IMG/VR virus record: IMGVR_UViG_3300021432_000008
Span: 12,941 to 76,940 of that record
Reading direction: 5' to 3' (one strand)
DNA length: 64,000 nucleotides
Origin: a virus
Shown: positions 1 through 64,000 of the stretch, in pieces
How positions within the stretch are numbered: position 1 is the stretch's first letter
How the letters are laid out: every line of letters begins with the position of its first letter
Made by a program: the position numbers and the translations under genes
The notes under the pieces: model-generated
What the model was told of the DNA's origin: nothing
Seen by the model: only the letters and a program-made list of their open reading frames with translations
The model's database searches: none

Positions 1-34
1 CGTGTTGTGAGGACAAGTTCGATAGCTACGTCTG

Positions 35-432
35 CCAGCAACTATCTCAAGGTTCCCTGAATCGTTGCCGGATGAGCGACTGATAGCCCCCTGGTCTTCT
101 TCGACGACCCGCAACGCTCTCAGGGTTCCCTCGATCGTTGCCGGGCCTATTCCGGAGATCCCAAGATGACCCGCAACTTTCTCAGGGCTCCCTTGATCGT
201 TGCTGGCCGCCGGCGATCGTCTCGAAGGTGTGCCGAATGCTGTACCCGCAACTTTCTCAGGGCTCCCTTGATCGTTGCTGGACGATCCTTTTACCACCTG
301 GAGATTATCGACCATGCAAGTCCCGCAACTTTCTCAGGGCTCCCTTGATCGTTGCTGGTTGTCTGGAACCCAGAACACCGCTGCCTGCATTGCCGCCCGC
401 AACTTTCTCAGGGCTCCCTTGATCGTTGCTGG
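35..432 (-). CRISPR. CRISPR array, 6 repeats of 37 bp and 5 spacers; may continue left of the window
   Basis: The + strand repeat CCCGCAACTTTCTCAGGGCTCCCTTGATCGTTGCTGG is identical at 170-206, 245-281, 322-358 and 396-432, and degenerate at 108-144 and 35-71. Unique spacers are 36, 25, 38, 40 and 37 nt. Degeneracy at the left end implies minus-strand transcription with the leader on the right. Confidence 0.97.
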
Positions 433-649
433 AGTCGCGGCCATAAAGGCATTGTTCCAGCCCATTTAAGCGACGTTTCGCGAGAGGCGCCCATCGGCAA
501 GCGATTGTGGCCTTGGTCGCGCTCAGCTTGGCGGTAGCTGGATGTTGGCAGCATTGGAGTTACGTCTCCGCGAGCGGTTCGCCGCAACCTATTTGGAACA
601 AACGGTGTCCATCAAGTGGGTTACGGCAAGATCCGCTCTGTCCATCGAT
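433..649 (-). promoter_or_regulatory. CRISPR leader / candidate structured ncRNA (tracr- or scout-like)
   Basis: Non-coding 217 bp between the conserved end of the array and the upstream ORF. Contains a long hairpin closed by GCCGTAACC (627-619) and GGTTGCGGC (589-581). Confidence 0.55.
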
Positions 650-1009
650 TCAAGCGCCACGCCGCTCGCGGAGTCGCTCTAGTTCAGCTGTCAGTTCCGC
701 CTCGCGCTGGCGGAGAGCGTCGTCGCTGCTCTCGCCGTCGTCGGCGATATTACATACCTCCTTCTGGGCGCCAACGCGCTGGCCGATCTCAATGGAACGC
801 AAGCCCGTGTTCACGCCGCGCAGCGACGTGTTCAGCTCTTTGCTCCCGTGGGCGCCGTGGAGCGCATCGAGCGAATGTCCGATAGCGAAGTTGGTAATGT
901 CCTGCACCGTGCGGATACCGCCGGATGCGACTTCGAGCGCCTTGCTCTTGCGCGGCCCGCCAGCAGTCGCCGGGTCGCCTTGACGTGTAATCGTGCCAGT
1001 CTCAGCCAT
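650..1009 (-). CDS. 119-aa hypothetical protein in the Cas12f-like operon, C-terminal coiled coil
   Basis: ATG at 1009 with an AAAGGGG RBS, 13 nt downstream of the effector stop. Sequence MAETGT...LRQREAELTAELERLRERRGA. Confidence 0.75.
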   Translation of the reverse strand: MAETGTITRQGDPATAGGPRKSKALEVASGGIRTVQDITNFAIGHSLDALHGAHGSKELNTSLRGVNTGLRSIEIGQRVGAQKEVCNIADDGESSDDALRQREAELTAELERLRERRGA

Positions 1010-1022
1010 TCGTCGTCCCCTT

Positions 1023-2177
1023 TCATGCAGCAGTCTCCTCTTCTCCGTCCGAAGCGCACCGGCAAACGATGCCGGTCGCCTTGAGCTTGTCCTTGAGTAG
1101 AGCCTTGAGCTTGAACCACGGGAACCGCTCAATGTGACCTTGTTCGAGGTCGCTGTACAGTACCGTGCCGACGCGGTTGCGTTGGGCAAAGCCAACAAGG
1201 TGCGCCGCTGTCTCGTGGAGCCACGAGGCCATGCGGTTGTGATGCTTTCGGCAGCAGCGGCCCCGCGAGCGGTTAATGGCGCCCAGCGCATCAGGATTGA
1301 GACGCCGCTCTGCCTTGCTGTCCTGCGCCAACCGGTCGAGTCTATCCTCATGGGCGGCAAGCCAGGCGAACGCTCGCTTCATGTGGTCGTTGTTGAGAAC
1401 CCATGCCTGCCGCCCATCCAACTCCGCTACCCAGAAGGCATTCGGGTCGGTGATCAGAGTTAATACGCGATCGCCCAACTTCTCACGGCAGGGCAACTCT
1501 GCCACCATCTTGACCAGCACGCGGGAATCCTCGCGAGCTTCCAGCCGCGGTCGGTGGCAACTCGGGGAGCAATGCTGCTCGCGAATAACCAGCTGGAACA
1601 TGGGCAGACTACCGTTGACCACCTGCCGGAATAGCCCCATCTGCCGGCCGAACTCGGCACCGCCACGAAGCTGGATGCCGACTCCGCCGTCTGGAAAGGA
1701 AAACTCCTGCGATGGCAAAACGACTTCGATACACGGTCTTCCATTGCGGTCCAGTCGTGCCTGTCGCCAAGCCTGCGCGTGGATTGGCCACGGGTAGGGA
1801 TAGCGGTAGGTACATGGCGCCTGCTTGCGATGCCAGATGACGTTCAGCCGTTCAGAAATGTACTTGCGCTCCACGTCGCGACAGATGGTGGAGGCACTTC
1901 TGCAAGCCCCCGTCCACCAGTTGCCCGGTTGCGTGAAGCCGAACGTCTCACTTGCGAGCCCGTACAATCCCTTGAGCCGCTTGCCGTTGATCTTCGGCAT
2001 CTTCGCTAGCTTGACCATGCCGGGCAGCCGAACCACGTCGTTGCGAAGGAGTTGCTGGACGCACCAGTTCGCAAGCATGGTCGCCTGCTTCCAGCACTCC
2101 CTGATCGTCTCCCACGCCTCGCGGGGTTCGACCACATTGACGGGCAACTCAAACGCTCTGACTACCGTGTCGCTCAT
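1023..2177 (-). CDS. Nuclease-dead Cas12f/TnpB-family RNA-guided DNA-binding protein, 384 aa
   Basis: ATG at 2177 with a GAGGAAGG RBS. Collinear with Cas12f1: TYRYPYP vs SYKRDIP; RuvC-I position VLTLITDP instead of MGIDLG; bridge helix NRMASWLHETAAHLVGFA; RuvC-II VGTVLYSDL instead of GTIQMEDL; FPWFKLKALLKDKLKATGI vs WTYYDLQQKIIYKAEEAGI. It stops before the zinc finger and RuvC-III, and is adjacent to the array. Confidence 0.85.
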   Translation of the reverse strand: MSDTVVRAFELPVNVVEPREAWETIRECWKQATMLANWCVQQLLRNDVVRLPGMVKLAKMPKINGKRLKGLYGLASETFGFTQPGNWWTGACRSASTICRDVERKYISERLNVIWHRKQAPCTYRYPYPWPIHAQAWRQARLDRNGRPCIEVVLPSQEFSFPDGGVGIQLRGGAEFGRQMGLFRQVVNGSLPMFQLVIREQHCSPSCHRPRLEAREDSRVLVKMVAELPCREKLGDRVLTLITDPNAFWVAELDGRQAWVLNNDHMKRAFAWLAAHEDRLDRLAQDSKAERRLNPDALGAINRSRGRCCRKHHNRMASWLHETAAHLVGFAQRNRVGTVLYSDLEQGHIERFPWFKLKALLKDKLKATGIVCRCASDGEEETAA

Positions 2178-2211
2178 CGCTTTTACCTTCCTCTCGCAGC
2201 GACCAGTCAAA

Positions 2212-2239
2212 ATCGTACACCCGGTTTTCGGCGTGTCAA
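2212..2239 (-). promoter_or_regulatory. sigma70-type promoter of the cas12f-like operon
   Basis: TTGACA (2239-2234), 16-nt spacer, TACGAT (2217-2212), about 35 nt upstream of the ATG at 2177. Confidence 0.6.
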
Positions 2240-2280
2240 TACCCTCCCAGCGGTGTCCGAATTGGCACGGGCATAGCCGC

Positions 2281-2323
2281 GCACGCTGGCGCACGGTTAC
2301 GCACGCTGGCGCACGGTTACGCA
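2281..2323. repeat. 20-bp tandem repeat, candidate operator
   Basis: GCACGCTGGCGCACGGTTAC occurs twice. The core CGCACGCTGGCGCAC recurs at 3308-3322. Confidence 0.8.
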
Positions 2324-2346
2324 GGGAGAAAAAAAGTGCGGGCCGG

Positions 2347-2625
2347 CTACTTTTTCTTTTCCGTCGCCTCTTCCTTCGTCCGCTCGATGCCTCGGAACAT
2401 GCTGTAGCGGACCAGATCAAGCCAGTGCCAAACGTGTGCGTCTCCCATGAAGGAGTGCGGCAGAAGGTCGGGATAGCGCTCCCGCTCCGCCCGGAACTCG
2501 CTGTCGGTGAGCCCGAGCCACTTCGCTGCTTCCTTCTTGTCTGACCAAATCTGGTCGGGAGCATCGATGTACCTCAGCACACGTCCGACCTCCTTCGCCG
2601 GAGTCGCGGGAGCGAGCCGACTCAT
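2347..2625 (-). CDS. small HTH (AlpA/Xis/Cro-like) DNA-binding protein
   Basis: HTH-like SDKKEAAKWLGLTDSEFR; divergent from the RHH gene. Confidence 0.6.
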   Translation of the reverse strand: MSRLAPATPAKEVGRVLRYIDAPDQIWSDKKEAAKWLGLTDSEFRAERERYPDLLPHSFMGDAHVWHWLDLVRYSMFRGIERTKEEATEKKK

Positions 2626-2756
2626 GGGCTTGCTACACCGAACATCGTAACGACGGTTAATGCTACAGTCAACACGGAAATTTCATTTTATGTAACGATG
2701 GACGCGGTATAATGATATAGCGTCGGCTACCGTTACATTAGCCTTGCGAGCGTACC
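2626..2756. promoter_or_regulatory. divergent promoter/operator region (genetic switch)
   Basis: AT-rich; TATAAT at 2708-2713; repeated GTAACG/CGTTAC half-sites near 2646, 2692 and 2732. Confidence 0.55.
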
Positions 2757-3008
2757 ATGAGCATTGCTACACTGGTCAATATGGCCAAGAAGCAGAAGAC
2801 TGATCCGCCCGAAAAGAAGCCTAGCGCTGTCATCCGTGTAGAGGGAGACATCGCGCACATGCTAAACACTATCGCATCGTGGCGGAAAAAGGACGTCCCC
2901 GACATCGCGTCCCCAATTCTCCGCGCGAAGGTTGAGCAGCTATTTGCGGAAGTGCATCGCGAAATGGGCAAGACGATCGGCACTCTTCACGACGACGAGA
3001 ACACCTAA
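2757..3008 (+). CDS. ribbon-helix-helix repressor-like protein
   Basis: SAVIRVEGDIAHMLNTIASWRKKDVPDIASPILR fits a strand-helix-helix pattern. Confidence 0.6.
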   Translation: MSIATLVNMAKKQKTDPPEKKPSAVIRVEGDIAHMLNTIASWRKKDVPDIASPILRAKVEQLFAEVHREMGKTIGTLHDDENT

Positions 3009-3268
3009 AACCTCAGCCCCGCCGCCCTCAGCGCCTCTTCCGCCTCGATCTGCTCCCGCCGCAGCGCGTGCGCCGACGGCACGGGCACGGCAGGCACGAC
3101 CGGCGTCAGCAGTGCCTCCACGTCAACGCGGCGCACGAGCAGACGAGTCCCGGCACGGCGAAGCGCGGGCAACTTGCCCTCGGAGACGAGTCGATAGATT
3201 GTGGCGACGTGGACGGACAGCAGGCGCGCCGCCGTCTTCGGGCTGATCAAATCGTTCGGGAGAGACAT
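3005..3268 (-). CDS. excisionase-family HTH_17 protein
   Basis: LISPKTAARLLSVHVATIYRLVSEGKLPALR; GGAGG RBS before the ATG at 3268. Confidence 0.85.
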   Translation of the reverse strand: MSLPNDLISPKTAARLLSVHVATIYRLVSEGKLPALRRAGTRLLVRRVDVEALLTPVVPAVPVPSAHALRREQIEAEEALRAAGLRF

Positions 3269-3517
3269 GACATGGGACCTCCATGTGGACCGCGAGCGCA
3301 TCCCTCCCGCACGCTGGCGCACACGAGCCGGCCGGGAGAGACGAGAGTATCCTGAAAGATGGGCACATGCAGATGGGCATGCAGAGAGTGAAACGCAGCA
3401 ACCCTACGTCGCCTTCTGGGCTTGGTCAAGGACATACGGGTGTCGCTCTTTCGCTTTCGGCAACCTGCTCCGCATTCGCTCGCGGAGCGTAAAATTGTGT
3501 TCGTGGAGGAATGAAGC

Positions 3518-3814
3518 ATGACGACCTTCAAGATCGGGCAGTCCGTTGACTTCATCCGCGAAGTGTGGGAAGAGGAATGGGTCTATGGTCGTAAGGAGTC
3601 TTGCCACGTCGGCTACGACCTGGCCGATGGTCGTGTGGTGAATGCCGACGATGAGACGGTCGTGATCGCGCCTGACGATCGCAAGCGACTGGTCTTTGTT
3701 TCGCCATCGCTCGTCTTCGCCAAGGACGCCGATGGGCGCATGGCAGACGAGGCAAGGACGAAACTCAAGGCGATTGAGCTAGAGAATTTCCCCGACCACA
3801 CCTGGAAGTTCTGA
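3518..3814 (+). CDS. hypothetical phage protein
   Basis: GGAGG RBS; first gene of a co-oriented + strand cluster. Confidence 0.7.
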   Translation: MTTFKIGQSVDFIREVWEEEWVYGRKESCHVGYDLADGRVVNADDETVVIAPDDRKRLVFVSPSLVFAKDADGRMADEARTKLKAIELENFPDHTWKF

Positions 3815-3856
3815 GCGGTGGCGAGCGACAAATTCCGCAAGCGTGGAGGATGACGA

Positions 3857-4369
3857 ATGAACCGCACCGACTGGAACCCACACGACCGACACACCTGCGG
3901 CGATTGCCGGGTGCTGGAAGGTCAGCTTCACAAACGAGGGTGCGATTGCGAGCGCTGCCCGATATGCCTTGGGCAGTTGATCTCCTGCGGCTGCTGTTAC
4001 CGGCATTTCTACCCCGAGTACGATGACAGGCTGGTGCATGATCTGCGGACGCAGTACGCGGAAGCCTGCCGTGCCGGTTTCCCCCATGTCCATCCCACGA
4101 ACGGCTTGCCCAGAGCCGTGTACGAGAATGGCTTGCCTGACGAGCAGTCCGAGGAATGGGACCGCATCCTCGAAGCAAAGGGACGCATTCCCTACGTGGT
4201 TGCACCCAACCTCTGCGCCCGCTGCGGCGAGCTGTGGCCGGAGATGTTCCACGTTGAGGACTGGAGCGACGTGATTCCGAAGGACCTTCAGGGCGCGATG
4301 CTTTGCCGGGGCTGCTACGAGGCAATCAAGGGGTTCGTGCTCAAGGGCAGAACGGAGGAACGCAGATGA
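3857..4369 (+). CDS. Cys-rich zinc-binding phage protein
   Basis: CGDC...[30 protein letters not shown]; GGAGG RBS. Confidence 0.75.
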
Positions 4370-4752
4370 CCCGCGCCGACCGCCTCGCCTGGGCCAAGAC
4401 CGCCACCGTCTGGCAATGGACCGTGGCATGCGCTACCCTGGTGATGGGGTGGAATGAACACCGCGGCGCGTGGATAGACGAGCACGGCAATGCCACAGGG
4501 TTGACCGATGATGGCTACGGCGGGGGAGGAGAGCCGATCCGCGCCTGGAACCCCATCGAACGCATCGAGGACTCCTGGCTTGTCCACCAGCGTATCGGGC
4601 AGGGTGAGTTGAGAGAACGGTACAGCCGGGAACTGGCCAGCGTAATCCTTGGACGCATGGGAGCCAGGGCGACGGACTACAGATACTTCGCCCTGGACAT
4701 GACGCCGCGCGATGTGTGTTTGGCGGCGCTGCTGACCGTGGAGGAAGCATGA
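4366..4752 (+). CDS. phage ABA-sandwich-like protein
   Basis: VMGW...[13 protein letters not shown]...[10 protein letters not shown]; ATGA coupling to the upstream gene. Confidence 0.6.
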
Positions 4753-5441
4753 CCGAGACGGAATGGAACGCGAGCGCGGACCCGGTCGCTATGCTCGATT
4801 GGCGGATGGGTCGCGATCAGGAGGGGCACGCCGGACAGTCTCCAGCAAGCCCCATCAGCGACCGGCAACTCCGCCTTTTTGCGGTTGCGTGTTGCAGGTC
4901 TGTCTTTAGCCTCCTCACGGACAAGCGATCCCGCAAGGCTGTGGAGGTAGCGGAGAGGTTCGCGGATGGGGAGGCGACGAAGGAGGAGACGTTCAAACTC
5001 GCATCGTCCTGCATGACGCTTGCACGTTGCTTGATGCCATCATGGGAAGGGGATGCGGAAGCCAGGGCGATAATCGAAACTGCCGAAATGCACAATCAGG
5101 ACGCCTTGCCTGGATACGCCAATCTCCTTCGGGAGATCATCGGTGACCCCTTCCGGCAAGTGGCCCTCTACGTATCCGGCAACGGCTCGGGTGAAGTATC
5201 AACCAACAGCAGCGGCGACGGTCCCTGGTGGCCACTCACCCCGCAGGCCCTCGCGCTTTGCGAAGTGGCGTACCGCGAGCGTGGAAGCGACGGCTCCCTG
5301 GACCCGCTGACGCTGAAATTGGTGGCGGATGCGCTGGAAGAGGCCGGTGCCGACGACTCGGTAATTCTCGGCCACCTAAGAAATGCAGGCCCGCATGTCA
5401 GAGGCTGCTGGGCAGTCGATTTGCTACTTGGAAAGGAGTAA
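4749..5441 (+). CDS. Gemmataceae-expanded family protein (often labelled SMI1/KNR4-like)
   Basis: MTETEW...RQLRLFAVACCR...VADALEEAG...HVRGCWAVDLLLGKE. Confidence 0.8.
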   Translation: MTETEWNASADPVAMLDWRMGRDQEGHAGQSPASPISDRQLRLFAVACCRSVFSLLTDKRSRKAVEVAERFADGEATKEETFKLASSCMTLARCLMPSWEGDAEARAIIETAEMHNQDALPGYANLLREIIGDPFRQVALYVSGNGSGEVSTNSSGDGPWWPLTPQALALCEVAYRERGSDGSLDPLTLKLVADALEEAGADDSVILGHLRNAGPHVRGCWAVDLLLGKE

Positions 5442-5445
5442 CAAC

Positions 5446-5721
5446 ATGGCACGCGGCGAAGCGTTTTTCAAGCTGCCTGACGAAGAAGTGGTCAATCTCT
5501 GGCGCATTGACCCGCCTGGGCGACGTGCCATCAGCGAAGGCGACGAGGTTACCATTCGGGAACTGCGGCAATACGGACGCAATCATCTGGTGAAAGGTGG
5601 CCGTCGGCTGCGCGTGCGTGTCGTGTCTATAGACAGGGCGGACGCCCTACACGCATGCCATGTGGAGATTCTGGCAGACCTATCGCCGCCACCGGCTCGG
5701 CAAGGAGAGTTGTTTGATTGA
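5446..5721 (+). CDS. hypothetical protein
   Basis: AGGAG RBS; directly follows the previous stop. Confidence 0.6.
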   Translation: MARGEAFFKLPDEEVVNLWRIDPPGRRAISEGDEVTIRELRQYGRNHLVKGGRRLRVRVVSIDRADALHACHVEILADLSPPPARQGELFD

Positions 5722-5786
5722 CCTCACCCCAACCTCCGCGCCGCCTCCCGTGCCCGCTCCACGTCCTCCCCTCAAGGAGTCTGTAA

Positions 5787-6002
5787 ATGAGCCAGCCTAA
5801 ACTGAGCATGACCGGCAAGGGTTCGCGCGGCGACTATCAGGTGTACGAGATAACAATGGAGATGACGCAGTTGACCGACACGATTGCTTTCGTGACCATC
5901 TGGGCAGGCGGGCGGCGAACCTACGAATTCGACAGCGATATGACCTACACGGAGGAGCTGCTCACTGAGATCATCAGCCTGGCGAAGACAGCCTCTCCGT
6001 GA
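5787..6002 (+). CDS. hypothetical protein
   Basis: AAGGAG RBS; 71 aa. Confidence 0.6.
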   Translation: MSQPKLSMTGKGSRGDYQVYEITMEMTQLTDTIAFVTIWAGGRRTYEFDSDMTYTEELLTEIISLAKTASP

Positions 6003-6025
6003 CAGCCTACCCCGTTATTCTACGC

Positions 6026-7105
6026 TCATCCCAACCTACGGGCCACTTGCTTCGCCATCTCCAAGTCGGTTTGCTGGCCGTAGCCGTCCGTGACCTGAAT
6101 GCTCTTCTGGCCGAGATAGCTTCGAGCAAAATCCAGTCCCAGCGCCCGCGTCACCCTCTGTTTCGCCGCATGCCGGCACTGGTACGGATGCAGCTGCACG
6201 CCGGCCTCCTCCGCGGCCGCGCGCACGGCCTTCGTCAGCCCCCAGCGCGAGTACGGGCCCCGCTGGCCGACGAACACGAAGTCGTCGCCGTTCTTGCCCT
6301 CCAGCCACGGCGCCAGAACCTTCTGCGCGCTCGTGCCCATGACGATCTCGCGGACGTGCCCAAGATGCGCGGTCTTGTGCTTAGCGGGCCGAAATACCCA
6401 CTCCTCGCCAGCACGATCAACCTCGCACGCGCGCATCACGCGAACCTCGCCCGTGCGGCACCCGGTAAACCACATGAAGAGCAACATCGCCCGCGGCATC
6501 GGCTTGAGCCGCCGGCACACGGCGATGATTGCCGGCCACTCTGCGGGCCGCACGGGCTCCGTGCTGCGGTGCTGGCGGTCCTGCTTGCCGATGGGTCGCA
6601 ACGAGTGCAGGTGAGCCCATGAGCCTCTGGGAGCCAGCTTCAGACGCTCCAGCCGCCGCCAGATCGTCTTGATGCGGATGGTCTGCCGGTTGATGTGGTT
6701 GCGGCACCATCCCTTCTCGCCCATCGCCTTGCGGACGTCGTCCAGATCATCGATACCGAAGCCGTCCGTCGTCAGGTCGCGGTGGAGCGACAGCAGCACC
6801 TCGATCACGCGCTTGTAATGGCGGAACTCGTCGCGCTCGCCGTAGTGTCCCGTGGCCCACTCAAGCCACTTGGCGATGGCCCCGGAGATGGTCGGCCACG
6901 CTCCGGCGAGGATGCGAGGCGGCTCGCCCGGTTGCGGTTTGTCGCTCTCAGCCGCAGCGAGCCGGACCAGCAGAGCGGCGTATTCCTGCGCGTTGTCACC
7001 ACCGATGGGCCCGATGTAATAATCGTGCCCCCGCCAGCGGACCCGTTCTCGACCGCTGATATGGTGCGCCCGAGGTTGCGGCGGCCACTTCACCTTGCGT
7101 CCCAT
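6026..7105 (-). CDS. int: tyrosine recombinase / phage integrase
   Basis: TGCRTGE (Arg), KHKT (Lys), HPYQCRH, LGQ and TDGY (Tyr); N-terminal arm-binding region. Confidence 0.92.
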   Translation of the reverse strand: MGRKVKWPPQPRAHHISGRERVRWRGHDYYIGPIGGDNAQEYAALLVRLAAAESDKPQPGEPPRILAGAWPTISGAIAKWLEWATGHYGERDEFRHYKRVIEVLLSLHRDLTTDGFGIDDLDDVRKAMGEKGWCRNHINRQTIRIKTIWRRLERLKLAPRGSWAHLHSLRPIGKQDRQHRSTEPVRPAEWPAIIAVCRRLKPMPRAMLLFMWFTGCRTGEVRVMRACEVDRAGEEWVFRPAKHKTAHLGHVREIVMGTSAQKVLAPWLEGKNGDDFVFVGQRGPYSRWGLTKAVRAAAEEAGVQLHPYQCRHAAKQRVTRALGLDFARSYLGQKSIQVTDGYGQQTDLEMAKQVARRLG

Positions 7106-7404
7106 CGGCTCCTCCCTCTTGCGCCCGGAATGTGGGTATTCCGGGGTAATGATTCAAGGGTAGGGGCAGGACGGCTATAAAAAAGCTCCTCTTTCGCAGG
7201 CTGCGCAATTGAGTTTCGCAATTCTCTCACCGGGCGATAGGTTCGCCCGGGGCGTGTCGTTTGCCGTCCTGGCCCGACGCTTGACAGAAACCTTGATGGG
7301 GTGCGAGGATAACGAGAGGGGCGGAACAGGTCAATACGTCTCAGTGGCGTTCGCAGCTACCTACGATACCCTACAAACAAATCGGGTAGGGAGTGCCCGT
7401 CGCC

Positions 7405-7752
7405 TCACCCCACTTCCGACCGCGGTGCCCATGCCTCCTCGCACGCCAGGCCCAGCAGCAGCTTGCCCGCCTTGCGGACGCCATGCTTGCCGGCGATCTT
7501 CTCGCGCACGCGCCGGAAGAAGCCCTCGCGCGCGGGGTACTCGACAGCACGCGAGGAAGTGACCAGCAGCAAGTCAATGAGGAAGTCGTCGGGGAACTCG
7601 CGCACGTCGATCTCATCAAGGATCGCGTTGATGACCTCGAAGCGCCGGCGCTCACGCAGAGAATGGACGGTCCTGAGCATCTCCCGGCAGGCGCGTGGCA
7701 AGTCGAAGAGGACCTGTCGGCGCCAGTCGGAGATGAGGTCGGAGGAGAGCAT
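7405..7752 (-). CDS. hypothetical protein
   Basis: 115-aa ORF following the upstream gene. Confidence 0.55.
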   Translation of the reverse strand: MLSSDLISDWRRQVLFDLPRACREMLRTVHSLRERRRFEVINAILDEIDVREFPDDFLIDLLLVTSSRAVEYPAREGFFRRVREKIAGKHGVRKAGKLLLGLACEEAWAPRSEVG

Positions 7753-7758
7753 CGGAGG

Positions 7759-7944
7759 CTAATCCTTGTTCCATTGGCGAACGTGGTACTTGACCGATTC
7801 GACCAGATGACTCAGGTCCTCCAAGTGAACTTCGTCGATGTTCTTGTGGTCTTGGACACGTTCGTTGATCTGACCAAGGAGAGCCTGAACTTTGCTGATC
7901 TGAGAATCGATCTCCTTCTTCCTCGACAACTGGTCCTCTGTCAT
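7759..7944 (-). CDS. small coiled-coil hypothetical protein
   Basis: GAGGAGG RBS; MTEDQLSRKKE... Confidence 0.6.
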   Translation of the reverse strand: MTEDQLSRKKEIDSQISKVQALLGQINERVQDHKNIDEVHLEDLSHLVESVKYHVRQWNKD

Positions 7945-8077
7945 TGTGCCCCTCCTCAATCCCAACGGTCGAGCCGAACCTGTTGCCAGTCCGATGCCGA
8001 AGAAGCGGACAAGGTTCGCGCGAATTACCCGCACGCTGCTGCGATGCGCCCCGCCAGCGCCGTCGTGGAGAGGCGCG

Positions 8078-10243
8078 CTACCAGATCCGGTGCGTCCCAA
8101 TGCGTTCAACCGTGGCCGGCCGATCCGAAGCGCCGACAGCCTTCGCGCCGTTCAGTTGCTCTCTGAGCCAGAACGGACTGTGGAGGATGCGGCATCCCCA
8201 GAAGGGCAGTCCGCCCGTGTCGTGGTTCTTGTGGTTCCACGTATGGCCGGAGAGCGGGAAGATCGTGAAGTTACGCAGGACCGCCGCCACGCACAACGCC
8301 GACTGGTCATCGACGGACAGGGTTCGGCAGATGTCCCAGGCCTGGCTGACCACTTTCGCGAGTCCAGGGTGATCCTTGCGGAAGAAGATCACGCCGGCGT
8401 TGAAGAGCGGCACGAAGCTCGCTCCCGGTAGGTACTCGCGCACAGCCTTCGTTATGTGCTCGTATCCATCGACGATCTCGTTGTCGTCGCCATACTCGCG
8501 TTGCCCGACGTGGTGCTTGTCGTAGGCCATCGCCAGCCCGAACTGCTCGGCTCGCACGAACGGCCAGTCGAAACTGATCGGATCGGGAGCATCGTGGGGA
8601 GGCAACCGCGGCGAGAGCGGATGCTCTGGCCCAATCACGAAGGCGTCGGTATCGAGGTAGAGCGTCAGGTCATAGGGCGACTTCTCGAAGATGACGAGCT
8701 TCTGCGCCATCGCGTTGCTGCCCACGCCAAACGCCGTCGCGTCGTAGGGTATCACGGAGTCGAACAGTCCACGATCGACAGCGAGGTTTGCCGTCTGCTC
8801 CAGCAGCAGAGAGATGGGCAGACCGAGCCGCCGGGCGCAGCGAGCGGAGTAGTGCAGCTCCTCCACGTTGTCGCTGGCGAACGGCTCGCTCCGATCCTCC
8901 GGCTGGCGTGGGTCATAGACGAGGAAGACGACACCCCGCGGCGGCGTGATGACAGTCATGCGGTTCTCCAGGTCGGCCTTGTCGAAGGTACGCAACTCGC
9001 TCCAGCGGTCATGGACGCCGACAGCCACTGTCCATCTCTCGCCGTCAAGGACGGCACCGCCGGGGAAGAGAACACCGGCGTACTGATCCGCCGGCTTCGT
9101 GTTCCAGTCGGCCGACGCGATCGGCTCGGACAGAAAACGCCTGATCGCAAATGGAGGCTTCGCATCGAAGGTATAGACGCCCATGTGGTAGGTAATCCGC
9201 CCACCCGGCTCCGTCCGCGAGTGGAAGAAGTGCCAGAACTCATCCCCCACGAGGACAGGGGAAGCACCGCCCCGCATTTCCCCTTCGGTCCAGTGAACCC
9301 GCGTCGGTGTCTGGTAGGCCATCTCCGCTTGCTCGCCATCGATACGGAGGATACGGTGTGGAGCGATGGAGTACACCGCGTAAAGGCTGCCGTCGTGCTC
9401 GAACACCCCCCAATTCTTCTCCCAGAGGTTCCTCTTGGGATAGTTCGGGTAGAAGATTTGCTCGACGCGCAGGTCATCGCTCAGGCGGGCATACAAGACG
9501 CTTGTGTGCAGGAACGTGGTCTTGCCCACAACGCCCGTGTACATGACGTGGAGCTTGCCGCGAAACATGAAGAGTCTGGGGTCTTCCCGTCCGAAATTCG
9601 CCTGCTGCTGGTGGAACAGGTCGAGCTTCACCGGCTCGCCAAACGGTCGAAAACGGGCATCCATCCTCTGGAGGAAAATCTCGCTGCCCGCCCAGCCGTT
9701 GCGGAAGGCGAACAGGTAGCCGTCCTGCCAGCGGATGAGCGATGGGTTGAAGCGCAGACCGGATGGGCCGGGAAGGGTGTGCTGGTCGATGCGGATGGTG
9801 TTGCCGTCCTCGACTGTCGGGGCGATTGCCGGCACTGGGCCATGTGTGATGATGGGCGGATTGTGGATGCGGGGCGGCTCTGTCCTTCTGTTCTTCGCCC
9901 TCTCGCGGTTCCGCTTCACCCGCTCTGCGTCCTTGCCCGCCTCCGGATGGTCGTTACATCGCTGGCAATAGCTGACTGCCCTGTCCTTAGATAGCTTCTC
10001 CTGCGTGCAGGAACCGTGGAGATTGCACGCCATCAGATCAACCATGACGACGCTGCCGCGGCAGGCATCGCACGGTGTTTCCCCGATCTTCGGCCCCTGA
10101 TGGGGACAGATGCCGCGGAGCAAGTGCGCCCCACGCGATGGCTGGCCGTTCTCCCGCGCCTGCGCCAGCACGCGCGGATCGTCGTCCGCGACCTCGATCT
10201 CGTTGTACAGCCCCGGTCCCAGGTATTCGAGGATAGTTGGCAT
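8078..10243 (-). CDS. GH130-like beta-propeller plus GT8-like glycosyltransferase fusion with Cys-rich N-terminus
   Basis: FNPSL, EDPRL, EKNW and RGG propeller motifs; TLYLDTD (DxD), FNAGVIFF and DQSAL GT-A motifs. Confidence 0.8.
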   Translation of the reverse strand: MPTILEYLGPGLYNEIEVADDDPRVLAQARENGQPSRGAHLLRGICPHQGPKIGETPCDACRGSVVMVDLMACNLHGSCTQEKLSKDRAVSYCQRCNDHPEAGKDAERVKRNRERAKNRRTEPPRIHNPPIITHGPVPAIAPTVEDGNTIRIDQHTLPGPSGLRFNPSLIRWQDGYLFAFRNGWAGSEIFLQRMDARFRPFGEPVKLDLFHQQQANFGREDPRLFMFRGKLHVMYTGVVGKTTFLHTSVLYARLSDDLRVEQIFYPNYPKRNLWEKNWGVFEHDGSLYAVYSIAPHRILRIDGEQAEMAYQTPTRVHWTEGEMRGGASPVLVGDEFWHFFHSRTEPGGRITYHMGVYTFDAKPPFAIRRFLSEPIASADWNTKPADQYAGVLFPGGAVLDGERWTVAVGVHDRWSELRTFDKADLENRMTVITPPRGVVFLVYDPRQPEDRSEPFASDNVEELHYSARCARRLGLPISLLLEQTANLAVDRGLFDSVIPYDATAFGVGSNAMAQKLVIFEKSPYDLTLYLDTDAFVIGPEHPLSPRLPPHDAPDPISFDWPFVRAEQFGLAMAYDKHHVGQREYGDDNEIVDGYEHITKAVREYLPGASFVPLFNAGVIFFRKDHPGLAKVVSQAWDICRTLSVDDQSALCVAAVLRNFTIFPLSGHTWNHKNHDTGGLPFWGCRILHSPFWLREQLNGAKAVGASDRPATVERIGTHRIW

Positions 10244-10244
10244 C

Positions 10245-13200
10245 TTACTTGTACACCACGAGGTTGCTTGCCCATGCCTGCGGGAATTGACCGTTGAGTA
10301 CCGCCGCGACATTCGTGCTCGCCGCCGGTACAATCTGCCGGCCCTCCTGACACTCGGCGCTGTTCCCCGCGCCACCGATCGAACCGCTCTGCCCGCCCGT
10401 GAAGCTGTTGCCCCACGGGCGGAGTGGCGGCGGCTCCAGAATGAACGCTGCCGCCGCGTAAGAGCAGGCGGCGTCCGTCAGGATCGTTCCCGTGTTGGGC
10501 TGATTCCGGACGCCGTTGTTACCGCCTCCCTGATCGACGACGTTGAGGGCGAGCCCTGTCACCTGTTCGACGGTCATGAACATATTGCCCGTCGCACCGC
10601 CCGCCAGGGTCGCCTGTATCGTGACACCGACGGCTCCCAGCGGCGATGCGACAGAGAAGGTAGTCACGCTGCCGGATACCAGTCCGCCGATGCTGGGCAG
10701 CTGCTCGGTGGCGTCCACGGGCATCGTCGTACCTGAGTACGTACAGGAGACGGCAGCGTTCGACTCCCAGACGTAGACCTGCACGATGACCCGCGAGGCG
10801 GCAGAGAAGGTGAGCGCCGTCTTGCTGATCGTGTTGACGAAGGCGGCACCCGAAGACACCGGAGGCGTCTTGCCCACAGACACGATGCTGCACGCGCCGG
10901 AGCCCGAGCCCGAACCGCTCGCGGCGCAATCGCCCTGAGTCGCCGTCACCGTGACCGAGCCGTCGCCCAGGGTGTTGTTGCAGCAGCCGTCCGCGTTGCC
11001 GATGCCCATGAACTGGAACCCGGTCCAGGTGATGACCGCTGGAGGTCCGCAAGCGACCGTTGTGGAGGGGACGCCGACGCCCTTGACAACGCCGCCCAGC
11101 TGCATGTCGCAATTGACGCCGTTGATCTCCAGGTTGAGATAGTACGTCCCTTTGTCGCACCAGATAGTGCCCTGAGCGATATAGGCGCAGGTGCCGCTTC
11201 CCGAGCCGGAACCCGAACCGCTGCCACCAGCGCCGGCCAATTCAGGAGGGCAAGCCGGGAAGGTGTTGACACATCCGCCGGCAGTCCAGCCAGCGGGGTA
11301 GGAGACTGTGGCGGTGCAGGTGGGCAACACGAAGGACGGGGTCGGGCAGACGGTGCCGTAAATCGCGCAAAACTCGAACGGTACGGCCTGAGTGCAGAGC
11401 GCCTGTATGGGAAACGTGATGGGGAAAGCCGTGCAGGGGGCGTCGCCGGTACTCAGCAGAGTGCCGCCGCCGAAGATGCCTCCTGGACAGCCCGGAAGAC
11501 CCAAGCAGTCTCCGTCTCCGCCTTGCGGGTCGATCGGGCAGAAGAAGAGGGTGCCGTTGACGTTGTCGGCCGGAGAATTATCCTTGTGGCAGACATAGAC
11601 GAGGTAACCGATCCACGTCTTCGGGGTGCAGCCAGTTGTCGAGGTGCCGAGCTGGAAGCCGCTGAGACTAGCAACCGCTGCCCAGTTTTGCGAGGGCGAC
11701 ACGTTGCAATGGGCGCTGCTGGTGGCGACGAGGTTGTAGCTCGATCGGTCGAAGACAATGCCTGGCGTGCAGGAACCAATAGACGCCACAAGGACGGCCG
11801 GCATCGCTGCCGGACAGCATACGTCTGCCGCGATGCAGCAGTCCAGCCCGAAAGAATCTCCCGTGCAAGTGCAGGGCGTGCTGACGAGCGTCGGCGGCAG
11901 CAACCATGTCCCATCGTCCTGCTCTATAAACGTCAGGCACACGCCGTCCAGGCATGGGCAGCCCGACACGTTCGCCAGGCACACGCACAGGTCATCGGAG
12001 AAGTTGCAGCATACGGGTGACGGGCAGCACGGCGGGTTGACGAAGCACGTCTTCGTCGGGATACCCGTCCAGGTATCGGTGCAGGTGACCTCGACAATCA
12101 CGTCAAAGCCGGCGCCGCTGCCGAATTCTCCCGAGCCCGACCCGCTGTGCGGGCGGATGCACGTCGCCGTCTGGCTGCACAGGTAGCGGGAGGACAGCAC
12201 GGGGGGCGGCGGGATACACAGGAGCGTGCAGGTGTTCGGCTCCGTCACGAAAACAAAGTCGGCGCCGATCGGGACAGGCGTCAGGTAGACGTTGTCGAAC
12301 GCGATCACGGTGCCGGGAGCGAGGTTGCCGATCACCTGCCCGACGACCGTCTGGATGATGCCCTGTCCCACTCCGGCGATGGCACCAACGCGGGCGGGGA
12401 TGAACGTCGTGGCCTTCGCCGTCCCCGTTGCCGGCTGACAGCCCTTCCCTGGACCGAAGTAGTTGCCGATCAGGAGCGTTTGCGAGTGATCGAGGTACGG
12501 GCCGCGCTCCACTCTGGTAGTGACACGGTTGGCGTCCGCGACGTATTCCGCCAACGCGACGATGCCATCGAAGACCCACGGGACGCAACCCGAATAGCAG
12601 GCGTCGATGCCCTCCGCCATCCACCGATACCAGTCGGACGCCGCCTGCTTCGCCAACGCCAGAAGCGTCGCCTCGTTGGTCGGTATCGTCGCCGGAGGCG
12701 TGTACGTGGCCGCCAGCGACGTGCGTAGCGTCTTGGTGCCGTTGAACCCGGCTGCCGTGCCCATCTCAGAGAGAGACAAGCTGGTGAGCGTCACCTGCTC
12801 AATCCACGTCGGGCCGCCCTGACCGGGGAACGTGACTGTGACGGATGACGGCAGGATCGTGTTCAGGTCCGTCTGTGCGTAGGGTACGAGGTCGAAGACG
12901 TCGCCCTCCAGCCGCACGGCGAGGTTCAGGTTCGCGGCGAAGGCTGCCTGCCCAGAAGTCGCGTTGAGCGCCAGCACGGTCCCGTCAGTCCTGCGAACTA
13001 TTCGCTGGCCGCAGGAGAACGCCACGGCATCGAGCAAGAGTGGCAGTGTCGGGTAGTCGAGCGTCAACTCGTTCGACGGCACGAGGTAGGCGGCGGGAAC
13101 CGTGTCCGCTGTGATGGTGATTCCGAGGGCGGTCGCGATCTGGGCATAGAGCTGCGCCCATGTCGTCGTCGTGCCATCGACGGTGATCTTGCCGGCGCGG

Positions 13201-13670
13201 AACCACCAGTCGAGCCGATCGTCTGCCAGCGTAACGATGTAAAGCGCCGGTATCGGTAGCGGCTTGCCGTTGACGATGACGACGTTGCCGTTGGCGTCCA
13301 CCAGATTGCCGTGGACGCGCTCCACGGGTCGCGCGGCCAGCATTCGCATCACGGGAGAGATGCTGCGCTGACCGTCGCTGATGATGAGCGGACCCTTGCC
13401 GCCAGCGGCACGGATGGCGGCGAGCTGTGACTCTTGTACGATGTAGTGCCCCACCGCGAACTTTGCCGCTCCAGTCGGCCAGTAGAGGCTGCCGATCTTC
13501 GTGGGCTTGGTGGGCAGAGCGCCCTGGAAGCTGGCGTAGGAGATGCTCTGCTCGGGCCAAGTGCGAGAGGCGAACTCAAGCAACCATGCTGGATCGAGAA
13601 GCGTGGAAATGCGGTCAACGACGTCGGGCGCCGGCCATTCAACGCTGACCCCACAGAAGGACACGCTCAA
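10245..13670 (-). CDS. tail tip / fibre protein with Cys-rich central region
   Basis: 1141 aa at the end of the tail operon; GSGSGSG linkers, many CC/CxC motifs, beta-rich C-terminal domain. Confidence 0.7.
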   Translation of the reverse strand: MSVSFCGVSVEWPAPDVVDRISTLLDPAWLLEFASRTWPEQSISYASFQGALPTKPTKIGSLYWPTGAAKFAVGHYIVQESQLAAIRAAGGKGPLIISDGQRSISPVMRMLAARPVERVHGNLVDANGNVVIVNGKPLPIPALYIVTLADDRLDWWFRAGKITVDGTTTTWAQLYAQIATALGITITADTVPAAYLVPSNELTLDYPTLPLLLDAVAFSCGQRIVRRTDGTVLALNATSGQAAFAANLNLAVRLEGDVFDLVPYAQTDLNTILPSSVTVTFPGQGGPTWIEQVTLTSLSLSEMGTAAGFNGTKTLRTSLAATYTPPATIPTNEATLLALAKQAASDWYRWMAEGIDACYSGCVPWVFDGIVALAEYVADANRVTTRVERGPYLDHSQTLLIGNYFGPGKGCQPATGTAKATTFIPARVGAIAGVGQGIIQTVVGQVIGNLAPGTVIAFDNVYLTPVPIGADFVFVTEPNTCTLLCIPPPPVLSSRYLCSQTATCIRPHSGSGSGEFGSGAGFDVIVEVTCTDTWTGIPTKTCFVNPPCCPSPVCCNFSDDLCVCLANVSGCPCLDGVCLTFIEQDDGTWLLPPTLVSTPCTCTGDSFGLDCCIAADVCCPAAMPAVLVASIGSCTPGIVFDRSSYNLVATSSAHCNVSPSQNWAAVASLSGFQLGTSTTGCTPKTWIGYLVYVCHKDNSPADNVNGTLFFCPIDPQGGDGDCLGLPGCPGGIFGGGTLLSTGDAPCTAFPITFPIQALCTQAVPFEFCAIYGTVCPTPSFVLPTCTATVSYPAGWTAGGCVNTFPACPPELAGAGGSGSGSGSGSGTCAYIAQGTIWCDKGTYYLNLEINGVNCDMQLGGVVKGVGVPSTTVACGPPAVITWTGFQFMGIGNADGCCNNTLGDGSVTVTATQGDCAASGSGSGSGACSIVSVGKTPPVSSGAAFVNTISKTALTFSAASRVIVQVYVWESNAAVSCTYSGTTMPVDATEQLPSIGGLVSGSVTTFSVASPLGAVGVTIQATLAGGATGNMFMTVEQVTGLALNVVDQGGGNNGVRNQPNTGTILTDAACSYAAAAFILEPPPLRPWGNSFTGGQSGSIGGAGNSAECQEGRQIVPAASTNVAAVLNGQFPQAWASNLVVYK

Positions 13671-13686
13671 GCGGCACCCTCCCTGC

Positions 13687-14454
13687 TCACTGCTTCGTCA
13701 GCGTTTCCGCAGGGAAGCCGCCCGTCTCCGTCTTGCCGTAGGTGTTGACCCACTGGCAGAAGACCTGTCGGGTATGCGTGCCGACGTCGATCACCGTCAT
13801 CGTCGGGCCGCCGGAGTTGAGCATCACCTTGTCACCGGGCTTGAAGGGGCATTCCTTGGGATCTGGCGGCAATAACCGGCGAATCCTCTCCGGAATGAAC
13901 CCTGAAACCACATACGAGGTGACATTGTCGCCGTGCCCCGCGATGGACCACTGCCAGGGATAACCTTCCGGCGAGTTCGCCGGAACGGAAGGCTGCGCCG
14001 ACGCACCGTCTGGCGGAGTGGACTGCGTTCCGACGATCGCCTTGATCTGCTCGCGAACCTTTTCCTTCGTCAAGCCCATGTCGTCGAGTACCGCGAAGGC
14101 AATGTCGTCGTGCAGCAGCCCCAGAAGAATGTGCTCCGTGCCGATATGGCCGTGGTTCAGCCCGCGGGCTTCCCTGACGGCGTTCTCGATGACGAGCCGG
14201 GCGTTCGGCGTCTGGGGCAATTTGCCCATCGTCACCATGTCGGGACCGGGACGAATCCGGCTCTCCACCCCAACACGAATCTTGCGCAGGTCAACGTCCA
14301 GGTTCTTCAGGACGTTGGCGGCGACCCCAGAACCTTCCTTGATCAGCCCGAGCAGGATGTGCTCGGGGGCGATGTATTCGTGGTTGAAGCGCTGTGCCTC
14401 CTGGTTGGCCAGCTGCATCGTCTTGCGGGCACGATCGGAAAAGCGTTCGTACAA
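13687..14454 (-). CDS. ClpC N-terminal (Clp_N double repeat) domain fused to a DUF2158/YodC domain, no ATPase
   Basis: MYERFSDRARKTMQLANQEAQRFNHEYI.PEHILLGL...GTEHILLGLL; C-terminal FKPGDKVMLNSGGPTMTV...CQW...FPAETL. Confidence 0.9.
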   Translation of the reverse strand: MYERFSDRARKTMQLANQEAQRFNHEYIAPEHILLGLIKEGSGVAANVLKNLDVDLRKIRVGVESRIRPGPDMVTMGKLPQTPNARLVIENAVREARGLNHGHIGTEHILLGLLHDDIAFAVLDDMGLTKEKVREQIKAIVGTQSTPPDGASAQPSVPANSPEGYPWQWSIAGHGDNVTSYVVSGFIPERIRRLLPPDPKECPFKPGDKVMLNSGGPTMTVIDVGTHTRQVFCQWVNTYGKTETGGFPAETLTKQ

Positions 14455-14466
14455 GGCTTCTCTCCT

Positions 14467-14979
14467 TTACTGCCGCGACTGGTCGAGGTTCCGGATGTAC
14501 TTCACCGTCAGGTCGATCTCGGAGCTGATCCAGTTTATGTCATCGGGATCATGCCTCGGCGCGTGCGGCCCATTGATGATCCGCATCGGCTCCGGCGTGA
14601 TCACGTTGCTGACGTTGTCTTGCGGCTGAAATATCTGGAGCGCATCCATCACCTGATCCTCCAGCGTGACAAGACCCGTCGTCAGGCGCGTCAACCGCAA
14701 AAGGTCGCTACCAGCCTGGTCCTGCTGTGATCGCACGCGGCAGACGATCGTCATGTGCCGGTCGCGGCGGTCGTCCACCCGTCCGGCGCCATGAAGTGCG
14801 TCATCGTCGCCGTTCTCGTCCATGAGGCGAATCAGCACGTCCTGCGTCGCCGTGAAGTGCGGGATCACGCCGTCGCCCACGATGCCCACGCGATCCGACT
14901 TGAAGCCGGTGATGGCCATGATCTGCGTCTGTATCGCCAGCGCGATCGTGCGGATCGACGTGCGGATGGGCTGCGCCAC
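14467..14979 (-). CDS. putative tail terminator-like protein
   Basis: 170 aa, alpha/beta pattern, located in the tail operon. Confidence 0.45.
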   Translation of the reverse strand: MAQPIRTSIRTIALAIQTQIMAITGFKSDRVGIVGDGVIPHFTATQDVLIRLMDENGDDDALHGAGRVDDRRDRHMTIVCRVRSQQDQAGSDLLRLTRLTTGLVTLEDQVMDALQIFQPQDNVSNVITPEPMRIINGPHAPRHDPDDINWISSEIDLTVKYIRNLDQSRQ

Positions 14980-14982
14980 GGG

Positions 14983-15159
14983 TCACTCCTTCGGCGGCAT
15001 CTCGTCAGCGTGTGGCGTGACGGCTTCGACCGGACGGGCCTGATCGTCCACGTCAACGCCGAGGTCCTTGGCCAGCGCGGCGAGGGCGTGCAGCGTCGAG
15101 GGCGGGCTGTCCTCGATGAGACGCTTGCGGGCGAGGAGGATGAACTCGGTGGGGGACAT
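14983..15159 (-). CDS. small hypothetical protein
   Basis: GAGG RBS; 58 aa. Confidence 0.45.
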   Translation of the reverse strand: MSPTEFILLARKRLIEDSPPSTLHALAALAKDLGVDVDDQARPVEAVTPHADEMPPKE

Positions 15160-15191
15160 GGGAACCTCAGATAAAAGAGATAGATAAAGTA

Positions 15192-16721
15192 TCAGGCAAC
15201 GCACGTATCAAGGATCGTGGGCGAGCCGGATATGGGCATTTGCAGGTTGTTAGCGCGGAGAGAGAACCCGCTTGCCGCGAATGCTCGCTCCAGCCAGTAG
15301 TGGTACAGTCCCGATCCGCTGGTTGCGTAGTTGTTCGTGATCGCGACCGTCCAGGTGTCGGGGGTGAGCCCGTCCAGCATTCTTGTCGAACCAGCGTGAA
15401 CCGTTGCGAAGGGACCGCCAGCGTACAGCTGCGTGGCTTGCTGCATCGTCACGTTGCTGATGAAGATGTTCGTGCCCGTGGTCAGCGCCACCGACAGGCG
15501 GATGCGTAGACGGGCGTAGGGGACCGTCGTCGGCATGTTCTCCGGCGTGTGGATGACCAGGGTCAGCGCATGCCAGAGCGTATCGGCCACCGGGTTGAGG
15601 GTCTTGGTCACACTGTTGGCGTTGGCCTGGTCGTCGTTGATGACGACGCCGATACCAGCCGAACCATCGACCAGCGCGATTTCCAGAGTCCCCGCCGCCG
15701 GCGAGCCAGCCGAGAGCTTGTAAAAGAGACAAACATGGTACGTGGTATCGGGCGCCAGCGTTGCGTTCGTGCCCCCGAGTCCTACCCCCGGCTCGGGGCC
15801 CGTGTTGAACGCCTGCGTGATGCAGGTGAGCGTTGCACTATCGCCCACGAACTCAACCGAATTGGCCGGACTGGTGAGATAACCCGTGGCGCCGCCGTTG
15901 AGTATCGCCGTGCCGACCACGCCGATAACTGGTGTCCATTGATCCGGGACGTTGAGGTTAGTGTAGACCTGGAAGTTGCCGTTGATCAGGAGGTTGCCGG
16001 CCTGGCCCGTGTAGTTGATGTCGCCTCGGACGGCCGCCAGGGTGGCGTTGGCTCCCGAGCCGCCGGGCCAGTTGAAGGCCGTCGCGTCCGTCACGGCGGG
16101 CAGGCCGACCGCGGAAAGGATCTCGTTGCCAAGAAGTGTGCCGCCCGTCAAACTGTCCTTCGTCACGGCGAAGGTGAGCGTCTCGGGAGGGCACAGAGCG
16201 AGAGCGACGCCGTTGCCCAGCTTCATTGACACGACGATGGTTGGATTGCCCGTCGGCGTGCCCACGTTGGTCTGCGCCCCGGCGGCAAGCGTGCCGCTCT
16301 GTACCGACGTGCCGGCGACCGTCATCTGGTTGATAAGCCCGACAATGCTCTGCTGGAGCGTGGCGGTAAGCAAGGTGGCGAGAGGCGCGTTGCTGGAGAT
16401 GCCCAGCTGATCGAGGCCCCACATGGCGCGCGTTGTATTCGCGGCCTCGGTCGCGGCGTCCTTGACGATCCCTGCCAGGGCCGTCTGGTAGACGCCGAGC
16501 TGCGCCGTGATGTTGGGGTTCACCGTGATGATCTGGGGCAGTGCCGTGCCGGCCGCATAGTCGCCGGGAACGGTCGTGATCTCTCTGGTCGCCAGGCTGG
16601 CACCTGAGAGCACGCGCGAGGTCGCGGGACCGCCTGCGAAGGCGATCGCATCAGCAGCGCCGCCGAATTCATGACCAAGTCGGACGGACCAGCTGCCGGC
16701 CCCGGTCAACGGTACGCTCAT
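15192..16721 (-). CDS. virion structural protein with CBM-like domain
   Basis: NLLINGNF...PDQW...DTTYHVCLFYK jelly-roll pattern; Thr/Gly/Ala-rich. Confidence 0.65.
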   Translation of the reverse strand: MSVPLTGAGSWSVRLGHEFGGAADAIAFAGGPATSRVLSGASLATREITTVPGDYAAGTALPQIITVNPNITAQLGVYQTALAGIVKDAATEAANTTRAMWGLDQLGISSNAPLATLLTATLQQSIVGLINQMTVAGTSVQSGTLAAGAQTNVGTPTGNPTIVVSMKLGNGVALALCPPETLTFAVTKDSLTGGTLLGNEILSAVGLPAVTDATAFNWPGGSGANATLAAVRGDINYTGQAGNLLINGNFQVYTNLNVPDQWTPVIGVVGTAILNGGATGYLTSPANSVEFVGDSATLTCITQAFNTGPEPGVGLGGTNATLAPDTTYHVCLFYKLSAGSPAAGTLEIALVDGSAGIGVVINDDQANANSVTKTLNPVADTLWHALTLVIHTPENMPTTVPYARLRIRLSVALTTGTNIFISNVTMQQATQLYAGGPFATVHAGSTRMLDGLTPDTWTVAITNNYATSGSGLYHYWLERAFAASGFSLRANNLQMPISGSPTILDTCVA

Positions 16722-16829
16722 ACATCACCTCTATTTCTGTTCACTATCAAGGTTCGTATTGTCGCCTTTTCCCTTGCGTGCCCACCCGCCGTGCCTGACG
16801 ATGGAGTGAGCCCGCTCTCGGAACCACCC

Positions 16830-17279
16830 ATGCCTCCTGAACGTCTCGAAGTCGTCGGCCGTGCCGAGCAACAGCCCCATCGCGGTCCCATCCTTCTTGT
16901 CCTGGGGATTACCGGGTTAGCCTTCTCGGCGTTGGGCGCGCTGTCCTGCGCCGTCCACCCCCTGGCGCTATTCCTCGTCGTCGGCCTGGCTCTTAGCGCC
17001 CTGGCCTGGCTTCTGGGAAGCGTGGACATGGCGAGGATTCGTACCGGCAGCATGGAGCCGTCAGGCAGGGCGACAACGCAGGCGGCGCGCACGTGCGGCA
17101 TCGTGGGTACCGCCCTCTGTTCGCTCTTTCTGTGTGTCGCCGTCTCCACTTTCCTGTTCTCCTTCCTCGCGGCCTCTCGCTGGTTTGACCAGCAAAAAGC
17201 ACCTGAACCTGTCCCCAGCACCGGGCCTCCCACCATCGAACGGCCTGGTGATGCCCCGGCCGAACGCCATCGTCAGTAG
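16830..17279 (+). CDS. DUF4190-like membrane protein (antisense moron)
   Basis: PHRGPILLVLGI...AWLLGSVDMARIRTGSMEPSGR...CGIVGT; three hydrophobic helices. Confidence 0.75.
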   Translation: MPPERLEVVGRAEQQPHRGPILLVLGITGLAFSALGALSCAVHPLALFLVVGLALSALAWLLGSVDMARIRTGSMEPSGRATTQAARTCGIVGTALCSLFLCVAVSTFLFSFLAASRWFDQQKAPEPVPSTGPPTIERPGDAPAERHRQ

Positions 17280-17875
17280 GCGATTCCTCCCCCTTGAAAG
17301 CCTTGCACCCCCGAAGACTTGTCGAGGTACTGGACAAAGTCCTGCGGGTTGAGGATGTTGCTCGCGGCCGGCGTCACGTCGAACGGGCTGGCTCCGAAGT
17401 CGAAGACGTCCACGCCGGGAACCGGCATCTTCTGGAGCTTGAACACCCAGGAGATGAACAGTCCGCGAAGCTGCTGACCGTCCACGAGGTTCTGAGGCGT
17501 GAAGTAGACCATTCGCCAGAACATCAACACGTCGTTGTTGTCCTGGGTGTTGAAGCTGGGCACAGGCGGATTGCTGCCGATGGCCTGGCCGGCACAGGAG
17601 ATGATTTTCCAGCAAGACCCCGCGTGCGTTCGCCAGAACTGCTCGAGCGCCGACTGAAACGGCGCGGCCACGGGAGAGCTTCGGAGCCCCTGGTCGCCCA
17701 CGTACTCAATCGTTTGGCCCCAGGCATAAAGGGGAGTCGCCTGTAGGTTCTGCAAGGTCGGGGGAACCGGCAGACTTCCCGGCAAACCGCCCGGCGCGAA
17801 GTCAAAATTCGATACGCCCTGCTGGTATCCCGAAGCGGGGTCTTGCGGTTCCGGGTTGTATGGGGTGTTCGGCAT
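17273..17875 (-). CDS. putative tail protein
   Basis: 200 aa within the tail operon; starts MPNTPYNP. Confidence 0.55.
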   Translation of the reverse strand: MPNTPYNPEPQDPASGYQQGVSNFDFAPGGLPGSLPVPPTLQNLQATPLYAWGQTIEYVGDQGLRSSPVAAPFQSALEQFWRTHAGSCWKIISCAGQAIGSNPPVPSFNTQDNNDVLMFWRMVYFTPQNLVDGQQLRGLFISWVFKLQKMPVPGVDVFDFGASPFDVTPAASNILNPQDFVQYLDKSSGVQGFQGGGIAY

Positions 17876-17882
17876 CGGTTTT

Positions 17883-19361
17883 TCAGATTGTCGTGGGAAG
17901 GTCCTTGTTGCCGGGATCTTTCGGAATGGGCGGCACCGTGCATGCCTGCGCGTTGAGCGCCGCGGCGAACAGCGGAGCGACCCGGTTCCCACGAGTGTTC
18001 TTCGACAGTGGCAGCACGGGCGGGGACGTGGTCGCCTTGCGGTCTAGCCGGGCCGACGTGCCGCCCGTGAAGTTGATGACGAAGTAGCTTGCCATGTTCA
18101 GCAGGTTCGGCGCCAGGTCGGGATTGAGGATGGCCTTCAGCCCGACGACGTTGAGGTAGAGGAATTCCATTCTCGCCTCGATGAAGGGCGTCTCGTCGGA
18201 ACCGACACCCTGCGTCACGTAGCACGAGATCATGGGCAGAGTATTCGATCCCGGTACGCCGATGGGCGAGAAGCGGTCGTAGACGATGGCCATGCCGCAG
18301 CGAACCATGCTGTTGAGCTGCTCCTTGCCAGGCAAGGTCCGCGTTCCGTCCCCTCGTGGGGCAAGAGTGTCGTCAAAGGGCCAGGCGTAAACGCGAACAA
18401 CCGCGTTGGCGGTCACGCGCTGCGCCAGACCCGACGACCACATGGCGCCGGCCAGGAGAGCATTGTCGGCGCGAGTGCCGAACCCACTGCGCCCGGCAAA
18501 CCAATCCAGTATGCTTGCTCCCGCCGTCGCCATCAGCGCGCCGCCGCCCGGCGTCTTCATCGGCGATACGGCACCGGCCGTCACCATGCCCTCGACGCGC
18601 GTGATCCCGGCACCCAGCGGGCCGATCGCGTAGTTGTACTGCTTGTCGGTCACGCTCCAGTCGAGAACAGAACCGTCCTCGTTCTCCGCTACGTCCACGC
18701 CGTAGCGGCGCATCCATGTCGGACAAGGGACGACAACACCGCCGCGGAAAGAGTCAGCGGTCAGGTTGACGACTCCCGTTGACGCCAGCGTGTTGAGGTA
18801 GTCGAGTCGCAGGATCGCCTTGCCGCTGAGCGTGCGGACAACCATGCCGTCCTTGTCGGTAGCTTCCTTGGACGTCCAACGGTTGGACAGCACGAATCGG
18901 TTGCACTGACTCACCGCAAAGCGGATGTGAAAGACGAACGTCGCCGTCTTGTCGCCGTCAATGTCCGTGAAGTCAAACGATTCGGGGATGGGGCCTCCGA
19001 TGGGGTCGCAGACGAGCGCCGCCTTCGTACCCACCGTGGTCCCCGGAACGTCGAAGATCAGATCGGCACCGATGTAGACCTGCAAGCTCTGGCGGGGCGT
19101 CTTGAGCGCGTCCTTCAGGCGGTTAAGGGCAATGCCAAGGCGGTCCCCTTCAATCCCGTAGCTGCCGAACGGCCCCGGATTCGCCTTGCCCGAGCTGGTC
19201 ATGAACGGGTTGACCTTGCCCTCCACGACAAGGTCAACCGTGTGGTAGAGGAGGTCCTTGTGGGTGGGGTCAAGCTCGCCGTCATTGTCGCACTTGTGAC
19301 ACTTGACGAGTCCCAGATCCTGATTGTTGTAGATGACGCGCACGGGATGCCCTCTATCCAA
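17883..19361 (-). CDS. putative distal-tail / baseplate protein
   Basis: Beta-rich 492 aa directly after the gene at the tape-measure position; start uncertain. Confidence 0.55.
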   Translation of the reverse strand: MDRGHPVRVIYNNQDLGLVKCHKCDNDGELDPTHKDLLYHTVDLVVEGKVNPFMTSSGKANPGPFGSYGIEGDRLGIALNRLKDALKTPRQSLQVYIGADLIFDVPGTTVGTKAALVCDPIGGPIPESFDFTDIDGDKTATFVFHIRFAVSQCNRFVLSNRWTSKEATDKDGMVVRTLSGKAILRLDYLNTLASTGVVNLTADSFRGGVVVPCPTWMRRYGVDVAENEDGSVLDWSVTDKQYNYAIGPLGAGITRVEGMVTAGAVSPMKTPGGGALMATAGASILDWFAGRSGFGTRADNALLAGAMWSSGLAQRVTANAVVRVYAWPFDDTLAPRGDGTRTLPGKEQLNSMVRCGMAIVYDRFSPIGVPGSNTLPMISCYVTQGVGSDETPFIEARMEFLYLNVVGLKAILNPDLAPNLLNMASYFVINFTGGTSARLDRKATTSPPVLPLSKNTRGNRVAPLFAAALNAQACTVPPIPKDPGNKDLPTTI

Positions 19362-20964
19362 AAGCGGCTACGATCTTGATGGCTTCCCGAGCGACGCCAA
19401 TCATGGCCTCCTTCTCGGGTGACTCCTTCGCGGCGCCTCCGGCAACCGCCGCGACAACCTCGTGTCGAGAGCCCTGGCTGCGTCCCATGTCCGGCTTGTT
19501 GGGCCGTTCGTGCTTGCCCTCCTTTTGCATTCCCTGAATCTCTTTGGTCAAATCCTCGATTGCTCCCAGCAGCTTCCGGCCGATCACTCCCTCCTCTCCT
19601 TCCATTCCCCCGCTCGCCACCGTCGGCGGCATGGCCGTCTGCGATACGCCCGCCGATGACGGCGTCTGCTTTGCGGCCGACCGCTCATGGAGCGGCGAGG
19701 GTGGCGCCTGCGTTCGGAGGGGATCGCCCCTGGAGACATGACGAAAAAGCCGTTGCTCCTGCGTGTCGGGGTCTTGCTGTCTCCGCGCGGCGCGCTCCAT
19801 CAGGACCGATGGTCGCGGCGGGACCGGCGATGGAGGCGCGGCCGGTGCCGGCGGTGTGGGTAGCAGCTTGGCGGCGGGAGGCGCGGCAGACGGGACCGGC
19901 GCGGCGACGGATGGCCGCACCGGCTTCTCGATGGGATGCAGTTCGACGCCGCCCTTGTTGCCGGGCACCTGCATCGCCATCGCCTGTGTTCCCCATTTAT
20001 GACCCTTGGCATCCTGCATCATGCCGCTATTGACGCTGACAATAGGGATTTGCTTGCCTTCGGTGTGCGCCGTCACCTTGCCACCGGCTTGCAGGTGCGC
20101 CATCACGCGGGCGACAATCTTCTCTGCTGCCTTGACCGCCTCGCCGCCCATCTTCTCGATTTCAGCGCGGGCATCGATAAATTCGCTCTTGGTCGCGGGC
20201 GGAGGGGGTGCTGCCGTCGCCGTTGGCGCTGCCGGCTTGCCGAACCAGTCTCCCGGCTTCGCTTCTGGTGCCGGCGCGGCCTTGGCCGCGGCAGGAGCCG
20301 CTGTTGCTGGCGGCAAGGTGGTGAGCTTTCCCTTGCCGAAAAGCTCCTCCAGCGATCCCTCGAAAGCCTTCTGGCGTCCCGGTATCTCTCGTGGTGCCGC
20401 CGTCGCAACCGGCGCCGGTACGGGCGGTACGGTAGAAGGTGGCGGCTTGCCTGCGGCGGACGGCGCGGCAGAAGGTGGCGGTGCAGGCGGCACCGGAGGC
20501 ACGAAGGGAGGCGCTACCGGCAGGGGGGCAGACTCCGCCAGCTTCGCCATTGCCTCGTGGCCCATCGGCTTCGGCGGAGCGGCCGGCGCGGGCGGCTTCG
20601 CCTTCGGCGCCTCCGGCGGCTTGACGGCAGCAATGAAGCCCTGGATGGCGTCGTAGACTTCCTTGACCTGCGCGATCTTGGCGGCGATCTCACCGAACCC
20701 TGTGGCACGCAGCAGCCGCATACCAGCCGGGTAGATTTCCGGCGTCTTCTCGGCCTTCTCGCTATCCAGTCCGCCGCCCTTGGGTGCGAACCGACCGCCA
20801 GGCCCGCGAGGCTGCTCACCGCCGCCGGTCCACGCGCCTCGTTCACCCAGCGGTTCCAGCCGTGAGAGCACCTGTCCCAGCGGCCCGGACGCCAGCGCGC
20901 GGGAGATCCGCTCCGGCAGATGCTCCAGAGAGGAAAGGATCAGGTTGCTCGCTTCGTCGGCCAT
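19354..20964 (-). CDS. Pro/Ala-rich protein at the tape-measure position
   Basis: Follows the G/GT chaperones; low complexity; RGPGGRFAPKGG motif. Confidence 0.5.
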   Translation of the reverse strand: MADEASNLILSSLEHLPERISRALASGPLGQVLSRLEPLGERGAWTGGGEQPRGPGGRFAPKGGGLDSEKAEKTPEIYPAGMRLLRATGFGEIAAKIAQVKEVYDAIQGFIAAVKPPEAPKAKPPAPAAPPKPMGHEAMAKLAESAPLPVAPPFVPPVPPAPPPSAAPSAAGKPPPSTVPPVPAPVATAAPREIPGRQKAFEGSLEELFGKGKLTTLPPATAAPAAAKAAPAPEAKPGDWFGKPAAPTATAAPPPPATKSEFIDARAEIEKMGGEAVKAAEKIVARVMAHLQAGGKVTAHTEGKQIPIVSVNSGMMQDAKGHKWGTQAMAMQVPGNKGGVELHPIEKPVRPSVAAPVPSAAPPAAKLLPTPPAPAAPPSPVPPRPSVLMERAARRQQDPDTQEQRLFRHVSRGDPLRTQAPPSPLHERSAAKQTPSSAGVSQTAMPPTVASGGMEGEEGVIGRKLLGAIEDLTKEIQGMQKEGKHERPNKPDMGRSQGSRHEVVAAVAGGAAKESPEKEAMIGVAREAIKIVAAFG

Positions 20965-20976
20965 ACGTCAGTGCCC

Positions 20977-21276
20977 TTACCTCCCCCACCCCAATTTCGC
21001 CCGGACCCGTGCATCGCTGCGTGCCCTGTTCGCCTCGTAGAGAATGTGCGGCGCTTCCTCTGCCACATCCGCCAGCGCGTCGCCCCACGCTTCATCGAGG
21101 TTGTCCGCCGAGAGGACCGCTGCTAGACCGCGGCCGACGTTATTGGACTGCCGAATGTCGCACCGGCCGATGTTGAGCCAGAGCCGGACGTAGAGCCTGT
21201 AAGTGAGGGGACGGCTGGCTGGCCAGCCGAAGACGCTGACCCAGCGGGCTCGTTGCCGTCCCCGCTCAGTTCCCCC
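20977..21276 (-). CDS. tail assembly chaperone GT extension (-1 frameshift product)
   Basis: Open -1 frame beginning at G GGG GAA (21276-21270). Confidence 0.65.
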   Translation of the reverse strand, partial: GGTERGRQRARWVSVFGWPASRPLTYRLYVRLWLNIGRCDIRQSNNVGRGLAAVLSADNLDEAWGDALADVAEEAPHILYEANRARSDARVRAKLGWGR

Positions 21277-21659
21277 GCTACCCACCTCAGGTATGAGTTG
21301 AACGCACTCCAGCAGTCCTGCGAGACGGCGCCAGTCCCCGTTGCCGGGTCAAAGGGCAACATGCCGAACGCCTCGTGAACAGCCGCCAGCAGCCTCTCCT
21401 CTGCTTCGGCCCGCCGCGATGCTTGTCCGGCCGTCTCGGGCAGCTCCTTTCCGGTCAGCGGGTCCATATCGATGACGGGATAGATAGCATGGATGGCTTC
21501 ATCAGCCTGTCCGTCGGTCGCCTTCACCAGCCGGTTCCAGATGGCCAGCGGATCGCCGAATACGTATTGCCGTACACGATCGGCGCCGCGCCCGATCGTG
21601 TAGCGGAAGATCAGCTTTTCCGAATCGGTGAACAGGTCGCCATCGTCTTTCTCAAACAT
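21123..21659 (-). CDS. tail assembly chaperone G
   Basis: Lies between the tail tube and the TMP-position gene; Ser/Gly-rich tail after the slippery site. Confidence 0.7.
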   Translation of the reverse strand: MFEKDDGDLFTDSEKLIFRYTIGRGADRVRQYVFGDPLAIWNRLVKATDGQADEAIHAIYPVIDMDPLTGKELPETAGQASRRAEAEERLLAAVHEAFGMLPFDPATGTGAVSQDCWSAFNSYLRWVAGELSGDGNEPAGSASSAGQPAVPSLTGSTSGSGSTSAGATFGSPITSAAV

Positions 21660-21674
21660 TGCCCCTCCCAGATG

Positions 21675-22256
21675 TCAATTAATACTTCCAAGGCTTGTCA
21701 TGTTGAAGTCCATGAGCGTGAACTGCCCGACGATTCCCTGCGACGGGTTGAACGCTCTCAGGCAGTGCCAGACGAGATGCTGCTTGCGGGCCTTCGTCCC
21801 CAGGTCGGGGAAGCCGTCCTCTTGCAGCATGGCGAAGAGGAAGCGATAGCCGGGCGGTTCCGCGCCGGAAGGCCCGGTGGAGAAAGCGGCCTTGCTGGCG
21901 TAGGGGAATCGCAGGTAGAGCGGATACGCCTTCTGCTCCGTCAACATGAGCGTACCGATGGCGCCCGAGGGATCGTTGCCGGGCGCGTTACCGCCCGCGC
22001 CGAGCGTGGCAATGTCCTGGATCAAGGCAAGGACGTTCTGGTTCCAGCGCGCGAGGTCCACGGTCACCAGAGCATCCTCTCCCTGGTAGACCACGTCGAA
22101 CGGCACGTTCTGGCCGCCGAGGTCAACGAACACGTCGCTGAACTGCGGGCGCACCTGAAAGGAGGGGCCCTTCTCGCTGTGGCCGAGGAAGAACGGCCCT
22201 TGCCCCTGGGGAGCCACCCAGAGATCGACGGGCCCGGTGGTATACAGCTGCGCCAT
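21675..22256 (-). CDS. major tail tube protein
   Basis: 193 aa, FLGHSEKGPSF motif, position after the connector and before the chaperones. Confidence 0.7.
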   Translation of the reverse strand: MAQLYTTGPVDLWVAPQGQGPFFLGHSEKGPSFQVRPQFSDVFVDLGGQNVPFDVVYQGEDALVTVDLARWNQNVLALIQDIATLGAGGNAPGNDPSGAIGTLMLTEQKAYPLYLRFPYASKAAFSTGPSGAEPPGYRFLFAMLQEDGFPDLGTKARKQHLVWHCLRAFNPSQGIVGQFTLMDFNMTSLGSIN

Positions 22257-22289
22257 ATTTCTATCTCATTTCTCTCTTATCCCACTTCC

Positions 22290-22898
22290 TCACCACCACT
22301 GGAGACCGCTGCCGCCGCCGGTAATGTCGGGAGCCTGTCGCTCCCAGGAGCGCCGGCCGAAGTAACTCCGCGCCTGGTACACCACGCCGTTGCGGTTCTG
22401 CACGTCGGCGGGCTGGTCGATGGTCTGGTTGATGTCCCCGGCCGGTTGCTTTTCCAGGAGGCCGAAGATCCACTCGCCCTTTTCCAAACGGTCAAGGGCC
22501 TCCAGCGCTGCCTTGACCTCGATGGGCAGCTCGCGCGGCGTCAGGGTCGGCCGGCGCTTCCACGCCTTCCACATGGCCAGATCGACGTTCATTTCCGTCA
22601 GGAACTCTTTGCTGTTGCCGATCAAGGACGCCAGGTCGTTGATGGGCGGCGTGGCCGTCACATCAAGGACGTAGTTTCCACCCTTGGTGCATGCCGCTTC
22701 GATGAGCCCGGCCGCGGCCATGAGAAGCTTGACGGCGGTCGCGTAGATTGGCTGTCCCGTCTGCGTGACCTGCCAGGAGTTGACGATCTCCGTCGTCTTG
22801 TCGTCAACGAGCAGCTCGCCCACGCTACGGAAGTCGTAGTACGCGACCCAGTCTGTAGGTGTGGCGTAGGCGGAACTGCCGGAGGAGGGTGTAGACAC
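22290..22898 (-). CDS. head-tail connector, Mu gp36/DUF1320-like
   Basis: YATPTDW...LMAAAGLIEA...VDLAMW...ALEALDRLEKGE; GGAGG plus GTG start. Confidence 0.75.
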   Translation of the reverse strand: MSTPSSGSSAYATPTDWVAYYDFRSVGELLVDDKTTEIVNSWQVTQTGQPIYATAVKLLMAAAGLIEAACTKGGNYVLDVTATPPINDLASLIGNSKEFLTEMNVDLAMWKAWKRRPTLTPRELPIEVKAALEALDRLEKGEWIFGLLEKQPAGDINQTIDQPADVQNRNGVVYQARSYFGRRSWERQAPDITGGGSGLQWW

Positions 22899-22911
22899 GG
22901 TGACCCCTCCA

Positions 22912-24750
22912 TTACGCGGTGCGCGTGTCGTAGCCGGTCGCGTTGACGATGCCGATGGTGTGAGTGGCACCGGCCGCGCTCATCTCGATCGTCATGGCGG
23001 TCGCGGCCGTGCCGACCCAGAAGCCATTGAGGGTGAACGGCGTGCCCACGCCGTTGGCGCCTGTGGCCAGCGCAACCCGGAAGCTCGCCAGAACAGTGCC
23101 GGCGCCCGTGGCGCCGTCGCGAAGGTTGATGATCGCGAAGTCGGCGTTGCCCGTCGCATCACCGACGAGCTGACCGCTGATCATCGTGCAGACGTGCCGG
23201 ATGTTGGCGGCACCGGCCGCCTTGCTCGCCGTGGCCTGACCGTTGGCGGCGCTCGTGTTGGTGAGCGACCATGCCGACTGGGTCGGCGCCGTCGTGACCA
23301 GCACGCCCTGACCGTCAATCAGCAGCGGACTGAGCTTGCCGTTGGACAGGTTCGGGATGGTCGTCTGATACCATCCGTAGGTGACGTCCGCGTCCATGCC
23401 GGCGGCGGAAGCAGCGCCCTGGGTCGGCGCTGCGCCGACCGCATTGACGTCCCGCTCTACGGTAAACTGCATCATGCCGTTGGCGTCCTGGCCGGAATAG
23501 ACTACCGCCAGGTCCGCCGCCAGCCCCCAGCCGCCGAAGTTGACGGGGTCGCTGCCGCGCACCGTCTGTATGGGCGCCCGAACCTGGAGGGCGTGGGCGC
23601 CCGAACCGTTGTAGGCATTCGCCAGCGTCTGGAACGTGATCGTCTTGCCGCCGGGGTTGGTGGCGATGGCGACGGCCAGCTCCTGCTTGCTGTTGTCCTG
23701 ATCGTAGATCAGGACGGGAATCGTCTGGCCGGCCGCGAGCGTGGGGGGAGTCCCTGCCGTGGTAATGGTCACGTTGTTGCCGGCGGCCACGCTCGTAACG
23801 CTGGTATCGGAGTAGCCGAACAGTCCAAAGGCGTTGCGGGCCCGCTGGTAATTCGCGCCGTCGAAGTTGTAATCGACGGCAAGCGTCGCGCCGACGCCAC
23901 CCGCGAGGTCCTGCTCGCCGGAAGCGTCGCGCGGGGCGTTGAACTGGACGGGGAAAACGGCGAACGGCTGCGTGTGGTTGTTGGCCAGGTTGTCCACCAC
24001 GATCGACACGCCGGCATTGACCGTGTTGACGCGAGCCCACTCCACTGCCGCGTTGGTTCCCAGCTCGATCTGGACGACGGTGCCGACCTTGATCCCGGTC
24101 GTGCTGGGAATCAGGATCGTCTTGGTGGCCCCCGCCGTCACGCTTCCGGTGGCGAACGTGGGCGGCAGGATCTGCGCCGTCATCGACAGGTCGAGTGGGA
24201 TGCCGGTGCCGGGAAGCTGGTCGCCCTGATAGCCCTTGGAGCGATCCAGGTTTCCGTTGACGTTGAGCACCTGCGGGATGCCGCCCGTGCCAATCCCATA
24301 GAAAGTGCCCAGCGCCTGGTTGTCCGTGTTGTGGAACTGCTGGACGCCGATGGCGTTGGTTCCGTCGGTGATTTGCTGGAAGCCGGCACGTCCCGCCGTG
24401 TCCATTGTCTTGGCGGTGTTGGTCCCATCGGTCAGCTTGAAAAAGCCGGCCCGCCCCGCCGCGTCCATCGACGGCTGCGTGTTGGTCCCGTCCGTCGGCA
24501 TCAGGGGACGGACGACAATCGCCGTGTCGGTGGTCAGCGCTGCCGTGGATGCCGCCTTGACGGTGGCGGTATTGGTTCCGTCCGTGATCGCAGCGAACAG
24601 CTTGCGGGACGCCGCGTCCGCCGTGGGCATGAAGTTGGCGGCCGTGGCGTCGCAGATACGGATGTTGCCCGCCTCGACGCCGGCGCCGATGTCCGTCGAG
24701 GAGAAGGTGATCACGCCGCCAGCGGTATTTGCCGTCCAGTTATTGGCCAT
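22912..24750 (-). CDS. virion fibre / decoration protein
   Basis: 612 aa Thr/Ala/Gly-rich; TDGTN and MDxAGRAGF internal repeats. Confidence 0.65.
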   Translation of the reverse strand: MANNWTANTAGGVITFSSTDIGAGVEAGNIRICDATAANFMPTADAASRKLFAAITDGTNTATVKAASTAALTTDTAIVVRPLMPTDGTNTQPSMDAAGRAGFFKLTDGTNTAKTMDTAGRAGFQQITDGTNAIGVQQFHNTDNQALGTFYGIGTGGIPQVLNVNGNLDRSKGYQGDQLPGTGIPLDLSMTAQILPPTFATGSVTAGATKTILIPSTTGIKVGTVVQIELGTNAAVEWARVNTVNAGVSIVVDNLANNHTQPFAVFPVQFNAPRDASGEQDLAGGVGATLAVDYNFDGANYQRARNAFGLFGYSDTSVTSVAAGNNVTITTAGTPPTLAAGQTIPVLIYDQDNSKQELAVAIATNPGGKTITFQTLANAYNGSGAHALQVRAPIQTVRGSDPVNFGGWGLAADLAVVYSGQDANGMMQFTVERDVNAVGAAPTQGAASAAGMDADVTYGWYQTTIPNLSNGKLSPLLIDGQGVLVTTAPTQSAWSLTNTSAANGQATASKAAGAANIRHVCTMISGQLVGDATGNADFAIINLRDGATGAGTVLASFRVALATGANGVGTPFTLNGFWVGTAATAMTIEMSAAGATHTIGIVNATGYDTRTA

Positions 24751-24753
24751 GTC

Positions 24754-25152
24754 TTACCCCAGACCGAGAGCCGGGAGCAGGCCGGCGTTGAACGGGTTAT
24801 TGAAGTTCAGCTGATCCACCGACTCGACCGGGGAGCCGGAGCAGTAGAACGGGCTGATGGCGGAGAGCTTGCCGACGATGCCCGAGCCACCGTCGTAGAG
24901 CGTTGCCACGATGTTGTTGCCCGGCGAGGCAACGAACGGGTCGGGAAAGTAAATCACGTTGCTGCCTATCACCAGCGTCAGGTCCTCGTCAAAGATGACC
25001 GTTGTCCCATCGGCGATCGTCAGCCTGGCTCCCGTGATCGCTCCCCCCGAATAGCTCCAGGCGAAGCCGTAGACGCCGATGCAGCGCGGCTTGGACGGCG
25101 CGGCCAGCGTGAGCACCGCGTTGGCGTGCGTCGCCGTCGCCGTCGTCGGCAT
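24754..25152 (-). CDS. small beta-rich structural protein
   Basis: GGAG RBS; starts MPTTATAT; directly downstream of the major capsid gene. Confidence 0.55.
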   Translation of the reverse strand: MPTTATATHANAVLTLAAPSKPRCIGVYGFAWSYSGGAITGARLTIADGTTVIFDEDLTLVIGSNVIYFPDPFVASPGNNIVATLYDGGSGIVGKLSAISPFYCSGSPVESVDQLNFNNPFNAGLLPALGLG

Positions 25153-25298
25153 GGTGGCGCTCCAGCCGCCGCCCTCGCGAGTGGGGGGAGGATCGAACAC
25201 GGGTAGGTTCGGCCTGGCCAAGCGGAGAGCCTCCTCGTCATCGAGCGCGTGCCCCGCGAACATGTGAGCGCTCGCATGCTCGCGGGGCAGCGCGAGCA

Positions 25299-26375
25299 TC
25301 AGCGGCAACCAGTAAACAAAAATCCCGACTCCGGCGCCGCCAGGATCTCCTGGAACTGGTCGGTGACGTCCACGATCTCGCGGGCGTTGCGTTCCTCGGT
25401 CCACACGTACACGGCAGCCATGTACTCGTACCAGTAGAGCTGGAGCGTCGAGAAGCTGGGAGAGCCGTAGGTGCCCTCGATGCCGCCCTTGCGGGACATG
25501 AGCTGCGCCTTGGTCGAGTCGCCGATGTAAGACCGCGTCGTCGAGACGTTCGTGCCCGCGCCGACGCCAGGCTGTGGCCGGTCCGTGACGATCACGGAGT
25601 CCTCGATGATCACCTCGAAGCCGTAGAGGTACTTGGGTAGTCCCCACTTCTCACGGAACTTCTTCTCGCCTTCGAGGTTAGGCAGGGAGTACACGCCGTT
25701 CTTGAGGTAGGCATGGATCTCGCTGGAGTTCGCCATCGCCCAGGCCAGCGTGGGCACCAGCTTCAGGACGAGATCCTGCTGCTTGACCTGTGCGTTGGTT
25801 TGCTGGGTGATTTGATCCAGCGCGAAGAACAGAGAGTTCTTGATGCAGTTGTAATTCGGTGCCCCCTCCGTCCCGCTGGCCTTGTCCCAGGTGCCGCCGC
25901 CGCCCGTGATCGTGTTGACATCACCCGTGTTGCTGCCCCAGTTGGCGGGGTTCTCTAATAGCTTCGCAACCCTGTTCGTGCGGTTCGTCATGGCGATCGA
26001 GATTTGCGCCCCGACCGTGTGCTCCAGCGGCTTCCACTGGTCCTTGGCCATCGCGATCGCTTGATGGCCCAGGTACGTGCCATAGTTGCGGCGCTCAACG
26101 ACGAAGGGCACCATCGCGAACTGGAGGCCGCCGAAGTTCGTTACGGGCCGCTCGGAGCCGTCCGCGAAGGCGTACTCGCTGTCGGTCACGACCCTGACGG
26201 GGGTGTCGCGGTCGATGATGAAGTAGTACGCCTGCGTACCGGGGCTCTCGATCGTCTGGCAGTAGTCCATCAGCGGGAAATCGCTCTCCTCGCGGATGTA
26301 GCTGATGGCCTGGCCTGTGGCGCGAGGCACAAATCCATTTGTACCACTGAGAAAGACCGTTGAGGGAGTGGCCAT
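25299..26375 (-). CDS. major capsid protein
   Basis: 358 aa after the protease and decoration genes; LPKYLYGFEVII and C-terminal ILAAPESGFLFT resemble gpE-like major capsid proteins. Confidence 0.85.
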   Translation of the reverse strand: MATPSTVFLSGTNGFVPRATGQAISYIREESDFPLMDYCQTIESPGTQAYYFIIDRDTPVRVVTDSEYAFADGSERPVTNFGGLQFAMVPFVVERRNYGTYLGHQAIAMAKDQWKPLEHTVGAQISIAMTNRTNRVAKLLENPANWGSNTGDVNTITGGGGTWDKASGTEGAPNYNCIKNSLFFALDQITQQTNAQVKQQDLVLKLVPTLAWAMANSSEIHAYLKNGVYSLPNLEGEKKFREKWGLPKYLYGFEVIIEDSVIVTDRPQPGVGAGTNVSTTRSYIGDSTKAQLMSRKGGIEGTYGSPSFSTLQLYWYEYMAAVYVWTEERNAREIVDVTDQFQEILAAPESGFLFTGCR

Positions 26376-26403
26376 GTCTTATATTACCTCTTTTGGACTG
26401 ACC

Positions 26404-26432
26404 TTGCAAACCAATAGTTCGCGTGGTACAAT
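26404..26432 (+). promoter_or_regulatory. sigma70 promoter for the HNH pair
   Basis: TTGCAA, 17-nt spacer, TACAAT with a TG extension. Confidence 0.65.
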
Positions 26433-26465
26433 GACATTAGCCCCACGAACAACGGGAGTAATCCG

Positions 26466-26981
26466 ATGGAAAAAGCTACTTGTGCTGTCTGCGAAAGGTC
26501 CTTTCCGATCTCTGCCTTCAGAAAGAGGAAGGACGTTGCGGGAAGTATCGATCCCAGGTGCAAGGAGTGCGAGGCAAAGAGGCGCCGCGAATACTACGCC
26601 AGTGGCGCTGGGTCGTACCCGCAGGCGCGAGCAATTGCCAAGAGGACCAGGCGTGACTTCACCCTGACAAAAGAGGAGTACGACGCTCTTCGTACATTGC
26701 CCTGTCACTACTGCGGCTGGCCGACCCTTTCGCTGGGAATTGGGCTCGACCGGCTTGAACTTGACGGCGACTACACGCCAGACAATGTGGTGTCCTGCTG
26801 TGTTGAGTGCAACTTCATGCGGGGTAACACCTTCACCCCCGACGAGATGAAGCGACACATCGGCCCGGCAATCGCTCTCATCAAGGAACGCCGCAAGGCA
26901 AAGGGAATCGCTACTCCGGCTGAGTGTCACGCCGAGCAATCTGCCAAGCGTGGCCGCCCCCGCAAGTACACGGAGGAATGA
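26466..26981 (+). CDS. HNH-family endonuclease with zinc finger
   Basis: CAVC..CKEC; CHYCG...GLDRL...NVVSCCVECN. Confidence 0.85.
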   Translation: MEKATCAVCERSFPISAFRKRKDVAGSIDPRCKECEAKRRREYYASGAGSYPQARAIAKRTRRDFTLTKEEYDALRTLPCHYCGWPTLSLGIGLDRLELDGDYTPDNVVSCCVECNFMRGNTFTPDEMKRHIGPAIALIKERRKAKGIATPAECHAEQSAKRGRPRKYTEE

Positions 26982-26984
26982 TTC

Positions 26985-27686
26985 ATGGAAACCCGCCGCT
27001 GTCCGCGATGCCGTCGAACTTCGGAAGAAGTCGCCTTCGGCATTGACCGAAGCCACAAGGATAGCCTGACCACGTATTGCCGTGAGTGCGCTGCTGAGAA
27101 GGCACATTTGCAACGGCTCGGTCTTGCGTCCCCACTTCGTGGCAGGCCGCGTCTCTTTACGGAGACGACTGCTACCTGTTCGCGGTGCCGTCGCGATTTG
27201 CCAAGATCGGAGTTTGGGAGAGGAAGTCAGGCAAAGGCTATCCGCGGATGCGACACCTACTGCCGTGCCTGTACTGCTGCCAAGCACGCGGATCAAATCC
27301 GTACTCCGCGCGGACTCTTCTCCGGTGCCCGCCATATCGCCAAGGCTCGCGGCATCGCGTGGTTGCTCACCCGTGAGGAGTACGACGCGCTCCGCTTGCT
27401 CAGCTGCCACTATTGCGCCGGTCCCCTGCCGAAGTCGGGCGTCGGCCTGGACAGGAAAGACAACAAGGGAGCCTATGACACCGGCAACGTCGTCCCCTGT
27501 TGCACGGCCTGCAACCTGTCGCGCAACACCCTCTGCTCGCCGGAGGAAATGCTGATCGTCGGTCGGGCAATTGCCGCCGTGTGGACGGAGCGCACCGCGC
27601 AGGGCATCCCGTGCGGTCCCGTCCGCGGCTGGGGTGCCGGCGCACCACGCAAGTACCAGCAGTATCCCGAGAAGGTTGCCCACTGA
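26985..27686 (+). CDS. HNH-family endonuclease with two zinc fingers
   Basis: CPRC..CREC and CSRC..CRAC; CHYCA...GLDRKDN...NVVPCCTACN. Confidence 0.85.
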   Translation: METRRCPRCRRTSEEVAFGIDRSHKDSLTTYCRECAAEKAHLQRLGLASPLRGRPRLFTETTATCSRCRRDLPRSEFGRGSQAKAIRGCDTYCRACTAAKHADQIRTPRGLFSGARHIAKARGIAWLLTREEYDALRLLSCHYCAGPLPKSGVGLDRKDNKGAYDTGNVVPCCTACNLSRNTLCSPEEMLIVGRAIAAVWTERTAQGIPCGPVRGWGAGAPRKYQQYPEKVAH

Positions 27687-27696
27687 ACCCCATCTC

Positions 27697-28092
27697 CTAA
27701 AGCTGCTGCGGCATGATCTTGACTTCCACGAGGTATCCCAGCCCCGGCGAGGCGTCGATCGACTCACCGATGCAATACTGGCCGGCTGTCGCGGCAACGG
27801 CGCGGCCGCTGCTGTCCGTCGTCAGCATCACGCCGGCGTTGAAAGCGGCGCCTGTGAGAACCTGACACGTATCAGGCGCCGTGAAGACGTTGAGCGTGCC
27901 GCCCGCGATGGCCGCGAAGCCGTCGTTGAGGACGCCGAAAGGCGCGTTGCGCGTGCCGGCCTGAGCGATGCCGTACAGCGGATTGGCCGTGGCGCTCGAC
28001 GCCTGGAGAACCTGATTGGCCGTCTTGGACGTGTCGAGAATCAGGACCGTCGATGGGGTGATATTCCCGCTTGCCACCGCTCCACGACTCAT
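27697..28092 (-). CDS. capsid decoration/cement protein (DUF2190-like)
   Basis: AGVMLTTDSSGRAVAATAG motif; upstream of the major capsid gene; GGAGG RBS. Confidence 0.75.
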   Translation of the reverse strand: MSRGAVASGNITPSTVLILDTSKTANQVLQASSATANPLYGIAQAGTRNAPFGVLNDGFAAIAGGTLNVFTAPDTCQVLTGAAFNAGVMLTTDSSGRAVAATAGQYCIGESIDASPGLGYLVEVKIMPQQL

Positions 28093-28134
28093 CTTGCACC
28101 TCCGTAGTATCAAAAGGACGATCGCGCGGAGCGA

Positions 28135-28932
28135 TCAAGGCCGGCGATATTCCCCGGCAATCAGGTCGAAGAACCCGGTCGCGGTGACGTTGTCGGACAG
28201 AACGAGGATGGGGTCGCCTGGGTGGAGCGACTCGAAGCCGCTCTGGAAGTCGTCGCCCAGCAGGTTGATGCGGTTCGTGCTCGCCGTGGGCTTCGTGTTC
28301 CAGTGCGCCAGCCCGGTGGCGGGGTCCTTGCTCGTCTTGAGCCCGAAGAGGTACATGACCGTCCCCTTGGGCAGCTTGCTCGTTGCCGTACCTGCTGGGA
28401 TGTTGGTGTTCATCGTCAGCGCCAGCGTGGCCACGCTGGCCACCGTGTCGGAGAACCACGTCCCGTCCTGGAGCTGATAGGCGACGTAGTGGTTCGCGGC
28501 GATGCCGGTATCGGTCACCTGGCAGGGAGCCACGCCGCCCTGACCGCCCGAGCCGCCCACGACGCTCGACGCGATACCGCCCGGCGTGGGGTACTTGTAG
28601 TTGGTCGAGTAGATGCCGGGGTCGTCGGTGATGTTGATGACCGTCTGACCCGTGGCGGCATCAGCCGACGTCGTGGTCCAGTTGAGCGGGCGCATCAGGT
28701 AGATCGTGTGCGCGCCGGCGCCGACTGAGTAGATCAGGTGGTCAATGTGGGTCCACGCCGCCGCGTTCTTCGTCGCCATGCTCAGGCGGAATTTGCCGTC
28801 GGCGCTGTAGATGGCCGGTCCCCCGGCTGCTCCCGGCGACGGCGGAACCAGGGCAGTGATGACCGTTCCGAACCCCACGGTGAATCCGCCAAGCGAGAAC
28901 CGCGGATTGCGGGCCGACAGTGCTTCCGACAT
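28135..28932 (-). CDS. putative structural protein
   Basis: 265 aa, beta-rich, in the head operon; GGAGG RBS. Confidence 0.6.
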   Translation of the reverse strand: MSEALSARNPRFSLGGFTVGFGTVITALVPPSPGAAGGPAIYSADGKFRLSMATKNAAAWTHIDHLIYSVGAGAHTIYLMRPLNWTTTSADAATGQTVINITDDPGIYSTNYKYPTPGGIASSVVGGSGGQGGVAPCQVTDTGIAANHYVAYQLQDGTWFSDTVASVATLALTMNTNIPAGTATSKLPKGTVMYLFGLKTSKDPATGLAHWNTKPTASTNRINLLGDDFQSGFESLHPGDPILVLSDNVTATGFFDLIAGEYRRP

Positions 28933-28991
28933 GGAGGAACCTCCTGGGAGTCTTCAGATCATCCACCATCGAGCGCCACCCCTATCGCCGC

Positions 28992-29021
28992 GAGCATGCG
29001 AGCACGTGAGTGCTCGCATGC
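28992..29021. repeat. 12-bp-stem intergenic hairpin
   Basis: GCATGCGAGCAC-GTGA-GTGCTCGCATGC; a related sequence occurs at 25261-25285. Confidence 0.7.
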
Positions 29022-29028
29022 GAGTTGG

Positions 29029-29469
29029 TCAGGCGGCCAGTTTGACGAGGATGGCGGTGATGGCCTCGATGGCATGTTCGGCCAGGGCGATCCAGCCGTC
29101 GTGCGTGTCGGGCGGCGTTGCGTCCTGTCCGGTCATGCCCGACAGGAGGTCGCCGGTGCCCGCCTTGTCCGCCTCCTCGTGGGCGCGCTTGATCAGTCCC
29201 GCGACACAGGTCGCGGTGCCGGCAACATTCTCCCTGGAGATCGTGTTGCGCTCGCTCACGAGCATCTGAAGCTCTCTGCGGGTCTTTTGCAAAGCATGAA
29301 AGGCGAGCCCCTTGGCGCTGGCCTTCACGTGCTTCTCGTGCTTCTCGTGCTTATGGTGCTCGGCGGCTTCCGCCTTCGCTTCCGCGGCTTCCGCCTTGGC
29401 CTCGGCCTTCGCTTCGGCTTTCGCCTCCGCCGCCTCCGCCGCTTCCGCCTTATCCTTTGCAGTCGTCAT
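29029..29469 (-). CDS. hypothetical protein with AEAK and HEK repeats
   Basis: (AEAK)n followed by HHKHEKHEKH. Confidence 0.7.
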   Translation of the reverse strand: MTTAKDKAEAAEAAEAKAEAKAEAKAEAAEAKAEAAEHHKHEKHEKHVKASAKGLAFHALQKTRRELQMLVSERNTISRENVAGTATCVAGLIKRAHEEADKAGTGDLLSGMTGQDATPPDTHDGWIALAEHAIEAITAILVKLAA

Positions 29470-29547
29470 GGTCGTCTCTTCCTGGTTTGTGTGCGTGCCG
29501 TCATCGAGCGCGTGCCCTTCCGCATCCTGCGGGCAGCGCGGGTAAGG

Positions 29548-31014
29548 TCATCCGCGGATCTGAGAGCCGTTGGCTCTGCCAGCTGCGAAGCCGCGCGAGT
29601 TGACGCCGTTGCCGACGTTGTCGCTGGCCGTGGCGACGCCGCTCACCTGGGCACCGTTCTTGACCGCCTCGACGGCCTTCTGCCAGTTCGTCTCACCGGT
29701 GTCCTTCATGTACTGGAGGACGCGGGCATCCTGGTTCTGCTGGGAGTCGCGGCTGTTCTGGAGGGGAGGCGAAGCGGCGAGACGGACCCGGCCTGTCGGG
29801 CGCGTCAGGTCGCCGCGGAGGACCTCGTTCTGCTCCTCGATGAGTTCGGCCGCGTACTGCTTGCAGCCGGCATCGCCAGACTCGCGGAAGACGCGAGCGA
29901 ACCTCTGCACTTCCTTCTGGGCCCGCTTGTCGCTCAGGATGAGGCCGTTCCCGGTCAGTCCCAGGACGTAGTTCTCGCCCACGCGAACGGCCTCGCGCTG
30001 CCTCATCTCCTCGACTTCCTGCTGGAGCTTCTGGTACTGGAGCGATCCAGCATCGCCGCCGCGATAACGGTTAACATCCCCCGCGATGCGACCGTACTCA
30101 TCGCGCTTCGACGGCTGCGGCAGCGTGCTGTTCGTGCCCGAGAGCATCGTCGATGCCGCGTTCTGGATGGGCTCCGCCGTGGCGTCGGGCGCTGCCAGGG
30201 GCGGCTCTCCAACGCCCGGCATGGCGGCGTCCTGCATCTCGTAGTGCCGGGCGAACTTCTTCGCCAGCGGATGAGACATGCAGTGCCGCATGAACTGAAC
30301 GTGCTCCTCGGGCGTCGGCGGTACGTCGTCGGTCCCCGCCATCGGCGCGTCGAGTCCGGGCGTGGGCGAAGTCGTCACGCTGGTGTCCATGTCGTTCGCC
30401 ATTGTGTTCTCCATCGCGTATCGGAGGACCGGTTGCCCGGCCCGTGAAAATCGCCAGACGCTTGTGCCCAGCGCGCTTGCGCCGTCGCTGCCATACACAC
30501 GGCTGTAGATCCACTGACCCACGTCTCTTTGCGGCGTGCGGCGGAGGAAGCTGACGGGGTGTATCGTGTCGTCCTCTGGCCACAGCTCGATCGACGTGTG
30601 CGGGTAGGTAGTCGCTTCGGGGTAGTCGCTCTTGCGGATGTAGTGGTCCGCGTAGAGCATGTGCTTCTTGCGCACGGGGTCGTAGTCAACCGTGAAGTTC
30701 AGTTCGTAGCCCCGTCCGATGGGCTGCTTCCGTTCGTCGGGCTCGCGCGGGTTGGTGTGGCCGAAGGTGATCGGCGACATATCTCCCGTGCGCGTCCGCT
30801 CGTTGTTGTGCGCCGCGATCTTCTCCAGCCGCGCCTTGTCGAACTTCTGCACCACCCGCTTCGCGCCGGGCGTGCCCTCCGGCACCATCTGCCCGGTGTG
30901 CGGGTCGGTCCAGTACACGTCCTCGTGCTCGTCGAAGATGGCTTTCTTCGGCACCCGGACGTACTTAGCGGGGTCCTTCAAATCGGTCAGCAGGTCGTGG
31001 AATGTCGCACTCAC
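29548..31014 (-). CDS. prohead protease / scaffold (Mu gpI-like)
   Basis: PITFGHT (His) and YPHTSIEL (Ser), followed by an acidic, coiled-coil scaffold region. Confidence 0.8.
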   Translation of the reverse strand: MSATFHDLLTDLKDPAKYVRVPKKAIFDEHEDVYWTDPHTGQMVPEGTPGAKRVVQKFDKARLEKIAAHNNERTRTGDMSPITFGHTNPREPDERKQPIGRGYELNFTVDYDPVRKKHMLYADHYIRKSDYPEATTYPHTSIELWPEDDTIHPVSFLRRTPQRDVGQWIYSRVYGSDGASALGTSVWRFSRAGQPVLRYAMENTMANDMDTSVTTSPTPGLDAPMAGTDDVPPTPEEHVQFMRHCMSHPLAKKFARHYEMQDAAMPGVGEPPLAAPDATAEPIQNAASTMLSGTNSTLPQPSKRDEYGRIAGDVNRYRGGDAGSLQYQKLQQEVEEMRQREAVRVGENYVLGLTGNGLILSDKRAQKEVQRFARVFRESGDAGCKQYAAELIEEQNEVLRGDLTRPTGRVRLAASPPLQNSRDSQQNQDARVLQYMKDTGETNWQKAVEAVKNGAQVSGVATASDNVGNGVNSRGFAAGRANGSQIRG

Positions 31015-31156
31015 GTAGTCAAGCGTAGTCGCGACATTGCGGAGCGTGCAAGGGGAGAAAACGACGTAAAGTGAATAAAGGCAATGGTTTACGTCTTAGG
31101 CTATCTGAGGTAGTCAGAGATTGTCTCAGGTGAGAAACGGCGGTAGAATGAAGGAC

Positions 31157-31594
31157 ATGAGCAAGAGAAACACGAGCCAACTCAAAAAGATGGGCCTGCC
31201 GGACACCTTGTTCGGTTTGCCGGTTATTGTTAGCGAAGGTAGCCGCATGAGCCGCACACGTCTCCCCATCAAGATCATCATTTGCATCCGCCTGGACTCG
31301 GGGACGGTGCGGGCGTTAGACCGCATCCGCACCGGGATGGCGATACCGCCTTCACGGTCGGCCCTGGCGAGCATGGTGCTGGCAGAGGTCGTGGAGGCCG
31401 GCCGGTTGCCCTCCTCGCCACCGAGTTGGAACGGCCATCGACCATCCCGCAAGGCGCACACAAGTCTCGTGGTCCCGTCCGCCGTACTGTCCGGCATCGA
31501 CCGGCTCTGCGCGGCGGCGCGACCGCGGCTGACGCGAGGGCAGGTCGTCAGCACGGCGCTGGCGGCGTGGGTGGAGAAGCAGGGAGAGGAGTGA
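31157..31594 (+). CDS. tandem ribbon-helix-helix regulator
   Basis: Two RHH units: ICIRLDSGTVRALD...SRSALA and TSLVVPSAVLSGID...TRGQVV. Confidence 0.65.
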   Translation: MSKRNTSQLKKMGLPDTLFGLPVIVSEGSRMSRTRLPIKIIICIRLDSGTVRALDRIRTGMAIPPSRSALASMVLAEVVEAGRLPSSPPSWNGHRPSRKAHTSLVVPSAVLSGIDRLCAAARPRLTRGQVVSTALAAWVEKQGEE

Positions 31595-31598
31595 TCCG

Positions 31599-31911
31599 AT
31601 GGCGAGCGAAGTGACATGCCAGGCGACTGTCCGCATCAGCATCCCCAACCCCCTGCCCGACCGGGGAATACGATATTGGGCATGGCGAGTTCCTTTCCAG
31701 ACAGGTGACGGCGACGCTCTCTCCCGCCAACCTTGTGCTGGAGAACGTCGTGCTGGAGTTGGCGTTCCCCGGCGACACGAAAAGGATCGTCCTGAAGAGG
31801 CTCAGGATCACGAGCATCAAGGGTGTTCTGGAGCCGGTATGCGACGGTGAGAGGGTACAGTTTTTCGAGATCGAGCGAGAGCCGAGCCCGGATGCCGTGG
31901 TGGGAGGTTAA
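31599..31911 (+). pseudogene. probably frameshifted hypothetical gene
   Basis: RBS and ATG at 31599, but the protein-like frame continues in the 31705-31911 frame from a G run near 31663. Confidence 0.35.
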
Positions 31912-31914
31912 CCG

Positions 31915-32178
31915 ATGATCGACGCTTGGATCGTGGTTCGCAGTGACCGGCACACCGACGACGAGTATTGGGCGTGTCTTGATCGAGACGACGCACTCCA
32001 GATCGCACGGAACGCGGTTGCCGAGTCACAGAGGCACTACCGGCACGCTGGCGACGTTTACAACGAATGCCACGGTGACAACATTTTCATGCACCAGCAG
32101 GAGGATCAGTTCTCCGTGTGGGTCGAGCCGATCAAGGTTCGCGGCAAGGGAGAAGTGGGAGAGGAGCAGACGCCATGA
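31915..32178 (+). CDS. hypothetical protein
   Basis: GGAGG RBS. Confidence 0.65.
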   Translation: MIDAWIVVRSDRHTDDEYWACLDRDDALQIARNAVAESQRHYRHAGDVYNECHGDNIFMHQQEDQFSVWVEPIKVRGKGEVGEEQTP

Positions 32179-32555
32179 AAGACAAGGTTGAACTTGACAC
32201 TCCCCGCAATGAGGCGATCATCACCTACTTTGACCAGCAGGCGAAGGTGGCTTGCGATCGTCGCTGCGAGAAGGCATGGGGCATCAACAATCGTCCCAGC
32301 GTGCAGCTGTCCGACGACGAGGACGACTTCGCCTATCTTGCCGACGACGAACTGGGGCTTGCTCCCGTCAATCCGGGCTCCTACGAGGGCGGGCATGCCA
32401 AGCCGCACAGTCCGGATGAGTTCCCCAACAAATGGTGCGTGCGCGAATGCGAGCGGTGTTCCATGTCGCAGCCGGGAGAATACATGCTGCCGCTGAGGCT
32501 GAAACGGTTCGACAAGAGGGAATACAACATCCCCGCATCGGAGCCGACGACATGA
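32175..32555 (+). CDS. Cys-containing hypothetical phage protein
   Basis: CDRRCEKAWGIN...NKWCVRECERC; ATGA coupling. Confidence 0.7.
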   Translation: MKDKVELDTPRNEAIITYFDQQAKVACDRRCEKAWGINNRPSVQLSDDEDDFAYLADDELGLAPVNPGSYEGGHAKPHSPDEFPNKWCVRECERCSMSQPGEYMLPLRLKRFDKREYNIPASEPTT

Positions 32556-32767
32556 GCAGACTCACTTCCACTGGCCCCATGACCGTCTCATGCAACGGCA
32601 TCCTTCTGTGCGAATGCGAGAGCGTCGAGGTTGAGCGTCCGGCCGAAGACGGCGTGTTCCTGACGCCCGATGGCCAGTACGCCATCGTCGTTCAGGGCAA
32701 CTTCCACATGACGAAGGCGAACCGGCGGGCGATGAGGCGGATTCAGAACGACCGACTGGAGACGTAG
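32552..32767 (+). CDS. hypothetical protein
   Basis: ATGA coupling. Confidence 0.55.
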   Translation: MSRLTSTGPMTVSCNGILLCECESVEVERPAEDGVFLTPDGQYAIVVQGNFHMTKANRRAMRRIQNDRLET

Positions 32768-32768
32768 C

Positions 32769-33122
32769 GTGACCATCGAAGAATTCTTGGAACAGCCCTG
32801 GCATCCCAGCACCGTCACGATGACCGTGAACGGCTTTGAAGCGATGATTGTCGCTGACTTCCTGACAATCGTCATCACAAGCAACATCTCCGACGCTGGA
32901 CCAGTGATCCAGATGCGCGACGAGATCCTCCTGGCGCACAACGCGCCCGTTCCCCGCTACCTCATCTTCAACGTGGACAAGCACCAGCACGACGTCGAGC
33001 TGAAGGACGAGTATACCGAGGACGACAAGTGGATGGCCGACCGCGGTTTCAACGTCATCGTGGACCTGCGCGAGCGGAAGGCGTACATGGGCGGCGTGTG
33101 GAAGGAGTGCAACGTGCGCTAG
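32769..33122 (+). CDS. hypothetical protein
   Basis: Abuts the previous stop; 117 aa. Confidence 0.6.
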   Translation: MTIEEFLEQPWHPSTVTMTVNGFEAMIVADFLTIVITSNISDAGPVIQMRDEILLAHNAPVPRYLIFNVDKHQHDVELKDEYTEDDKWMADRGFNVIVDLRERKAYMGGVWKECNVR

Positions 33123-33466
33123 GTGAGTGGCCCATCATAGGGTATCGTTGTCCTTCGCAACGCCGCCCACGTCCACTTCCCCTTCGACGGCGCCGCCAGT
33201 GCCGCCTTGTAGTACGTGCGCGGGACGGGGTACGTGTAAAAGACGTGCCCCTTGAACTGAATCCCCAGACACGACTCCCCCGCCTTATCGCTGGAGTAGT
33301 ACGCGAGGGCAACGACGTTGCTGCTCTGCACTCCCGTCCACACGTCCCAGCGCTTGAAATACGCCATCGCCGCGTCAGGCGTTCGCCAGCGCGGGCCGCG
33401 CGTGGCGCCGACAAGTACCTGCTTCACCGTCCCCGCCGCACGCTTCAGTGATGCCCAGAAGCCCAT
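33119..33466 (-). CDS. KTSC domain protein
   Basis: VQSSNVVALAY...LGIQFK..YTYPVP..Y..AL.APSKGK. Confidence 0.8.
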   Translation of the reverse strand: MGFWASLKRAAGTVKQVLVGATRGPRWRTPDAAMAYFKRWDVWTGVQSSNVVALAYYSSDKAGESCLGIQFKGHVFYTYPVPRTYYKAALAAPSKGKWTWAALRRTTIPYDGPLT

Positions 33467-33469
33467 AGC

Positions 33470-33688
33470 TCAGCCCTCCGCGCTCTCTTTCAGTTCAGCA
33501 GCCCGCCTCGCTTCCCGTCGCTTTTGGCGCGTTGCCATTTTCTCGGCAATAAACGCCTCAAGCTCTGCCCGTGGCCAATCGGCAATAACGGCAAGACAGT
33601 CCTTCAAGCTGAAGCCAGGACAAAAACCTTCAGACAAGGCAACAACCCATACTGCTTCCAGAGTGCCGAACGCCTCTTGTCTGGTCAT
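33470..33688 (-). CDS. hypothetical protein
   Basis: 72 aa, coupled to neighbours. Confidence 0.5.
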   Translation of the reverse strand: MTRQEAFGTLEAVWVVALSEGFCPGFSLKDCLAVIADWPRAELEAFIAEKMATRQKRREARRAAELKESAEG

Positions 33689-33691
33689 CGC

Positions 33692-35254
33692 TCAGCCCTC
33701 CACCTCGGTGTACTCCCGCGCTTGCCGCTGGTAAATCAAGTGGGACCAGCGGTCCCCGTCGGCAAGGGCACGGTCAGCGAGTCGGGCGAATGTGATCGCG
33801 AGGGAGCGGCGGGAGTGCTGGACGGGCTTGTTTGCCGCCTGCGCCGTCACTTCCTCGGGGTCGCCACGATGGTAGGTCACATCGCCCCAGCCGAGCTTCT
33901 CGCCCGTTTGCTCGGCGCGTTTCTTCAACTCGCTGAAGTCCCAACCGGCGGGGATCGGCGCCATCTTGGCGAACGAAGAGCCGGCGGCCTTTGCGTCTTC
34001 CTCAGCCATCCACGCATCGTTGCTGTTGTCGTAGACGCGGACCTGCGCCGGCTTCCCTTCCTGCTTGATGGCGACGAAGTATTTACCGCCAACCTTCTCG
34101 TTGGGGTGAAAGGCACCAGAAGGTTTCTCCAGCTTCTCTGGCGCCGGAGACTCTTCCGCCGGCAACCCCTCATCCGTGACGACCTGCTTGTGCAGGTCCT
34201 CCCCCAGCTGCCGCTTGTACTTGCCCAGCATCTTCGCGGCGGCTGCCGCTTGCCGGTCGGTCAACTCGCTCTGTTCGGCCAGCTGTCCGCCGAAGTCGGA
34301 ATCCATCTTGTTGAAGCCGATGTTGTTGATTTCGCGGGCGCGGTCCTCGTTGCTGCCGTGCAGCTGGCGCAGGGCCTGGTGGATGGCTTCCTTCCGCTCG
34401 GGGCTGATGCGGGGCGGGGGCGTTGTGGGACGAAAGCGCGGAGTGCCCGTTTTCCTTGCCCAGTGCTCTTTGAAGGTGTCCAGCGATTCCTGAGAGGGAA
34501 ACTCCGTCGTCCAACCGACACCTGGGATGTTGACGCGCCTGGCGCCGAACGAAGACAGGTTCTCGTTCTCGGATATTGGTGTGTTCTCGTGGACAGGGTT
34601 GGGCTCTACCCACGTCTCGGGGGGTAGGTTCTCGCCTTCACCGGCCGCTTCGGGGTGGCCGGCGGCGGCGTTGACGAGGTCCTTCTGCGAGGGGCCCTGA
34701 ATGGCGGCGGTCAGCTCTGCCTGGCGTCGCTTCTTCTCTGCCAGCTGCTCCGCCTTGGCGAAGGACTTGCCGACCTGCGCCCTCAGTTTTTCGATGTCGG
34801 CCTTGGCGCTGGCGATTTGTTGATCGTACTCAGGAAGGCGTTTCTTCTCGAACCCGCGGGCCGTCGCTTCCAAAGAGCCGAGCCCAGAGAACACGATCTT
34901 GTCTCCCTGGCCGTCGATGATCATTTCCATGTCCGTATAGATGTGCCCATCGGCAGTCATCCTGTTGCGCAGATAGCCCTTCAAAGGCAAGCCGCGGTAG
35001 CTGCCAATCGCGACCGGCTTTCCGGTGTTGCCGTAGCCGTAACCCGGCCTGTCAAGCCTGTCCTTGTTGCTTTTCTCCCATTCCTCCAGCGCCGCCTCCG
35101 TCTTCACGATCAGATACGCCTCCAGATCCTGCCCCAGCTCGCTCGCCAGGGCCGGGAACAGCCTCGCCAGATGCCGGCGGAGCATGCGCTCCCACTGGTT
35201 GTTGCGGATGTACCCCGTCGCCAGTATCGCTCTTGCCGCCTGCTGCCAGTTCAT
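33692..35254 (-). CDS. chimeric ORF: TnpV-like N-terminus plus DarB/SNF2-type C-terminal remnant
   Basis: IGSYRGLPL...LRAQVGKSFAKAEQLAEKKRRQAEL resembles DarB-like C-termini; GFNKMD...KYKRQL domain; no methyltransferase or helicase motifs. Confidence 0.55.
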   Translation of the reverse strand: MNWQQAARAILATGYIRNNQWERMLRRHLARLFPALASELGQDLEAYLIVKTEAALEEWEKSNKDRLDRPGYGYGNTGKPVAIGSYRGLPLKGYLRNRMTADGHIYTDMEMIIDGQGDKIVFSGLGSLEATARGFEKKRLPEYDQQIASAKADIEKLRAQVGKSFAKAEQLAEKKRRQAELTAAIQGPSQKDLVNAAAGHPEAAGEGENLPPETWVEPNPVHENTPISENENLSSFGARRVNIPGVGWTTEFPSQESLDTFKEHWARKTGTPRFRPTTPPPRISPERKEAIHQALRQLHGSNEDRAREINNIGFNKMDSDFGGQLAEQSELTDRQAAAAAKMLGKYKRQLGEDLHKQVVTDEGLPAEESPAPEKLEKPSGAFHPNEKVGGKYFVAIKQEGKPAQVRVYDNSNDAWMAEEDAKAAGSSFAKMAPIPAGWDFSELKKRAEQTGEKLGWGDVTYHRGDPEEVTAQAANKPVQHSRRSLAITFARLADRALADGDRWSHLIYQRQAREYTEVEG

Positions 35255-36242
35255 CTTCGTCTCCTTCATCGAGCGCTGCCCCTTCCGCATCCATGCGGCC
35301 AGCCGTGTCCAGCACTCCAATCATATGATGCAGCCGCTGGAGTTGCAAACGCAAAGCCTCCCGCTTGAGGCGATTCCGCGGCGTGTCCTCTGGCACCCTG
35401 TCCAGTGCCGCCGCCACCTGCTCCGCCAGTTCGTCGATGCGATGCTCGGTCAGATTGCCGTGAAAGCGCCTGATCATGCCGAGTGAGAGCTTCGAGCGCA
35501 TCTTGCCGTAGTCGGACAACTCGGCATCGCCCTCGTGCTTCTCCAGCGCCGCTTTGACCACGCCGGCGAGCTTCTGGCGGTCGATGGGGCCGCGGGCCCT
35601 TCGCTTCTCCACGGCCTCCGCCGAGGTGACGGCGGGCTTCTTCTCCGTCACCTTGTCCACGTACCAGACATACCCCGTGGTAGGGTTCACCTGACGGATA
35701 GCGCCAGGGTAGTCCTTCGACACTCTGCGGTACTGTGTCGCTCCTTCCGGCTCGGGTCCTTCATCGCTGTCATCGGTATCGTCTGATTCCTCCGCGTGCC
35801 ACTGCCCCCGGTCGTCCTGCACCACGGACCAGCCCCACTCGGCCAGCTCCTCGTTGGCCGAGTCAACCTCCTCGTCATCGGGTGGCGAGCCAGCGTCGGA
35901 GAGGGCCTGGTACAACTCGCTGTACATGAGGGCGAGGTCCTTCGCTGCCGCCCACTGACCGCCGCGGCGGTCGCCCAGCACGTCGGCGTAGTCGCCGTAG
36001 CCGCCGGGAACACGCGGGGCGGCGAAGCTGAGGAAATCGCCGCGCCGGTGCCGTTGTGGCTGCTGTGGAGGCTGCTGCCCCAGCGCCTGCACTTCCTCGT
36101 CGCTCATGCGGCGGATGGCGTCGGCCTGACGGCGGGCCTCGTCGGGGTCGCCCTCGTCATCGAGGAGTAAGGCCAAGATAGCCTGAAGTTTCTCGGCGTT
36201 GATGTTCGTATCGCCGGTGGGCGCGGTTGCGGTTAGTGTCAT
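35052..36242 (-). CDS. N-terminal part of a polyvalent (internal head) protein
   Basis: Acidic 396 aa; its C-terminus overlaps the next ORF in another frame. Confidence 0.6.
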   Translation of the reverse strand: MTLTATAPTGDTNINAEKLQAILALLLDDEGDPDEARRQADAIRRMSDEEVQALGQQPPQQPQRHRRGDFLSFAAPRVPGGYGDYADVLGDRRGGQWAAAKDLALMYSELYQALSDAGSPPDDEEVDSANEELAEWGWSVVQDDRGQWHAEESDDTDDSDEGPEPEGATQYRRVSKDYPGAIRQVNPTTGYVWYVDKVTEKKPAVTSAEAVEKRRARGPIDRQKLAGVVKAALEKHEGDAELSDYGKMRSKLSLGMIRRFHGNLTEHRIDELAEQVAAALDRVPEDTPRNRLKREALRLQLQRLHHMIGVLDTAGRMDAEGAALDEGDEDELAAGGKSDTGDGVHPQQPVGAHAPPASGEAVPGPGERAGAGSGGVSDREDGGGAGGMGEKQQGQA

Positions 36243-36481
36243 GTTTTCTCTCCAACGACCGTGAAACTACAGGACCAAATCCTCTGGATGATGGCCCCGT
36301 CATCGAAGAGAACGTCATAGGCCGGACAGCCTCCAGACAGGTAAGCGTTGACGATCTCTCCCGCCTTGCTCTCGTAATTGAGATAGGTTGGGTGTTCCAT
36401 CGCGAACTTGATGGTCTTGTGCATTTGCACTCTTCTGCCGACCATGTTCGTCTGGAGCCTGCCCTTGCTTATTGTGGTCAC
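36239..36481 (-). CDS. small hypothetical protein
   Basis: GAGGAGG plus GTG overlapping the upstream stop. Confidence 0.55.
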   Translation of the reverse strand: MTTISKGRLQTNMVGRRVQMHKTIKFAMEHPTYLNYESKAGEIVNAYLSGGCPAYDVLFDDGAIIQRIWSCSFTVVGEKT

Positions 36482-39400
36482 GTTGTCGCCTCCTCTGCCT
36501 GCCGTGCGTAAATGCGTGCGGATGCGGAATCGCCTTCGCTCATCGCCCGCTCCGCCAGCCGGGCGAACTGCCATGCGCGGCCGGAACGCTGATACCGCGC
36601 CGGCGGTCGCTGCGGATCGTACTTCGCCCCCAGGTCCGCGTAGAGCTTCACCTCGCCGTCCATCGGGTAGACGTAGGGCACCTGATCATCGGGAAGGCTA
36701 CCAATGTTCTGAGTGTGCCCGCCAGCGATCAGCTTGCCATCCTTCGTGAGACGATCCATCGCGGACTGGAACTGCCGCACGGTGAGCGTCGGATGTGCCG
36801 CACGTGCCGCCTCGTAGACCTGCTTCATCATGGGCTGTCCGAAGCTGTTCTTCTTCTTGGCGGCAATCACGTTGTCGAGGATCGTGTTCAGCACCTCGGT
36901 GGAACCCGAAGGCTGGATCTTCCACGGGTTCAGGTCCGCCGTCTTCCCGGCGGCGCGCTGCTGCATCATGGTCGTGGCGCCGAGAGCCTGCTTCATCTGG
37001 GCTGGCGACATGCCCAGCAGAGGATGGCCGGCGAACGGACTGGAGGACTGCTCCTCCGGCTCGGACGAAGCGGCAGGCGCCGGGCCCTCACCGCCCTTGC
37101 CGGTGAATTGCCCGCCACCGGGGCCGGCGTCCTTGTGTTCATGCCCGCTAGAGTCTTTCACAAAATCACCTCCATTCTTGCGATCCGGGGTGGGTGCTGG
37201 AGCTTGTGGCCTGGTTGTTTGTGCGGCAAGAGGGGCGGCGCTCGATGCTGGGCTTGCCGGAGGCTTGCCGGGGGCCTGTGGCCTCATCTGGTGCGGCTGA
37301 ATGTCGATGTAGCCCAGCGGTCCGCGGTCGCCCTGGATGAACCGCCCCGACGTCGGTTCCATGTGCGGGTCGTTGGCCGACTGGAGCGTGAGCCGGTCCT
37401 CCTTCTGCCACTTCTGGAGCAGCTGGTGCATCTGCGCGTCGGTGATCTCGGGATGTTTCTGGCGGATGAGATCCACGAGGCGGGGAATCTTGGGCATCGG
37501 CTTGTCGGGCAAGGTCTGCATCTCGCGCTCGAGCTGCTGGTAGGCTTCGCGGGTGGCGTCCCAGAGGTTAGCCTCCCGCTCCGCCTGTGCCGTGGCCTCG
37601 TTGCTCTGCGTGCCGCCGGGGCGCTGGCGGGTGCCGGCAGCGGTAACGACGGGGGAAGGGGTGGTTGGCGGCGCTGCAAGCCCCAGCTTGTCCTTGATCC
37701 TCTGGAAGCCGGGGGATGCCTCGATCTGCTTGCGCACGTTCTCCGGCGACTGTTCGTAGGAGGTTCGCAGGATCGAGAGCGCCTGCTCGTAGCGCTCCTT
37801 CGTGCCTGCGTCGCGGTAGTCCCCCTTGGCCGGATCAGCCTCGGCCAGCCCATAGCTGCCCGCCGCCTGACGCCAGGTGGTCGGGTGGATGGGGGCAGAG
37901 ACATTGCCAGCCAGATGGTCGGCCAGTTCGCCAATGCGAGCGCCGAGCGACCGCTCACCCTCTGTATTGCCGTGCGGCCCCCACTGGCCAGCGAGAGCCT
38001 TGGCCTCGTCCTTGCTGATGGACCGGGGAGCGGTTGTTGCGCCGGCGTTGCGCGGTTGTGGCGCCGGCATTGCGGCCGGCTGTGCCGGAGCAGCGGTAGC
38101 CTTTTGCGGTTGTTGCGCGGTTGTTGCGCCGGGCGCAACTTGTGGCTTTGCGGCAGCTTTCCCCCCGTACTTCGCCTGAAGGTCGGGGTAGTCGGCAAGG
38201 ACAGCGGGAGGGACGGACTTGCCACTTTTTAGCGCCGTTTCCACCAATGATCGATGAACCGCATTATCCTTGATCTTGAGCGGTGTCTCCTGTGCATCCT
38301 TGATCTGCTTTTCAATGGCCACAGCTGCGGCGTACTTTGCATCGTCGAGAATGACGCCACTCTTAACCTTCGCTTCATAGAGAGCCTGATCTATGCCGCC
38401 TGATGCCAGTTCCTTGCGGAAACGGTCGGTAATACTCTTATTCAGGAGAAGCCCCTGGTTGTCCTGCCGGAGCTTATCGACGCGATGCTTAACATCGGCC
38501 AACCACTCGTCAGCCGACTGGGTATGGCGATTGTCGTTCTTCGGATCACGGACGAAGCTTAGATCGTCGCGGTTGTGCCATGCCCGGTTGCCCTTGGTAT
38601 CTTCCACGCCCACACGCCCGCTTCCCATGCCTCCACTGCCGCGCATGATTCCGACTGTACCATCTTTGGTTCGCACTACATCGCCAAATGTGGGAAGACG
38701 CGACTGTGACTCGTATTCGTTGACTGTCATCTCCCACGGCTCTTTCTTCGCCGCCGACTTCGCTTCAGGTGCCGGCGCAGCAGCAGTAGCCTTCGCCGGC
38801 ACCTCCGGCACGGCTGCTGGCGGCTGCGTTGCCGCTGGCTTCTCCGCCGCCGCCAGCGCCTGCTTGTGCGCCGCCGCCGTCGGCACGAACCCCGGCGCGC
38901 CGATGGCCTGCGCCGCCGAGCGGTGCTTGCGACCCACGGGTGTACCCTCCTGTGCGGCCAGGGCGCCGGCGATGGCTTCCATGCGGGCGTCGGCGGCGGC
39001 TGGCGCCGGCGGCTTCGGTGCCTCCTTCGGCACGGCAGGGCTAGTTGGTGGCCGTGTTGCAATCGTCGTTGCCACGCCGCCACGAGGGTGAGGTGGGAAG
39101 CGTTCCCGCTTGTGCCCTGTCGTACTCTCCAGCTGCTCGATGCCCGTATTCCCACCAGACTGAAGGGTCAAGAGGTCGCGCTTTTGCATGTCGCGTAGCA
39201 GATCGTGGAAAGCCGGCTCCGTGAGTTGTGGATGCGCTTGCTTGAGCTGGTCGTAAATGTCCGGTATCGACGGAGTGATGCCGTACTTGTCGGGCTTGTT
39301 GATCTGGAAAATATCGCGCTCAACGGCAAGCGTATCCGGCACGGCAGGGCCTGCCGAGGCAGGCGCGGGTGCCGGTCGAGGCGCCGCGGGCTTTGCGGAT

Positions 39401-41094
39401 GTTGGTGCTGGCGACGGTTTCACTTCCCCCGCCGTTGCCGGCTCCACGTTACCGCCACGCCGGCGGACCTCCATGCGTTCGGGCGTGAGGACCTGACCGG
39501 GGCGGCTGAGGTTCTTCCACGAGCCATCGGGCTGCTGCTCGAACGTGTCGTTGTAGGAGACGACACGGGCGGATTTGGGAGCAACGGGAGCGGGCTGTGG
39601 CGCTGCCCCCTCGTCAGGCAGCTTGATCTTGCCCTGTTTCGCGAGCCCGTTGACGTACTCCAACGCCCCTTCGTGGCTGATCGCCTGACCGCGGTCCTTC
39701 ATGAGCTGACCAACGTGGTGAGCCAGTTCGCCAGCGGTCGCTTCGGGGTCGGCCTTCAGGTAGTCAGTGACGGACTTCTCGACGTTCTCCCTGGCGGGAG
39801 GTTGCTCCTTCTTGCCCCGTGGCTGGTATTCGTCGTTGTGGGCGCTCATCGCAGCAGCGTTCGCCTTGACGACGTTGTTCAGAGCGCCCACGACATATTT
39901 CAAGGCATCAGCTTCCTCTGCCGAGTAGTGCGGACTGCGCATCGAGCCCCTGACAGAATTCATCGCCACATTCAGCGCGCCAAAGACTTCGGCATGCGCT
40001 GCGGCAGCCTCTTCGGGATTGCCACGTTCAGCTGCCACGGTTGCGGTGCCAAGTAGACTTTTCACCTCTTCCATCGGCTTGTGGAGTTGATGTAGCCAGG
40101 CGACATGATTGCTGGCGTCCTTGATCACCAGCTCTGCCCTGCTCAGCGCTTCCACAACGGCAGCGCTGTCGGCAACCCCCTCGGCGCCTTCTGCCTCTTC
40201 GGGTGGCGATGAAGGCCCTGCTGGCTCGGTCGCCGGCGCTTCCTTCTTCACCCCCTCCGGCAACGGCACTTCCTTCCCCGGATGCTCCTCGCGCAGCGCC
40301 AGTCCTTCCGCCACCTGCTCGCGCGACCGCCCACCCAGAACTCCCCCCATCATCTGCCGCAACTGCCGCAGCTGGTTAATGTCCATGCCCACCAGCGTAT
40401 CGATGATTTCGCGCGGATCGCCCTCGCCCTTCTCGCGGAACGCCTTCACCTTGGCCGCGGCGTCCTCGAGCGCCAGCCGTTCGGGATGCGCGGCTTCCTT
40501 GCCCGTGACGTGGGCGATGAGGGCACGCGCCAGGTGCCCCTTGACCTTGCTCCGCAGCCCGCGCGGCTGTAGCCCCAGGCTGTGCCCCAGCGTCAGGATC
40601 TCGCCGTGAGAGAGGGCAAGCAGGCCGTCCGTGACAGCGTTGACGTGTTCCGGCGTGATGTCGGCGGCGTTGAGGCCCTGGAGCAAGCCACTCACTTCCT
40701 GGGCACGGTTGAGGGGCTGGCGTGGTTGAGGGGCCTCTTTCGGCGTCGCCGTCTTGCGAGAGCCCGGCTCCTGCTCTTGATAGCGCGTTTCACCCGTGCT
40801 GTCGCTGGTCCACTTGGTCTTACCAGCCTTCGACGTGCCTCTTGTCCAGCCGGCATGGCGCAGGGCATCGTCGGGGTCGCGGTCGTAGCGCAGGGATTGC
40901 CCGATGCCGGCGAATTGCAGGATCTCGCGGACCAGCGCCGCATGCTCCAGTGAGGCGCGAGCGAACAGACGCAACTGGTCGCCCGGTCCTTCATCGACGA
41001 TACCGGCGACGGCCGAGGCGTAGTCGAGCAGGTCGGCGTCGGGCAGGTCGCCGTCGATGGCGTCGAGCAACAGGGTGGCGTGGTCAAGGGACAT
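36478..41094 (-). CDS. large polyvalent / internal virion protein, 1538 aa
   Basis: Follows the portal region; Pro/Ala linkers; three related helical modules; KEPWEMT and VPPAVLADYPDL motifs. Confidence 0.75.
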   Translation of the reverse strand: MSLDHATLLLDAIDGDLPDADLLDYASAVAGIVDEGPGDQLRLFARASLEHAALVREILQFAGIGQSLRYDRDPDDALRHAGWTRGTSKAGKTKWTSDSTGETRYQEQEPGSRKTATPKEAPQPRQPLNRAQEVSGLLQGLNAADITPEHVNAVTDGLLALSHGEILTLGHSLGLQPRGLRSKVKGHLARALIAHVTGKEAAHPERLALEDAAAKVKAFREKGEGDPREIIDTLVGMDINQLRQLRQMMGGVLGGRSREQVAEGLALREEHPGKEVPLPEGVKKEAPATEPAGPSSPPEEAEGAEGVADSAAVVEALSRAELVIKDASNHVAWLHQLHKPMEEVKSLLGTATVAAERGNPEEAAAAHAEVFGALNVAMNSVRGSMRSPHYSAEEADALKYVVGALNNVVKANAAAMSAHNDEYQPRGKKEQPPARENVEKSVTDYLKADPEATAGELAHHVGQLMKDRGQAISHEGALEYVNGLAKQGKIKLPDEGAAPQPAPVAPKSARVVSYNDTFEQQPDGSWKNLSRPGQVLTPERMEVRRRGGNVEPATAGEVKPSPAPTSAKPAAPRPAPAPASAGPAVPDTLAVERDIFQINKPDKYGITPSIPDIYDQLKQAHPQLTEPAFHDLLRDMQKRDLLTLQSGGNTGIEQLESTTGHKRERFPPHPRGGVATTIATRPPTSPAVPKEAPKPPAPAAADARMEAIAGALAAQEGTPVGRKHRSAAQAIGAPGFVPTAAAHKQALAAAEKPAATQPPAAVPEVPAKATAAAPAPEAKSAAKKEPWEMTVNEYESQSRLPTFGDVVRTKDGTVGIMRGSGGMGSGRVGVEDTKGNRAWHNRDDLSFVRDPKNDNRHTQSADEWLADVKHRVDKLRQDNQGLLLNKSITDRFRKELASGGIDQALYEAKVKSGVILDDAKYAAAVAIEKQIKDAQETPLKIKDNAVHRSLVETALKSGKSVPPAVLADYPDLQAKYGGKAAAKPQVAPGATTAQQPQKATAAPAQPAAMPAPQPRNAGATTAPRSISKDEAKALAGQWGPHGNTEGERSLGARIGELADHLAGNVSAPIHPTTWRQAAGSYGLAEADPAKGDYRDAGTKERYEQALSILRTSYEQSPENVRKQIEASPGFQRIKDKLGLAAPPTTPSPVVTAAGTRQRPGGTQSNEATAQAEREANLWDATREAYQQLEREMQTLPDKPMPKIPRLVDLIRQKHPEITDAQMHQLLQKWQKEDRLTLQSANDPHMEPTSGRFIQGDRGPLGYIDIQPHQMRPQAPGKPPASPASSAAPLAAQTTRPQAPAPTPDRKNGGDFVKDSSGHEHKDAGPGGGQFTGKGGEGPAPAASSEPEEQSSSPFAGHPLLGMSPAQMKQALGATTMMQQRAAGKTADLNPWKIQPSGSTEVLNTILDNVIAAKKKNSFGQPMMKQVYEAARAAHPTLTVRQFQSAMDRLTKDGKLIAGGHTQNIGSLPDDQVPYVYPMDGEVKLYADLGAKYDPQRPPARYQRSGRAWQFARLAERAMSEGDSASARIYARQAEEATT

Positions 41095-41097
41095 GGG

Positions 41098-41319
41098 TCA
41101 CTCCTCAAGCGGGTCTGGCATTCCGGCAGTCTGCTCCTCCAGCATTGTGCAAATCGACTCTTCCCAGTACTCCATGAGGAACTTGCTCGCAGCGTCCAGC
41201 AACGGCACAACGCTGTTGCTCGTCGCCACCAGCGCCATGCCGGTTTCCGCGATTGCCGCTGCGGCACGAATCAACTCGATCTCCACGGCATGCTGCCGTG
41301 CTTTTTCGTCGTCGGTCAT
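41098..41319 (-). CDS. hypothetical protein
   Basis: GGAG RBS; 73 aa. Confidence 0.55.
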   Translation of the reverse strand: MTDDEKARQHAVEIELIRAAAAIAETGMALVATSNSVVPLLDAASKFLMEYWEESICTMLEEQTAGMPDPLEE

Positions 41320-41426
41320 TGCTTACTCTCCATTTGAGATAGAATTTGTCTCTATAGCCTATTTCTCTATACTCTCTTGAATTTTCCCCTTATAGGAAAA
41401 AATTTCCCTTGTAGGGAAAGAGAGTA

Positions 41427-41729
41427 TCAGCCTCCCTCCACCAGCAGCACGCGGCGTCCCTTCGTCACCAGCTCAACGGCCTTCTCGTTGGCCTTGCTGG
41501 CGTCGGGCTCAACATGGACCGCCACGCCAACGAGCAGCGGAGACGGCGTTTCCTTCAGCTGCTCGATGGTTGGGGAAATCCTCCGTCCCGCGTCCTCCGT
41601 CATCACGATCGCGTCGAACGGCTCGCGTCCGTGCGTCTCTTCCGCGACCTTCACGCAGAAGGCGCGGATCTGCTCCAGCGGCTTGTCGGCGTCCAGCGTC
41701 AGCCGGCGAATGAATGAACGATGCTCCAC
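41427..41729 (-). CDS. hypothetical protein
   Basis: 100 aa, coupled to the upstream gene. Confidence 0.55.
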   Translation of the reverse strand: MEHRSFIRRLTLDADKPLEQIRAFCVKVAEETHGREPFDAIVMTEDAGRRISPTIEQLKETPSPLLVGVAVHVEPDASKANEKAVELVTKGRRVLLVEGG

Positions 41730-41731
41730 TG

Positions 41732-41845
41732 TCAGTCCTCCTCTTCTTCCGCCGGCGCCTCAGCGTCCGGCACCAGATCCAGAATGAGCCCGTCTTCCGT
41801 CTCGACAGGCTCGCCATCGAACAGTTCGTCGAGGATGTTGTTCAT
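41732..41845 (-). CDS. 37-aa highly acidic peptide
   Basis: GGAGG RBS; MNNILDELFDGEPVETEDGLILDLVPDAEAPAEEEED. Confidence 0.5.
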   Translation of the reverse strand: MNNILDELFDGEPVETEDGLILDLVPDAEAPAEEEED

Positions 41846-42105
41846 CGCAAGAACCTCCACCAGAGAAACAGTTGTATCGCGGCCCCAGCGAGCGCACCGG
41901 CCAGTAACCCCGGCCATGCCCTCCGCCAGAGGAGCCTAAGGGTGGATTCCGTGGGCTTAACGAAGTGTGGCACGTAGCCCTTCGGCGGTGCGTCCGGTAT
42001 CGGTCGCGGTGGTATCATCACTGCCGGTCCTCTCAGCGGCGCAATCGCTCCCTCGGGTTTGTCGATGCGCTCGCCCTTGGCGTTCACGTAGACTGGCTGG
42101 CTCAT
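41842..42105 (-). CDS. small protein with C-terminal transmembrane helix
   Basis: AWPGLLAGALAGAAIQLFLWW. Confidence 0.55.
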   Translation of the reverse strand: MSQPVYVNAKGERIDKPEGAIAPLRGPAVMIPPRPIPDAPPKGYVPHFVKPTESTLRLLWRRAWPGLLAGALAGAAIQLFLWWRFLR

Positions 42106-45100
42106 TGAAATATCCCCCACTTTTTGAACACGTCGCTGCACTTCGGAAAGCGCTTCACGATCTCCGCTCGGTCGGTGTCCGTCCCGTGGACCAGCCGGAA
42201 GAACTCCGCGAAGCCCTCACGCGGCAGCGTCTTCGCGTAGTCCGACAGCCCGCCCGGCTTGATCTCGCTCTGGTACGCCTCCTGCCACTCAGGCGAAGAC
42301 GAGATCTCGTACTCCGGCCCATCGACGGCATGACCGAACTCGTGGGCGTACAGTTCGCGCGCCGGCTGGCCTCTTGGCGTATCGCCGTCGAGGTGGAGGC
42401 GCTTCCGCGAGCCGTCGTAACCGCCGCCAGCGATCTTGCCGGCGAACGCTGCCAGCTGCGAGGGCGGCAGGGCGCCCTTCGTGAGATCCTGACACGAGCC
42501 ATAGAAGCGATACTCTCTTGCACCTTTGTTGAATCGCTCAAGAGCCTTCGCGGGCAGGGCGTGAAGGACCTGGCTTGCAGTAGCCCGGCACGCCTGTCGC
42601 TTCGTTTCGCCAAGAGCGGCATGGCGGTTGAGGGCATCGTCCAGGCGGAAGTGGGCGGCTTCCAGCGAATGGGCGCGGGAGGGAGAGGGCTTGTCGGGTT
42701 CCGGCTCGGCGGCGGGCTTTGTGGGCTCGGTGCGCTTCATCAGGTCCATCATGGAGGAGAGGGAGCCAGCGCCTTCCGCGACGGGGTCAACCTCTCCTTT
42801 CGGCTTCCACTCGCTTTCGGTTTCTCCTCCGGTCGGCGCCTTCTCGTACCCGGCTTTCGTCAGGGCATGGGCATAGATGCGTCGGCGTCTTTCCTCTGTC
42901 ACGCCGTAGTGGATGCCCAGGCCGGCTTTTGCTGCCTTGCCCAGAAACGTCTGGAACTTGTGCATCAGATCAACAGTGCCCGGTTGAAGTTTCTTATTGG
43001 TCACGTCATACGAGGCATCCTGGGTGTATTGGATATACACCGCCTTATCTTGCGGCAGGAATTCCAGGCCAAGTTTACGACCAGCTTCCTCGACAATCAC
43101 GTCATCGTCCCCGGAGTCGGGACTGACAGACTCGCCGAACACTTCCTTCACGGCAGACTGGAATGCCCGTCGTGCTTCCTTCCTCTCGGCACGGCGTTTC
43201 TCCTTTTCCTCCTCCGTCCCCGACCGCCGTTTTTCCTTGTCGGCCTTCCGGCTATCGATGGACTGCTTCAGTTCCTTCCACCGCGCCATGGCGGCGTCAG
43301 CCTTCGCAATCGCATCGTCGGGCTGAGCCTTCTGCTCCACCTTCGCCTTCTCTTCCGGCGTCGCCTTCTCCATCACGTCGCCGGGGATGAACTCGCCGCC
43401 CGTGTAGAACGTACCGCCAATCGTGACACCACCCGCCGGAGCATGGTGCGCCGCGAACCGCAGCACCATCTCGTCAGCCAGCTCGCCCTTGCCGCACTTG
43501 CGCAAGTGGTTCACCACTCTGGCCAGCCGGGCGTGACGCAGGCTGACGGGGGCGAAGGGCGGAACCGCTGGCCGCATGGATGCGGAAGGGGCAGCGCTCG
43601 ATGAAGGGGTGACGGCGCCGGAGTCGGGGGCCTCGGTGGGAGGCTCCACGACCACGTCCGGCTTCACCGTGTCGTCTTGCTCCCGTGCATACCGCAGTGC
43701 CTCCGTCGCCTCCCGCATGGCCCGCAGAGCGTCGAGGAAGTCGCCCCCGCCTCCGGGCTGGCCGTTGGGCTGTTCGTCTCCTGGCGCCCCCTCTGGCGAT
43801 GGTGAGCCTCCACCACCTCCCATCAATGCCGCCAGAGGGTCAGCCCCACCGCCAGCCCCCGGCGGCCCACCGCCGGGGGCACCGCCCGCGGGCTGCGGCG
43901 GTTGCACCAGCTCGTCGCCGTCCGCCGGCTTGCCGAACCCAGCCGCGTCGCGCATGTCGTCGGCGCGGGTGGGAATGCCCATGTCCACGAGTGTCTTGCC
44001 CGAAGTGACCTTCTCTTGGTCCATCTTCGAGCCGTGATCGTAGACAAACGACACGGGGAAGTCGCTTATCGTCTCGGGAAAGCTGTACTCCTGCATGATG
44101 CTGACCATGCCGGGGTTGTACGTGTCCCCCGTCATGCTCATGGCGTGCCAGGCTGCATCCTGGCGAGCAATGGCTTCTTTGGTGTCCTGCTGAAACTCCG
44201 AAGACGACTTGTTGCTGTGCCCATCGGCCGACGTGGCACTGGCGCTGCCCTCCTGCCCCACGACGTAGCGCTCCATCTGCTTGTCGAAATACTCCACCAG
44301 CTTGATCATCTCCCCCGCGCCGGCCGTGGGCACCTCCAGACGCTCCAGCGTGGTACTTCGCTCCTGTCCGGGGATGACGGGAACGAAGAGGTTGGCGCGG
44401 TCCGACTGGTTCTTGGCCGCCGTCTGTGCGGCGTTCAGCGCTTCCACGTTGCCGGACGGGTAGGTCCAGATGTTGACGCCCAGCCCTATGCGGTCATAGA
44501 ACTCAGCAACCCTGCCAAGGAAGTCTTTCTTGAGGAAGTCGCACCAGAACAGGTGCGAGCGGATGCCGACGCCGTGGATGGCGTCCCCCTGCATCGAGCC
44601 CAGGAAGAAGTCGCGGTCCTCCATGAACTGGTAGTGCAAGAGGAAACGCTTCCGCCATGTTCCGCGCAGGGAGAGTGCCCTTCCCACGGTCGTGTTGACG
44701 ATGGAAGCGTTGGGGTCGAGGTGTCTCAACTCGTTCGTGTAGGCGCTGTTCACGAGGACGTAGGGGGTGCCGTCGAGCTGGTGGCCGATCTTGTCTCCCT
44801 GGACCTCCCACGCCTGCAAGACGCTGAGAGCCTTTCGCTTCTTCGCTCCCGTGCCGAACTGCTGATCCGGGTTGGGCAGCCCCATCTCGTCGAGGCGGGC
44901 GCCGTAGGCTTTCTCCGCTCCACGATCGGCGGGATCTTCAAGCATGCGCTCGCGGAGGTAGCGGAGCACGGGGTCAATGCGCATCATGGCCTGTGCAGCA
45001 GCGGGAGCGGGTGCCGGCTGCTGCTGGGTAGGCTGTTTGCCCTTGTCCTTCTTCGCGTCGAAGTCGTCGCGGACATCCGTCTTGCCCCACTCGATCTGCA

Positions 45101-45635
45101 CGCCCTGCCGGCCGAACCAGATGGCCCAGTAGTGCGACGGGATGATCCGCGGCATCTGGGTGACGGCCTTCATCTGGCGCGTGAGGCTGTCCTTGACATG
45201 GACCTGCCAGGGGTCCTTCTCGTCGGGCACTTCCAGGTGCCACTTGCGGGACGATACCGCCAGCATGCGCTCCTGAAGCAAGCCGCGAAGGTAGACGTCG
45301 TTGAGCATGTCAACAGCGTCCTTGCGGCCGTGGCGCATCGCCTCATCGTACATGGTCTGCCAGAACGTGTAGTCGCCGCCCGTGGTTCTCGCGACGAAGA
45401 GGTAGCCGCCCGGCAGCGCCAGGCCGCCGGGGTGGGCGTTGCCGTCTGGGACCTTGCGATCGGAGCGGATGGGCCGGCCCATGCCGTCCACCAGCTGGGG
45501 CGCTCCGCCTGCTGAGATGTGCTGGAGCGCCATGTCGGAGAAGGCGTTGCCCACGGACACCTTGCCCTGCGGGTAGATGCCCGGCTCCGTGAAGGAGTGC
45601 GTCGGCTGCTGGAGTGTCGAGCGGGAGCGGGCCAT
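42102..45635 (-). CDS. portal protein (Mu gp29/DUF935-like) fused to an ATLF-like zinc metallopeptidase
   Basis: LQERMLAVSSRKW, AIWFGRQGVQIEW and YFDKQMERYVVGQ portal motifs; C-terminal YAHEFGHAVD...SDYA...EGFAE. Confidence 0.85.
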   Translation of the reverse strand: MARSRSTLQQPTHSFTEPGIYPQGKVSVGNAFSDMALQHISAGGAPQLVDGMGRPIRSDRKVPDGNAHPGGLALPGGYLFVARTTGGDYTFWQTMYDEAMRHGRKDAVDMLNDVYLRGLLQERMLAVSSRKWHLEVPDEKDPWQVHVKDSLTRQMKAVTQMPRIIPSHYWAIWFGRQGVQIEWGKTDVRDDFDAKKDKGKQPTQQQPAPAPAAAQAMMRIDPVLRYLRERMLEDPADRGAEKAYGARLDEMGLPNPDQQFGTGAKKRKALSVLQAWEVQGDKIGHQLDGTPYVLVNSAYTNELRHLDPNASIVNTTVGRALSLRGTWRKRFLLHYQFMEDRDFFLGSMQGDAIHGVGIRSHLFWCDFLKKDFLGRVAEFYDRIGLGVNIWTYPSGNVEALNAAQTAAKNQSDRANLFVPVIPGQERSTTLERLEVPTAGAGEMIKLVEYFDKQMERYVVGQEGSASATSADGHSNKSSSEFQQDTKEAIARQDAAWHAMSMTGDTYNPGMVSIMQEYSFPETISDFPVSFVYDHGSKMDQEKVTSGKTLVDMGIPTRADDMRDAAGFGKPADGDELVQPPQPAGGAPGGGPPGAGGGADPLAALMGGGGGSPSPEGAPGDEQPNGQPGGGGDFLDALRAMREATEALRYAREQDDTVKPDVVVEPPTEAPDSGAVTPSSSAAPSASMRPAVPPFAPVSLRHARLARVVNHLRKCGKGELADEMVLRFAAHHAPAGGVTIGGTFYTGGEFIPGDVMEKATPEEKAKVEQKAQPDDAIAKADAAMARWKELKQSIDSRKADKEKRRSGTEEEKEKRRAERKEARRAFQSAVKEVFGESVSPDSGDDDVIVEEAGRKLGLEFLPQDKAVYIQYTQDASYDVTNKKLQPGTVDLMHKFQTFLGKAAKAGLGIHYGVTEERRRRIYAHALTKAGYEKAPTGGETESEWKPKGEVDPVAEGAGSLSSMMDLMKRTEPTKPAAEPEPDKPSPSRAHSLEAAHFRLDDALNRHAALGETKRQACRATASQVLHALPAKALERFNKGAREYRFYGSCQDLTKGALPPSQLAAFAGKIAGGGYDGSRKRLHLDGDTPRGQPARELYAHEFGHAVDGPEYEISSSPEWQEAYQSEIKPGGLSDYAKTLPREGFAEFFRLVHGTDTDRAEIVKRFPKCSDVFKKWGIFQ

Positions 45636-45638
45636 TGG

Positions 45639-46439
45639 TTAATCTCCGGCGATGGCAGCCTGGGTGCGGCCGAACGAAACGCAGGCGGCAACCGCGTCTG
45701 CCTCGGCCTCTTCGCGCGTGTCGTAAGTGCGGAAAGCGCCAGCCTCGTTTGCCGTTCCTGTCGTCAGCAAACGGTAGATCACGGTCGGGAGGACGGCCTC
45801 GGCGTCGTCGCCTCCCATGAACCAGCGGACGGGGACCGCCCTGTTGTCCATGCCCGACGATGCCGGATAGCCGGAAGGGCTCCGATCCGACAGCCTCACT
45901 TCCTCGATCGGGTTGTGCCGGAATAGCTCCCCCGCCGTCTCCATGAACGTCGCCAGCGGCAGGGTGACAGCGGCGACGAAGCCGCGGCGGAAGAAGCAGT
46001 ATGGCTCTTTCGACAGCTGCTCAATAGCCTCCTTGCGCTTACCCCAATACATCGAGTGCGACCGCCAATCTTGTATCGACGATGTATGGTGGACTCTGTC
46101 CACCAGTGCCTCAGTTCGCCTGAGCAGATCGCAGTAAGCACAATCCCCGCACGGATGGGGTTTCTGGTCCGGCCACACCTGCCGAAACGCCTTTGCCCTG
46201 CTGCACTCGTCGCCCAGCCGCGCCATCTCCAGCCCCAGCCGGATGAACTCCGCCCTCTCCGGCTGCCCGTTGTCCTCCAGCCAGTCGCACAGGATCAGGC
46301 GCGGAGCATCGTCCGCCGTGTCAGCGCAGATGCCCGCGATGAACGCCTGACAGACGGGATCGGCGCACCAGGCGTCGCGAGCGGCGCGAATGCTCCGGTC
46401 CATTGAGCCAGCCAGGTTCTTCAGTGCGTCGATGGCCAC
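45639..46439 (-). CDS. TIGR02996 domain protein
   Basis: FIAGICADTADDAPRLILCDWLEDNGQPERAEFIRL; FRRGFV. Confidence 0.85.
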   Translation of the reverse strand: MAIDALKNLAGSMDRSIRAARDAWCADPVCQAFIAGICADTADDAPRLILCDWLEDNGQPERAEFIRLGLEMARLGDECSRAKAFRQVWPDQKPHPCGDCAYCDLLRRTEALVDRVHHTSSIQDWRSHSMYWGKRKEAIEQLSKEPYCFFRRGFVAAVTLPLATFMETAGELFRHNPIEEVRLSDRSPSGYPASSGMDNRAVPVRWFMGGDDAEAVLPTVIYRLLTTGTANEAGAFRTYDTREEAEADAVAACVSFGRTQAAIAGD

Positions 46440-46443
46440 GGGA

Positions 46444-46752
46444 TTACATCTCTACCTCTACCTCAGAGCAAGACGCCACCGGCAGCGCCACCCGCCGATG
46501 ATGCGAGCACGCCGGCCAGTTCTCGGGAAGCTGGAGGTAGTACGGTATCGTCGTGAAGCCCTCCCTGGTCATGTTTATCACTACCTTCACTTCCAGCCGG
46601 CACTGACCTTGCTTCGGCACGCTCAGGTCCGCCGCCTTGCCGTTGGGCAGCGGCGCGCCCTCAACCCTGACAGCGGACAGGTCGATAGCCCCAACCGCCG
46701 GCGTCGGGTTGGGAAAGAAATGCTTGCAGGTCGCACAGGTTGTCTCGGACAT
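46444..46752 (-). CDS. Cys/His metal-binding hypothetical protein
   Basis: CATCKHF...GQCR...ACSHH. Confidence 0.6.
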   Translation of the reverse strand: MSETTCATCKHFFPNPTPAVGAIDLSAVRVEGAPLPNGKAADLSVPKQGQCRLEVKVVINMTREGFTTIPYYLQLPENWPACSHHRRVALPVASCSEVEVEM

Positions 46753-46773
46753 GGTTCACCTTCTTCCAGATGC

Positions 46774-47319
46774 TCATCCGCCATTCCTTCTTGATCCGTC
46801 CTTGATCGTTGAAATCTGCTTGGTCGGCACATTATTGACGAGAGCGAGCCCGTGACGAGCAAGCTTGTCAATAACCTCATTGAGGCAGGTATATCCGAAG
46901 TTCTTCAAAGCAAGGAGGTCATCGGCACTTTTGGAAACCAAATCATCAACAGTGATAATGCCCATCCGGTTGAACGCTTTTCTGGCCCGAACAGAGAACG
47001 GACCAACAGAAGCAACGTGGCGTTGGTCATCTCCAATTGCCGCGCGAGCCACATCGGCAAGCCTCTCCCTGATACTAGCCTCACGCCGAATCGCTTCCGG
47101 TGGCCAGTGCCAGGTTCCAACGGCGCTGCCTTGGTCGAACGGCACATTCTGCAACGCCACAGGCGGCCCGAAACGGCAGAACACGGTCAGGCTCATCCGT
47201 GACTCCATCCAGTGGTCGATGCCGGTGATGATCGCGGGCAACGGGTCCTTGAACCGCTCGTTCGGCTGATCGCTGTTCGGCATGTAGCGGACGATGGTTC
47301 CGATGGTTGGCAGTGGCAT
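46774..47319 (-). CDS. protein with an RNA polymerase alpha-CTD-like domain
   Basis: FSVRARKAFNRMGIITVDDLVSKSADDLLALKNFGYTCLNEVIDKLARHGLAL. Confidence 0.85.
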   Translation of the reverse strand: MPLPTIGTIVRYMPNSDQPNERFKDPLPAIITGIDHWMESRMSLTVFCRFGPPVALQNVPFDQGSAVGTWHWPPEAIRREASIRERLADVARAAIGDDQRHVASVGPFSVRARKAFNRMGIITVDDLVSKSADDLLALKNFGYTCLNEVIDKLARHGLALVNNVPTKQISTIKDGSRRNGG

Positions 47320-47329
47320 ACAGTCTCCC

Positions 47330-47764
47330 TTACCTCTTCCACAATGTTAACATCCCCGGCACCACCTTGTTCGTGGTCCCGCCGAAAGGTCCGCCCACCG
47401 GCCGCTCCATCTCGCGGTCTTGCGGCGCCATCGCCACGAAGTTCCAGCCCTCGGCAATCAGCTCCGTCATCACGGCCCCCAGATCCGCCGTGGAGGGGAC
47501 CCAGCGCTCCAGGCCAGCGGAGGCGCCGTTCTTCGGCTGGTCGCGGATAGCGTCCACCAGCACCGGGTCCTCGACGCGCCGCAGGCTCGCGGTGGGCACC
47601 GTCGTTTCCTCAAGGTAGCCCTCCAGCCGGATCACCGTGTTCTCCCCTTCGGGGCGCAGGACCTCGGCGGGGCGGTAGCCCATGAGGACCTTGTCGCCGG
47701 GAGACAGGGCAGGATCAGACTTGCGAGGCTTGCGGGACATACGTGGTTTCTCTTGAACGGCCAT
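47330..47764 (-). CDS. hypothetical protein
   Basis: 144 aa between terL and the alpha-CTD gene. Confidence 0.6.
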   Translation of the reverse strand: MAVQEKPRMSRKPRKSDPALSPGDKVLMGYRPAEVLRPEGENTVIRLEGYLEETTVPTASLRRVEDPVLVDAIRDQPKNGASAGLERWVPSTADLGAVMTELIAEGWNFVAMAPQDREMERPVGGPFGGTTNKVVPGMLTLWKR

Positions 47765-47781
47765 TACTTGTTCCCGTTGGG

Positions 47782-49548
47782 TTACCTGATCATGCCGCCG
47801 TACTTTGACTGTCGCCCACCCCTTGCTTGATCTGCGTAGCGGAAATGCCCGTCGTCCGAAACGCGCGGCGATGGGGCGGCGGGCAGGCTGGAGGGAGCCT
47901 CGTAGGCGATGGGCGGGGCGTAGGCGAGGTTCAGGGCGTCCATGTCGTCGGGACTGAAGCCAAGACGTGCCTTCATGACCTGCTTCGGCTCGACCTCACA
48001 GTGACCACGGGCGTTGAGCTTCCACATGGGCGCCATCGCCTGCCCGCGCAGCGTCTCCAGGCTCGTCCGCGTCAGGTGCGACAGGTTGACGCCGAACTTC
48101 TTGCACAGGATGGCCGCCTCGAACCACAGCTCGCTCCGAGTATTGTCGTACATCGCCTGGTTGCGGGCTTGGGCGGAGGCGCGGACAGCAATGAAGTTGT
48201 AGGCGGACGCGCCGGCGGGCATCTTCGGATCGCCGCGAAGCGTGCCCGCCACGGTCGCCCCCATGCCGTCACCGTCATACTTGATGGGCAGTTCTTCGGC
48301 TCGCCACTTCGCCGCTTGCGGGTCCTTCAGGGCGTTGGCCTTCTCAGTCCACTCGTTCGCCAGCTGAATGCACCGCCCGATGGCCTGCGGAATGTCCCAG
48401 CCAGAGTGCCGCTCATGGTGCCGGGCGAACTTGCCCCAGCGCAGCACGATGGACGTGTAGTCGTCTCCCTGAAGGGCAATGTCCCAGCCGATCTGCGGGA
48501 GTACGCCCAGCGGGGCGATAAACGGTTCGGCACGGCAGGCGATCTGCCAGAGGTAGTCGCTCCAGACCCCGTAAAGACCCTGCGAGGGCCAGCAACCCAG
48601 GACCTTCGCCTGGAAGAGCGGGCCGGGGTGATACCAGCGGCCAGAGCCGGGTGGCCACTCGAAGTCTTCGGCCTGTCTCTCCTCGCCGTCAGACAACTCG
48701 TCGCACCAGTCCCCTATCCAGCCGTTGACCTGATGGAGCGACACAGCGGCCGGATAGGGTCTCACCTCTCCCTTCAGTTCCGCGTGGACGTTGGGATGGT
48801 CCAGGCACGAAAGGGTAATCGTCTGCCACTTGGGATTGCCGTCCACGTCGCGGGCGTTCTCCTCGATGTACGCCTGGCTGCTGGTGTCCAGCGGGTTCAG
48901 CGTCGAGATAAGGTAATGATTGCCGCCGGGATCGAACATGGAGTCTATGGCACGCCAGAACTCTGTCTCGACGGCAACCGATTCGTCGATGATGAAAAGC
49001 ATGTGCCGACGGTGCCGGCCGTGGAAAGCTGCCTCTTTGAAGGCCGTGTACCCCTTGGCCCAGTGCTCCTCCGATTCCCAGATGAGCGGCGCCTTCTGCC
49101 CGGAGAAGGGCAAGTCCAGGCCGACGCGCTTGGCGAGTGTACGAACTTCCGACCAGAGAATGTCCTCGACACTCTCCTTCGTCGGCGCCGTCGTGATGGT
49201 CCAGCCCTGCGGGTAGGCGCAGTAGTGCCAGACGATGAGACAGGCATCCCAGAAGCTCTTGCCGCATGAGTGCCCGCTCTTGACCTGTACGCGGTGTGGC
49301 GGACTCATCAGAGCATCGGCGATTCCTTCCTGCTCCTCGGTCGGTTCGACGTGAAGAACCTCCCGTATGAACGGAATCGGTCTACTCTGGTATTCCGTGA
49401 AGTCACTCTGCTGCTGTGCCACCAGCAGGCGCGTCAGTGGGCCCTCGCCCCACTGCGTCCGCATGGCGTCGTAGCACAGATTCACGAACGTCTGGTCGTA
49501 GGCTGTCAAGGAACTTCTCCAGCATGTCCTTCGCATCCTTGCTGTCAA
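47782..49548 (-). CDS. terL: terminase large subunit (start uncertain; overlaps terS)
   Basis: Walker A SGHSCGKS, Walker B FIIDES, nuclease motifs IGWDIA and SPDDMDAL. Confidence 0.93.
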   Translation of the reverse strand: MTARMRRTCWRSSLTAYDQTFVNLCYDAMRTQWGEGPLTRLLVAQQQSDFTEYQSRPIPFIREVLHVEPTEEQEGIADALMSPPHRVQVKSGHSCGKSFWDACLIVWHYCAYPQGWTITTAPTKESVEDILWSEVRTLAKRVGLDLPFSGQKAPLIWESEEHWAKGYTAFKEAAFHGRHRRHMLFIIDESVAVETEFWRAIDSMFDPGGNHYLISTLNPLDTSSQAYIEENARDVDGNPKWQTITLSCLDHPNVHAELKGEVRPYPAAVSLHQVNGWIGDWCDELSDGEERQAEDFEWPPGSGRWYHPGPLFQAKVLGCWPSQGLYGVWSDYLWQIACRAEPFIAPLGVLPQIGWDIALQGDDYTSIVLRWGKFARHHERHSGWDIPQAIGRCIQLANEWTEKANALKDPQAAKWRAEELPIKYDGDGMGATVAGTLRGDPKMPAGASAYNFIAVRASAQARNQAMYDNTRSELWFEAAILCKKFGVNLSHLTRTSLETLRGQAMAPMWKLNARGHCEVEPKQVMKARLGFSPDDMDALNLAYAPPIAYEAPSSLPAAPSPRVSDDGHFRYADQARGGRQSKYGGMIR

Positions 49549-50086
49549 TCAGCCCCGCGTGCTGCGCCAGCAGCTTCAGGGCAGCGTTTTTGTCCCACAG
49601 GCGAATCTTCTGCTTCTTGGCCATCCGACGAAGTTTGCGAGCCGGCTTTACTTTCTTCTTCGGTCGATCTTCTTCTTTCTGCTCCTCTTGTTCGGGCTCC
49701 GGCACGTACTCGAACTCGGCTTCCGTCGAAGAGATCGCTCTGGTGCCGAGCGGGTTGTCTGGATCGCTGATCCTCCCCTCTTCGTCCACGACGAAGCGGG
49801 TAACGTCGCTGGTGGCGATGATCCTTGCCTCGCGAAGAACCTCCCAGTTGCGTATCTTGGCCTGCTCGATCTGCTCCTGTTCCCCCTTCCGTATGGCCTC
49901 CAGAACGTAAGGGTTGGCAAGGATTTCGGATGCTCCGGACTTTACCGCGTCGTAGGTCTTCCCCTTGTACCCGGCTCTCTTGTAGGCAGCGACGCCGTTC
50001 AGGTCGAGAAGGTACTCGAACACGAAACGCCGTTGGCGGTCGGTGAGCCCGTCGTCTGGATCGGGTGTAGTTTTCTTGCTTGCCAT
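49403..50086 (-). CDS. terS: terminase small subunit
   Basis: LTDRQRRFVFEYLLDLNGVAAYKRAGY...ASEILANP...DKNAALKLL. Confidence 0.92.
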   Translation of the reverse strand: MASKKTTPDPDDGLTDRQRRFVFEYLLDLNGVAAYKRAGYKGKTYDAVKSGASEILANPYVLEAIRKGEQEQIEQAKIRNWEVLREARIIATSDVTRFVVDEEGRISDPDNPLGTRAISSTEAEFEYVPEPEQEEQKEEDRPKKKVKPARKLRRMAKKQKIRLWDKNAALKLLAQHAGLIDSKDAKDMLEKFLDSLRPDVRESVLRRHADAVGRGPTDAPAGGTAAE

Positions 50087-50095
50087 TCACTGCCT

Positions 50096-50320
50096 CTACG
50101 CCTCCTTCTCCAGCTTCTTGCACACCCGCAGCGCCTCGGCCTCCGTGTACACGTCGCCGCCCTTGAGCCAGAGCGTCGGTCCCTTGCTCGGCCGGGCGTG
50201 GATCATGAAACCGAACGCTCGGAGTTGGACGTCGTTCAGTAGAGCATCGCGCGAACAGCGGTTGGTCCGACTCTGTTGAGGGCGAGTCTCGTCGATCACT
50301 TCTTGTACGGGGAAACCCAT
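50096..50320 (-). CDS. hypothetical protein
   Basis: GGAGG RBS. Confidence 0.55.
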   Translation of the reverse strand: MGFPVQEVIDETRPQQSRTNRCSRDALLNDVQLRAFGFMIHARPSKGPTLWLKGGDVYTEAEALRVCKKLEKEA

Positions 50321-50331
50321 GCGTACCTCCT

Positions 50332-50553
50332 TCACGCTCTTTCCGTTCGGGCGCCCGTCATGAATCTCCTGAATTCGTCCGCCATTTCAGGAGAGAAGTT
50401 TGCCTTGTCGGCGTCCGTCAATTCCTCGAACTTCTTGTACCGACCGCAGCCCACGCCGGCGACAAAGGCGAAAAGCTGCCCGCATCGGCACTGAGAGATG
50501 CCAGGCTGTACGTCGAAACAGTCTTTTGTTCGATGAATACACTTCTCGTCCAT
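50332..50553 (-). CDS. small Cys-containing protein
   Basis: AGGAG RBS; starts MDEKCIH. Confidence 0.5.
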   Translation of the reverse strand: MDEKCIHRTKDCFDVQPGISQCRCGQLFAFVAGVGCGRYKKFEELTDADKANFSPEMADEFRRFMTGARTERA

Positions 50554-50563
50554 CTGCTCTCCT

Positions 50564-51178
50564 TCACTGAGGTTTGACTGGAAAGCCCACTTGCCCAAAG
50601 GGCGCCACCGTCCCGCCCCCCACCACCACGCACGACGCCGTCCACGGGCCGGGCGAGCTGAGATCCCCCAGGAACGTCCACGCCCCACCGCTGGTCCACA
50701 CACCGTTGCCGACGCTGTTGTTGAGCGAGAAGTGGTCGGCGTCGATCTTCGTGATGACCCACGTTCCGTTCGCGGCCGTGTTGCCCAGCACCCCTGTGAT
50801 AGTGACCACCTGATTCGTCAGCCGGCCGTGGGCAACGCTGGTGACGACGATGGGGCTGGCGTTGCTGGCGGCGGTGATGTTGCCCGTTATCGGCGCGGTC
50901 GCCGTCGAGCCGGCCAGTGTCGTGTATGCGGCCACCGTGATGTAGGCGAACCCGGTCGGGTTGTTGGGGTCGGTGGCGCTGTTGTAGGGCGCCGGGGCCG
51001 CGATGACGCTCGGCGTGACGCTGAACGACGTACCATCGGGACGGATGAAGGTTGCCGTTGGTGTGAGGCCAGTAATGTCCCACACGGCACCGTTCCTGGT
51101 CGGGAGGAACAAAACGGTGAAGGTGCCCCCGGTGACGGGAGACGAAGATGCAAGCACGGTTCCAAACGGCACGGGCAT
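50564..51178 (-). CDS. virion protein with a beta-barrel (FCCH-like) fibre module
   Basis: ITAASNASPIVVTSVAHG...VTITGVLGNTAANGTWVIT...HFSL. Confidence 0.65.
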   Translation of the reverse strand: MPVPFGTVLASSSPVTGGTFTVLFLPTRNGAVWDITGLTPTATFIRPDGTSFSVTPSVIAAPAPYNSATDPNNPTGFAYITVAAYTTLAGSTATAPITGNITAASNASPIVVTSVAHGRLTNQVVTITGVLGNTAANGTWVITKIDADHFSLNNSVGNGVWTSGGAWTFLGDLSSPGPWTASCVVVGGGTVAPFGQVGFPVKPQ

Positions 51179-51348
51179 CAGGGTGTTCCTGTATCGACCA
51201 CAAACGCGATCATCTGTGCATAATCCACGACAAATGCCACCGTCCCCAGCGTGGGGCTGGCGGGGCTGGCGGCGCCGGCAAAGAGCAAGACGAGCATGGT
51301 TAAACCTCCAGGTTCAGGATTTCGACGATCGGGAACATTGCAGCCCTC

Positions 51349-52233
51349 TCAGGACATCACAAGAACTCTGCCGCCGTGCGTGCAGACCAGGCATTGATTC
51401 AGCGTGGGCAGGAACCACGTACTCCCCTCGATGCTCGCTATCAGGCCCGTGTTCAGGTCCGTGAGGATGCCGTTATCGACCTTGCTGAACGTGTTGGTGC
51501 CGCGGCCAAAGTACACCCGGCCGTCCGTGTCCGTACACCAGGAGCGACAGGCACTCGAAAAGCTGTTGAGAATCGCCGTCAGGTTGGCCGTTCCCCCCGA
51601 CGCCCCGTTGGCGCTGGCCCCTGTCCCGGCAACCATCTCCCAGCGGTGCTGTTTGCGATACCAGCGCATGAGCAGATCACCGGAGCCATACGCGGCCGGA
51701 GTCGTGAGGCCGACGAGGAAGATGTTCGGATCGTTGGTCTTGCCCACGCCCTGGACGGTGTGCGTGCCGCCCGGAACGGCGTAATACGTACCCTGCTGGG
51801 CGTTCAGGTCGAGCTGATACACCTTTCTCCCCGAGACGTTCCAGGCGAACAGCCGCGACGGATTGGCCGGGTCGAGCAGTACCCCATTCCAGCCGATGGT
51901 AAAGGTGTCCAGGTTGTTCAGCGTTGGCGTCAAGAGCGTTGCCGCTGGCGAGCTGATGGGCGAGGAATAGAGGGCCCCCGAGTCGGCCAGGATGTAGAGC
52001 GTGAGGCCGTCTGCCGAAATAGCGATGCCGGAGGGTTTGGTGATGCCAGTGATCGGCCAGCTTCCGCCGGTGACGGCCCCGGTGGCAATGGTGATCTGGT
52101 ACACCTTGCCCGTCGTTACCTTGTCCGCGACGTAGGCGAACGTGTCGGTGGCGTCGGCCACGATCTGGTTCATCGTCCCAGCCGCGTCGGGCTGGACCGT
52201 GCGAACAACAGTGCCTGCGAGTGGCGTGCTCAT
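51349..52233 (-). CDS. beta-propeller (NHL/YncE-like) protein
   Basis: FAYVAD, PSGIAISADGLTLYI and TDGRVYF blade motifs; ATGA coupling. Confidence 0.65.
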   Translation of the reverse strand: MSTPLAGTVVRTVQPDAAGTMNQIVADATDTFAYVADKVTTGKVYQITIATGAVTGGSWPITGITKPSGIAISADGLTLYILADSGALYSSPISSPAATLLTPTLNNLDTFTIGWNGVLLDPANPSRLFAWNVSGRKVYQLDLNAQQGTYYAVPGGTHTVQGVGKTNDPNIFLVGLTTPAAYGSGDLLMRWYRKQHRWEMVAGTGASANGASGGTANLTAILNSFSSACRSWCTDTDGRVYFGRGTNTFSKVDNGILTDLNTGLIASIEGSTWFLPTLNQCLVCTHGGRVLVMS

Positions 52234-54014
52234 GTTCCCGGTGCCTGTACAACCTGCGAAAAGTGTGCGCAAAAATCGAACAAAGGGTGGCCGTCTGGTC
52301 CAATGCTCGGATCGCTGTCGCGCAGGTTGCCCCGCGCTGCTCCGATGGTCGAGTAGCTGTTCTGGTTGATGTTGGTGCCCCAGGCGTAGCGGAGCACCTG
52401 CGAGCCTGCCGAGCCGGTCGGAGTGCCGGACAGGGTGAACACGATGTCGATGCCGTTCCCCTGGATGACGGCGTTGGTGATCGTGGGCGGCGAGGCGCTG
52501 TCGTCCCAGAAGGAAAAGCCGCCGTTGACCATTCCGGCCGGGCCCGTGAAGGTTACGCTCGGCAGACTGGTGTACCCGGTGCCGGGCGCCGTGATGGTAG
52601 GCACGGCCATCGTGCCGTTGCCGGTGAAGTTCGCCGTGGCCGTCGCTCCGCTTCCCGCTCCGCCGGAGAAGGTGACCGTGGTCCCGGCCGGGTAGCCGTT
52701 GCCGGCGGCGGTCAGTGTGACGGAGTTGACGCCCCAGGTGATGGTGAACGTGCAGGTGCCGACGCCCGCCCCGGAGGTCGATCCCTGGCTCACGGGGTTG
52801 GCGGGCAGGACGGTGTACGATCCGGCGGTCTGGATCGTCACTCCCGTCACCACGCCCGATGTAACGCTGGACACCTTCAGCACGATCGCGGTCGTGAACG
52901 CCCCGCCGGTCAGGGTGATGGTGTCGTTGACCGCGAACCCGCTGGTGCCCCCGGCCACGACCGCGGCGGCTACGCACTTCATGGTCGCGGTGCCCGTGGC
53001 ACTGACGCCCATCGGCCAGTTATTTTGCAGGACCGCCGCGTAGTCGAAGACGAGTGGCGCAACGGGCACGTTGAACCTCGTGGTGATGCTCGTGCCGGAG
53101 ATGACGGATCGCAAAGGGTAGATGGGCTGCCAGAGGATGCCCTGGAAACGATCCTGCACGATCGCCTTGCCGTACTCCGCTCCAGCCCACTTGCTCACGC
53201 ACGGGGCACGGTGGATATTGTCGCTGTTGCCCTGCTGGTGGTATTTCGAGTGGATGACCTTGATGGCTTGCGGCGCGGCGAGTGATCCGAGCAGTTCCGC
53301 CCATGCCGTGGATATGCCGCTCGTAAAAGCGGGCGGAAAGTCGATCTGTTGCGTCATGAAGAACGGGATCGTGCCCCTCTGGCCGGTGATGGCCTGCACA
53401 TCCGCTTGCCAGTTCGCCTGAATCGTTGCCAGGTCGGCCTGATACGTGGCGCTGTTGAAGCTCTGGTCCGCTTCGCCGTGCTCCCAGCAGACGCAAAGGA
53501 AGACATACTTGATCCCTCTCTTCCGGCACCAGTTCATGGCCGCCGTAACGCATGCCAGGGCGTTGATGTAGGGCGGCTGGCCCTTGTTGATGCCGGTCAT
53601 CCGCTCGGCGTCGATGGCCGTGCCAGAAAAGAGGAACTGCTTGCCGGTCTTCTGCTCCAGGTATTGCGCCAGCGCGGTACACATGGTCTGCGCGTGCGAC
53701 TGACCGCCGACCGGGTTGCCGTCGTCCACCTCGACGAGAGGAACAAGCGTGCTCAGAACGCTCAGGGAAACAGACACGGCGACGTTGCCCACGTAGGGCT
53801 GTATGCCGACGCGCACGCCACCGCTGAACATGAGGGAGCGCAGCCCGTAGCTGACGGGGTTCAAACACGGCCCTTGGTCGCCGCCCCAGTTCTGGGTGTC
53901 GTAGGTGCCGGTGGCGAGACTCTGCCCCATCCAGTGAATGTGGTAGAGCGTGTCGTCGCGCGTGCCCGAACGCATGATCCCCGACGAGCGGAAGCAGTCC
54001 CGGCGAGTAACCAC
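52230..54014 (-). CDS. SGNH/SASA-type carbohydrate O-acetylesterase fused to fibre repeats
   Basis: GQSL, WEHGEAD and DNIH catalytic blocks; GxGY..P.VTF repeats. Confidence 0.8.
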   Translation of the reverse strand: MVTRRDCFRSSGIMRSGTRDDTLYHIHWMGQSLATGTYDTQNWGGDQGPCLNPVSYGLRSLMFSGGVRVGIQPYVGNVAVSVSLSVLSTLVPLVEVDDGNPVGGQSHAQTMCTALAQYLEQKTGKQFLFSGTAIDAERMTGINKGQPPYINALACVTAAMNWCRKRGIKYVFLCVCWEHGEADQSFNSATYQADLATIQANWQADVQAITGQRGTIPFFMTQQIDFPPAFTSGISTAWAELLGSLAAPQAIKVIHSKYHQQGNSDNIHRAPCVSKWAGAEYGKAIVQDRFQGILWQPIYPLRSVISGTSITTRFNVPVAPLVFDYAAVLQNNWPMGVSATGTATMKCVAAAVVAGGTSGFAVNDTITLTGGAFTTAIVLKVSSVTSGVVTGVTIQTAGSYTVLPANPVSQGSTSGAGVGTCTFTITWGVNSVTLTAAGNGYPAGTTVTFSGGAGSGATATANFTGNGTMAVPTITAPGTGYTSLPSVTFTGPAGMVNGGFSFWDDSASPPTITNAVIQGNGIDIVFTLSGTPTGSAGSQVLRYAWGTNINQNSYSTIGAARGNLRDSDPSIGPDGHPLFDFCAHFSQVVQAPGT

Positions 54015-54026
54015 GATTGCCTCCTT

Positions 54027-55526
54027 TCAGACGGGTTGGAGCCAGATGGACACCGAGGCACCCTGACCTGTCAGAGTGTCAATCAAGATGATCACGCTAT
54101 CCGAGCCGTCCGCTTCAAGGATAAAATCCTGCTGGAGCGCCGCCCCGGAGCCCGAGCACAGGGGCAGCTGCAAGGGTGCCCCCATGTGGTACTGGTTGGC
54201 GTTCAAATCGTTCAGCCAGACCGGCACGATGGTCAGCGTGGGGATCGTGCGCAGGTCGGTGAGCGTCACTTGCACCTGACAGCGCAGGCGCGAGAAGCCA
54301 GCGGCGTTGTAGGGCGTGAGGCTGGCGGTCACGTAGGCGGTATTGGCCTGGAAGTTCTGAGCGCTCGTCTGTTGGCCCGTTCCCGGCACGCGAATGTCCA
54401 CCGTGCCCGCGCCGCCGGGTCCTCCCGAGCCCACGGTGCCCACGGCCGTGATGGTTGTTCCACCAGCTGCTCTCTGCGTCTCGGTGATTCGACCCACCCA
54501 CTTCGGAGCGGTATCCACGCTCATGAATATGTCGTAGGTCGTCGCTCCAGGCACGGCGCCGCCGCCGGGTACGGTGGCCTGGGGGATCGTCAGGCGTATC
54601 GCGTGCGTGCTGTTGCCGTCGTTGGCCGTGAGCTGGCTGGCGACGGCGGTCGCGATGGTAACGCCCTGAGTGTTGGAGACAGCATAGGCGGCCCGGTACG
54701 TCGTGGCGGGCGCCAGCGTGCCAGCGGTGGTCACGTCGGCCACGGTGGGAGCGACCGTCGTCGAGGGCTGCGTGATCAGGTCCACGCCGGTGATGGCGCT
54801 GCGGTGCAAGACCTGCGTGCCGCGGCTGGCGTTGGTCTTTACCAGACCGATGACGTTGCCGCCGGCGGGCAGGGCGTTGGTAATCGCGGTGACGGCCGAT
54901 ACCGTCGTCACCGTGGTGATCGTCCCTGAATCGACAATGACGTGACCGATGACCTGCGTTCCTGCCGCCAGGCCGACCGTCTGCGCGGCGGCGATGTTGA
55001 CCGTGCCGATGACCTTCGTCGTTTCGGCGTTGAGTGCAGCCTGGACGGCGAACGTGCCCGTGTTGGTCACGGCGATGGTCTGGGCGGCGGATATGCCCAC
55101 CGTCCACGTCCCTGATTGCGTTGCCGCCACGGTGGCCAGGGGTGCCAGGGTCGTGAGCTGTGCCGCCGTCAGCACCACGGGCACCGAGGCTGCCGCCAGC
55201 GCCTGACCGAGTGCGGGTAGCTTCGCGTCAACCGAGGCGAGGTGTCCGCCGCCCTCGAGAGCCAGGAGGGACGTGTTCAGGTTCGTGCCGGCGTTGGCTT
55301 GAACAGCTGATAGTGGTGTCAGTGTCGTCATCTGGGCAGCCGTCAGCACTACCGGGATGGAGGCCGCCGCAAGCTGCTGACCGGCCACGAGGATAACTTC
55401 CGGGCTGCCGTCCGCCCCACCGCCGACGTCGATCAGGATGGCCTGCGTCTGCGCGCCGCTGTTGGCCGTCTTCGCGATGGTGCGAACCGGGATGCCGGTG
55501 CCAGGAAGTGTCACGTTGTCGGCCAT
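54027..55526 (-). CDS. virion fibre-like protein
   Basis: Thr/Ala/Val-rich; duplicated GQxLAAASxPVVLTAAQ motif. Confidence 0.65.
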   Translation of the reverse strand: MADNVTLPGTGIPVRTIAKTANSGAQTQAILIDVGGGADGSPEVILVAGQQLAAASIPVVLTAAQMTTLTPLSAVQANAGTNLNTSLLALEGGGHLASVDAKLPALGQALAAASVPVVLTAAQLTTLAPLATVAATQSGTWTVGISAAQTIAVTNTGTFAVQAALNAETTKVIGTVNIAAAQTVGLAAGTQVIGHVIVDSGTITTVTTVSAVTAITNALPAGGNVIGLVKTNASRGTQVLHRSAITGVDLITQPSTTVAPTVADVTTAGTLAPATTYRAAYAVSNTQGVTIATAVASQLTANDGNSTHAIRLTIPQATVPGGGAVPGATTYDIFMSVDTAPKWVGRITETQRAAGGTTITAVGTVGSGGPGGAGTVDIRVPGTGQQTSAQNFQANTAYVTASLTPYNAAGFSRLRCQVQVTLTDLRTIPTLTIVPVWLNDLNANQYHMGAPLQLPLCSGSGAALQQDFILEADGSDSVIILIDTLTGQGASVSIWLQPV

Positions 55527-55534
55527 GAGATCCT

Positions 55535-57646
55535 TTATCCGAAGTCAACCGGCCATGCTTGCGTCTGTCCGAAGTCCACGACGAACGACTGGAACTGCCC
55601 ATAGTCCACGACGAAAACGAGCAGGGGCAGGACGGGTGGTGGTGGAACAGCCACGACCAGTCCGCGACCAACCATGACACGCGCGGTTTCCCGCCGAAGG
55701 GCGGCACGGACGGCAGAGGACAGGACAAGCGTTCTCGCCACGGCAGGCTGACCGCCCGCCCGCTTGATGGTGGGTACGAGCCGCGGGCGATAGGCACGAT
55801 CGGCTGCGGCACGGATGGACTGAAGAACGAGTAGAGACCGCCCCACGACGGCCGGACCGCCGGCTCGCTTGATGACGGGCGAGAGCGACGGGTGATAATG
55901 GCGATGGGCGGCGAGCTGTGCCGTTTTCTGGCCGACGAGGACCAGACCACCAACAGGCGCCGTGGACGCTGGTGGTGGCGGTGGCGCCTTGCTGATCAGC
56001 ACCGGACGGCGGATGGGACGAACTGCCGACTGAGCCCGAATGATGGTTGCGCGGGCAACAGGTCCGCTCGGGCCACTGCGCCGGATGATGGGCGGGAACG
56101 ACCGGCGGTAGAACCGGTCCGCTGCTGCCTGCGCGGTCCTGGCCCCGGCGATGAGCGACCGCGCCACGGATACCGACGAGCCGGCGCGACGGATGATGAC
56201 GGGCGTGAAGGTGCGCCGGTAAAGTCGATCCGCTGCCGCTTGCGACGCCCTCTGACCGGCGATGAACAGTACGCCAACGGGTGCCGTCGATACAGGTGGC
56301 GGCGGAGGCGCCTTGCTGACGAGGATGGGACGCCGGACGGGTCGCCACGCCGTGGGGGCCTGAACAACGACCGAGCGAGCCAGGGAGGCCGGCGGCCCGG
56401 CTCTCTTGATGATCGGCGGAAACGAACGGCGAGTGTAGCGATCCGCCGCGAGTTGAGCCGTCTTCGTCCCGGCAACGAGAACATGCGAGACCGATGGTTG
56501 CCCGCCGGCGCGCACGATGATGACGGGAGTATACGAGCGGCGGTAGTAGCCGCGCTCCGTCGCGGTCCTGATCGCAGTGCCGACTACCAGCAACCGCGAT
56601 ACCGACACCAGTGGCCCGACCGTGCGAATGATCGGCGGGAAGGAGCGGCGATAGAACCGATCGGCGGCAAGCTGACTCGTCTTCGCCCCGGCGAAGAGTA
56701 TGGCCGCCGTGGACGCTGGCGGACCGCCACGCCGGATAATCGGTGAAAAGGACCGGCGGAAGTAACGGTCGGAGGCAAGCTGGGCGGTCTTCTGACCGAC
56801 GATGGTACTGCTCGCCACCGAGGGTGGTGGCCCAGCGCCGCGGACGATCCTCGGAAACGAGCGACGATAGTAACGGTCGGCAGCAGCCTGTGCCGTCTTC
56901 TGGCCTGCGAGGACCAGCACGCCAACAGGCGTCGTCGATACCGGGGGCGGCGGAGGCGCCTTGCTGACGAGGATGGGACGCCGGACGGGTCGCCAGGCCC
57001 CAGAAGCCTGAACGATCGTTGCTCGCGCAACCGGGGCGCCCGCCCCCCTGGTCTTGATGATCGGCGGGAATGATCGACGATAAAAGCGATCCGCGGCGCT
57101 CTGACTCGTCTTCGCACCGAAGATGAACGACCGCGCCACGGGCGGAGGCGGGCCGCTGCGCCGGATGATCGGTGGGAAGGCGCGGCGGTAGTAGCGGTCC
57201 GCGGCAGCCTGTGTCGTTTTCTGACCGACAATGAGCGATTGCGCGACAGGTGCCGGTGGGCCGGCCGTGCGGATAATGGGTGGAAACGACCGGCGAAAGT
57301 ATCGATCGGCGGACGCCTGCGACGTCTTCTGTCCCGCGATGACGGTTCGCGCGACAGATGCCGGCGGGCCTCCACGTTTGATGATCGGCGGAAAGCTGCG
57401 CCGATAAAAGCGGTCGGCCGTCGCCTGGCTCGTCTTCTGGCCAGCAATAAACGATCGCGAGACAGACGGCGGCGAGCCGGGCCGCCTGATGATGACGGGA
57501 GTGAGCGACCGCCGAAAGTAGCGGTCGGCGGCTGCCTGCGATGTCTTCTGGCCGAATATCCGTACCACCGCCACGGAGCGCTGCGCTGGCAGCAGTCCCC
57601 GGAGGATGATGGGCGCATGCGGTTGTCTGCGCCCGAACACGGCCAT
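55535..57646 (-). CDS. highly basic tandem-repeat protein, 703 aa
   Basis: About 14 copies of GQKTSQAAADRFYRRSFPPIIRR..PP.SVAR plus 3 copies of WRPVRRPILVSKAPPPPP. Confidence 0.75.
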   Translation of the reverse strand: MAVFGRRQPHAPIILRGLLPAQRSVAVVRIFGQKTSQAAADRYFRRSLTPVIIRRPGSPPSVSRSFIAGQKTSQATADRFYRRSFPPIIKRGGPPASVARTVIAGQKTSQASADRYFRRSFPPIIRTAGPPAPVAQSLIVGQKTTQAAADRYYRRAFPPIIRRSGPPPPVARSFIFGAKTSQSAADRFYRRSFPPIIKTRGAGAPVARATIVQASGAWRPVRRPILVSKAPPPPPVSTTPVGVLVLAGQKTAQAAADRYYRRSFPRIVRGAGPPPSVASSTIVGQKTAQLASDRYFRRSFSPIIRRGGPPASTAAILFAGAKTSQLAADRFYRRSFPPIIRTVGPLVSVSRLLVVGTAIRTATERGYYRRSYTPVIIVRAGGQPSVSHVLVAGTKTAQLAADRYTRRSFPPIIKRAGPPASLARSVVVQAPTAWRPVRRPILVSKAPPPPPVSTAPVGVLFIAGQRASQAAADRLYRRTFTPVIIRRAGSSVSVARSLIAGARTAQAAADRFYRRSFPPIIRRSGPSGPVARATIIRAQSAVRPIRRPVLISKAPPPPPASTAPVGGLVLVGQKTAQLAAHRHYHPSLSPVIKRAGGPAVVGRSLLVLQSIRAAADRAYRPRLVPTIKRAGGQPAVARTLVLSSAVRAALRRETARVMVGRGLVVAVPPPPVLPLLVFVVDYGQFQSFVVDFGQTQAWPVDFG

Positions 57647-57667
57647 TGTTCACGACTCCCATATCGC

Positions 57668-57862
57668 TTACCCAGCCAGGATTCGCGTCGGTGCCCCAAC
57701 GGGCATGATGAGCGACGAACTGGATTCGTTGATTGCCTTCGCCGCGTCCAGCAGGACTCGGATCATGAGCTGCTTGTCCGCGCTGTCGCAGACGGACAGC
57801 GAGGTCTTGATCCCCAGCTTGCCGTCGGCTTCCCACTCGACCATGATTTTGCCCGTCTTCAT
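57668..57862 (-). CDS. hypothetical protein
   Basis: GGAGG RBS; 64 aa. Confidence 0.6.
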   Translation of the reverse strand: MKTGKIMVEWEADGKLGIKTSLSVCDSADKQLMIRVLLDAAKAINESSSSLIMPVGAPTRILAG

Positions 57863-58372
57863 TCAGCCTCCCTTACTGGTGCGAAATACCAGACTCAGCC
57901 TCTCGCCGGCTCCGGGGTCCGCGACGATCTGGTGATGGTGCGTTCGGTGGAATTCCCTGTCCCAGATGACCGCCGTCCCATTGACGCACTCGATGAAGCA
58001 CACGTCAATTTGGCTGCTGTACCCGCAAGGATTGGGTAAACCAGACTCGGCAACGCGATGGGTTCGCAGCGTCCTTGCCGCCCCCAGACTGAGGATGAAC
58101 CCTAATCCGGTCGATCCCTCGTCGGAGTGACAGGGCGTTATCGCGTTGCCATCGCGGTAGCACTGCAAGGCAACGCCCTCCCAGGCTTCCGGCGGCACGT
58201 CCGGGCAGACCGCCAGGGCAATCTCCTTGAAGTCCGCGGGAAGATACACCCCGCCCGAGAACAGCCACACGCTTGCCCGCCCGTCCACGTCGTAACGCGC
58301 ACGCTCGCGCAGCCTGTCCATGAGGGCAGGCGTTGCAAGATTCGGAAAGTGGCGGACGGCGAGCATGGACAC
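57863..58372 (-). CDS. AlkB-family 2OG-Fe(II) dioxygenase
   Basis: YRDG...HSD, LSLGAAR, HQI and RLSLVFR. Confidence 0.85.
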   Translation of the reverse strand: MSMLAVRHFPNLATPALMDRLRERARYDVDGRASVWLFSGGVYLPADFKEIALAVCPDVPPEAWEGVALQCYRDGNAITPCHSDEGSTGLGFILSLGAARTLRTHRVAESGLPNPCGYSSQIDVCFIECVNGTAVIWDREFHRTHHHQIVADPGAGERLSLVFRTSKGG

Positions 58373-58375
58373 GCC

Positions 58376-58888
58376 TCAAAATTCGACCGCGACATAACAG
58401 AAAGCATTGACCGTCGTGCCGAAGGTCATGCGGACACGCATGATCTTGTTCGACGCCGTACCGGGCACGAGCGGCCGATAGCCGAGCGGGAACTGCTCGA
58501 TGAACTGGTTCGTCGGCGCGATCAGCTGCGGGGCGGCCAGGTTGCGGACGGCTGCCACTGTGCCCTCGATGGTCGCCGTGTAGCCGGTCCCCGTGGTGGT
58601 CAGCGTGAAGAACGTGGCGTTGCTGTTGAACTGGATTGCCTCCGCATCGGTCTGCGTGATGTCCGCCGCAACATTGGCCGTCACCGTGGCCGCAACCGCG
58701 GCAGTTTCGATCAGCTCGATGACGCCCGGAGTCGCCGCAGCGCTGGCGTCAAAGCTACACCCCCACTCGACGATGCGCATGGGTATCAGGGGCAACACCT
58801 GGAGCATCGTCTTGATCGTTGCTCCGGTGGCGACCTTGGCAGGGGCGACCGTGGTCTGCATGGCGCCATTGTAAATGGAAAATTGCAT
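58376..58888 (-). CDS. putative structural protein
   Basis: Beta-rich 170 aa ending YVAVEF. Confidence 0.6.
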   Translation of the reverse strand: MQFSIYNGAMQTTVAPAKVATGATIKTMLQVLPLIPMRIVEWGCSFDASAAATPGVIELIETAAVAATVTANVAADITQTDAEAIQFNSNATFFTLTTTGTGYTATIEGTVAAVRNLAAPQLIAPTNQFIEQFPLGYRPLVPGTASNKIMRVRMTFGTTVNAFCYVAVEF

Positions 58889-58901
58889 GGTCCGTTGTCC
58901 C

Positions 58902-59801
58902 TCAAAAGAGTGATGCGTTCGATACCGACTGACCTACAAAAAGTGCCTTGCCGAATACTCCTCCTGCTGCCGGCGTGTACGTGAACACGATGATGCCGGC
59001 CCCGCCGACTCCCGCGCTGCTGGCCTGTGATCCACCTCCGCCGCCGCCGCCATAGGTGCCGCCGTTGGCACCGTTGGCTGTATTGGTCGTGCCACAACCG
59101 CCGCCACCACCACCCGACCCGTGCGTGCCGTCCCAGGTCGTATCGATACCGCCCGCGGCCGGGAACCCACCCGATACGTCCCTGCCGCCGCCACCTCCTC
59201 CACCGACAGTCCCCACGCTGGCTCCACTTCCTGTATCCCCAGCCCCGCTACCCGAGCCGCCTGTACCGTTCCCGCCCGCACCACCATTGGCAGCGAGGCC
59301 GGCGGCACCGACCGAGCTTGTGCCGCCGTTCGATCCGCCACCACCGCCGCCGCCACCTGAACCGGCAGCCCCGCCCGCCTTGCCTGCTCCCAGATGCCCA
59401 GCCGAACCGCCGCCGCCGCCGCCGATGTTTGCGGCGCCGTTGCCACCGGCACCTCCCGCGAAAGAGCCGTTGCCACCCGACCAGGCGCTATTCGGCGTAC
59501 AGTTCGCTACCACCCCGCCGGTCCCTCCCGTCGAAGTGGCACTGGTTACACCGAAGTCAGCGGCGACAATCGTCGTGCCTCCGTTCTTGGCGCTGGTGAC
59601 CGTCGTTCCGCCGCCAGCGCCATAAGCCATCGTCAGACTCGTATTCGCGGCCGTGTTGTTGTTCGTCACCTCGGCATAGGCCCCGCCGCCGCCGCCAGGG
59701 TTGCTTGCCGCCGACGAGCCGCTGCCGCCCGAGCCAAGAGCCTCGACGGTGTTGCTGGCCACATTCCAGTCAGAGGGAAGGCTGAAAGGCGTGCCGCTCA
59801 C
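58902..59801 (-). CDS. glycine-rich virion fibre protein
   Basis: GGGGGAY, YGGGGGG and GAGIIVFTY motifs; start uncertain. Confidence 0.75.
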   Translation of the reverse strand: MSGTPFSLPSDWNVASNTVEALGSGGSGSSAASNPGGGGGAYAEVTNNNTAANTSLTMAYGAGGGTTVTSAKNGGTTIVAADFGVTSATSTGGTGGVVANCTPNSAWSGGNGSFAGGAGGNGAANIGGGGGGSAGHLGAGKAGGAAGSGGGGGGGGSNGGTSSVGAAGLAANGGAGGNGTGGSGSGAGDTGSGASVGTVGGGGGGGRDVSGGFPAAGGIDTTWDGTHGSGGGGGGCGTTNTANGANGGTYGGGGGGGSQASSAGVGGAGIIVFTYTPAAGGVFGKALFVGQSVSNASLF

Positions 59802-59832
59802 CTTTATGACCTGCGTGACGATGCACCTCCCT

Positions 59833-60198
59833 TCACGGCAAAAGGCTCAGGTTGGAAGCCAGCTGCCCCACGACAGCCTTGTTGTTCGGGTCGCGATGAA
59901 GCCTGCAAAAAGGCGGGGGCTTGTCAATCGCGGGGTCAGCCGGCACGACCGCCACGACGAACCCGGCCGCATTGATGACGGCACAGCGGCTTGCTGTCGC
60001 CGGCCTGTTCAACTGGCGAGCGAGCAGCGACTCCGCTCCATACTGCCGACAGTCGGACGCCGACACGACCAGAACGGCCTCGCCTGGGCCGATGTTGGCC
60101 GTGTGCGATGGCGCCTGGCTGTCATCGCTGGGGTAGATGACAGAGCGGACGTTGCCCGAAGCAGGTGCATAGACAATGACGGCCTGGCTGTGTGGCAT
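59833..60198 (-). CDS. hypothetical protein, paralog of 60680-61282
   Basis: Shared VI.P..D, N..PGE.VL.V, RC.....G.V and DP.I motifs. Confidence 0.6.
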   Translation of the reverse strand: MPHSQAVIVYAPASGNVRSVIYPSDDSQAPSHTANIGPGEAVLVVSASDCRQYGAESLLARQLNRPATASRCAVINAAGFVVAVVPADPAIDKPPPFCRLHRDPNNKAVVGQLASNLSLLP

Positions 60199-60201
60199 AG
60201 A

Positions 60202-60768
60202 TCAACCTGCGCGGAAAAGGTTCAAAATTCCGTCACGAGGCGATGCGGTGGTAAACGTCAAGGGCACCGTGGCGCTGGCTGTCGCGGCAGCGCTCAACGT
60301 GATCGCGGTCGCGCTATTGATCGCGGTGATCGTCGCCCCGGCAGGGATGCCCGCCCCGCTCACGCCCATGCCCACCGACAGCAGGGCCGTGCTCGACAGC
60401 GCCGTAACTGATGTAGTGGTATTGGTGGTGCCAGTTATGATCGTCGATCCGGTGAAGAACACGTCCAGTGCCAGGAGCAAAGCCGCCCCGTTGACGAGGT
60501 TGTTGGCAGCCATGTCGCACTGGAGACCTGCCAGCCCAGCCACCCGCGTATCGATGACGTGAGCATTGTTGGGCGAGCCGTCTGCCGTGAACAGCGACCC
60601 ATCAGCATTCACGAGACAGGTCGCCATCGCATTCCACAGCGTCGAATAGCCGATGGCGTTGTACTGCTTGAGGAAGTTGTCAACGGTCGCCCTGGCCTGC
60701 TGCAACTGCTGCATAATGGTATTCAGGTCGTTCGCCCCGTTGATCGCCTGGGACTGCGGAGTCGCCAT
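60202..60768 (-). CDS. virion protein with a fibre-like beta module
   Basis: LSVGMGVSGAGIPAGATITAI...ITLSAAATAS. Confidence 0.65.
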   Translation of the reverse strand: MATPQSQAINGANDLNTIMQQLQQARATVDNFLKQYNAIGYSTLWNAMATCLVNADGSLFTADGSPNNAHVIDTRVAGLAGLQCDMAANNLVNGAALLLALDVFFTGSTIITGTTNTTTSVTALSSTALLSVGMGVSGAGIPAGATITAINSATAITLSAAATASATVPLTFTTASPRDGILNLFRAG

Positions 60769-61282
60769 CGTAGATGTCTCCTTCTTTCAACGTCTCACTC
60801 AACACCAGCCGTCCGTCGGGATGCCAGCAGATTTCGGGGTCGCCCCGCGTCGTGGCGATGACCACGCCGGCATCGTCCACCAGCACGCAACGGTCGGACT
60901 TCATCGACTTACCGAGGTGCTGGGACACCAGGATGTCCGGCACCTGCGAGGGGCACTGTCCATCGGCCCAGAGATCGGCCGCGAGCGAGTCGTACTCCTT
61001 GATGCCGACGATCAGCACGCCCTCGCCTGGGAGGACGTTGCCGATGGCCGGGACGTGGCTGCGTGGGCAGGGCTTGTGCGGCGCCCGCAGCCTCAACCAC
61101 CCGGTAGGTACGTGGACGAAGACGTGCTTGCCGCCGACCTTCACCCGCTGGTGGAGCGGAGTCGTATGCAGGTGGATGCGCACGGCGTCCCAATCGTCGG
61201 GGTCATCCGCGGTGGGACGGATGACGGCGCGGTGACGGACTTGGTTGGGGCTGAAGGTAATAACGAGGTCGCGCTTGCTCAT
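60680..61282 (-). CDS. hypothetical protein
   Basis: GAGGAGG RBS; starts MSKRDLV. Confidence 0.55.
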   Translation of the reverse strand: MSKRDLVITFSPNQVRHRAVIRPTADDPDDWDAVRIHLHTTPLHQRVKVGGKHVFVHVPTGWLRLRAPHKPCPRSHVPAIGNVLPGEGVLIVGIKEYDSLAADLWADGQCPSQVPDILVSQHLGKSMKSDRCVLVDDAGVVIATTRGDPEICWHPDGRLVLSETLKEGDIYDGDSAVPGDQRGERPEYHYAAVAAGQGDR

Positions 61283-61755
61283 CAATCGCCTCCTCTGGGC
61301 ATCTTCAACTTCTCCGCCTTGATCCTCCGCAGAGCGAACCACGTCCCTGCCCCTGAAGCGCCCTGCCAGCCTCCGCGGTGGTCGCTGTGCAGGCGGACGC
61401 GGATCGGCTGTCCGAACGGTCTGGTGTCCCACAGCCACTCATCGAAGACCAGCGTGTTGCCCTCTTCCATCCGCCACTTGCCGACGAAGTGCAAGTGGCC
61501 GTAGCGGCATCGATACTGTCCCCCCGGCAGGAAGTGCGCGAGGGAATCAGTCGATGCGTCCACCCACTCCAGCGCGAACGTGCCGCCGGTGAAGGGGCGC
61601 GATAGCGGCAGAGGGGCGCCATTCACCTTGGCACGCAACCCGAACTCCACGATGGCGAGGACGGCAAGCACCGATAGCAGCGCGATGAACAGAATGGCGA
61701 AAAGATCGCTGCCCGTGCCGCCTGGATTGCCGAGATCGTCATCGTGGTTGCTCAC
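61282..61755 (-). CDS. membrane-anchored protein
   Basis: N-terminal transmembrane segment LFAILFIALLSVLAVLAIV. Confidence 0.6.
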   Translation of the reverse strand: MSNHDDDLGNPGGTGSDLFAILFIALLSVLAVLAIVEFGLRAKVNGAPLPLSRPFTGGTFALEWVDASTDSLAHFLPGGQYRCRYGHLHFVGKWRMEEGNTLVFDEWLWDTRPFGQPIRVRLHSDHRGGWQGASGAGTWFALRRIKAEKLKMPRGGD

Positions 61756-61758
61756 AGG

Positions 61759-61986
61759 TCAGTCCCCCATCGCACACACGTTTTCGGTAAGACGCTTGGC
61801 CCATGCGTTCACGTCTTCGTTCTTCCGTGCCTCGCAACTTTCAACGGCACGCTTGGCGAGAGCGAGCACTTCCGGCGACGGTGGTGGCAACGTGCCGTCC
61901 AGCATGCTCCCCGCGAATGCAACCGCCTCTTCGCACGCGGCGCGGAAAGCAGCAACGTCCCATTCGTCGTCGTCGTGTTCGCTCAT
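61759..61986 (-). CDS. hypothetical protein
   Basis: Starts MSEHDDDE; coupled to neighbours. Confidence 0.55.
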   Translation of the reverse strand: MSEHDDDEWDVAAFRAACEEAVAFAGSMLDGTLPPPSPEVLALAKRAVESCEARKNEDVNAWAKRLTENVCAMGD

Positions 61987-62147
61987 CGCTCTTCCTCGGG
62001 AACGTGCCGGAGGTCCGGCCTTACATGATCGATGGCGTCGTACCCGCAGTCGTTGCACTCCCAGCCCGTGTCCAGTTCGCCTAGACACTGCGGGCAGACG
62101 TCGTCCTTGGCGAGAGCTTCGCGGAACTCGGCATCGTGGTTGCTCAT
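61983..62147 (-). CDS. 54-aa zinc-ribbon protein (below the ORF-track size cutoff)
   Basis: MSNHDAEF...CPQCLGELDTGWECNDCGY; GAGGG RBS. Confidence 0.6.
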   Translation of the reverse strand: MSNHDAEFREALAKDDVCPQCLGELDTGWECNDCGYDAIDHVRPDLRHVPEEER

Positions 62148-62204
62148 CTGTCATCCCTCTCAGTCGAGCGTGATCCAAACCAACTTCGCGAGTCGGCGGG
62201 ACCT

Positions 62205-62894
62205 TCAGCCCTTCTTCTCGCAGGCGTTCTTCGCCGGCTTCTGCGCCGGCGTCGGGTACTGCGTCGGTCCCAAAGCATCGCTACGCGGATTGCTGTGCTG
62301 TACCGGCGTCGGCACGTCCTCCGGCGGCAGCGACATGCGTTCGATGGCCACTCCGCTGGGAGTGTTCGTCAACGGCGCGTGGTGGTGAACGTCGAACCGC
62401 TTGCCTCCCGCGACGTGCGACCGCAGCAGCTCCGCCGCAAGCTCGGCCTGTGCCTTGCGGTCCTCCTCGGCGTAGCGTGCCACGACAGCGAGAACCTTGT
62501 CGCGCACCTGCTGCTTGTCGCTCTTGGAAAGCTGAGGCATGAGGTCAACGAGATCGGAGCCGGCAAAGGTTTTCGCCGCGACCAGGCATTGTCGCTTGAA
62601 CAGCTTGCCGTACCTCCATGCCCTGTGCCTTTGCGTCTCGATCACCGCCCCGGTGTACTTCAGGTGATGCCCTCCCTCGATCGTCGTTGTGCCGGTCGGA
62701 CGGCTGGCGTCCATCAGCTTCAACAAGTCGCTGGCAATCGCTGTCGGCGGACGCGATCGCAGCAGACGGCGCCCGGCGAACCACACAAGGACGAGGGCCG
62801 CACCTCCGAGCAGCAATCCGCGCTCCAGCGTCGTGCCGTCCGCCACGGTGCGGAACCAGCCGATCGCGGTTGTGAGATACGTGAGGTAGTCCAT
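62205..62894 (-). CDS. membrane-anchored hypothetical protein
   Basis: Transmembrane segment GLLLGGAALVLVWFAG. Confidence 0.6.
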   Translation of the reverse strand: MDYLTYLTTAIGWFRTVADGTTLERGLLLGGAALVLVWFAGRRLLRSRPPTAIASDLLKLMDASRPTGTTTIEGGHHLKYTGAVIETQRHRAWRYGKLFKRQCLVAAKTFAGSDLVDLMPQLSKSDKQQVRDKVLAVVARYAEEDRKAQAELAAELLRSHVAGGKRFDVHHHAPLTNTPSGVAIERMSLPPEDVPTPVQHSNPRSDALGPTQYPTPAQKPAKNACEKKG

Positions 62895-62898
62895 CGGC

Positions 62899-63096
62899 TC
62901 ATCCTCTAGGGCAACCGTTGTTCTGTTTCCATCCCCAGACTTCAAACGCGCGATCCCATTTCTCCACCAGCCTCCTGGCCTCGACATAGGGAGAGTTGGG
63001 GTATTCCGGCGACGCCATTGCCGCAAATGGTCGCAGGGCATTGACCAGTTCGATCAGACTCGCTTGCTGTATGTCCTCAAGCGGTCCCATCGTCAT
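62899..63096 (-). CDS. hypothetical protein
   Basis: ATGA coupling. Confidence 0.5.
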   Translation of the reverse strand: MTMGPLEDIQQASLIELVNALRPFAAMASPEYPNSPYVEARRLVEKWDRAFEVWGWKQNNGCPRG

Positions 63097-63278
63097 TTCT
63101 CCTGCGGGCGATTATCGTTGCCGCCCTTGTCCAACTCAGGGCACGTCCGCAGCCAGTCGCGGTGCAGGTCAGCCAGCGTTGCCCGCGTGAACTCCGACAG
63201 GTTCTCGCTCTTGGCCATCGCATCCAGTGCCTCGGCGGTGGCGAGGACCAGAGGCTTGAGCTTGGCTGGGATCTTCAT
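63093..63278 (-). CDS. hypothetical protein
   Basis: 61 aa with RBS. Confidence 0.5.
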   Translation of the reverse strand: MKIPAKLKPLVLATAEALDAMAKSENLSEFTRATLADLHRDWLRTCPELDKGGNDNRPQEK

Positions 63279-63288
63279 GGGGGCGCCC

Positions 63289-63744
63289 TCAGTGCGTTGT
63301 GGGGGTTCCGGGCGCGGGCACGACCCCGCCGACCGGGCTGGCGACGATCGTCATGGGCCAGGTGACCTTGAACGGCGATCCCACCGGCGCGTTGGCCGGG
63401 TCGTTCCACGTCACGGTGAAGAGCACGTTTGCGGTCGCGCCGATGGCCGGGGCCGGCGACGACGCCGCGTGGATCTGGTTCGTGACGCCCTTCGGCGGCG
63501 TGGCGAGCGGATCGACCGTCACGACGGCTGTATTGTCGCTGGAGATGGCGGTGATCGTCGCCAGCGTGGAAATGTCCACCTTGTTGCCGGCGCCGTCAAT
63601 GCCCATGATCGTGAACGGCTGATCGACGTTGTCGGGCAGGTCGAACGTGTTGAACGTCGCCGCCGGCTTCGCAATAGCCGCCTGGCTGGCGGACGGCAGC
63701 CGCGAGGTCATCTGAATATGGATCGGACTCTTGGCCTTTGACAT
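63289..63744 (-). CDS. Ig-like beta-sandwich protein
   Basis: SSDNTAVVTV and GATANVLFTVTW; GAGGAG RBS. Confidence 0.6.
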   Translation of the reverse strand: MSKAKSPIHIQMTSRLPSASQAAIAKPAATFNTFDLPDNVDQPFTIMGIDGAGNKVDISTLATITAISSDNTAVVTVDPLATPPKGVTNQIHAASSPAPAIGATANVLFTVTWNDPANAPVGSPFKVTWPMTIVASPVGGVVPAPGTPTTH

Positions 63745-63770
63745 CGGGAATCTCCTCGTGTTGAGCGCTG

Positions 63771-63977
63771 TTAGTGGGTTGATGGTTTACCGGGGACCGG
63801 AGTGACCCCCGTCACGGTCGGCGGAGCGGACAGGGCAACGGCGATCTTCTCCAGAGCGACGGCGATTCGCAGAACGGTTGCGTTGAGCGTCTGCAACTCC
63901 GACAGCAGCGTATCCGATGGCCTGGTCGCGTCGGTCAGGCTCTCAAGGATGGCTGCGAGGCGCTCTTGAGCGGTCAT
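63771..63977 (-). CDS. small helical protein
   Basis: LRIAVALEKIA; C-terminus resembles that of the adjacent gene at 63289-63744. Confidence 0.55.
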   Translation of the reverse strand: MTAQERLAAILESLTDATRPSDTLLSELQTLNATVLRIAVALEKIAVALSAPPTVTGVTPVPGKPSTH

Positions 63978-64000
63978 GATGCCCCCTTGGACACTGTTGT

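Follow-up and report, generated by a model that had tools for sequence, protein, structure and literature searches.

A phage-borne, adaptation-less, type V-like CRISPR module with a truncated Cas12f-fold effector

A phage-borne, type V-like CRISPR system without adaptation genes lies at one end of a 64,000-nucleotide stretch (the window) of the IMG/VR virus record IMGVR_UViG_3300021432_000008. Its effector is a 384-aa Cas12f-fold protein which, judged from alignments, shares its truncation with a whole family rather than having been broken recently. The family is large and unnamed, and its members adjoin CRISPR arrays, in phages as well as in other mobile elements. The effector is probably (at about 60%) an RNA-guided DNA binder acting against rival mobile elements.

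Natural nuclease-dead relatives of Cas12f have newly been shown to be RNA-guided transcription factors, with single guides, on Bacteroidota chromosomes (PMC13472631; 10.1101/2025.06.10.658880). The same truncated architecture occurs here in an unnamed family of 717 clusters that has kept multi-spacer arrays on phages and other mobile elements, which implies that CRISPR immunity or competition of the 'bind but do not cut' type is far commoner than Cas12m and type IV systems alone would indicate. With 384 aa and a 37-nt hairpin repeat, the system would rank among the most compact programmable DNA binders found in nature that multiplex natively, and small size matters for CRISPRi and for delivery of base editors.

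Module layout and phage setting

The source element is a temperate phage. That it is a phage, as the earlier note had supposed, is supported: the IMG/VR record (76,940 bp, approximately 77 kb) is 93% complete by CheckV and has portal and integrase matches. Leads from the Atlas hint weakly at a planctomycete host. The module neighbours that were examined are HTH, integrase and small ORFs.

On the minus strand the order is a promoter-like site, the 384-aa gene, a 64-aa ORF, the 119-aa gene, an RNA of about 110 nt and the array (Table 1); four co-oriented elements stand downstream of the single promoter-like site. The earlier note had described a co-oriented operon of promoter, two ORFs, leader and array. 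Its promoter-like site, 384-aa and 119-aa ORFs and array were all recovered, but the 'leader' is a conserved, covarying structured RNA. The 64-aa tail ORF and the overlap of its frame with that of the 119-aa gene are likewise additions to that first reading.

Table 1. Features of the module, in window coordinates
Feature	Position	Strand	Remarks
CRISPR array	1..432	-	six 37-nt hairpin repeats in window, seventh beyond left edge
Conserved structured RNA, ~110 nt	433..542	-	abuts first repeat
119-aa accessory gene	650..1009	-	third frame; ~175 nt shared with tail ORF
64-aa tail ORF	832..1026	-	-1 frame; ATG overlaps effector TGA (ATGA)
384-aa Cas12f-fold effector	1023..2177	-	WED and REC lobes, RuvC stopping after strand β5
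Sigma70-like promoter, TTGACA-16 nt-TACGAT	2212..2239	-	~35 nt 5' of effector start; consensus match only
Perfect tandem 20-nt direct repeat	2280..2319		just upstream of promoter-like site

The promoter-like site matched the consensus at 10 of 12 positions in a consensus scan, and the effector gene is preceded by an AGGAAGG-type ribosome-binding site. From its position and sequence the tandem 20-nt repeat is a possible operator. A 75% copy of it occurs at 3308-3327, upstream of an HTH_17 excisionase-like gene.

Cas1, Cas2 and Y1 TnpA (Y1_Tnp) had no match across the whole 76,940-bp record, extending to the complete record their reported absence from the window. The layout is that of type V, with a single TnpB-derived effector, a co-oriented array and the repeat 3' end beside the spacer, and is common to the window and six other loci, whose repeat 3' ends are alike. 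The adaptation genes cas1 and cas2, generic to type V and optional in many of its variants, are missing. The TnpA that, together with transposon ends, is typical of TnpB (IS200/IS605) was not found either, and the array stands in place of an omega-RNA.

Effector, RuvC domain and tail peptide

Searches with the one sequence by itself (Pfam, NCBIfam, PDB phmmer) yielded no usable match. Among curated models, Pfam OrfB_IS605 scored E 0.16 (12.6 bits against a cut-off of 30.5) and NCBIfam had none; Cas12f was reached only through the family profile and the fold. The profile matched OsCas12f (E 4.8e-11) and dCas12f (E 3.1e-7) in the PDB. The AF2 model (pLDDT 92.4) was followed up by Foldseek (Cas12f E 4e-17, dCas12f E 1e-14), and VIA-align placed a homologue model on AsCas12f (Z 23.4, rmsd 4.6 Å over 344 residues) and on dCas12f (Z 23.1). 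By profile, Foldseek and VIA-align the effector is a Cas12f-fold protein with the bilobed WED-REC-RuvC architecture, and the proposed match to Cas12f/TnpB is a strong one.

The family comprises 717 clusters at E ≤ 1e-3 and is without a Pfam model. Most of its database homologues, including short forms of about 385 aa, were compared as proteins, and DNA context comes from the fetched loci. Arrays were found directly 3' of homologues with 28 to 34% identity (L001, L009, L010, L011, L012, L014), so that distant relatives also retain them.

Two motifs had been assigned to the RuvC domain. LTLITD is present (residues 239-244, nt 1446-1463), but in the HMM alignment the RuvC-I Asp of OsCas12f falls on Ile242 and not on Asp244, with a register uncertain by 2 residues. 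LYSDL (residues 340-344, nt 1146-1160) places Ser342 opposite the RuvC-II Glu of OsCas12f, as had been claimed. Across 93 aligned members, Asp is the commonest residue in the RuvC-II column (54%), followed by L, R, N or S, and Glu does not occur there; nor does Asp occur in the column that aligns with the RuvC-I Asp. In the close subfamily the RuvC-II Glu position is occupied by Ser, Leu, Arg or Phe and is not conserved; Asp264 and Asp343, in contrast, are kept in 26 of 26 sequences and Asp244 in 24.

The effector ORF stops 14 residues past strand β5. The intact D-E-D triad of Cas12f is lost, with Ser342 at the Glu position and no RuvC-III Asp. The zinc-ribbon TNB that Cas12f carries between β5 and the last RuvC helix is lacking too: Cas12f1-like_TNB/OrfB_Zn_ribbon had no match in the query or in its 10 longest relatives. 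Two thirds of aligned members stop no more than 31 residues from β5 (median tail after the G-I motif, 23 residues), and the truncated length and conserved motifs are common to hundreds of clusters. A recent pseudogene is rejected because close homologues have the same truncation, rather than being intact.

As it has neither a zinc finger nor the residues that usually cut, the effector most likely binds rather than cuts DNA, and on its sequence would be classed as nuclease-dead. The fold, the family-wide truncation and the arrays all agree with the programmable DNA binder of the earlier note; the word 'dead' is weakened by the retained Asp244 and Asp343 and by a His in the tail. Several observations run against the binder reading: no protospacer turned up in the sequences searched, no anti-repeat was detected, Asp is frequent in the RuvC-II column across the wider family, and in the close subfamily Asp244, Asp264 and Asp343 are kept and the Ser-His of the tail is invariant.

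The effector had been said to end before the zinc finger and RuvC-III. This is correct for the zinc ribbon, but the segment that follows β5 is encoded by the separate 64-aa ORF, which has GAGGAG 8 nt upstream of its start. An HMM built from 26 fused tails matches the frame of this ORF (E 3.2e-14). The tail consists of a basic helix and an S-H-P-x-V motif and, when fused, forms the C-terminus of long homologues. It is fused at three loci (L004, L005, L007) and in a separate frame in L006, where the junction is an overlap of about 20 nt instead of the ATGA of the window. None was detectable in distant array-bearing members of the family. Standalone tail peptides were not found in the protein database, a weak negative since gene callers would skip an overlapped ORF. 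An R-D-motif tail peptide in distant homologues was considered and rejected, as it is the translated conserved RNA element running into the first repeat.

In a fused homologue the tail was modelled at pLDDT 86-92, inside the span aligned to Cas12f and TnpB. Structural alignments of the fused model with ISDra2 TnpB end at chain residues 363-365, 2-4 past the RuvC-III Asp361, which puts S424/H425 at about the RuvC-III position; this mapping of the conserved His rests on the end points of alignment ranges and not on model coordinates. The Ser-His pair is invariant in 27 tail-bearing sequences, which were chosen by a pattern requiring His. Because the TnpB alignments end just past Asp361, there is room for a rearranged active site, and in these models effector and tail may conceivably form a non-canonical catalytic centre, or one that processes RNA.

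The RuvC domain might on this account be split rather than dead, the tail His joining Asp244 and Asp343 in a non-canonical site that cuts or nicks DNA, or processes only pre-crRNA. We consider this rather unlikely. The tail is evidently under selection, being fused in some relatives and split elsewhere at different junctions, and its confident modelling near RuvC-III and the near-invariant Asp244, Asp264 and Asp343 of the close subfamily count in favour of such a site. There are parallels in TnpB clade RIIIr-4, which has His for the RuvC-III Asp and no zinc finger and is predicted to be active (PMC10691335), and in the RuvC-dependent guide maturation of other type V systems (10.64898/2026.04.20.719267). 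Nevertheless, the canonical RuvC-II Glu is not conserved in the subfamily, distant members with arrays have no detectable tail, and both the residue mapping and the choice of tails carry the limits given above.

Guide RNAs and accessory gene

The repeats are at 396-432, 322-358, 245-281, 170-206, 108-144 and 35-71. Outside the window, 4-40 nt from its left edge, there is a seventh repeat, which is degenerate. The multi-spacer array seen earlier is thus real and its far end degenerate, but it has seven repeats and not only the six in the window. Repeat identity drops away from the effector (100, 100, 100, 100, 86, 81% and lower), the four leader-proximal repeats being identical, and the six spacers are 25 to 40 nt long. 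The repeat folds end to end (-12.6 kcal/mol, z -2.4). Repeats of relatives differ in sequence but are all end-to-end hairpins with a shared 3' end similar to GTTGCGG.

Degenerate distal repeats, a spacer of only 25 nt and the lack of any target found would suit a decaying, non-functional remnant of Cas12f. This is hardly credible, given intact reading frames, the same truncated length and motifs in hundreds of clusters, four identical leader-proximal repeats, and conservation of the RNA element, tail and accessory gene.

Two related loci (L012 and L014) share 99.46% identity across 5.8 kb, and their sole difference is the leader-proximal spacer, which suggests acquisition in trans or by recombination. 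Such turnover in related phages also bears on whether the protein is a decoy, working as an anti-CRISPR by sequestering the crRNAs of the host or by competing with a type V system there. A phage-encoded Cas9 with a dead RuvC has been discussed as a crRNA sink (PMC11656645), and the module is without adaptation genes. However, it has its own array, in which all six spacers differ, and a conserved RNA dedicated to it; the repeat 20-mer occurs in no other IMG/VR contig, and the repeat is not known from any host system. A decoy is therefore very improbable.

A covariance model that excluded the window sequence matched the former leader over its full length (64.7 bits, E 2.4e-11). Covariation was evident in that 77.8% of cells were paired, compared with 64.5% in shuffled alignments (0/500) and 37 to 42% in slid ones. 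No Rfam family matches the element, and a pattern made from it alone found two more loci with effector and array. Its best duplex with the repeat was no better than that of shuffled repeats in 6 loci; a tracrRNA is not supported, as no anti-repeat was found in those 6 loci. The element is a candidate for the scaffold of the guide RNA or for a processing element.

The 119-aa protein has four database homologues (53 to 63% identity, E 1e-25 to 1e-30) and no match in Pfam, NCBIfam, PDB or Atlas. Its gene was also found in L004 (tblastn E 1.7e-18), where 133 nt overlap the fused tail, and its GC by codon position (0.70/0.51/0.73) is similar to that of the phage's own genes. A spurious high-GC frame was rejected, since conservation at the protein level extends beyond the overlap with the tail. 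The accessory gene is absent from distant array-bearing loci, in which the array follows the effector gene by about 170 nt.

A conserved accessory gene, tightly packed with the effector and sharing dual-coding DNA with the tail, might indicate a recruitment platform, in which the tail and the 119-aa protein bring in host machinery (RNA polymerase, or a factor for replication or recombination) and so activate or redirect a process. Precedents for recruitment are sigmaE with dCas12f and TniQ/TnsC with Cas12k. The C-terminal domain (CTD) of the dCas12f-sigmaE partner 'complements' the truncated RuvC (10.1101/2025.06.10.658880). A chromosomal homologue (L002), with effector, RNA element, one repeat and one guide, adjoins PadR-like and MacB/FtsX permease genes and looks regulatory. 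Its guide had 4 near-matches at 3 mismatches in its own genome and a reversed control had 2, a difference that speaks neither way. Against this, the sigma factor domains Sigma70_r2 and Sigma70_r4_2 were absent from the 76,940-bp record (control genomes were positive), no known family or fold matched the 119-aa protein, and its gene is missing from the distant array-bearing loci. As multi-spacer arrays with turnover suit conflict better than housekeeping regulation, recruitment is distinctly unlikely here.

The split tail, the dual-coding accessory gene and the RNA without an anti-repeat bear on how a truncated RuvC is stabilised or re-used. They could, speculatively, mark a type V subtype not described before, in which the RuvC domain is split and its last segment is a separate, translationally coupled 64-aa peptide with His for the RuvC-III Asp and a helix for the zinc finger, encoded by DNA that also codes for a partner. 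Depending on peptide binding, the effector would then either just bind DNA or turn to non-canonical cleavage or RNA processing, assisted by the structured RNA. This we hold to be unlikely.

Known relatives and proposed function

Functional precedents are dCas12f proteins with C-terminal RuvC truncations, which bind DNA by means of a guide RNA (PMC13472631). The reference for dCas12f-sigmaE is from Flagellimonas taeanensis (PDB 9n9c/9n9m; PMC13472631; 10.1101/2025.06.10.658880). It has the Cas12f fold with RuvC truncated right after β5, and residues 3-365 of 9n9m align to homologue-model residues 1-374 (Z 23.1); as the solved protein has 365 aa, it ends at the equivalent of model residue 374, and the analogy drawn by the earlier note is apt. 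In both cases a separate segment may complement the truncated RuvC, the sigmaE CTD there and, according to the models, the tail here. In contrast, identity is only 11 to 13%. The reference has an operonic rpoE (an ECF sigma with an extra CTD) and single chimeric guides, its array having been lost, and is found on Bacteroidota chromosomes, whereas the phage has no sigma domain, retains a multi-spacer array of seven repeats, is high in GC with a soil-metagenome setting, and adds the tail peptide and the 119-aa accessory gene.

A further dCas12f cluster (PMC13472631 Extended Data Fig. 1a,b) is also predicted to be nuclease-dead, is C-terminally truncated and lies beside CRISPR arrays. Between gene and array, upstream of the latter, is a putative guide RNA that shows covariation, and the proposed role was repression (PMC13472631). 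That cluster falls within a 99-tip Cas12f subtree, its example being a Chitinophagaceae MAG targeting an efflux promoter (PMC13472631). Compared by description, the phage family seems to be a separate lineage, given its 717 clusters and how little identity it has to dCas12f of Bacteroidota.

Cas12f nucleases (AsCas12f 7wju/8j12, OsCas12f 9nzq, Un1Cas12f 7c7l; type V-F) are the best sequence and structure matches and share the miniature size and the array beside the gene. Unlike the phage effector, in which the Glu is lost, the zinc ribbon is absent or replaced by a helix and no anti-repeat was found, they have a D-E-D triad, a zinc-ribbon TNB and a tracrRNA with an anti-repeat.

Cas12m (type V-M) is a CRISPR-associated type V protein that binds DNA and silences without dsDNA cleavage and occurs on plasmids and prophages, usually without adaptation genes (PMC11656645; PMC10442227). 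It is larger (about 600 aa compared with 384 aa), has retained a zinc-finger region as well as a RuvC triad of non-canonical type, and is a much weaker structural match (Z 11.5-12.7).

Two other groups were compared by description. TldR proteins (10.1101/2023.11.30.569447) are small, RuvC-defective members of the TnpB family, some of them phage-encoded, and carry out RNA-guided repression, but are direct TnpB derivatives that use one omega-RNA-like guide against a host gene and have no CRISPR array. TnpB clade RIIIr-4, besides the features already mentioned, is virus-enriched and its zinc finger is the C4 type that is lost; it differs in keeping RuvC-I and RuvC-II and in having archaeal MazE/RHH-linked members, with no CRISPR link described (PMC10691335).

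The Cas12r-CRISPR systems of Thermus Lalka phages are likewise phage type V modules without adaptation genes or tracrRNA, although Cas12r has 564 aa and is an active RuvC nuclease. Their arrays target integrative elements, with spacers matching near tyrosine integrases (10.64898/2026.04.20.719267).

For the DNA binder favoured here, the effector would bind crRNAs consisting of the repeat hairpin followed by a spacer of about 36 nt. It would probably dimerise in the manner of Cas12f, and the tail peptide would pack on the truncated RuvC domain. The complex would form R-loops on matching DNA and stay bound without cutting, blocking transcription or replication of its targets, for which phages or integrative elements that compete for the host are the likeliest candidates. 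For the structured RNA, a scaffold or processing signal is probable, and the 119-aa accessory protein may be a partner.

Foreign targets are favoured because no spacer matches the phage's own 77 kb. The spacers had no match in GenBank phages, nor had spacers 1-3 as exact 24-mers in IMG/VR, and there were no spacer cross-matches among all the fetched loci. One lead comes from spacer 3, which translates to Y-S-I-R-H-T-F, a sequence that we take to resemble box II of tyrosine recombinases.

Layout of the locus

The window covers bases 12,941-76,940 of a 76,940-bp IMG/VR record. The CheckV completeness of this record is 93%, and its portal-like gene and tyrosine integrase fit a temperate tailed phage. 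The CRISPR locus occupies the minus strand at the window's left end and runs promoter, 384-aa ORF (the effector), 119-aa ORF (the accessory gene) and repeats. All the co-oriented elements that an earlier note had reported from the sequence were located there. That note had also found no cas1, cas2 or TnpA in the window; Cas1, Cas2, Y1 TnpA and sigma-factor domains were in fact absent from the whole record, control genomes being positive.

Features of the CRISPR locus and the phage integrase (window coordinates)
Feature	Position	Strand	Basis or remark
Promoter-like site, TTGACA-16-TACGAT	2239-2212	-	Consensus scan
Ribosome-binding site of effector, AGGAAGG-type		-	Sequence read
384-aa effector ORF	2177-1023	-	ORF translation
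64-aa tail ORF	1026-832	-	-1 frame; ATG overlaps effector TGA (ATGA); GAGGAG 8 nt upstream
119-aa accessory ORF	1009-650	-	ORF call
Six 37-nt direct repeats	between 432 and 35	-	Repeat scan
Tyrosine integrase	6026-7105	-	Temperate-phage gene

Just upstream of the effector promoter lies a perfect tandem 20-nt direct repeat (window 2280-2319). A 75% copy of it (window 3308-3327) lies upstream of an HTH_17 excisionase-like gene (3005-3322, minus strand), and a single regulator might act on both. At the other end of the locus, a 130-aa Cys-rich ORF on the same strand as the array (L003:34-426, minus strand; 49-441 nt left of the window edge in the same record) begins about 8 nt past the seventh, degenerate repeat and has a weak SBP zinc-finger-like Pfam match below the cut-off (E = 7e-4). 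No terminator-like site was found by a scan of window 1-2800, which stops short of this ORF, and the array may be co-transcribed with downstream genes.

The effector, its tail and the accessory gene

Single-sequence searches of the effector gave nothing above threshold (OrfB_IS605, E = 0.16). A word-indexed search returned 60 relatives (30-68% identity, 275-481 aa) without a Pfam domain, and an exhaustive search returned 717 representative clusters (E ≤ 1e-3), of which 540 reach E ≤ 1e-10. Searched against structures, a 93-member profile matched OsCas12f (E = 4.8e-11), a solved 'nuclease-deactivated Cas12f' (E = 3.1e-7) and several Cas12f1 and TnpB chains. The AF2 model was confident (pLDDT 92.4, pTM 0.86) and its top Foldseek matches were only Cas12f, dCas12f, TnpB and Cas12k (E from 4e-17). 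The effector is a Cas12f-fold protein, and the structural match to Cas12f/TnpB called for in the earlier note was obtained from both profile and model.

Of the two RuvC assignments made there, replacement of the RuvC-II Glu by Ser (Ser342) is borne out by the profile alignment. Within the RuvC-I stretch LTLITD (residues 239-244), the OsCas12f Asp aligns with Ile242 and not with Asp244, in a register uncertain by 2 residues. Across the 93 members the RuvC-I column is never Asp and the RuvC-II column never Glu (Asp in 54%, then Leu, Arg, Asn or Ser); Asp244 is present in 67%. Two thirds of members end 31 residues or fewer from strand β5, which leaves no room for both a zinc ribbon and RuvC-III, and no zinc-ribbon match was found in the ten longest relatives. 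Truncation and loss of the Glu are common to the family, and the truncation is not a recent break, the pseudogene that the earlier note had allowed for; a decaying relic is unlikely, and so is a crRNA decoy. Most probably (probability about 0.6) the effector would bind DNA under crRNA guidance, leave it uncut and act in this way against competing mobile elements.

Two further motifs, N-x-D-H (residues 262-265, after strand β3) and D-x-K-x-E-x-R (residues 286-292, on a long helix), are invariant or nearly so in the 93 members and are not common to OsCas12f in the profile alignment.

The C-terminus of long homologs (about 430-450 aa) is extended by an acidic patch, followed by a Trp and a basic helix, and closes with G-S-H-P-x-V-S-x-P. 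An HMM built from 26 such fused tails matches the 64-aa frame of the window (E = 3.2e-14). The effectors of L004, L005 and L007 include the tail; at L006 an overlapping frame of its own encodes it (tail HMM, E = 2e-4). The earlier statement that the protein ends before the zinc finger and RuvC-III stands for the zinc ribbon, which is absent, but the C-terminal segment is encoded by a separate ORF.

A fused homolog, P0003, which has 68% identity to the window protein, was modelled; its tail helix (394-420) and S-H-P end have a pLDDT of 86-92. VIA-align superimposed model residues 4-429 on AsCas12f (Z = 23.4) and residues 1-374 only, the whole dCas12f length, on dCas12f (Z = 23.1); with ISDra2 TnpB (Z = 17.8) the alignment stops at chain residues 363-365. 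In TnpB the TNB zinc finger (327-359) separates β5 from the last helix, with the RuvC-III Asp at position 361 (PMC10097598). Judged only by the end points of the aligned ranges, the tail helix would replace the zinc finger and Ser424/His425 would lie at about the RuvC-III position. The C-terminal domain of the sigma factor 'complements' the truncated RuvC in the dCas12f-sigmaE complex (10.1101/2025.06.10.658880); here the protein's own tail, sometimes made as a separate peptide, appears from the model to take that part.

The main alternative, which we consider improbable, is that the tail completes a non-canonical RuvC site that cuts DNA or only processes pre-crRNA. It is favoured by retention of Asp244 (24/26), Asp264 and Asp343 (26/26) in the close subfamily and by the tail Ser-His, invariant in 27 sequences that were themselves picked by that motif. 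In addition, activity is predicted for TnpB clade RIIIr-4, which lacks the zinc finger and carries His at RuvC-III (PMC10691335).

The accessory gene is real and dual-coded with the tail, about 175 nt (window 832-1009) specifying both the tail peptide and the N-terminal part of the 119-aa protein. A spurious frame was rejected on protein-level homologs and conservation beyond the overlap: there are four database homologs (53-63% identity, E = 1e-25 to 1e-30), and a tblastn match at L004 (E = 1.7e-18) reaches well past the overlap, which there covers 133 nt in different frames (1359-1491). The longest contigs of three of the four homologs equal in size those of effector homologs, and GC by codon position resembles that of the phage's genes. 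The protein has no Pfam, NCBIfam, PDB or Atlas family match. A recruitment role acting through it is quite unlikely; the gene is missing from distant loci, where the array closely trails the effector.

Structured RNA, array and spacers

All loci have in common some 110 nt immediately before the first repeat, for which a structure of four stems plus the repeat hairpin is proposed. Paired cells amounted to 77.8%, against 64.5% in shuffles (0/500) and 37-42% when slid, and 19 pairs vary on both sides. A covariance model made without the window sequence matches window 433-542 (minus strand) at full length (E = 2.4e-11) and a Luteitalea MAG locus, L002 (E = 1e-10). The 'leader' of the earlier note is a conserved structured RNA, for which Rfam has no family. 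A pattern from this element alone retrieved L012 and L014, each with an effector homolog and an array; the remaining two matches lack an effector and look fortuitous. The best duplex that the element forms with the repeat was no stronger than with shuffled repeats, which argues against a tracrRNA of the classical type. Candidate roles for the element are scaffold and processing signal, or it may contribute the 5' part of a guide, resembling omega-RNA, that serves the first spacer.

A partial second look-alike of the core box (CTCGCGGAG) occurs at window 560-600 (minus strand), about 90 nt upstream of the main element and preceded by a GTTGCGG like the repeat 3' end; the covariance model gave no match there.

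A seventh, more degenerate repeat lies 4-40 nt past the window edge, giving seven repeats and six spacers of 25-40 nt. Because repeat identity is highest next to the effector and decays beyond it, the leader is assigned to that end. Spacer 4 (window 145-169), adjoining the first degenerate repeat, is just 25 nt long against 36-40 nt in the others; a deletion may have occurred in this older part of the array.

Arrays also begin about 170 nt past the genes of homologs of 28-34% identity, with seven repeats at L001 (an 85-kb IMG/VR contig), five at L009, three at L011 (cut by the contig end) and two at L010. Despite sequence differences across loci, every repeat folds into one hairpin over its whole length and has a GTTGCGG-like 3' end, consistent with type V crRNAs in which the repeat supplies the 5' handle and the spacer lies 3' of it. 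L012 (1455-1713) and L014 (2769-3033) are 99.46% identical over 5.8 kb and share two older spacers (2 and 3). Their leader-proximal spacers, the only ones to differ, are unrelated apart from the same six starting bases, indicating that spacers turn over at the leader end without linked adaptation genes. From these comparisons the CRISPR link is evidently conserved and the arrays live.

No spacer match was found in the phage itself, GenBank phages or any fetched locus, nor did exact 24-mers of spacers 1-3 match IMG/VR. In one frame spacer 3 reads Y-S-I-R-H-T-F-E-T-I-A-G, which differs from the phage's own integrase and which we take, as a lead only, to resemble box II of tyrosine recombinases. 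Such a reading would fit phage Cas12r arrays, which target integrative elements near integrases (10.64898/2026.04.20.719267).

Relation to known systems and other loci

Nuclease-dead, C-terminally truncated Cas12f homologs are already known, and a CRISPR-associated dCas12f cluster with a covarying RNA upstream of the array has been briefly noted (PMC13472631); Cas12m silencing is also of a known kind. By triad, zinc ribbon and curated models the effector family does not class with Cas12f nucleases. Unlike dCas12f-sigmaE, it occurs in a phage without the sigma factor and has kept its array, and its identity to the solved dCas12f is only 11-13%. Candidate distinguishing features are the split-RuvC tail, the dual-coded accessory gene and the RNA without anti-repeat, although the family may equal a V-U group of PMC10691335.

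At L001 (4371-8962) the effector and its array are flanked by one ORF with RecD2/YrrC-helicase OB and HHH domains and another with an AAA_30/UvrD_C helicase core, as if the module split a RecD2/YrrC-like helicase gene; a C5 DNA methylase comes next. The Luteitalea MAG (WHTZ01000023.1; L002:5866-7760) has a chromosomal effector homolog and the RNA element (7144-7255), followed by a lone repeat-like hairpin and one putative guide, after which no other repeat occurs. Searched against its own genome, the guide gave four near-matches at 3 mismatches, compared with two for a reversed control. The locus is flanked by two MacB/FtsX permease genes, sits immediately upstream of a PadR-like gene, and looks like a single-guide regulator that has been domesticated.

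Follow-up and report, generated by a model that had tools for sequence, protein, structure and literature searches.

Several described systems resemble the phage CRISPR locus analyzed here. In Bacteroidota, a nuclease-dead Cas12f (dCas12f) occurs in association with CRISPR arrays (Hoffmann et al., Nature 2026, PMC13472631; PDB 9n9c). Like dCas12f, the phage effector has a Cas12f fold, a C-terminus cut short so that part of the RuvC site is missing, and a CRISPR array nearby. The two proteins are distantly related, as the best PDB match of a profile built from the effector family was this natural nuclease-deactivated Cas12f, 9n9c (E 5.8e-5), and by analogy the phage protein may work in the same way. 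However, the sigma-E (ECF) gene that adjoins dCas12f in the dCas12f-sigmaE system has no counterpart in the phage locus, which carries a 119-aa open reading frame (ORF) at that place instead. The phage system also differs in its location on a temperate phage, probably of Planctomycetota, and in having a spacer that appears to fall inside a foreign ORF rather than at a host promoter.

TldR proteins are TnpB-like nuclease-dead repressors, including prophage-encoded, fliC-associated ones (Wiegand et al., PMC10705468). The phage effector is likewise a miniature TnpB-type protein with a decayed RuvC site and a truncated C-terminus, is carried by a temperate phage, and would be expected to repress by binding. 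Yet a TldR is directed to a host promoter by a single omega-RNA-derived guide, whereas the phage locus has a multi-spacer array of seven repeats and an apparent target in a mobile-element gene. A further comparison is offered by the Cas12r-CRISPR system of Thermus Lalka phages, in which RuvC is active and the D238A substitution abolishes interference; its authors point out that cutting integrated elements would harm a lysogenizing phage (10.64898/2026.04.20.719267). Both systems combine a compact type V effector with an array on a temperate phage and lack adaptation genes. Lalka Cas12r spacers are aimed at integrative elements with tyrosine integrases, and conflict between mobile elements would be common to the two. 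By contrast with the active RuvC of Cas12r, our phage effector could not cut by means of the canonical site. Finally, elongation is blocked by a type V guide that pairs with the template strand within an ORF, and dead Cas12a represses strongly in this arrangement (Zhang et al. 2017, PMC5460296). The phage spacer shares this orientation inside an ORF with engineered dead Cas12a CRISPRi, although dead Cas12a is an artificial D-to-A mutant of 1,300 aa and the phage effector is a naturally truncated, 384-aa protein of the Cas12f type.

The stretch of DNA that we analyzed (the window, 64,000 nt) comprises bases 12,941-76,940 of a 76,940-bp IMG/VR virus record that is estimated to be 93% complete. 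The record encodes a Mu-type portal, a terminase, and a tail fibre. It holds a single PF00589 gene, the phage's own tyrosine integrase, and the phage is therefore judged to be temperate. Atlas taxa hint at Planctomycetota as the host lineage. Contigs from a soil metagenome and a soil metatranscriptome carry an identical array region (window 1-9000). The metatranscriptome-library contigs cover this region evenly and without differences, which could reflect active infection or DNA carry-over; the even cover thus speaks neither for nor against transcription. Elsewhere in the window, residues 1093-1166 of the 1,177-aa Mu-type portal (42102-45635, minus) match PF07737, the anthrax lethal factor N/C domain, at a sub-threshold level (E 2.3e-4, 21 bits vs. 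a cut-off of 27), and this C-terminal stretch is possibly a fused domain, either protease-like or ejected. The features relevant to the CRISPR locus are as follows, in window coordinates.

1-432 (plus one repeat 4-40 nt upstream of window base 1), minus strand: CRISPR array of 7 repeats of 37 nt, six of them in the window.
170-206, minus strand: 37-nt repeat on the 3' side of spacer 207-244 in crRNA sense, identical to the repeat at 245-281.
207-244, minus strand (crRNA sense): the 38-nt spacer under study, third from the leader, reading YSIRHTFETIAG.
245-281, minus strand: 37-nt repeat on the 5' side of spacer 207-244 in crRNA sense, identical to the repeat at 170-206.
433-649, minus strand: probable leader, between the 119-aa ORF and the array.
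650-1009, minus strand: 119-aa ORF (P0002) of no known family, between the effector gene and the array.
1026-2177, minus strand: Cas12f/TnpB-like effector (P0005), 384 aa, without the RuvC-II Glu, the zinc-finger/TNB region, and RuvC-III.
6026-7105, minus strand: the phage's own tyrosine integrase (P0066), whose box II reads LHPYQCRHAAKQ; not the source of the spacer.

Judging from its sequence and predicted structure, the effector is very probably unable to cut. No Pfam family was assigned to it, with OrfB_IS605 reached at E 0.16 only and no match to Cas12f1-like_TNB, and its 60 homologues in metagenomes share 30-68% identity. Foldseek placed its AlphaFold model (pLDDT 88) with Cas12f, TnpB, and Cas12k at E values from 1e-16 to 1e-9; with AsCas12f and OsCas12f (E 1e-16, TM 0.59), the WED, REC, and RuvC core of the Cas12f fold was present. 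The RuvC-II glutamate aligns to Ser342, a position that is variable in the family, and the protein stops ~40 residues further on, after RuvC strand 5, so that it lacks the zinc-finger/TNB region as well as RuvC-III. Two of the three RuvC catalytic positions are missing, and neither an intact RuvC D-E-D triad nor a zinc-finger/TNB domain was found in the protein. The missing glutamate and the truncated C-terminus are common to all 41 of the 41 aligned homologues.

The first-pass annotation of this DNA had called the effector a dCas12a, which we correct here to a truncated Cas12f/TnpB-like protein. Identity as Cas12a was rejected on the length of 384 aa and on the structure search, in which Cas12f and TnpB rank first, and no member of the Cas12a family was found among the large ORFs. 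Just upstream of the effector gene, a 20-nt unit is perfectly duplicated in tandem (2280-2319), and this duplication may be an operator.

The array lies downstream of the effector gene and is co-oriented with it. We read it in the effector's direction, here the minus strand, because of the gradient of repeat decay and the layout shared with L003, a related viral contig. Its repeats are 62-77 nt apart, with six spacers of 25-40 nt between them; the four high-coordinate repeats are identical, and the three low-coordinate ones are decayed. The spacer at 145-169 is only 25 nt long and is flanked by two decayed repeats, while the remaining spacers measure 36-40 nt, a pattern that suggests the array is eroding at its old end. 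No Rfam family was detected in window 1-2800, the leader included. The segment at 207-244 has the marks of a bona fide spacer, with a unique sequence between conserved direct repeats, an adjoining Cas-type effector, and a layout that is kept in relatives. Its earlier reading on the minus strand was correct in both transcription and translation, with frame 0 giving YSIRHTFETIAG. If the crRNA is of type V, the repeat at 245-281 would supply the handle of the guide.

A search for related loci returned one relative in a viral contig and two in metagenomes; GTDB genomes yielded none. In L003, the viral relative, the effector is 29% identical and the order is effector, array, small-ORF homologue, and second array. 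Each L003 array is immediately preceded by a copy of a noncoding element of ~120 nt (L003:5100-5215 and L003:6165-6290) with a repeat-like sequence at its end; this element is a candidate for a leader or a tracr/scaffold RNA of the effector family. The 119-aa ORF had no match in Pfam or NCBIfam at E values up to 10. Homologues of it were found downstream of the effector in L004 (1404-1694, 46%) and between the two arrays of L003 (5826-6065, 42%), and a motif, EVASGG..QD, is conserved beside the dead effector at three loci. From this conservation, the ORF may encode a partner protein of the effector, and such a partner could give the complex another activity.

We next consider where the spacer came from. 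The first-pass annotation had proposed that the spacer peptide, YSIRHTFETIAG, fits box II of tyrosine recombinases, and this was borne out by homologue matches, alignment score, and controls. In a family of tyrosine integrases from Planctomycetota with the conserved box II sequence GFY[AS]LRHTFETIAG, 10-11 of the 12 peptide residues match, with 11 of 12 shared by P0067 and P0071. More than 5,500 proteins belong to this family, and all of the named ones are from Planctomycetota. It is found on chromosomes of that phylum, including those of Rhodopirellula, Crateriforma, Stieleria, and Gemmataceae, as well as in proviruses and phages. Among the top 120 members, 24 match the peptide at at least 10 of 12 residues. 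The Tyr, Arg, His, and Thr of box II are nearly invariant in the top 118, and a Phe precedes the Tyr in 110 of these 118. The region matched by the spacer takes in the catalytic Arg and the Tyr that replaces the first His of box II.

The same gene family emerged when DNA was searched. A codon-degenerate scan of IMG/VR for RHTFETIAG, the final nine residues, yielded two viral contigs, with each match at box II of an integrase ORF. One of these ORFs (L009) is 434 aa long, reads FYSLRHTFETIAG, scores above the PF00589 cut-off (E 1.8e-8), and has the same sequence as an integrase from Rhodopirellula sp. MGV. A looser scan brought up the motif in six viral contigs, where 7-12 of the 38 nt differ from the spacer. 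The nearest matches, in L009 and L015, agree at 31 of 38 nt, with 7 mismatches in the 38 nt and 3-4 in the first 20. The nearest DNA matches are all in integrase genes and in the frame of the spacer; no near-protospacer fell in another gene or another frame. In blastn against plasmids (PLSDB), the spacer reached chance-level E values, with one match in frame on HSLRHTFATIAL of an annotated Arthrobacter tyrosine recombinase. Translations of 20 residues around the spacer had no Pfam match in hmmscan, being too short to pass its filters.

A resemblance over just 12 residues might arise by chance, in a spacer unrelated to integrases. The integrase family was, moreover, retrieved with part of the spacer peptide as the query, and although GC3 in the integrase frame is 0.92, one frame on the opposite strand ties with it, so GC3 does not settle the coding strand. 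Still, the ungapped BLOSUM62 score against the integrase family was 61 for the spacer peptide, compared to 12-35 for the 35 remaining frames in the set of six spacers. In the null controls, ~5,000 in all, the maximum was 46 for 2,978 random 38-nt windows of the phage and 44 for 2,000 shuffled spacer sequences. Residues one to three, which lay outside the search pattern, match too (Y and S identical, I for L), and every match is exactly at box II. Chance is thus a very improbable explanation. A separate candidate, the plus frame of spacer 282-321 with a score of 35, matched a single family member and was itself judged a chance match. On the similarity of the peptide and its homologous sites, we consider it highly likely that spacer 207-244 derives from a gene of the Planctomycetota-type integrase family.

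The source does not appear to be the phage itself. Its own integrase had earlier been said to carry a different box II, and we confirmed that it reads LHPYQCRHAAKQ; the protein is of another type than the spacer's integrase family. Nor did blastn-short of all spacers against the phage genome give any self target. Because the own integrase differs and the 77-kb record contains no second match to the spacer, the target is foreign to this record, in agreement with the original claim of a non-self target. Elements that do carry the integrase family include G006, a 97.5-kb phage with terminal repeats and 100% completeness, and the proviruses G002 and G004; the terminase of our phage was absent from the carrier elements compared. 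G006, the record to which L016 belongs, has a full-length integrase of the target family at G006:C1:4725-5867 and, ~0.8 kb away at 6699-6854, a 52-residue N-terminal fragment of a second copy.

In the protospacer search that had been suggested earlier, near matches were all to integrases, as described above, but no exact or near-exact protospacer was present in any of the five collections searched (IMG/VR, JGI metagenome contigs, GTDB genomes, GenBank phages, and PLSDB). Scans for exact or synonymous coding of all 12 peptide residues gave no match in IMG/VR, in the genome contigs of GTDB, or in the metagenome contigs of JGI, and neither did a scan of IMG/VR for the first 8 residues. The whole array gave chance matches only in blastn against GenBank phages (E at least 2), and exact 24-mers of the two leader-proximal spacers were not found in IMG/VR. 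In total, one of the six spacers could be assigned, the other five having no recognizable coding motif or database match.

Given the number of these integrases in Planctomycetota chromosomes, the target might instead be a resident integrative element or a domesticated integrase of the host, with the guide serving regulation rather than defense, for example by locking a neighbor in place or by controlling a rearrangement of the host genome. A dead nuclease permits chromosomal targets, and dead TnpB and Cas12f relatives do regulate host genes, some of them from prophages (PMC10705468, PMC13472631). However, the known regulators of this kind aim at promoters and not at the interior of ORFs, no chromosomal protospacer was found among 185,579 species genomes, and a Planctomycetota host is hinted at by the atlas taxa only. 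We therefore regard a resident target as unlikely.

The six viral homologues also point to a protospacer-adjacent motif (PAM). In 6 of 6, a TTC or TTT, the codon of the conserved Phe, stands directly 5' of the site, and from these homologues we infer a 5' PAM of TTC/TTT. Since the guide reads in the same sense as the integrase mRNA, it can pair only with the template DNA strand and not with the mRNA. Pairing of the crRNA with the template strand had been claimed before; the sense orientation of the spacer upholds it, and dead Cas12a represses best with guides oriented in this way (PMC5460296).

Because the effector lacks cutting residues, binding and silencing of a rival is more probable than cutting. 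In the mechanism that we propose, a crRNA made of the repeat handle and spacer 207-244 would load the dead effector. The complex would recognize the TTC/TTT PAM provided by the conserved Phe codon and form an R-loop on the template strand within the integrase gene of a rival, which would be a temperate phage or an integrative element, and would bind there while leaving the DNA uncut. RNA polymerase would reach the PAM-proximal side of the complex before the rest, the arrangement in which dead Cas12a is known to act as a block. Integrase expression would then drop, and integration or excision of the rival would be impaired. A non-cutting effector could be used even against a rival that sits, integrated, in the same chromosome as the prophage. 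From the sequence and by analogy with the systems above, we slightly favor the view that the dead effector and its spacer guide silence a rival's integrase. We are considerably more tentative about the broader proposal, based on the same analogies, that this is a natural form of CRISPRi with which a temperate phage acts on rival integrase genes without cutting the chromosome, and that this explains the loss of the nuclease.

With only one of six spacers assignable, integrase cannot be claimed as a chosen target. Box II is the most recognizable short motif of temperate elements, so an integrase spacer would be noticed even if sampling were random. It is accordingly conceivable, if less probable, that the identity of the gene is incidental and that the array samples rival genomes at any PAM for general exclusion. 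To a similarly modest degree, the bound effector might then serve as a roadblock to replication or transcription of the rival, or a factor might be recruited through the 119-aa partner. Consistent with this, five of the six spacers lack a coding motif or database match, the 15 spacers of the L003 arrays gave background scores and no match against the integrase family and thus show no integrase bias, the 119-aa partner ORF is conserved, and the spacers of Lalka phages match many genes of integrative elements rather than integrase specifically. On the other hand, binding at one site in a late-acting, non-essential gene would not halt the lytic growth of a rival, whereas binding would affect lysogeny if the site is within the integrase gene, and the orientation of the guide suits a block of elongation.

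What is new here is the source family of the spacer, the PAM inferred for it, and the strand of its guide, all of which are well supported; the silencing of a rival's integrase is plausible. The design of a reporter follows from the PAM and the strand, with a TTC PAM, a target of 20-38 nt in a highly conserved motif, and template-strand orientation, and the 384-aa effector could possibly be of use as a compact CRISPRi tool. If the proposed silencing is true, the locus would represent a non-destructive, RNA-guided conflict between mobile elements. A non-cutting guide against a competitor's lysogeny gene would also solve the problem raised for the Lalka phages, namely that of cutting one's own future host. 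Phage CRISPR systems have been thought of as destroying competitors, and dead TnpB and Cas12f proteins as regulating host genes; this locus would unite both ideas.

Follow-up and report, generated by a model that had tools for sequence, protein, structure and literature searches.

Among nuclease-dead type V effectors, Cas12k of the type V-K CAST systems works together with TniQ/TnsC and with the host ribosomal protein S15, a small helical RNA binder. The dCas12f-sigmaE pairs are RNA-guided transcription systems of Bacteroidota (PMC13472631; bioRxiv 10.1101/2025.06.10.658880; predicted in PMC10691335), in which the CTD of sigmaE binds and complements the truncated RuvC of dCas12f (bioRxiv 10.1101/2025.06.10.658880; PMC10691335). 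As presented in Extended Data Fig. 1a,b of PMC13472631, there is also an array-linked dCas12f cluster from Chitinophagaceae, whose guides are directed against efflux promoters and whose members are proposed repressors. A survey of TnpB and Cas12 proteins named other partners (PMC10691335), and the papers on dCas12f mention none of the kind described here. Type V effectors are carried by phages as well: Thermus Lalka phages encode Cas12r, a nuclease with an active RuvC, 564 aa in length and independent of a tracrRNA, for which no accessory gene was described and whose spacers point at integrative elements (bioRxiv 10.64898/2026.04.20.719267).

Here, a different candidate partner is described, which is encoded behind a predicted nuclease-dead Cas12f-like gene in a DNA stretch of 64,000 nucleotides (positions 12,941 to 76,940 of IMGVR_UViG_3300021432_000008, a virus record of 76,940 bp), hereafter called the window. 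An earlier reading of the sequence without database searches (the sequence-only reading) had singled out this 119-aa gene as a candidate novel cofactor or regulator.

Organization of the Locus

Judging from its predicted genes, the carrier is a temperate phage, with an excisionase-type HTH_17 protein (3005-3322), a tyrosine integrase (6026-7105), and a Mu-type portal (42102-45635); the CRISPR operon lies no more than 5 kb from the integration module. The portal ORF also matched a metalloprotease-type domain model at its C-terminal end, although below threshold (21 bits, against a cut-off of 27 bits). In a soil metatranscriptome library from another study, contigs 100% identical across positions 1-3400 of the window were found, for which DNA carry-over is possible, and one metatranscriptome contig of 1161 nt runs from the RNA region through the small gene and across the 3' third of the effector gene. 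The features of the locus are as follows, in the order in which they are read.

2212-2239, minus strand: promoter-like site TTGACA-16-TACGAT (consensus scan, 10/12 matches), upstream of the effector gene
1023-2177, minus strand: P0002, predicted nuclease-dead, C-terminally truncated Cas12f-like effector of 384 aa (AF2, Foldseek, and profile)
832-1026, minus strand: tail ORF of 64 codons, in the -1 frame relative to the effector, homologous to the basic C-terminal tail of long-form effectors
1017-1022, minus strand: SD of the small gene, AAGGGG, separated from the ATG by 7 nt (sequence inspection)
650-1009, minus strand: P0001, gene of a 119-aa helical protein of a new family, with codons 1-59 overlapping the tail ORF in another frame
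433-640, minus strand: structured, conserved non-coding RNA that lies behind the small gene and ahead of the first repeat and resembles a tracrRNA or scaffold
35-432, minus strand: CRISPR array of six 37-nt repeats with spacers of 25-40 nt, the two repeats farthest from the genes being degenerate

This arrangement of promoter-like site, effector, tail ORF, small gene, scaffold RNA, and array on the minus strand resembles an operon, and no terminator-like site was detected anywhere in positions 1-2800. A 20-nt unit, GCACGCTGGCGCACGGTTAC, occurs twice in tandem at 2281-2320, just upstream of the promoter-like site, and could be an operator. The small gene had been placed between the dead Cas12f gene and its array, and the order of the three (1023-2177, 650-1009, and 35-432) bears this out; however, about 200 nt of conserved structured RNA, overlooked in that reading and not a plain leader, come before the first repeat.

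The RNA could be aligned across the window and four other loci (L004, L005, L012, and L014) whose effectors are only 32-45% identical, and compensatory changes were present in 17 of the 35 consensus pairs. It matched no Rfam family and is probably a tracrRNA or scaffold. With regard to the array, no spacer target was found in the 76.9-kb contig and no exact 24-mer match in IMG/VR. Translation of the spacer at 207-244 on the minus strand gives a motif similar to box II of tyrosine recombinases (..IRHTFE..), and the phage's own integrase (6026-7105) differs from this spacer at the box II motif.

A Nuclease-Dead Cas12f Effector

The AF2 model of P0002 (pLDDT 88.6) had AsCas12f (8j12) as its top Foldseek match (E 4e-16, TM 0.62), and dCas12f (9n9c) was matched as well. 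Similarly, the best PDB sequence match of the effector-family profile was the 'nuclease-deactivated Cas12f' 9n9c (E 3.7e-5), and P0002 itself had no significant match in Pfam (OrfB_IS605, E 0.16). The Cas12f fold, with WED, REC, and RuvC, is present in the model, and neither the D-E-D triad nor the zinc-finger (TNB) region is intact. The position of the RuvC-II Glu of active Cas12f is occupied by Ser342 in P0002 and varies across the family, and the protein terminates where the zinc finger of Cas12f starts; RuvC-III and the zinc finger are both missing. The assignment of P0002 as a dead Cas12f, already made from the sequence alone, is thus supported by the model, by Ser342, and by the absence of RuvC-III and zinc finger.

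The effector family comprises about 60 clusters, all of them metagenomic. Arrays of a similar period follow the effector relatives in L004, L005, L009, L012, L014, L020, L021, and L034, which indicates a CRISPR-linked family of dead effectors. In several more distant effectors (L004, L006, L008, L009, L021, and L034), an N-terminal extension with two CxxC pairs, which is absent from P0002, was observed and is likely to be a zinc finger; in most of these CxxC-extended effectors, there is neither tail nor small gene, and RNA and array come directly after the effector. In addition, L033:1-520 contains a degraded effector 3' end and tail with several frame breaks, indicating that some copies of the system decay.

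A Small Protein of a New Family

The small gene has the properties of a genuine protein-coding gene. Its ATG is at 1007-1009 and the effector TGA at 1023-1025, in agreement with the 13-nt distance given in the sequence-only reading, which had also credited the gene with its own ribosome-binding site; this site was recovered as AAGGGG, and an equivalent SD together with an ATG was present in all seven loci checked. GC content by codon position (0.70/0.51/0.73) is like that of the effector and neighbouring genes, and within codons 60-119, which overlap with nothing else, the third codon position varies most. Taken together with the 25 relatives described below, codon-position GC, conserved start signals, and third-position variability show that the 119-codon ORF is a real gene. 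The conserved RNA does not explain the conservation of this ORF, as it starts about 14 nt past the stop codon of the small gene.

Searches among 1.84 billion representative proteins recovered 25 relatives of P0001 at E ≤1e-3, one of which, the 331-aa repetitive match P0079, was dropped as a junk translation; four closer relatives came from a word-indexed search. These relatives (about 25) are all metagenomic, the members of the family having 83-128 aa, and GenBank phages and 185,579 species genomes yielded no relatives. In the family alignment of 29 sequences, the N-terminal domain is conserved, the linker varies in length, and conservation is strong in a motif of the C-terminal helix (ELTAELE..RE.R). 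Conservation is highest in the C-terminal helix and residues 60-85 and poor in residues 1-21. Short forms also exist (L012:1471-1800, L014:5074-5313, P0069, and P0072), which end after the N-terminal helical domain and do not have the conserved C-terminal helix.

The AF2 model built from the 29 sequences (pLDDT 74) consists of a disordered stretch (residues 1-21), helices at 23-29, 35-50, and 56-79, and a long C-terminal helix at 92-118 with a pLDDT of about 95. The helical core and acidic linker that had been read from the sequence were both recovered, with a pI of 4.05 for the linker and of about 8.3 for the near-neutral folded part.

No Pfam, NCBIfam, PHROG, or PADLOC family was assigned to P0001, although Pfam and NCBIfam were scanned at E values up to 1. 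Profile search produced no PDB match, and Foldseek against PDB and BFVD gave nothing usable; the rows of the S15 type were weak (E 1.7-6, TM 0.36-0.40 by query). Matches in a VIA-wide fold search were generic helical ones (best Z 6.1), and the nearest feature-space neighbours in the ESM Atlas were unnamed phage and Planctomycetota proteins, all with scores below 0.9. The 29 family members scanned contained no sigma family, including sigma region 2 and region 4 domains, and no HTH family of regulators such as Aca-like, Xre, or excisionase proteins at E ≤1, and fold searches for the latter gave nothing specific. Neither a TniQ nor an AAA+ TnsC domain was found by Pfam in P0001, which also matched none of the curated models for Cas accessory or adaptation proteins (Cas1, Cas2, Cas4, Csn2, and others) in NCBIfam and PADLOC. 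Hence, the earlier impression that no Cas, sigma factor, or Tns motif could be recognised was confirmed in Pfam, NCBIfam, and PADLOC, and by these searches the P0001 family is a new, unnamed protein family.

Overlap with the Effector Tail

Phages are known to carry overlapping gene pairs, such as Rz/Rz1 of lambda and the overlapping genes of phiX174. In the locus described here, the description of the small gene from the sequence alone was correct as far as it went, but a third frame, the conserved tail of the effector, had been overlooked, with which codons 1-59 of the small gene overlap. Long-form relatives of the effector (430-460 aa) have a conserved basic C-terminal tail with a motif ending in SHP.V, and this tail is conserved among them down to 30% identity. 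In the window, its profile matches the separate 64-codon frame (E 1.4e-10), whose ATG overlaps the effector stop (ATGA), which has GAGGAG 8 nt upstream, and whose predicted product has a pI of 12.

In most relatives (L001, L002, L005, L010, L012/13, and L014), the tail is fused in frame with the effector body, whereas it is shifted by -1 in the window and L004 and by +1 in L003. The small gene occupies the third frame and overlaps the tail-coding end of the effector by 97-214 nt across loci, and its frame relation to the tail is identical in every locus. In the lineages with a shifted frame, the tail may be either a split micro-protein or a relic that is retained through the constraint on the small gene itself. 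Stand-alone tail ORFs had no match in the protein database, a null result that bears neither way.

Several other explanations were considered and set aside. Programmed frameshifting that would join body and tail is unlikely, because there is no slippery heptamer and the shift is inconsistent in direction, being -1 in two lineages and +1 in a third. Contigs from a DNA run and from the RNA library of another study agree exactly at the junction, which is therefore not an assembly artefact. A remnant of the zinc finger or RuvC-III of Cas12f was also rejected as the origin of the tail, which does not align to Cas12f.

Both frames are conserved, the small-protein frame in 29 sequences and the tail frame across long-form effectors, which is the pattern of a dual-coding gene pair. 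In the overlap region, GC content by codon position favours the small-gene frame over the tail frame. Within codons 22-41, constraint is weakest at the third position of the tail frame rather than at that of the small-gene frame (in a small sample), which suggests that both frames are under constraint in this part. On these predicted frames, the 5' half of the small gene appears to be dual-coded with the basic tail of the effector.

Linkage and Co-Inheritance with the Effector

Effector-based retrieval yielded 33 metagenome loci and one IMG/VR contig. The small-protein profile matched the frame immediately behind the effector in the window and in L001, L002, L004, L005, L010, and L014, together with the short form in L012/13 and a weak match in L003. 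All eight loci at which the small gene could be read in DNA have it directly behind an effector relative (the short form of L012/13 being counted). Nine further family members lie on contigs of the same size as one that carries an effector relative, and the remaining ones are mostly on contigs too short for linkage to be judged. No unlinked copy of the small gene was seen among about 25 representatives, most of the remaining contigs being short.

On a quick effector tree, the presence of the small gene required 2 changes, compared with 6.3 when labels were shuffled, and the loci in which no sign of the small gene was found despite sufficient downstream DNA all fall into one effector clade. Arrays have been kept in the effector clade of L006, L008, L009, L020, L021, and L034, which has neither tail nor small gene. 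Tail and small gene are present or absent together across loci, and the absence of both from this clade implies that a cassette of about 400 bp was gained or lost as a unit. It also follows that the small protein is not a universal core part of the system.

Pairwise distances of 14 effector-small protein pairs were correlated (Mantel r 0.60, a value reached in none of 5000 permutations), the small protein co-diverging with effectors at about 33 to 66% identity. Effector and small gene have been passed on jointly, even among relatives whose identity drops to about 33%. Co-occurrence with the effector had been named beforehand as a check and gave a positive answer in both adjacency and distance correlation. 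In addition, the small protein was the only flanking protein family conserved across loci, the other flanking genes being different, and the flanks of 35 loci contained no conserved transposition gene. However, overlap with the effector gene by itself forces co-inheritance, and linkage is therefore weaker evidence for a shared function than it appears. Co-occurrence, co-inheritance, and the absence of known-family matches all support the proposal of a candidate novel cofactor or regulator.

Possible Roles of the Small Protein

Our preferred reading, for which we estimate a probability of roughly 0.5, is that P0001 may be a dedicated accessory subunit of the guide-RNA complex formed by the nuclease-dead Cas12f of this temperate phage. 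The constant place of its gene behind the dead Cas12f gene and the DNA that it shares with the tail suggest that it is probably a dedicated helper. As such, the small protein would be made from the effector transcript with the use of its own SD and would join the effector-RNA complex. Docking would most likely take place on the basic tail or on the truncated RuvC lobe, the region from which zinc finger and RuvC-III have disappeared, a proposal that is based on analogy to dCas12f-sigmaE and on the tight genetic coupling. The small protein might then stabilise or dimerise the complex via its long C-terminal helix, or might be a handle for a host factor, and the complex could bind the DNA of rival mobile elements without cutting it, resulting in silencing. 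The predicted complex of effector and P0001 had a score of 0.01, which gives no answer and speaks neither for nor against binding. Several observations count against a subunit: the near-neutral folded part does not look like an obvious nucleic-acid binder, several family members (L012, L014, P0069, and P0072) are without the C-terminal helix, one whole effector clade has arrays but no small gene, and the gene overlap weakens the argument from linkage.

Alternatively, P0001 could be a small regulator outside the effector complex, one that might act, for example, on the expression of neighbouring lysogeny genes or on that of the operon or array, and that would be linked to the effector only through gene overlap. 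Such a regulator would agree with a small helical protein adjoining the integrase and excisionase region and with the 20-nt tandem duplicate upstream of the operon promoter-like site, and gene overlap would be enough to enforce the linkage; however, no HTH or other DNA-binding family was detected in the 29 members, the folded part is not basic, and the effector-small gene pair remains constant while the flanking genes change between loci, so that we consider this role unlikely. Another possibility is an unrelated phage accessory gene (for example, for host takeover, anti-defence, or exclusion) that lodged between effector and RNA and was then retained. Although small orphan helical proteins are abundant in phage early regions and the ESM Atlas neighbours of P0001, at scores below 0.9, are unnamed phage and Planctomycetota proteins, the conserved position, the co-divergence with effectors at 33 to 66% identity, the lack of any copy found away from an effector, and the joint coming and going of tail and small gene make this origin quite unlikely.

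It is also conceivable that the tail is the functional element and that the 119-codon frame is mostly incidental to it, or else a recently overprinted gene of little function, whose conservation would stem from the tail frame and the downstream RNA. The weak constraint at the third position of the tail frame in codons 22-41 and the poorly conserved, disordered residues 1-21 could be read in this way. Nevertheless, the best conserved parts of the protein, the C-terminal helix and residues 60-85, lie beyond the tail ORF, where the third position of the small gene varies most; codon-position GC suits the small-gene frame and not that of the tail; SD and ATG are found in all loci; and the conserved RNA begins only past the stop codon. 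We therefore regard this explanation as improbable and as the least favoured of the alternatives.

Returning to P0001 as an accessory subunit, a more far-reaching proposal can be formulated, which at present appears doubtful. According to it, P0001 was overprinted on the 3' end of the effector gene, would replace the zinc finger and RuvC-III in trans, and would couple the complex on its DNA target to a host machine, for example RNA polymerase. The phage might thereby gain a switch that can be programmed against rival integrating elements, which would represent a second, independent route to the output of dCas12f-sigmaE.

Comparison with Known Systems

The closest resemblance is to dCas12f-sigmaE, whose dCas12f (9n9c) is the best PDB sequence match of the effector family noted above. 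In both cases, a Cas12f homolog stops after the last RuvC strand, is without zinc finger and RuvC-III, and stands in an operon with one dedicated partner (predicted to be so here). In contrast to the sigma partners, which have about 190-265 aa and an extra C-terminal domain, the partner described here has 119 aa, and no sigma domain occurs in the 29 members of its family. The locus here has retained both a scaffold RNA of its own and a normal CRISPR array, unlike dCas12f-sigmaE; the carrier is a soil temperate phage rather than a Bacteroidota chromosome; and the effector family has a basic tail of its own, which is predicted to be dual-coded with the partner gene. The array-linked dCas12f cluster of PMC13472631 likewise places a nuclease-dead Cas12f, proposed to be a repressor, beside CRISPR arrays, and a partner protein is not mentioned in the text on that cluster.

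Cas12k shares with the present system a dead type V effector and a small partner, the latter being a candidate here, whereas transposition genes are not found nearby, the effector is far smaller, and the likeness of P0001 to S15 amounts to weak Foldseek rows with E values above 1. As in Cas12r, a miniature type V effector is borne by a phage with a short array and without adaptation genes, and one spacer here is similar to an integrase motif; unlike Cas12r, the effector is predicted to be nuclease-dead and is accompanied by a tracrRNA-like RNA and a candidate accessory gene. With regard to gene overlap, two conserved proteins are predicted to be encoded by one DNA stretch in different frames, as in lambda Rz/Rz1 and phiX174, but the overlap here joins the tail of a CRISPR effector to a putative partner, and the tail has been split from the effector body in some lineages.

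P0001 is thus a third partner candidate for dead type V effectors, unrelated to either TniQ/TnsC/S15 of Cas12k or sigmaE of dCas12f, and belongs to a tiny family found only beside one clade of dead Cas12f, on phage-like DNA that still has a CRISPR array. If P0001 binds the effector, the truncated RuvC lobe would be completed in trans by a protein other than a sigma factor, and the pair (384 + 119 aa) might serve as a DNA binder of two proteins that is programmable and very compact. The locus would also offer a clear case in which to study gene birth by overprinting in a CRISPR system, with the 5' half of the partner predicted to be dual-coded with the effector tail and with the tail split off repeatedly.
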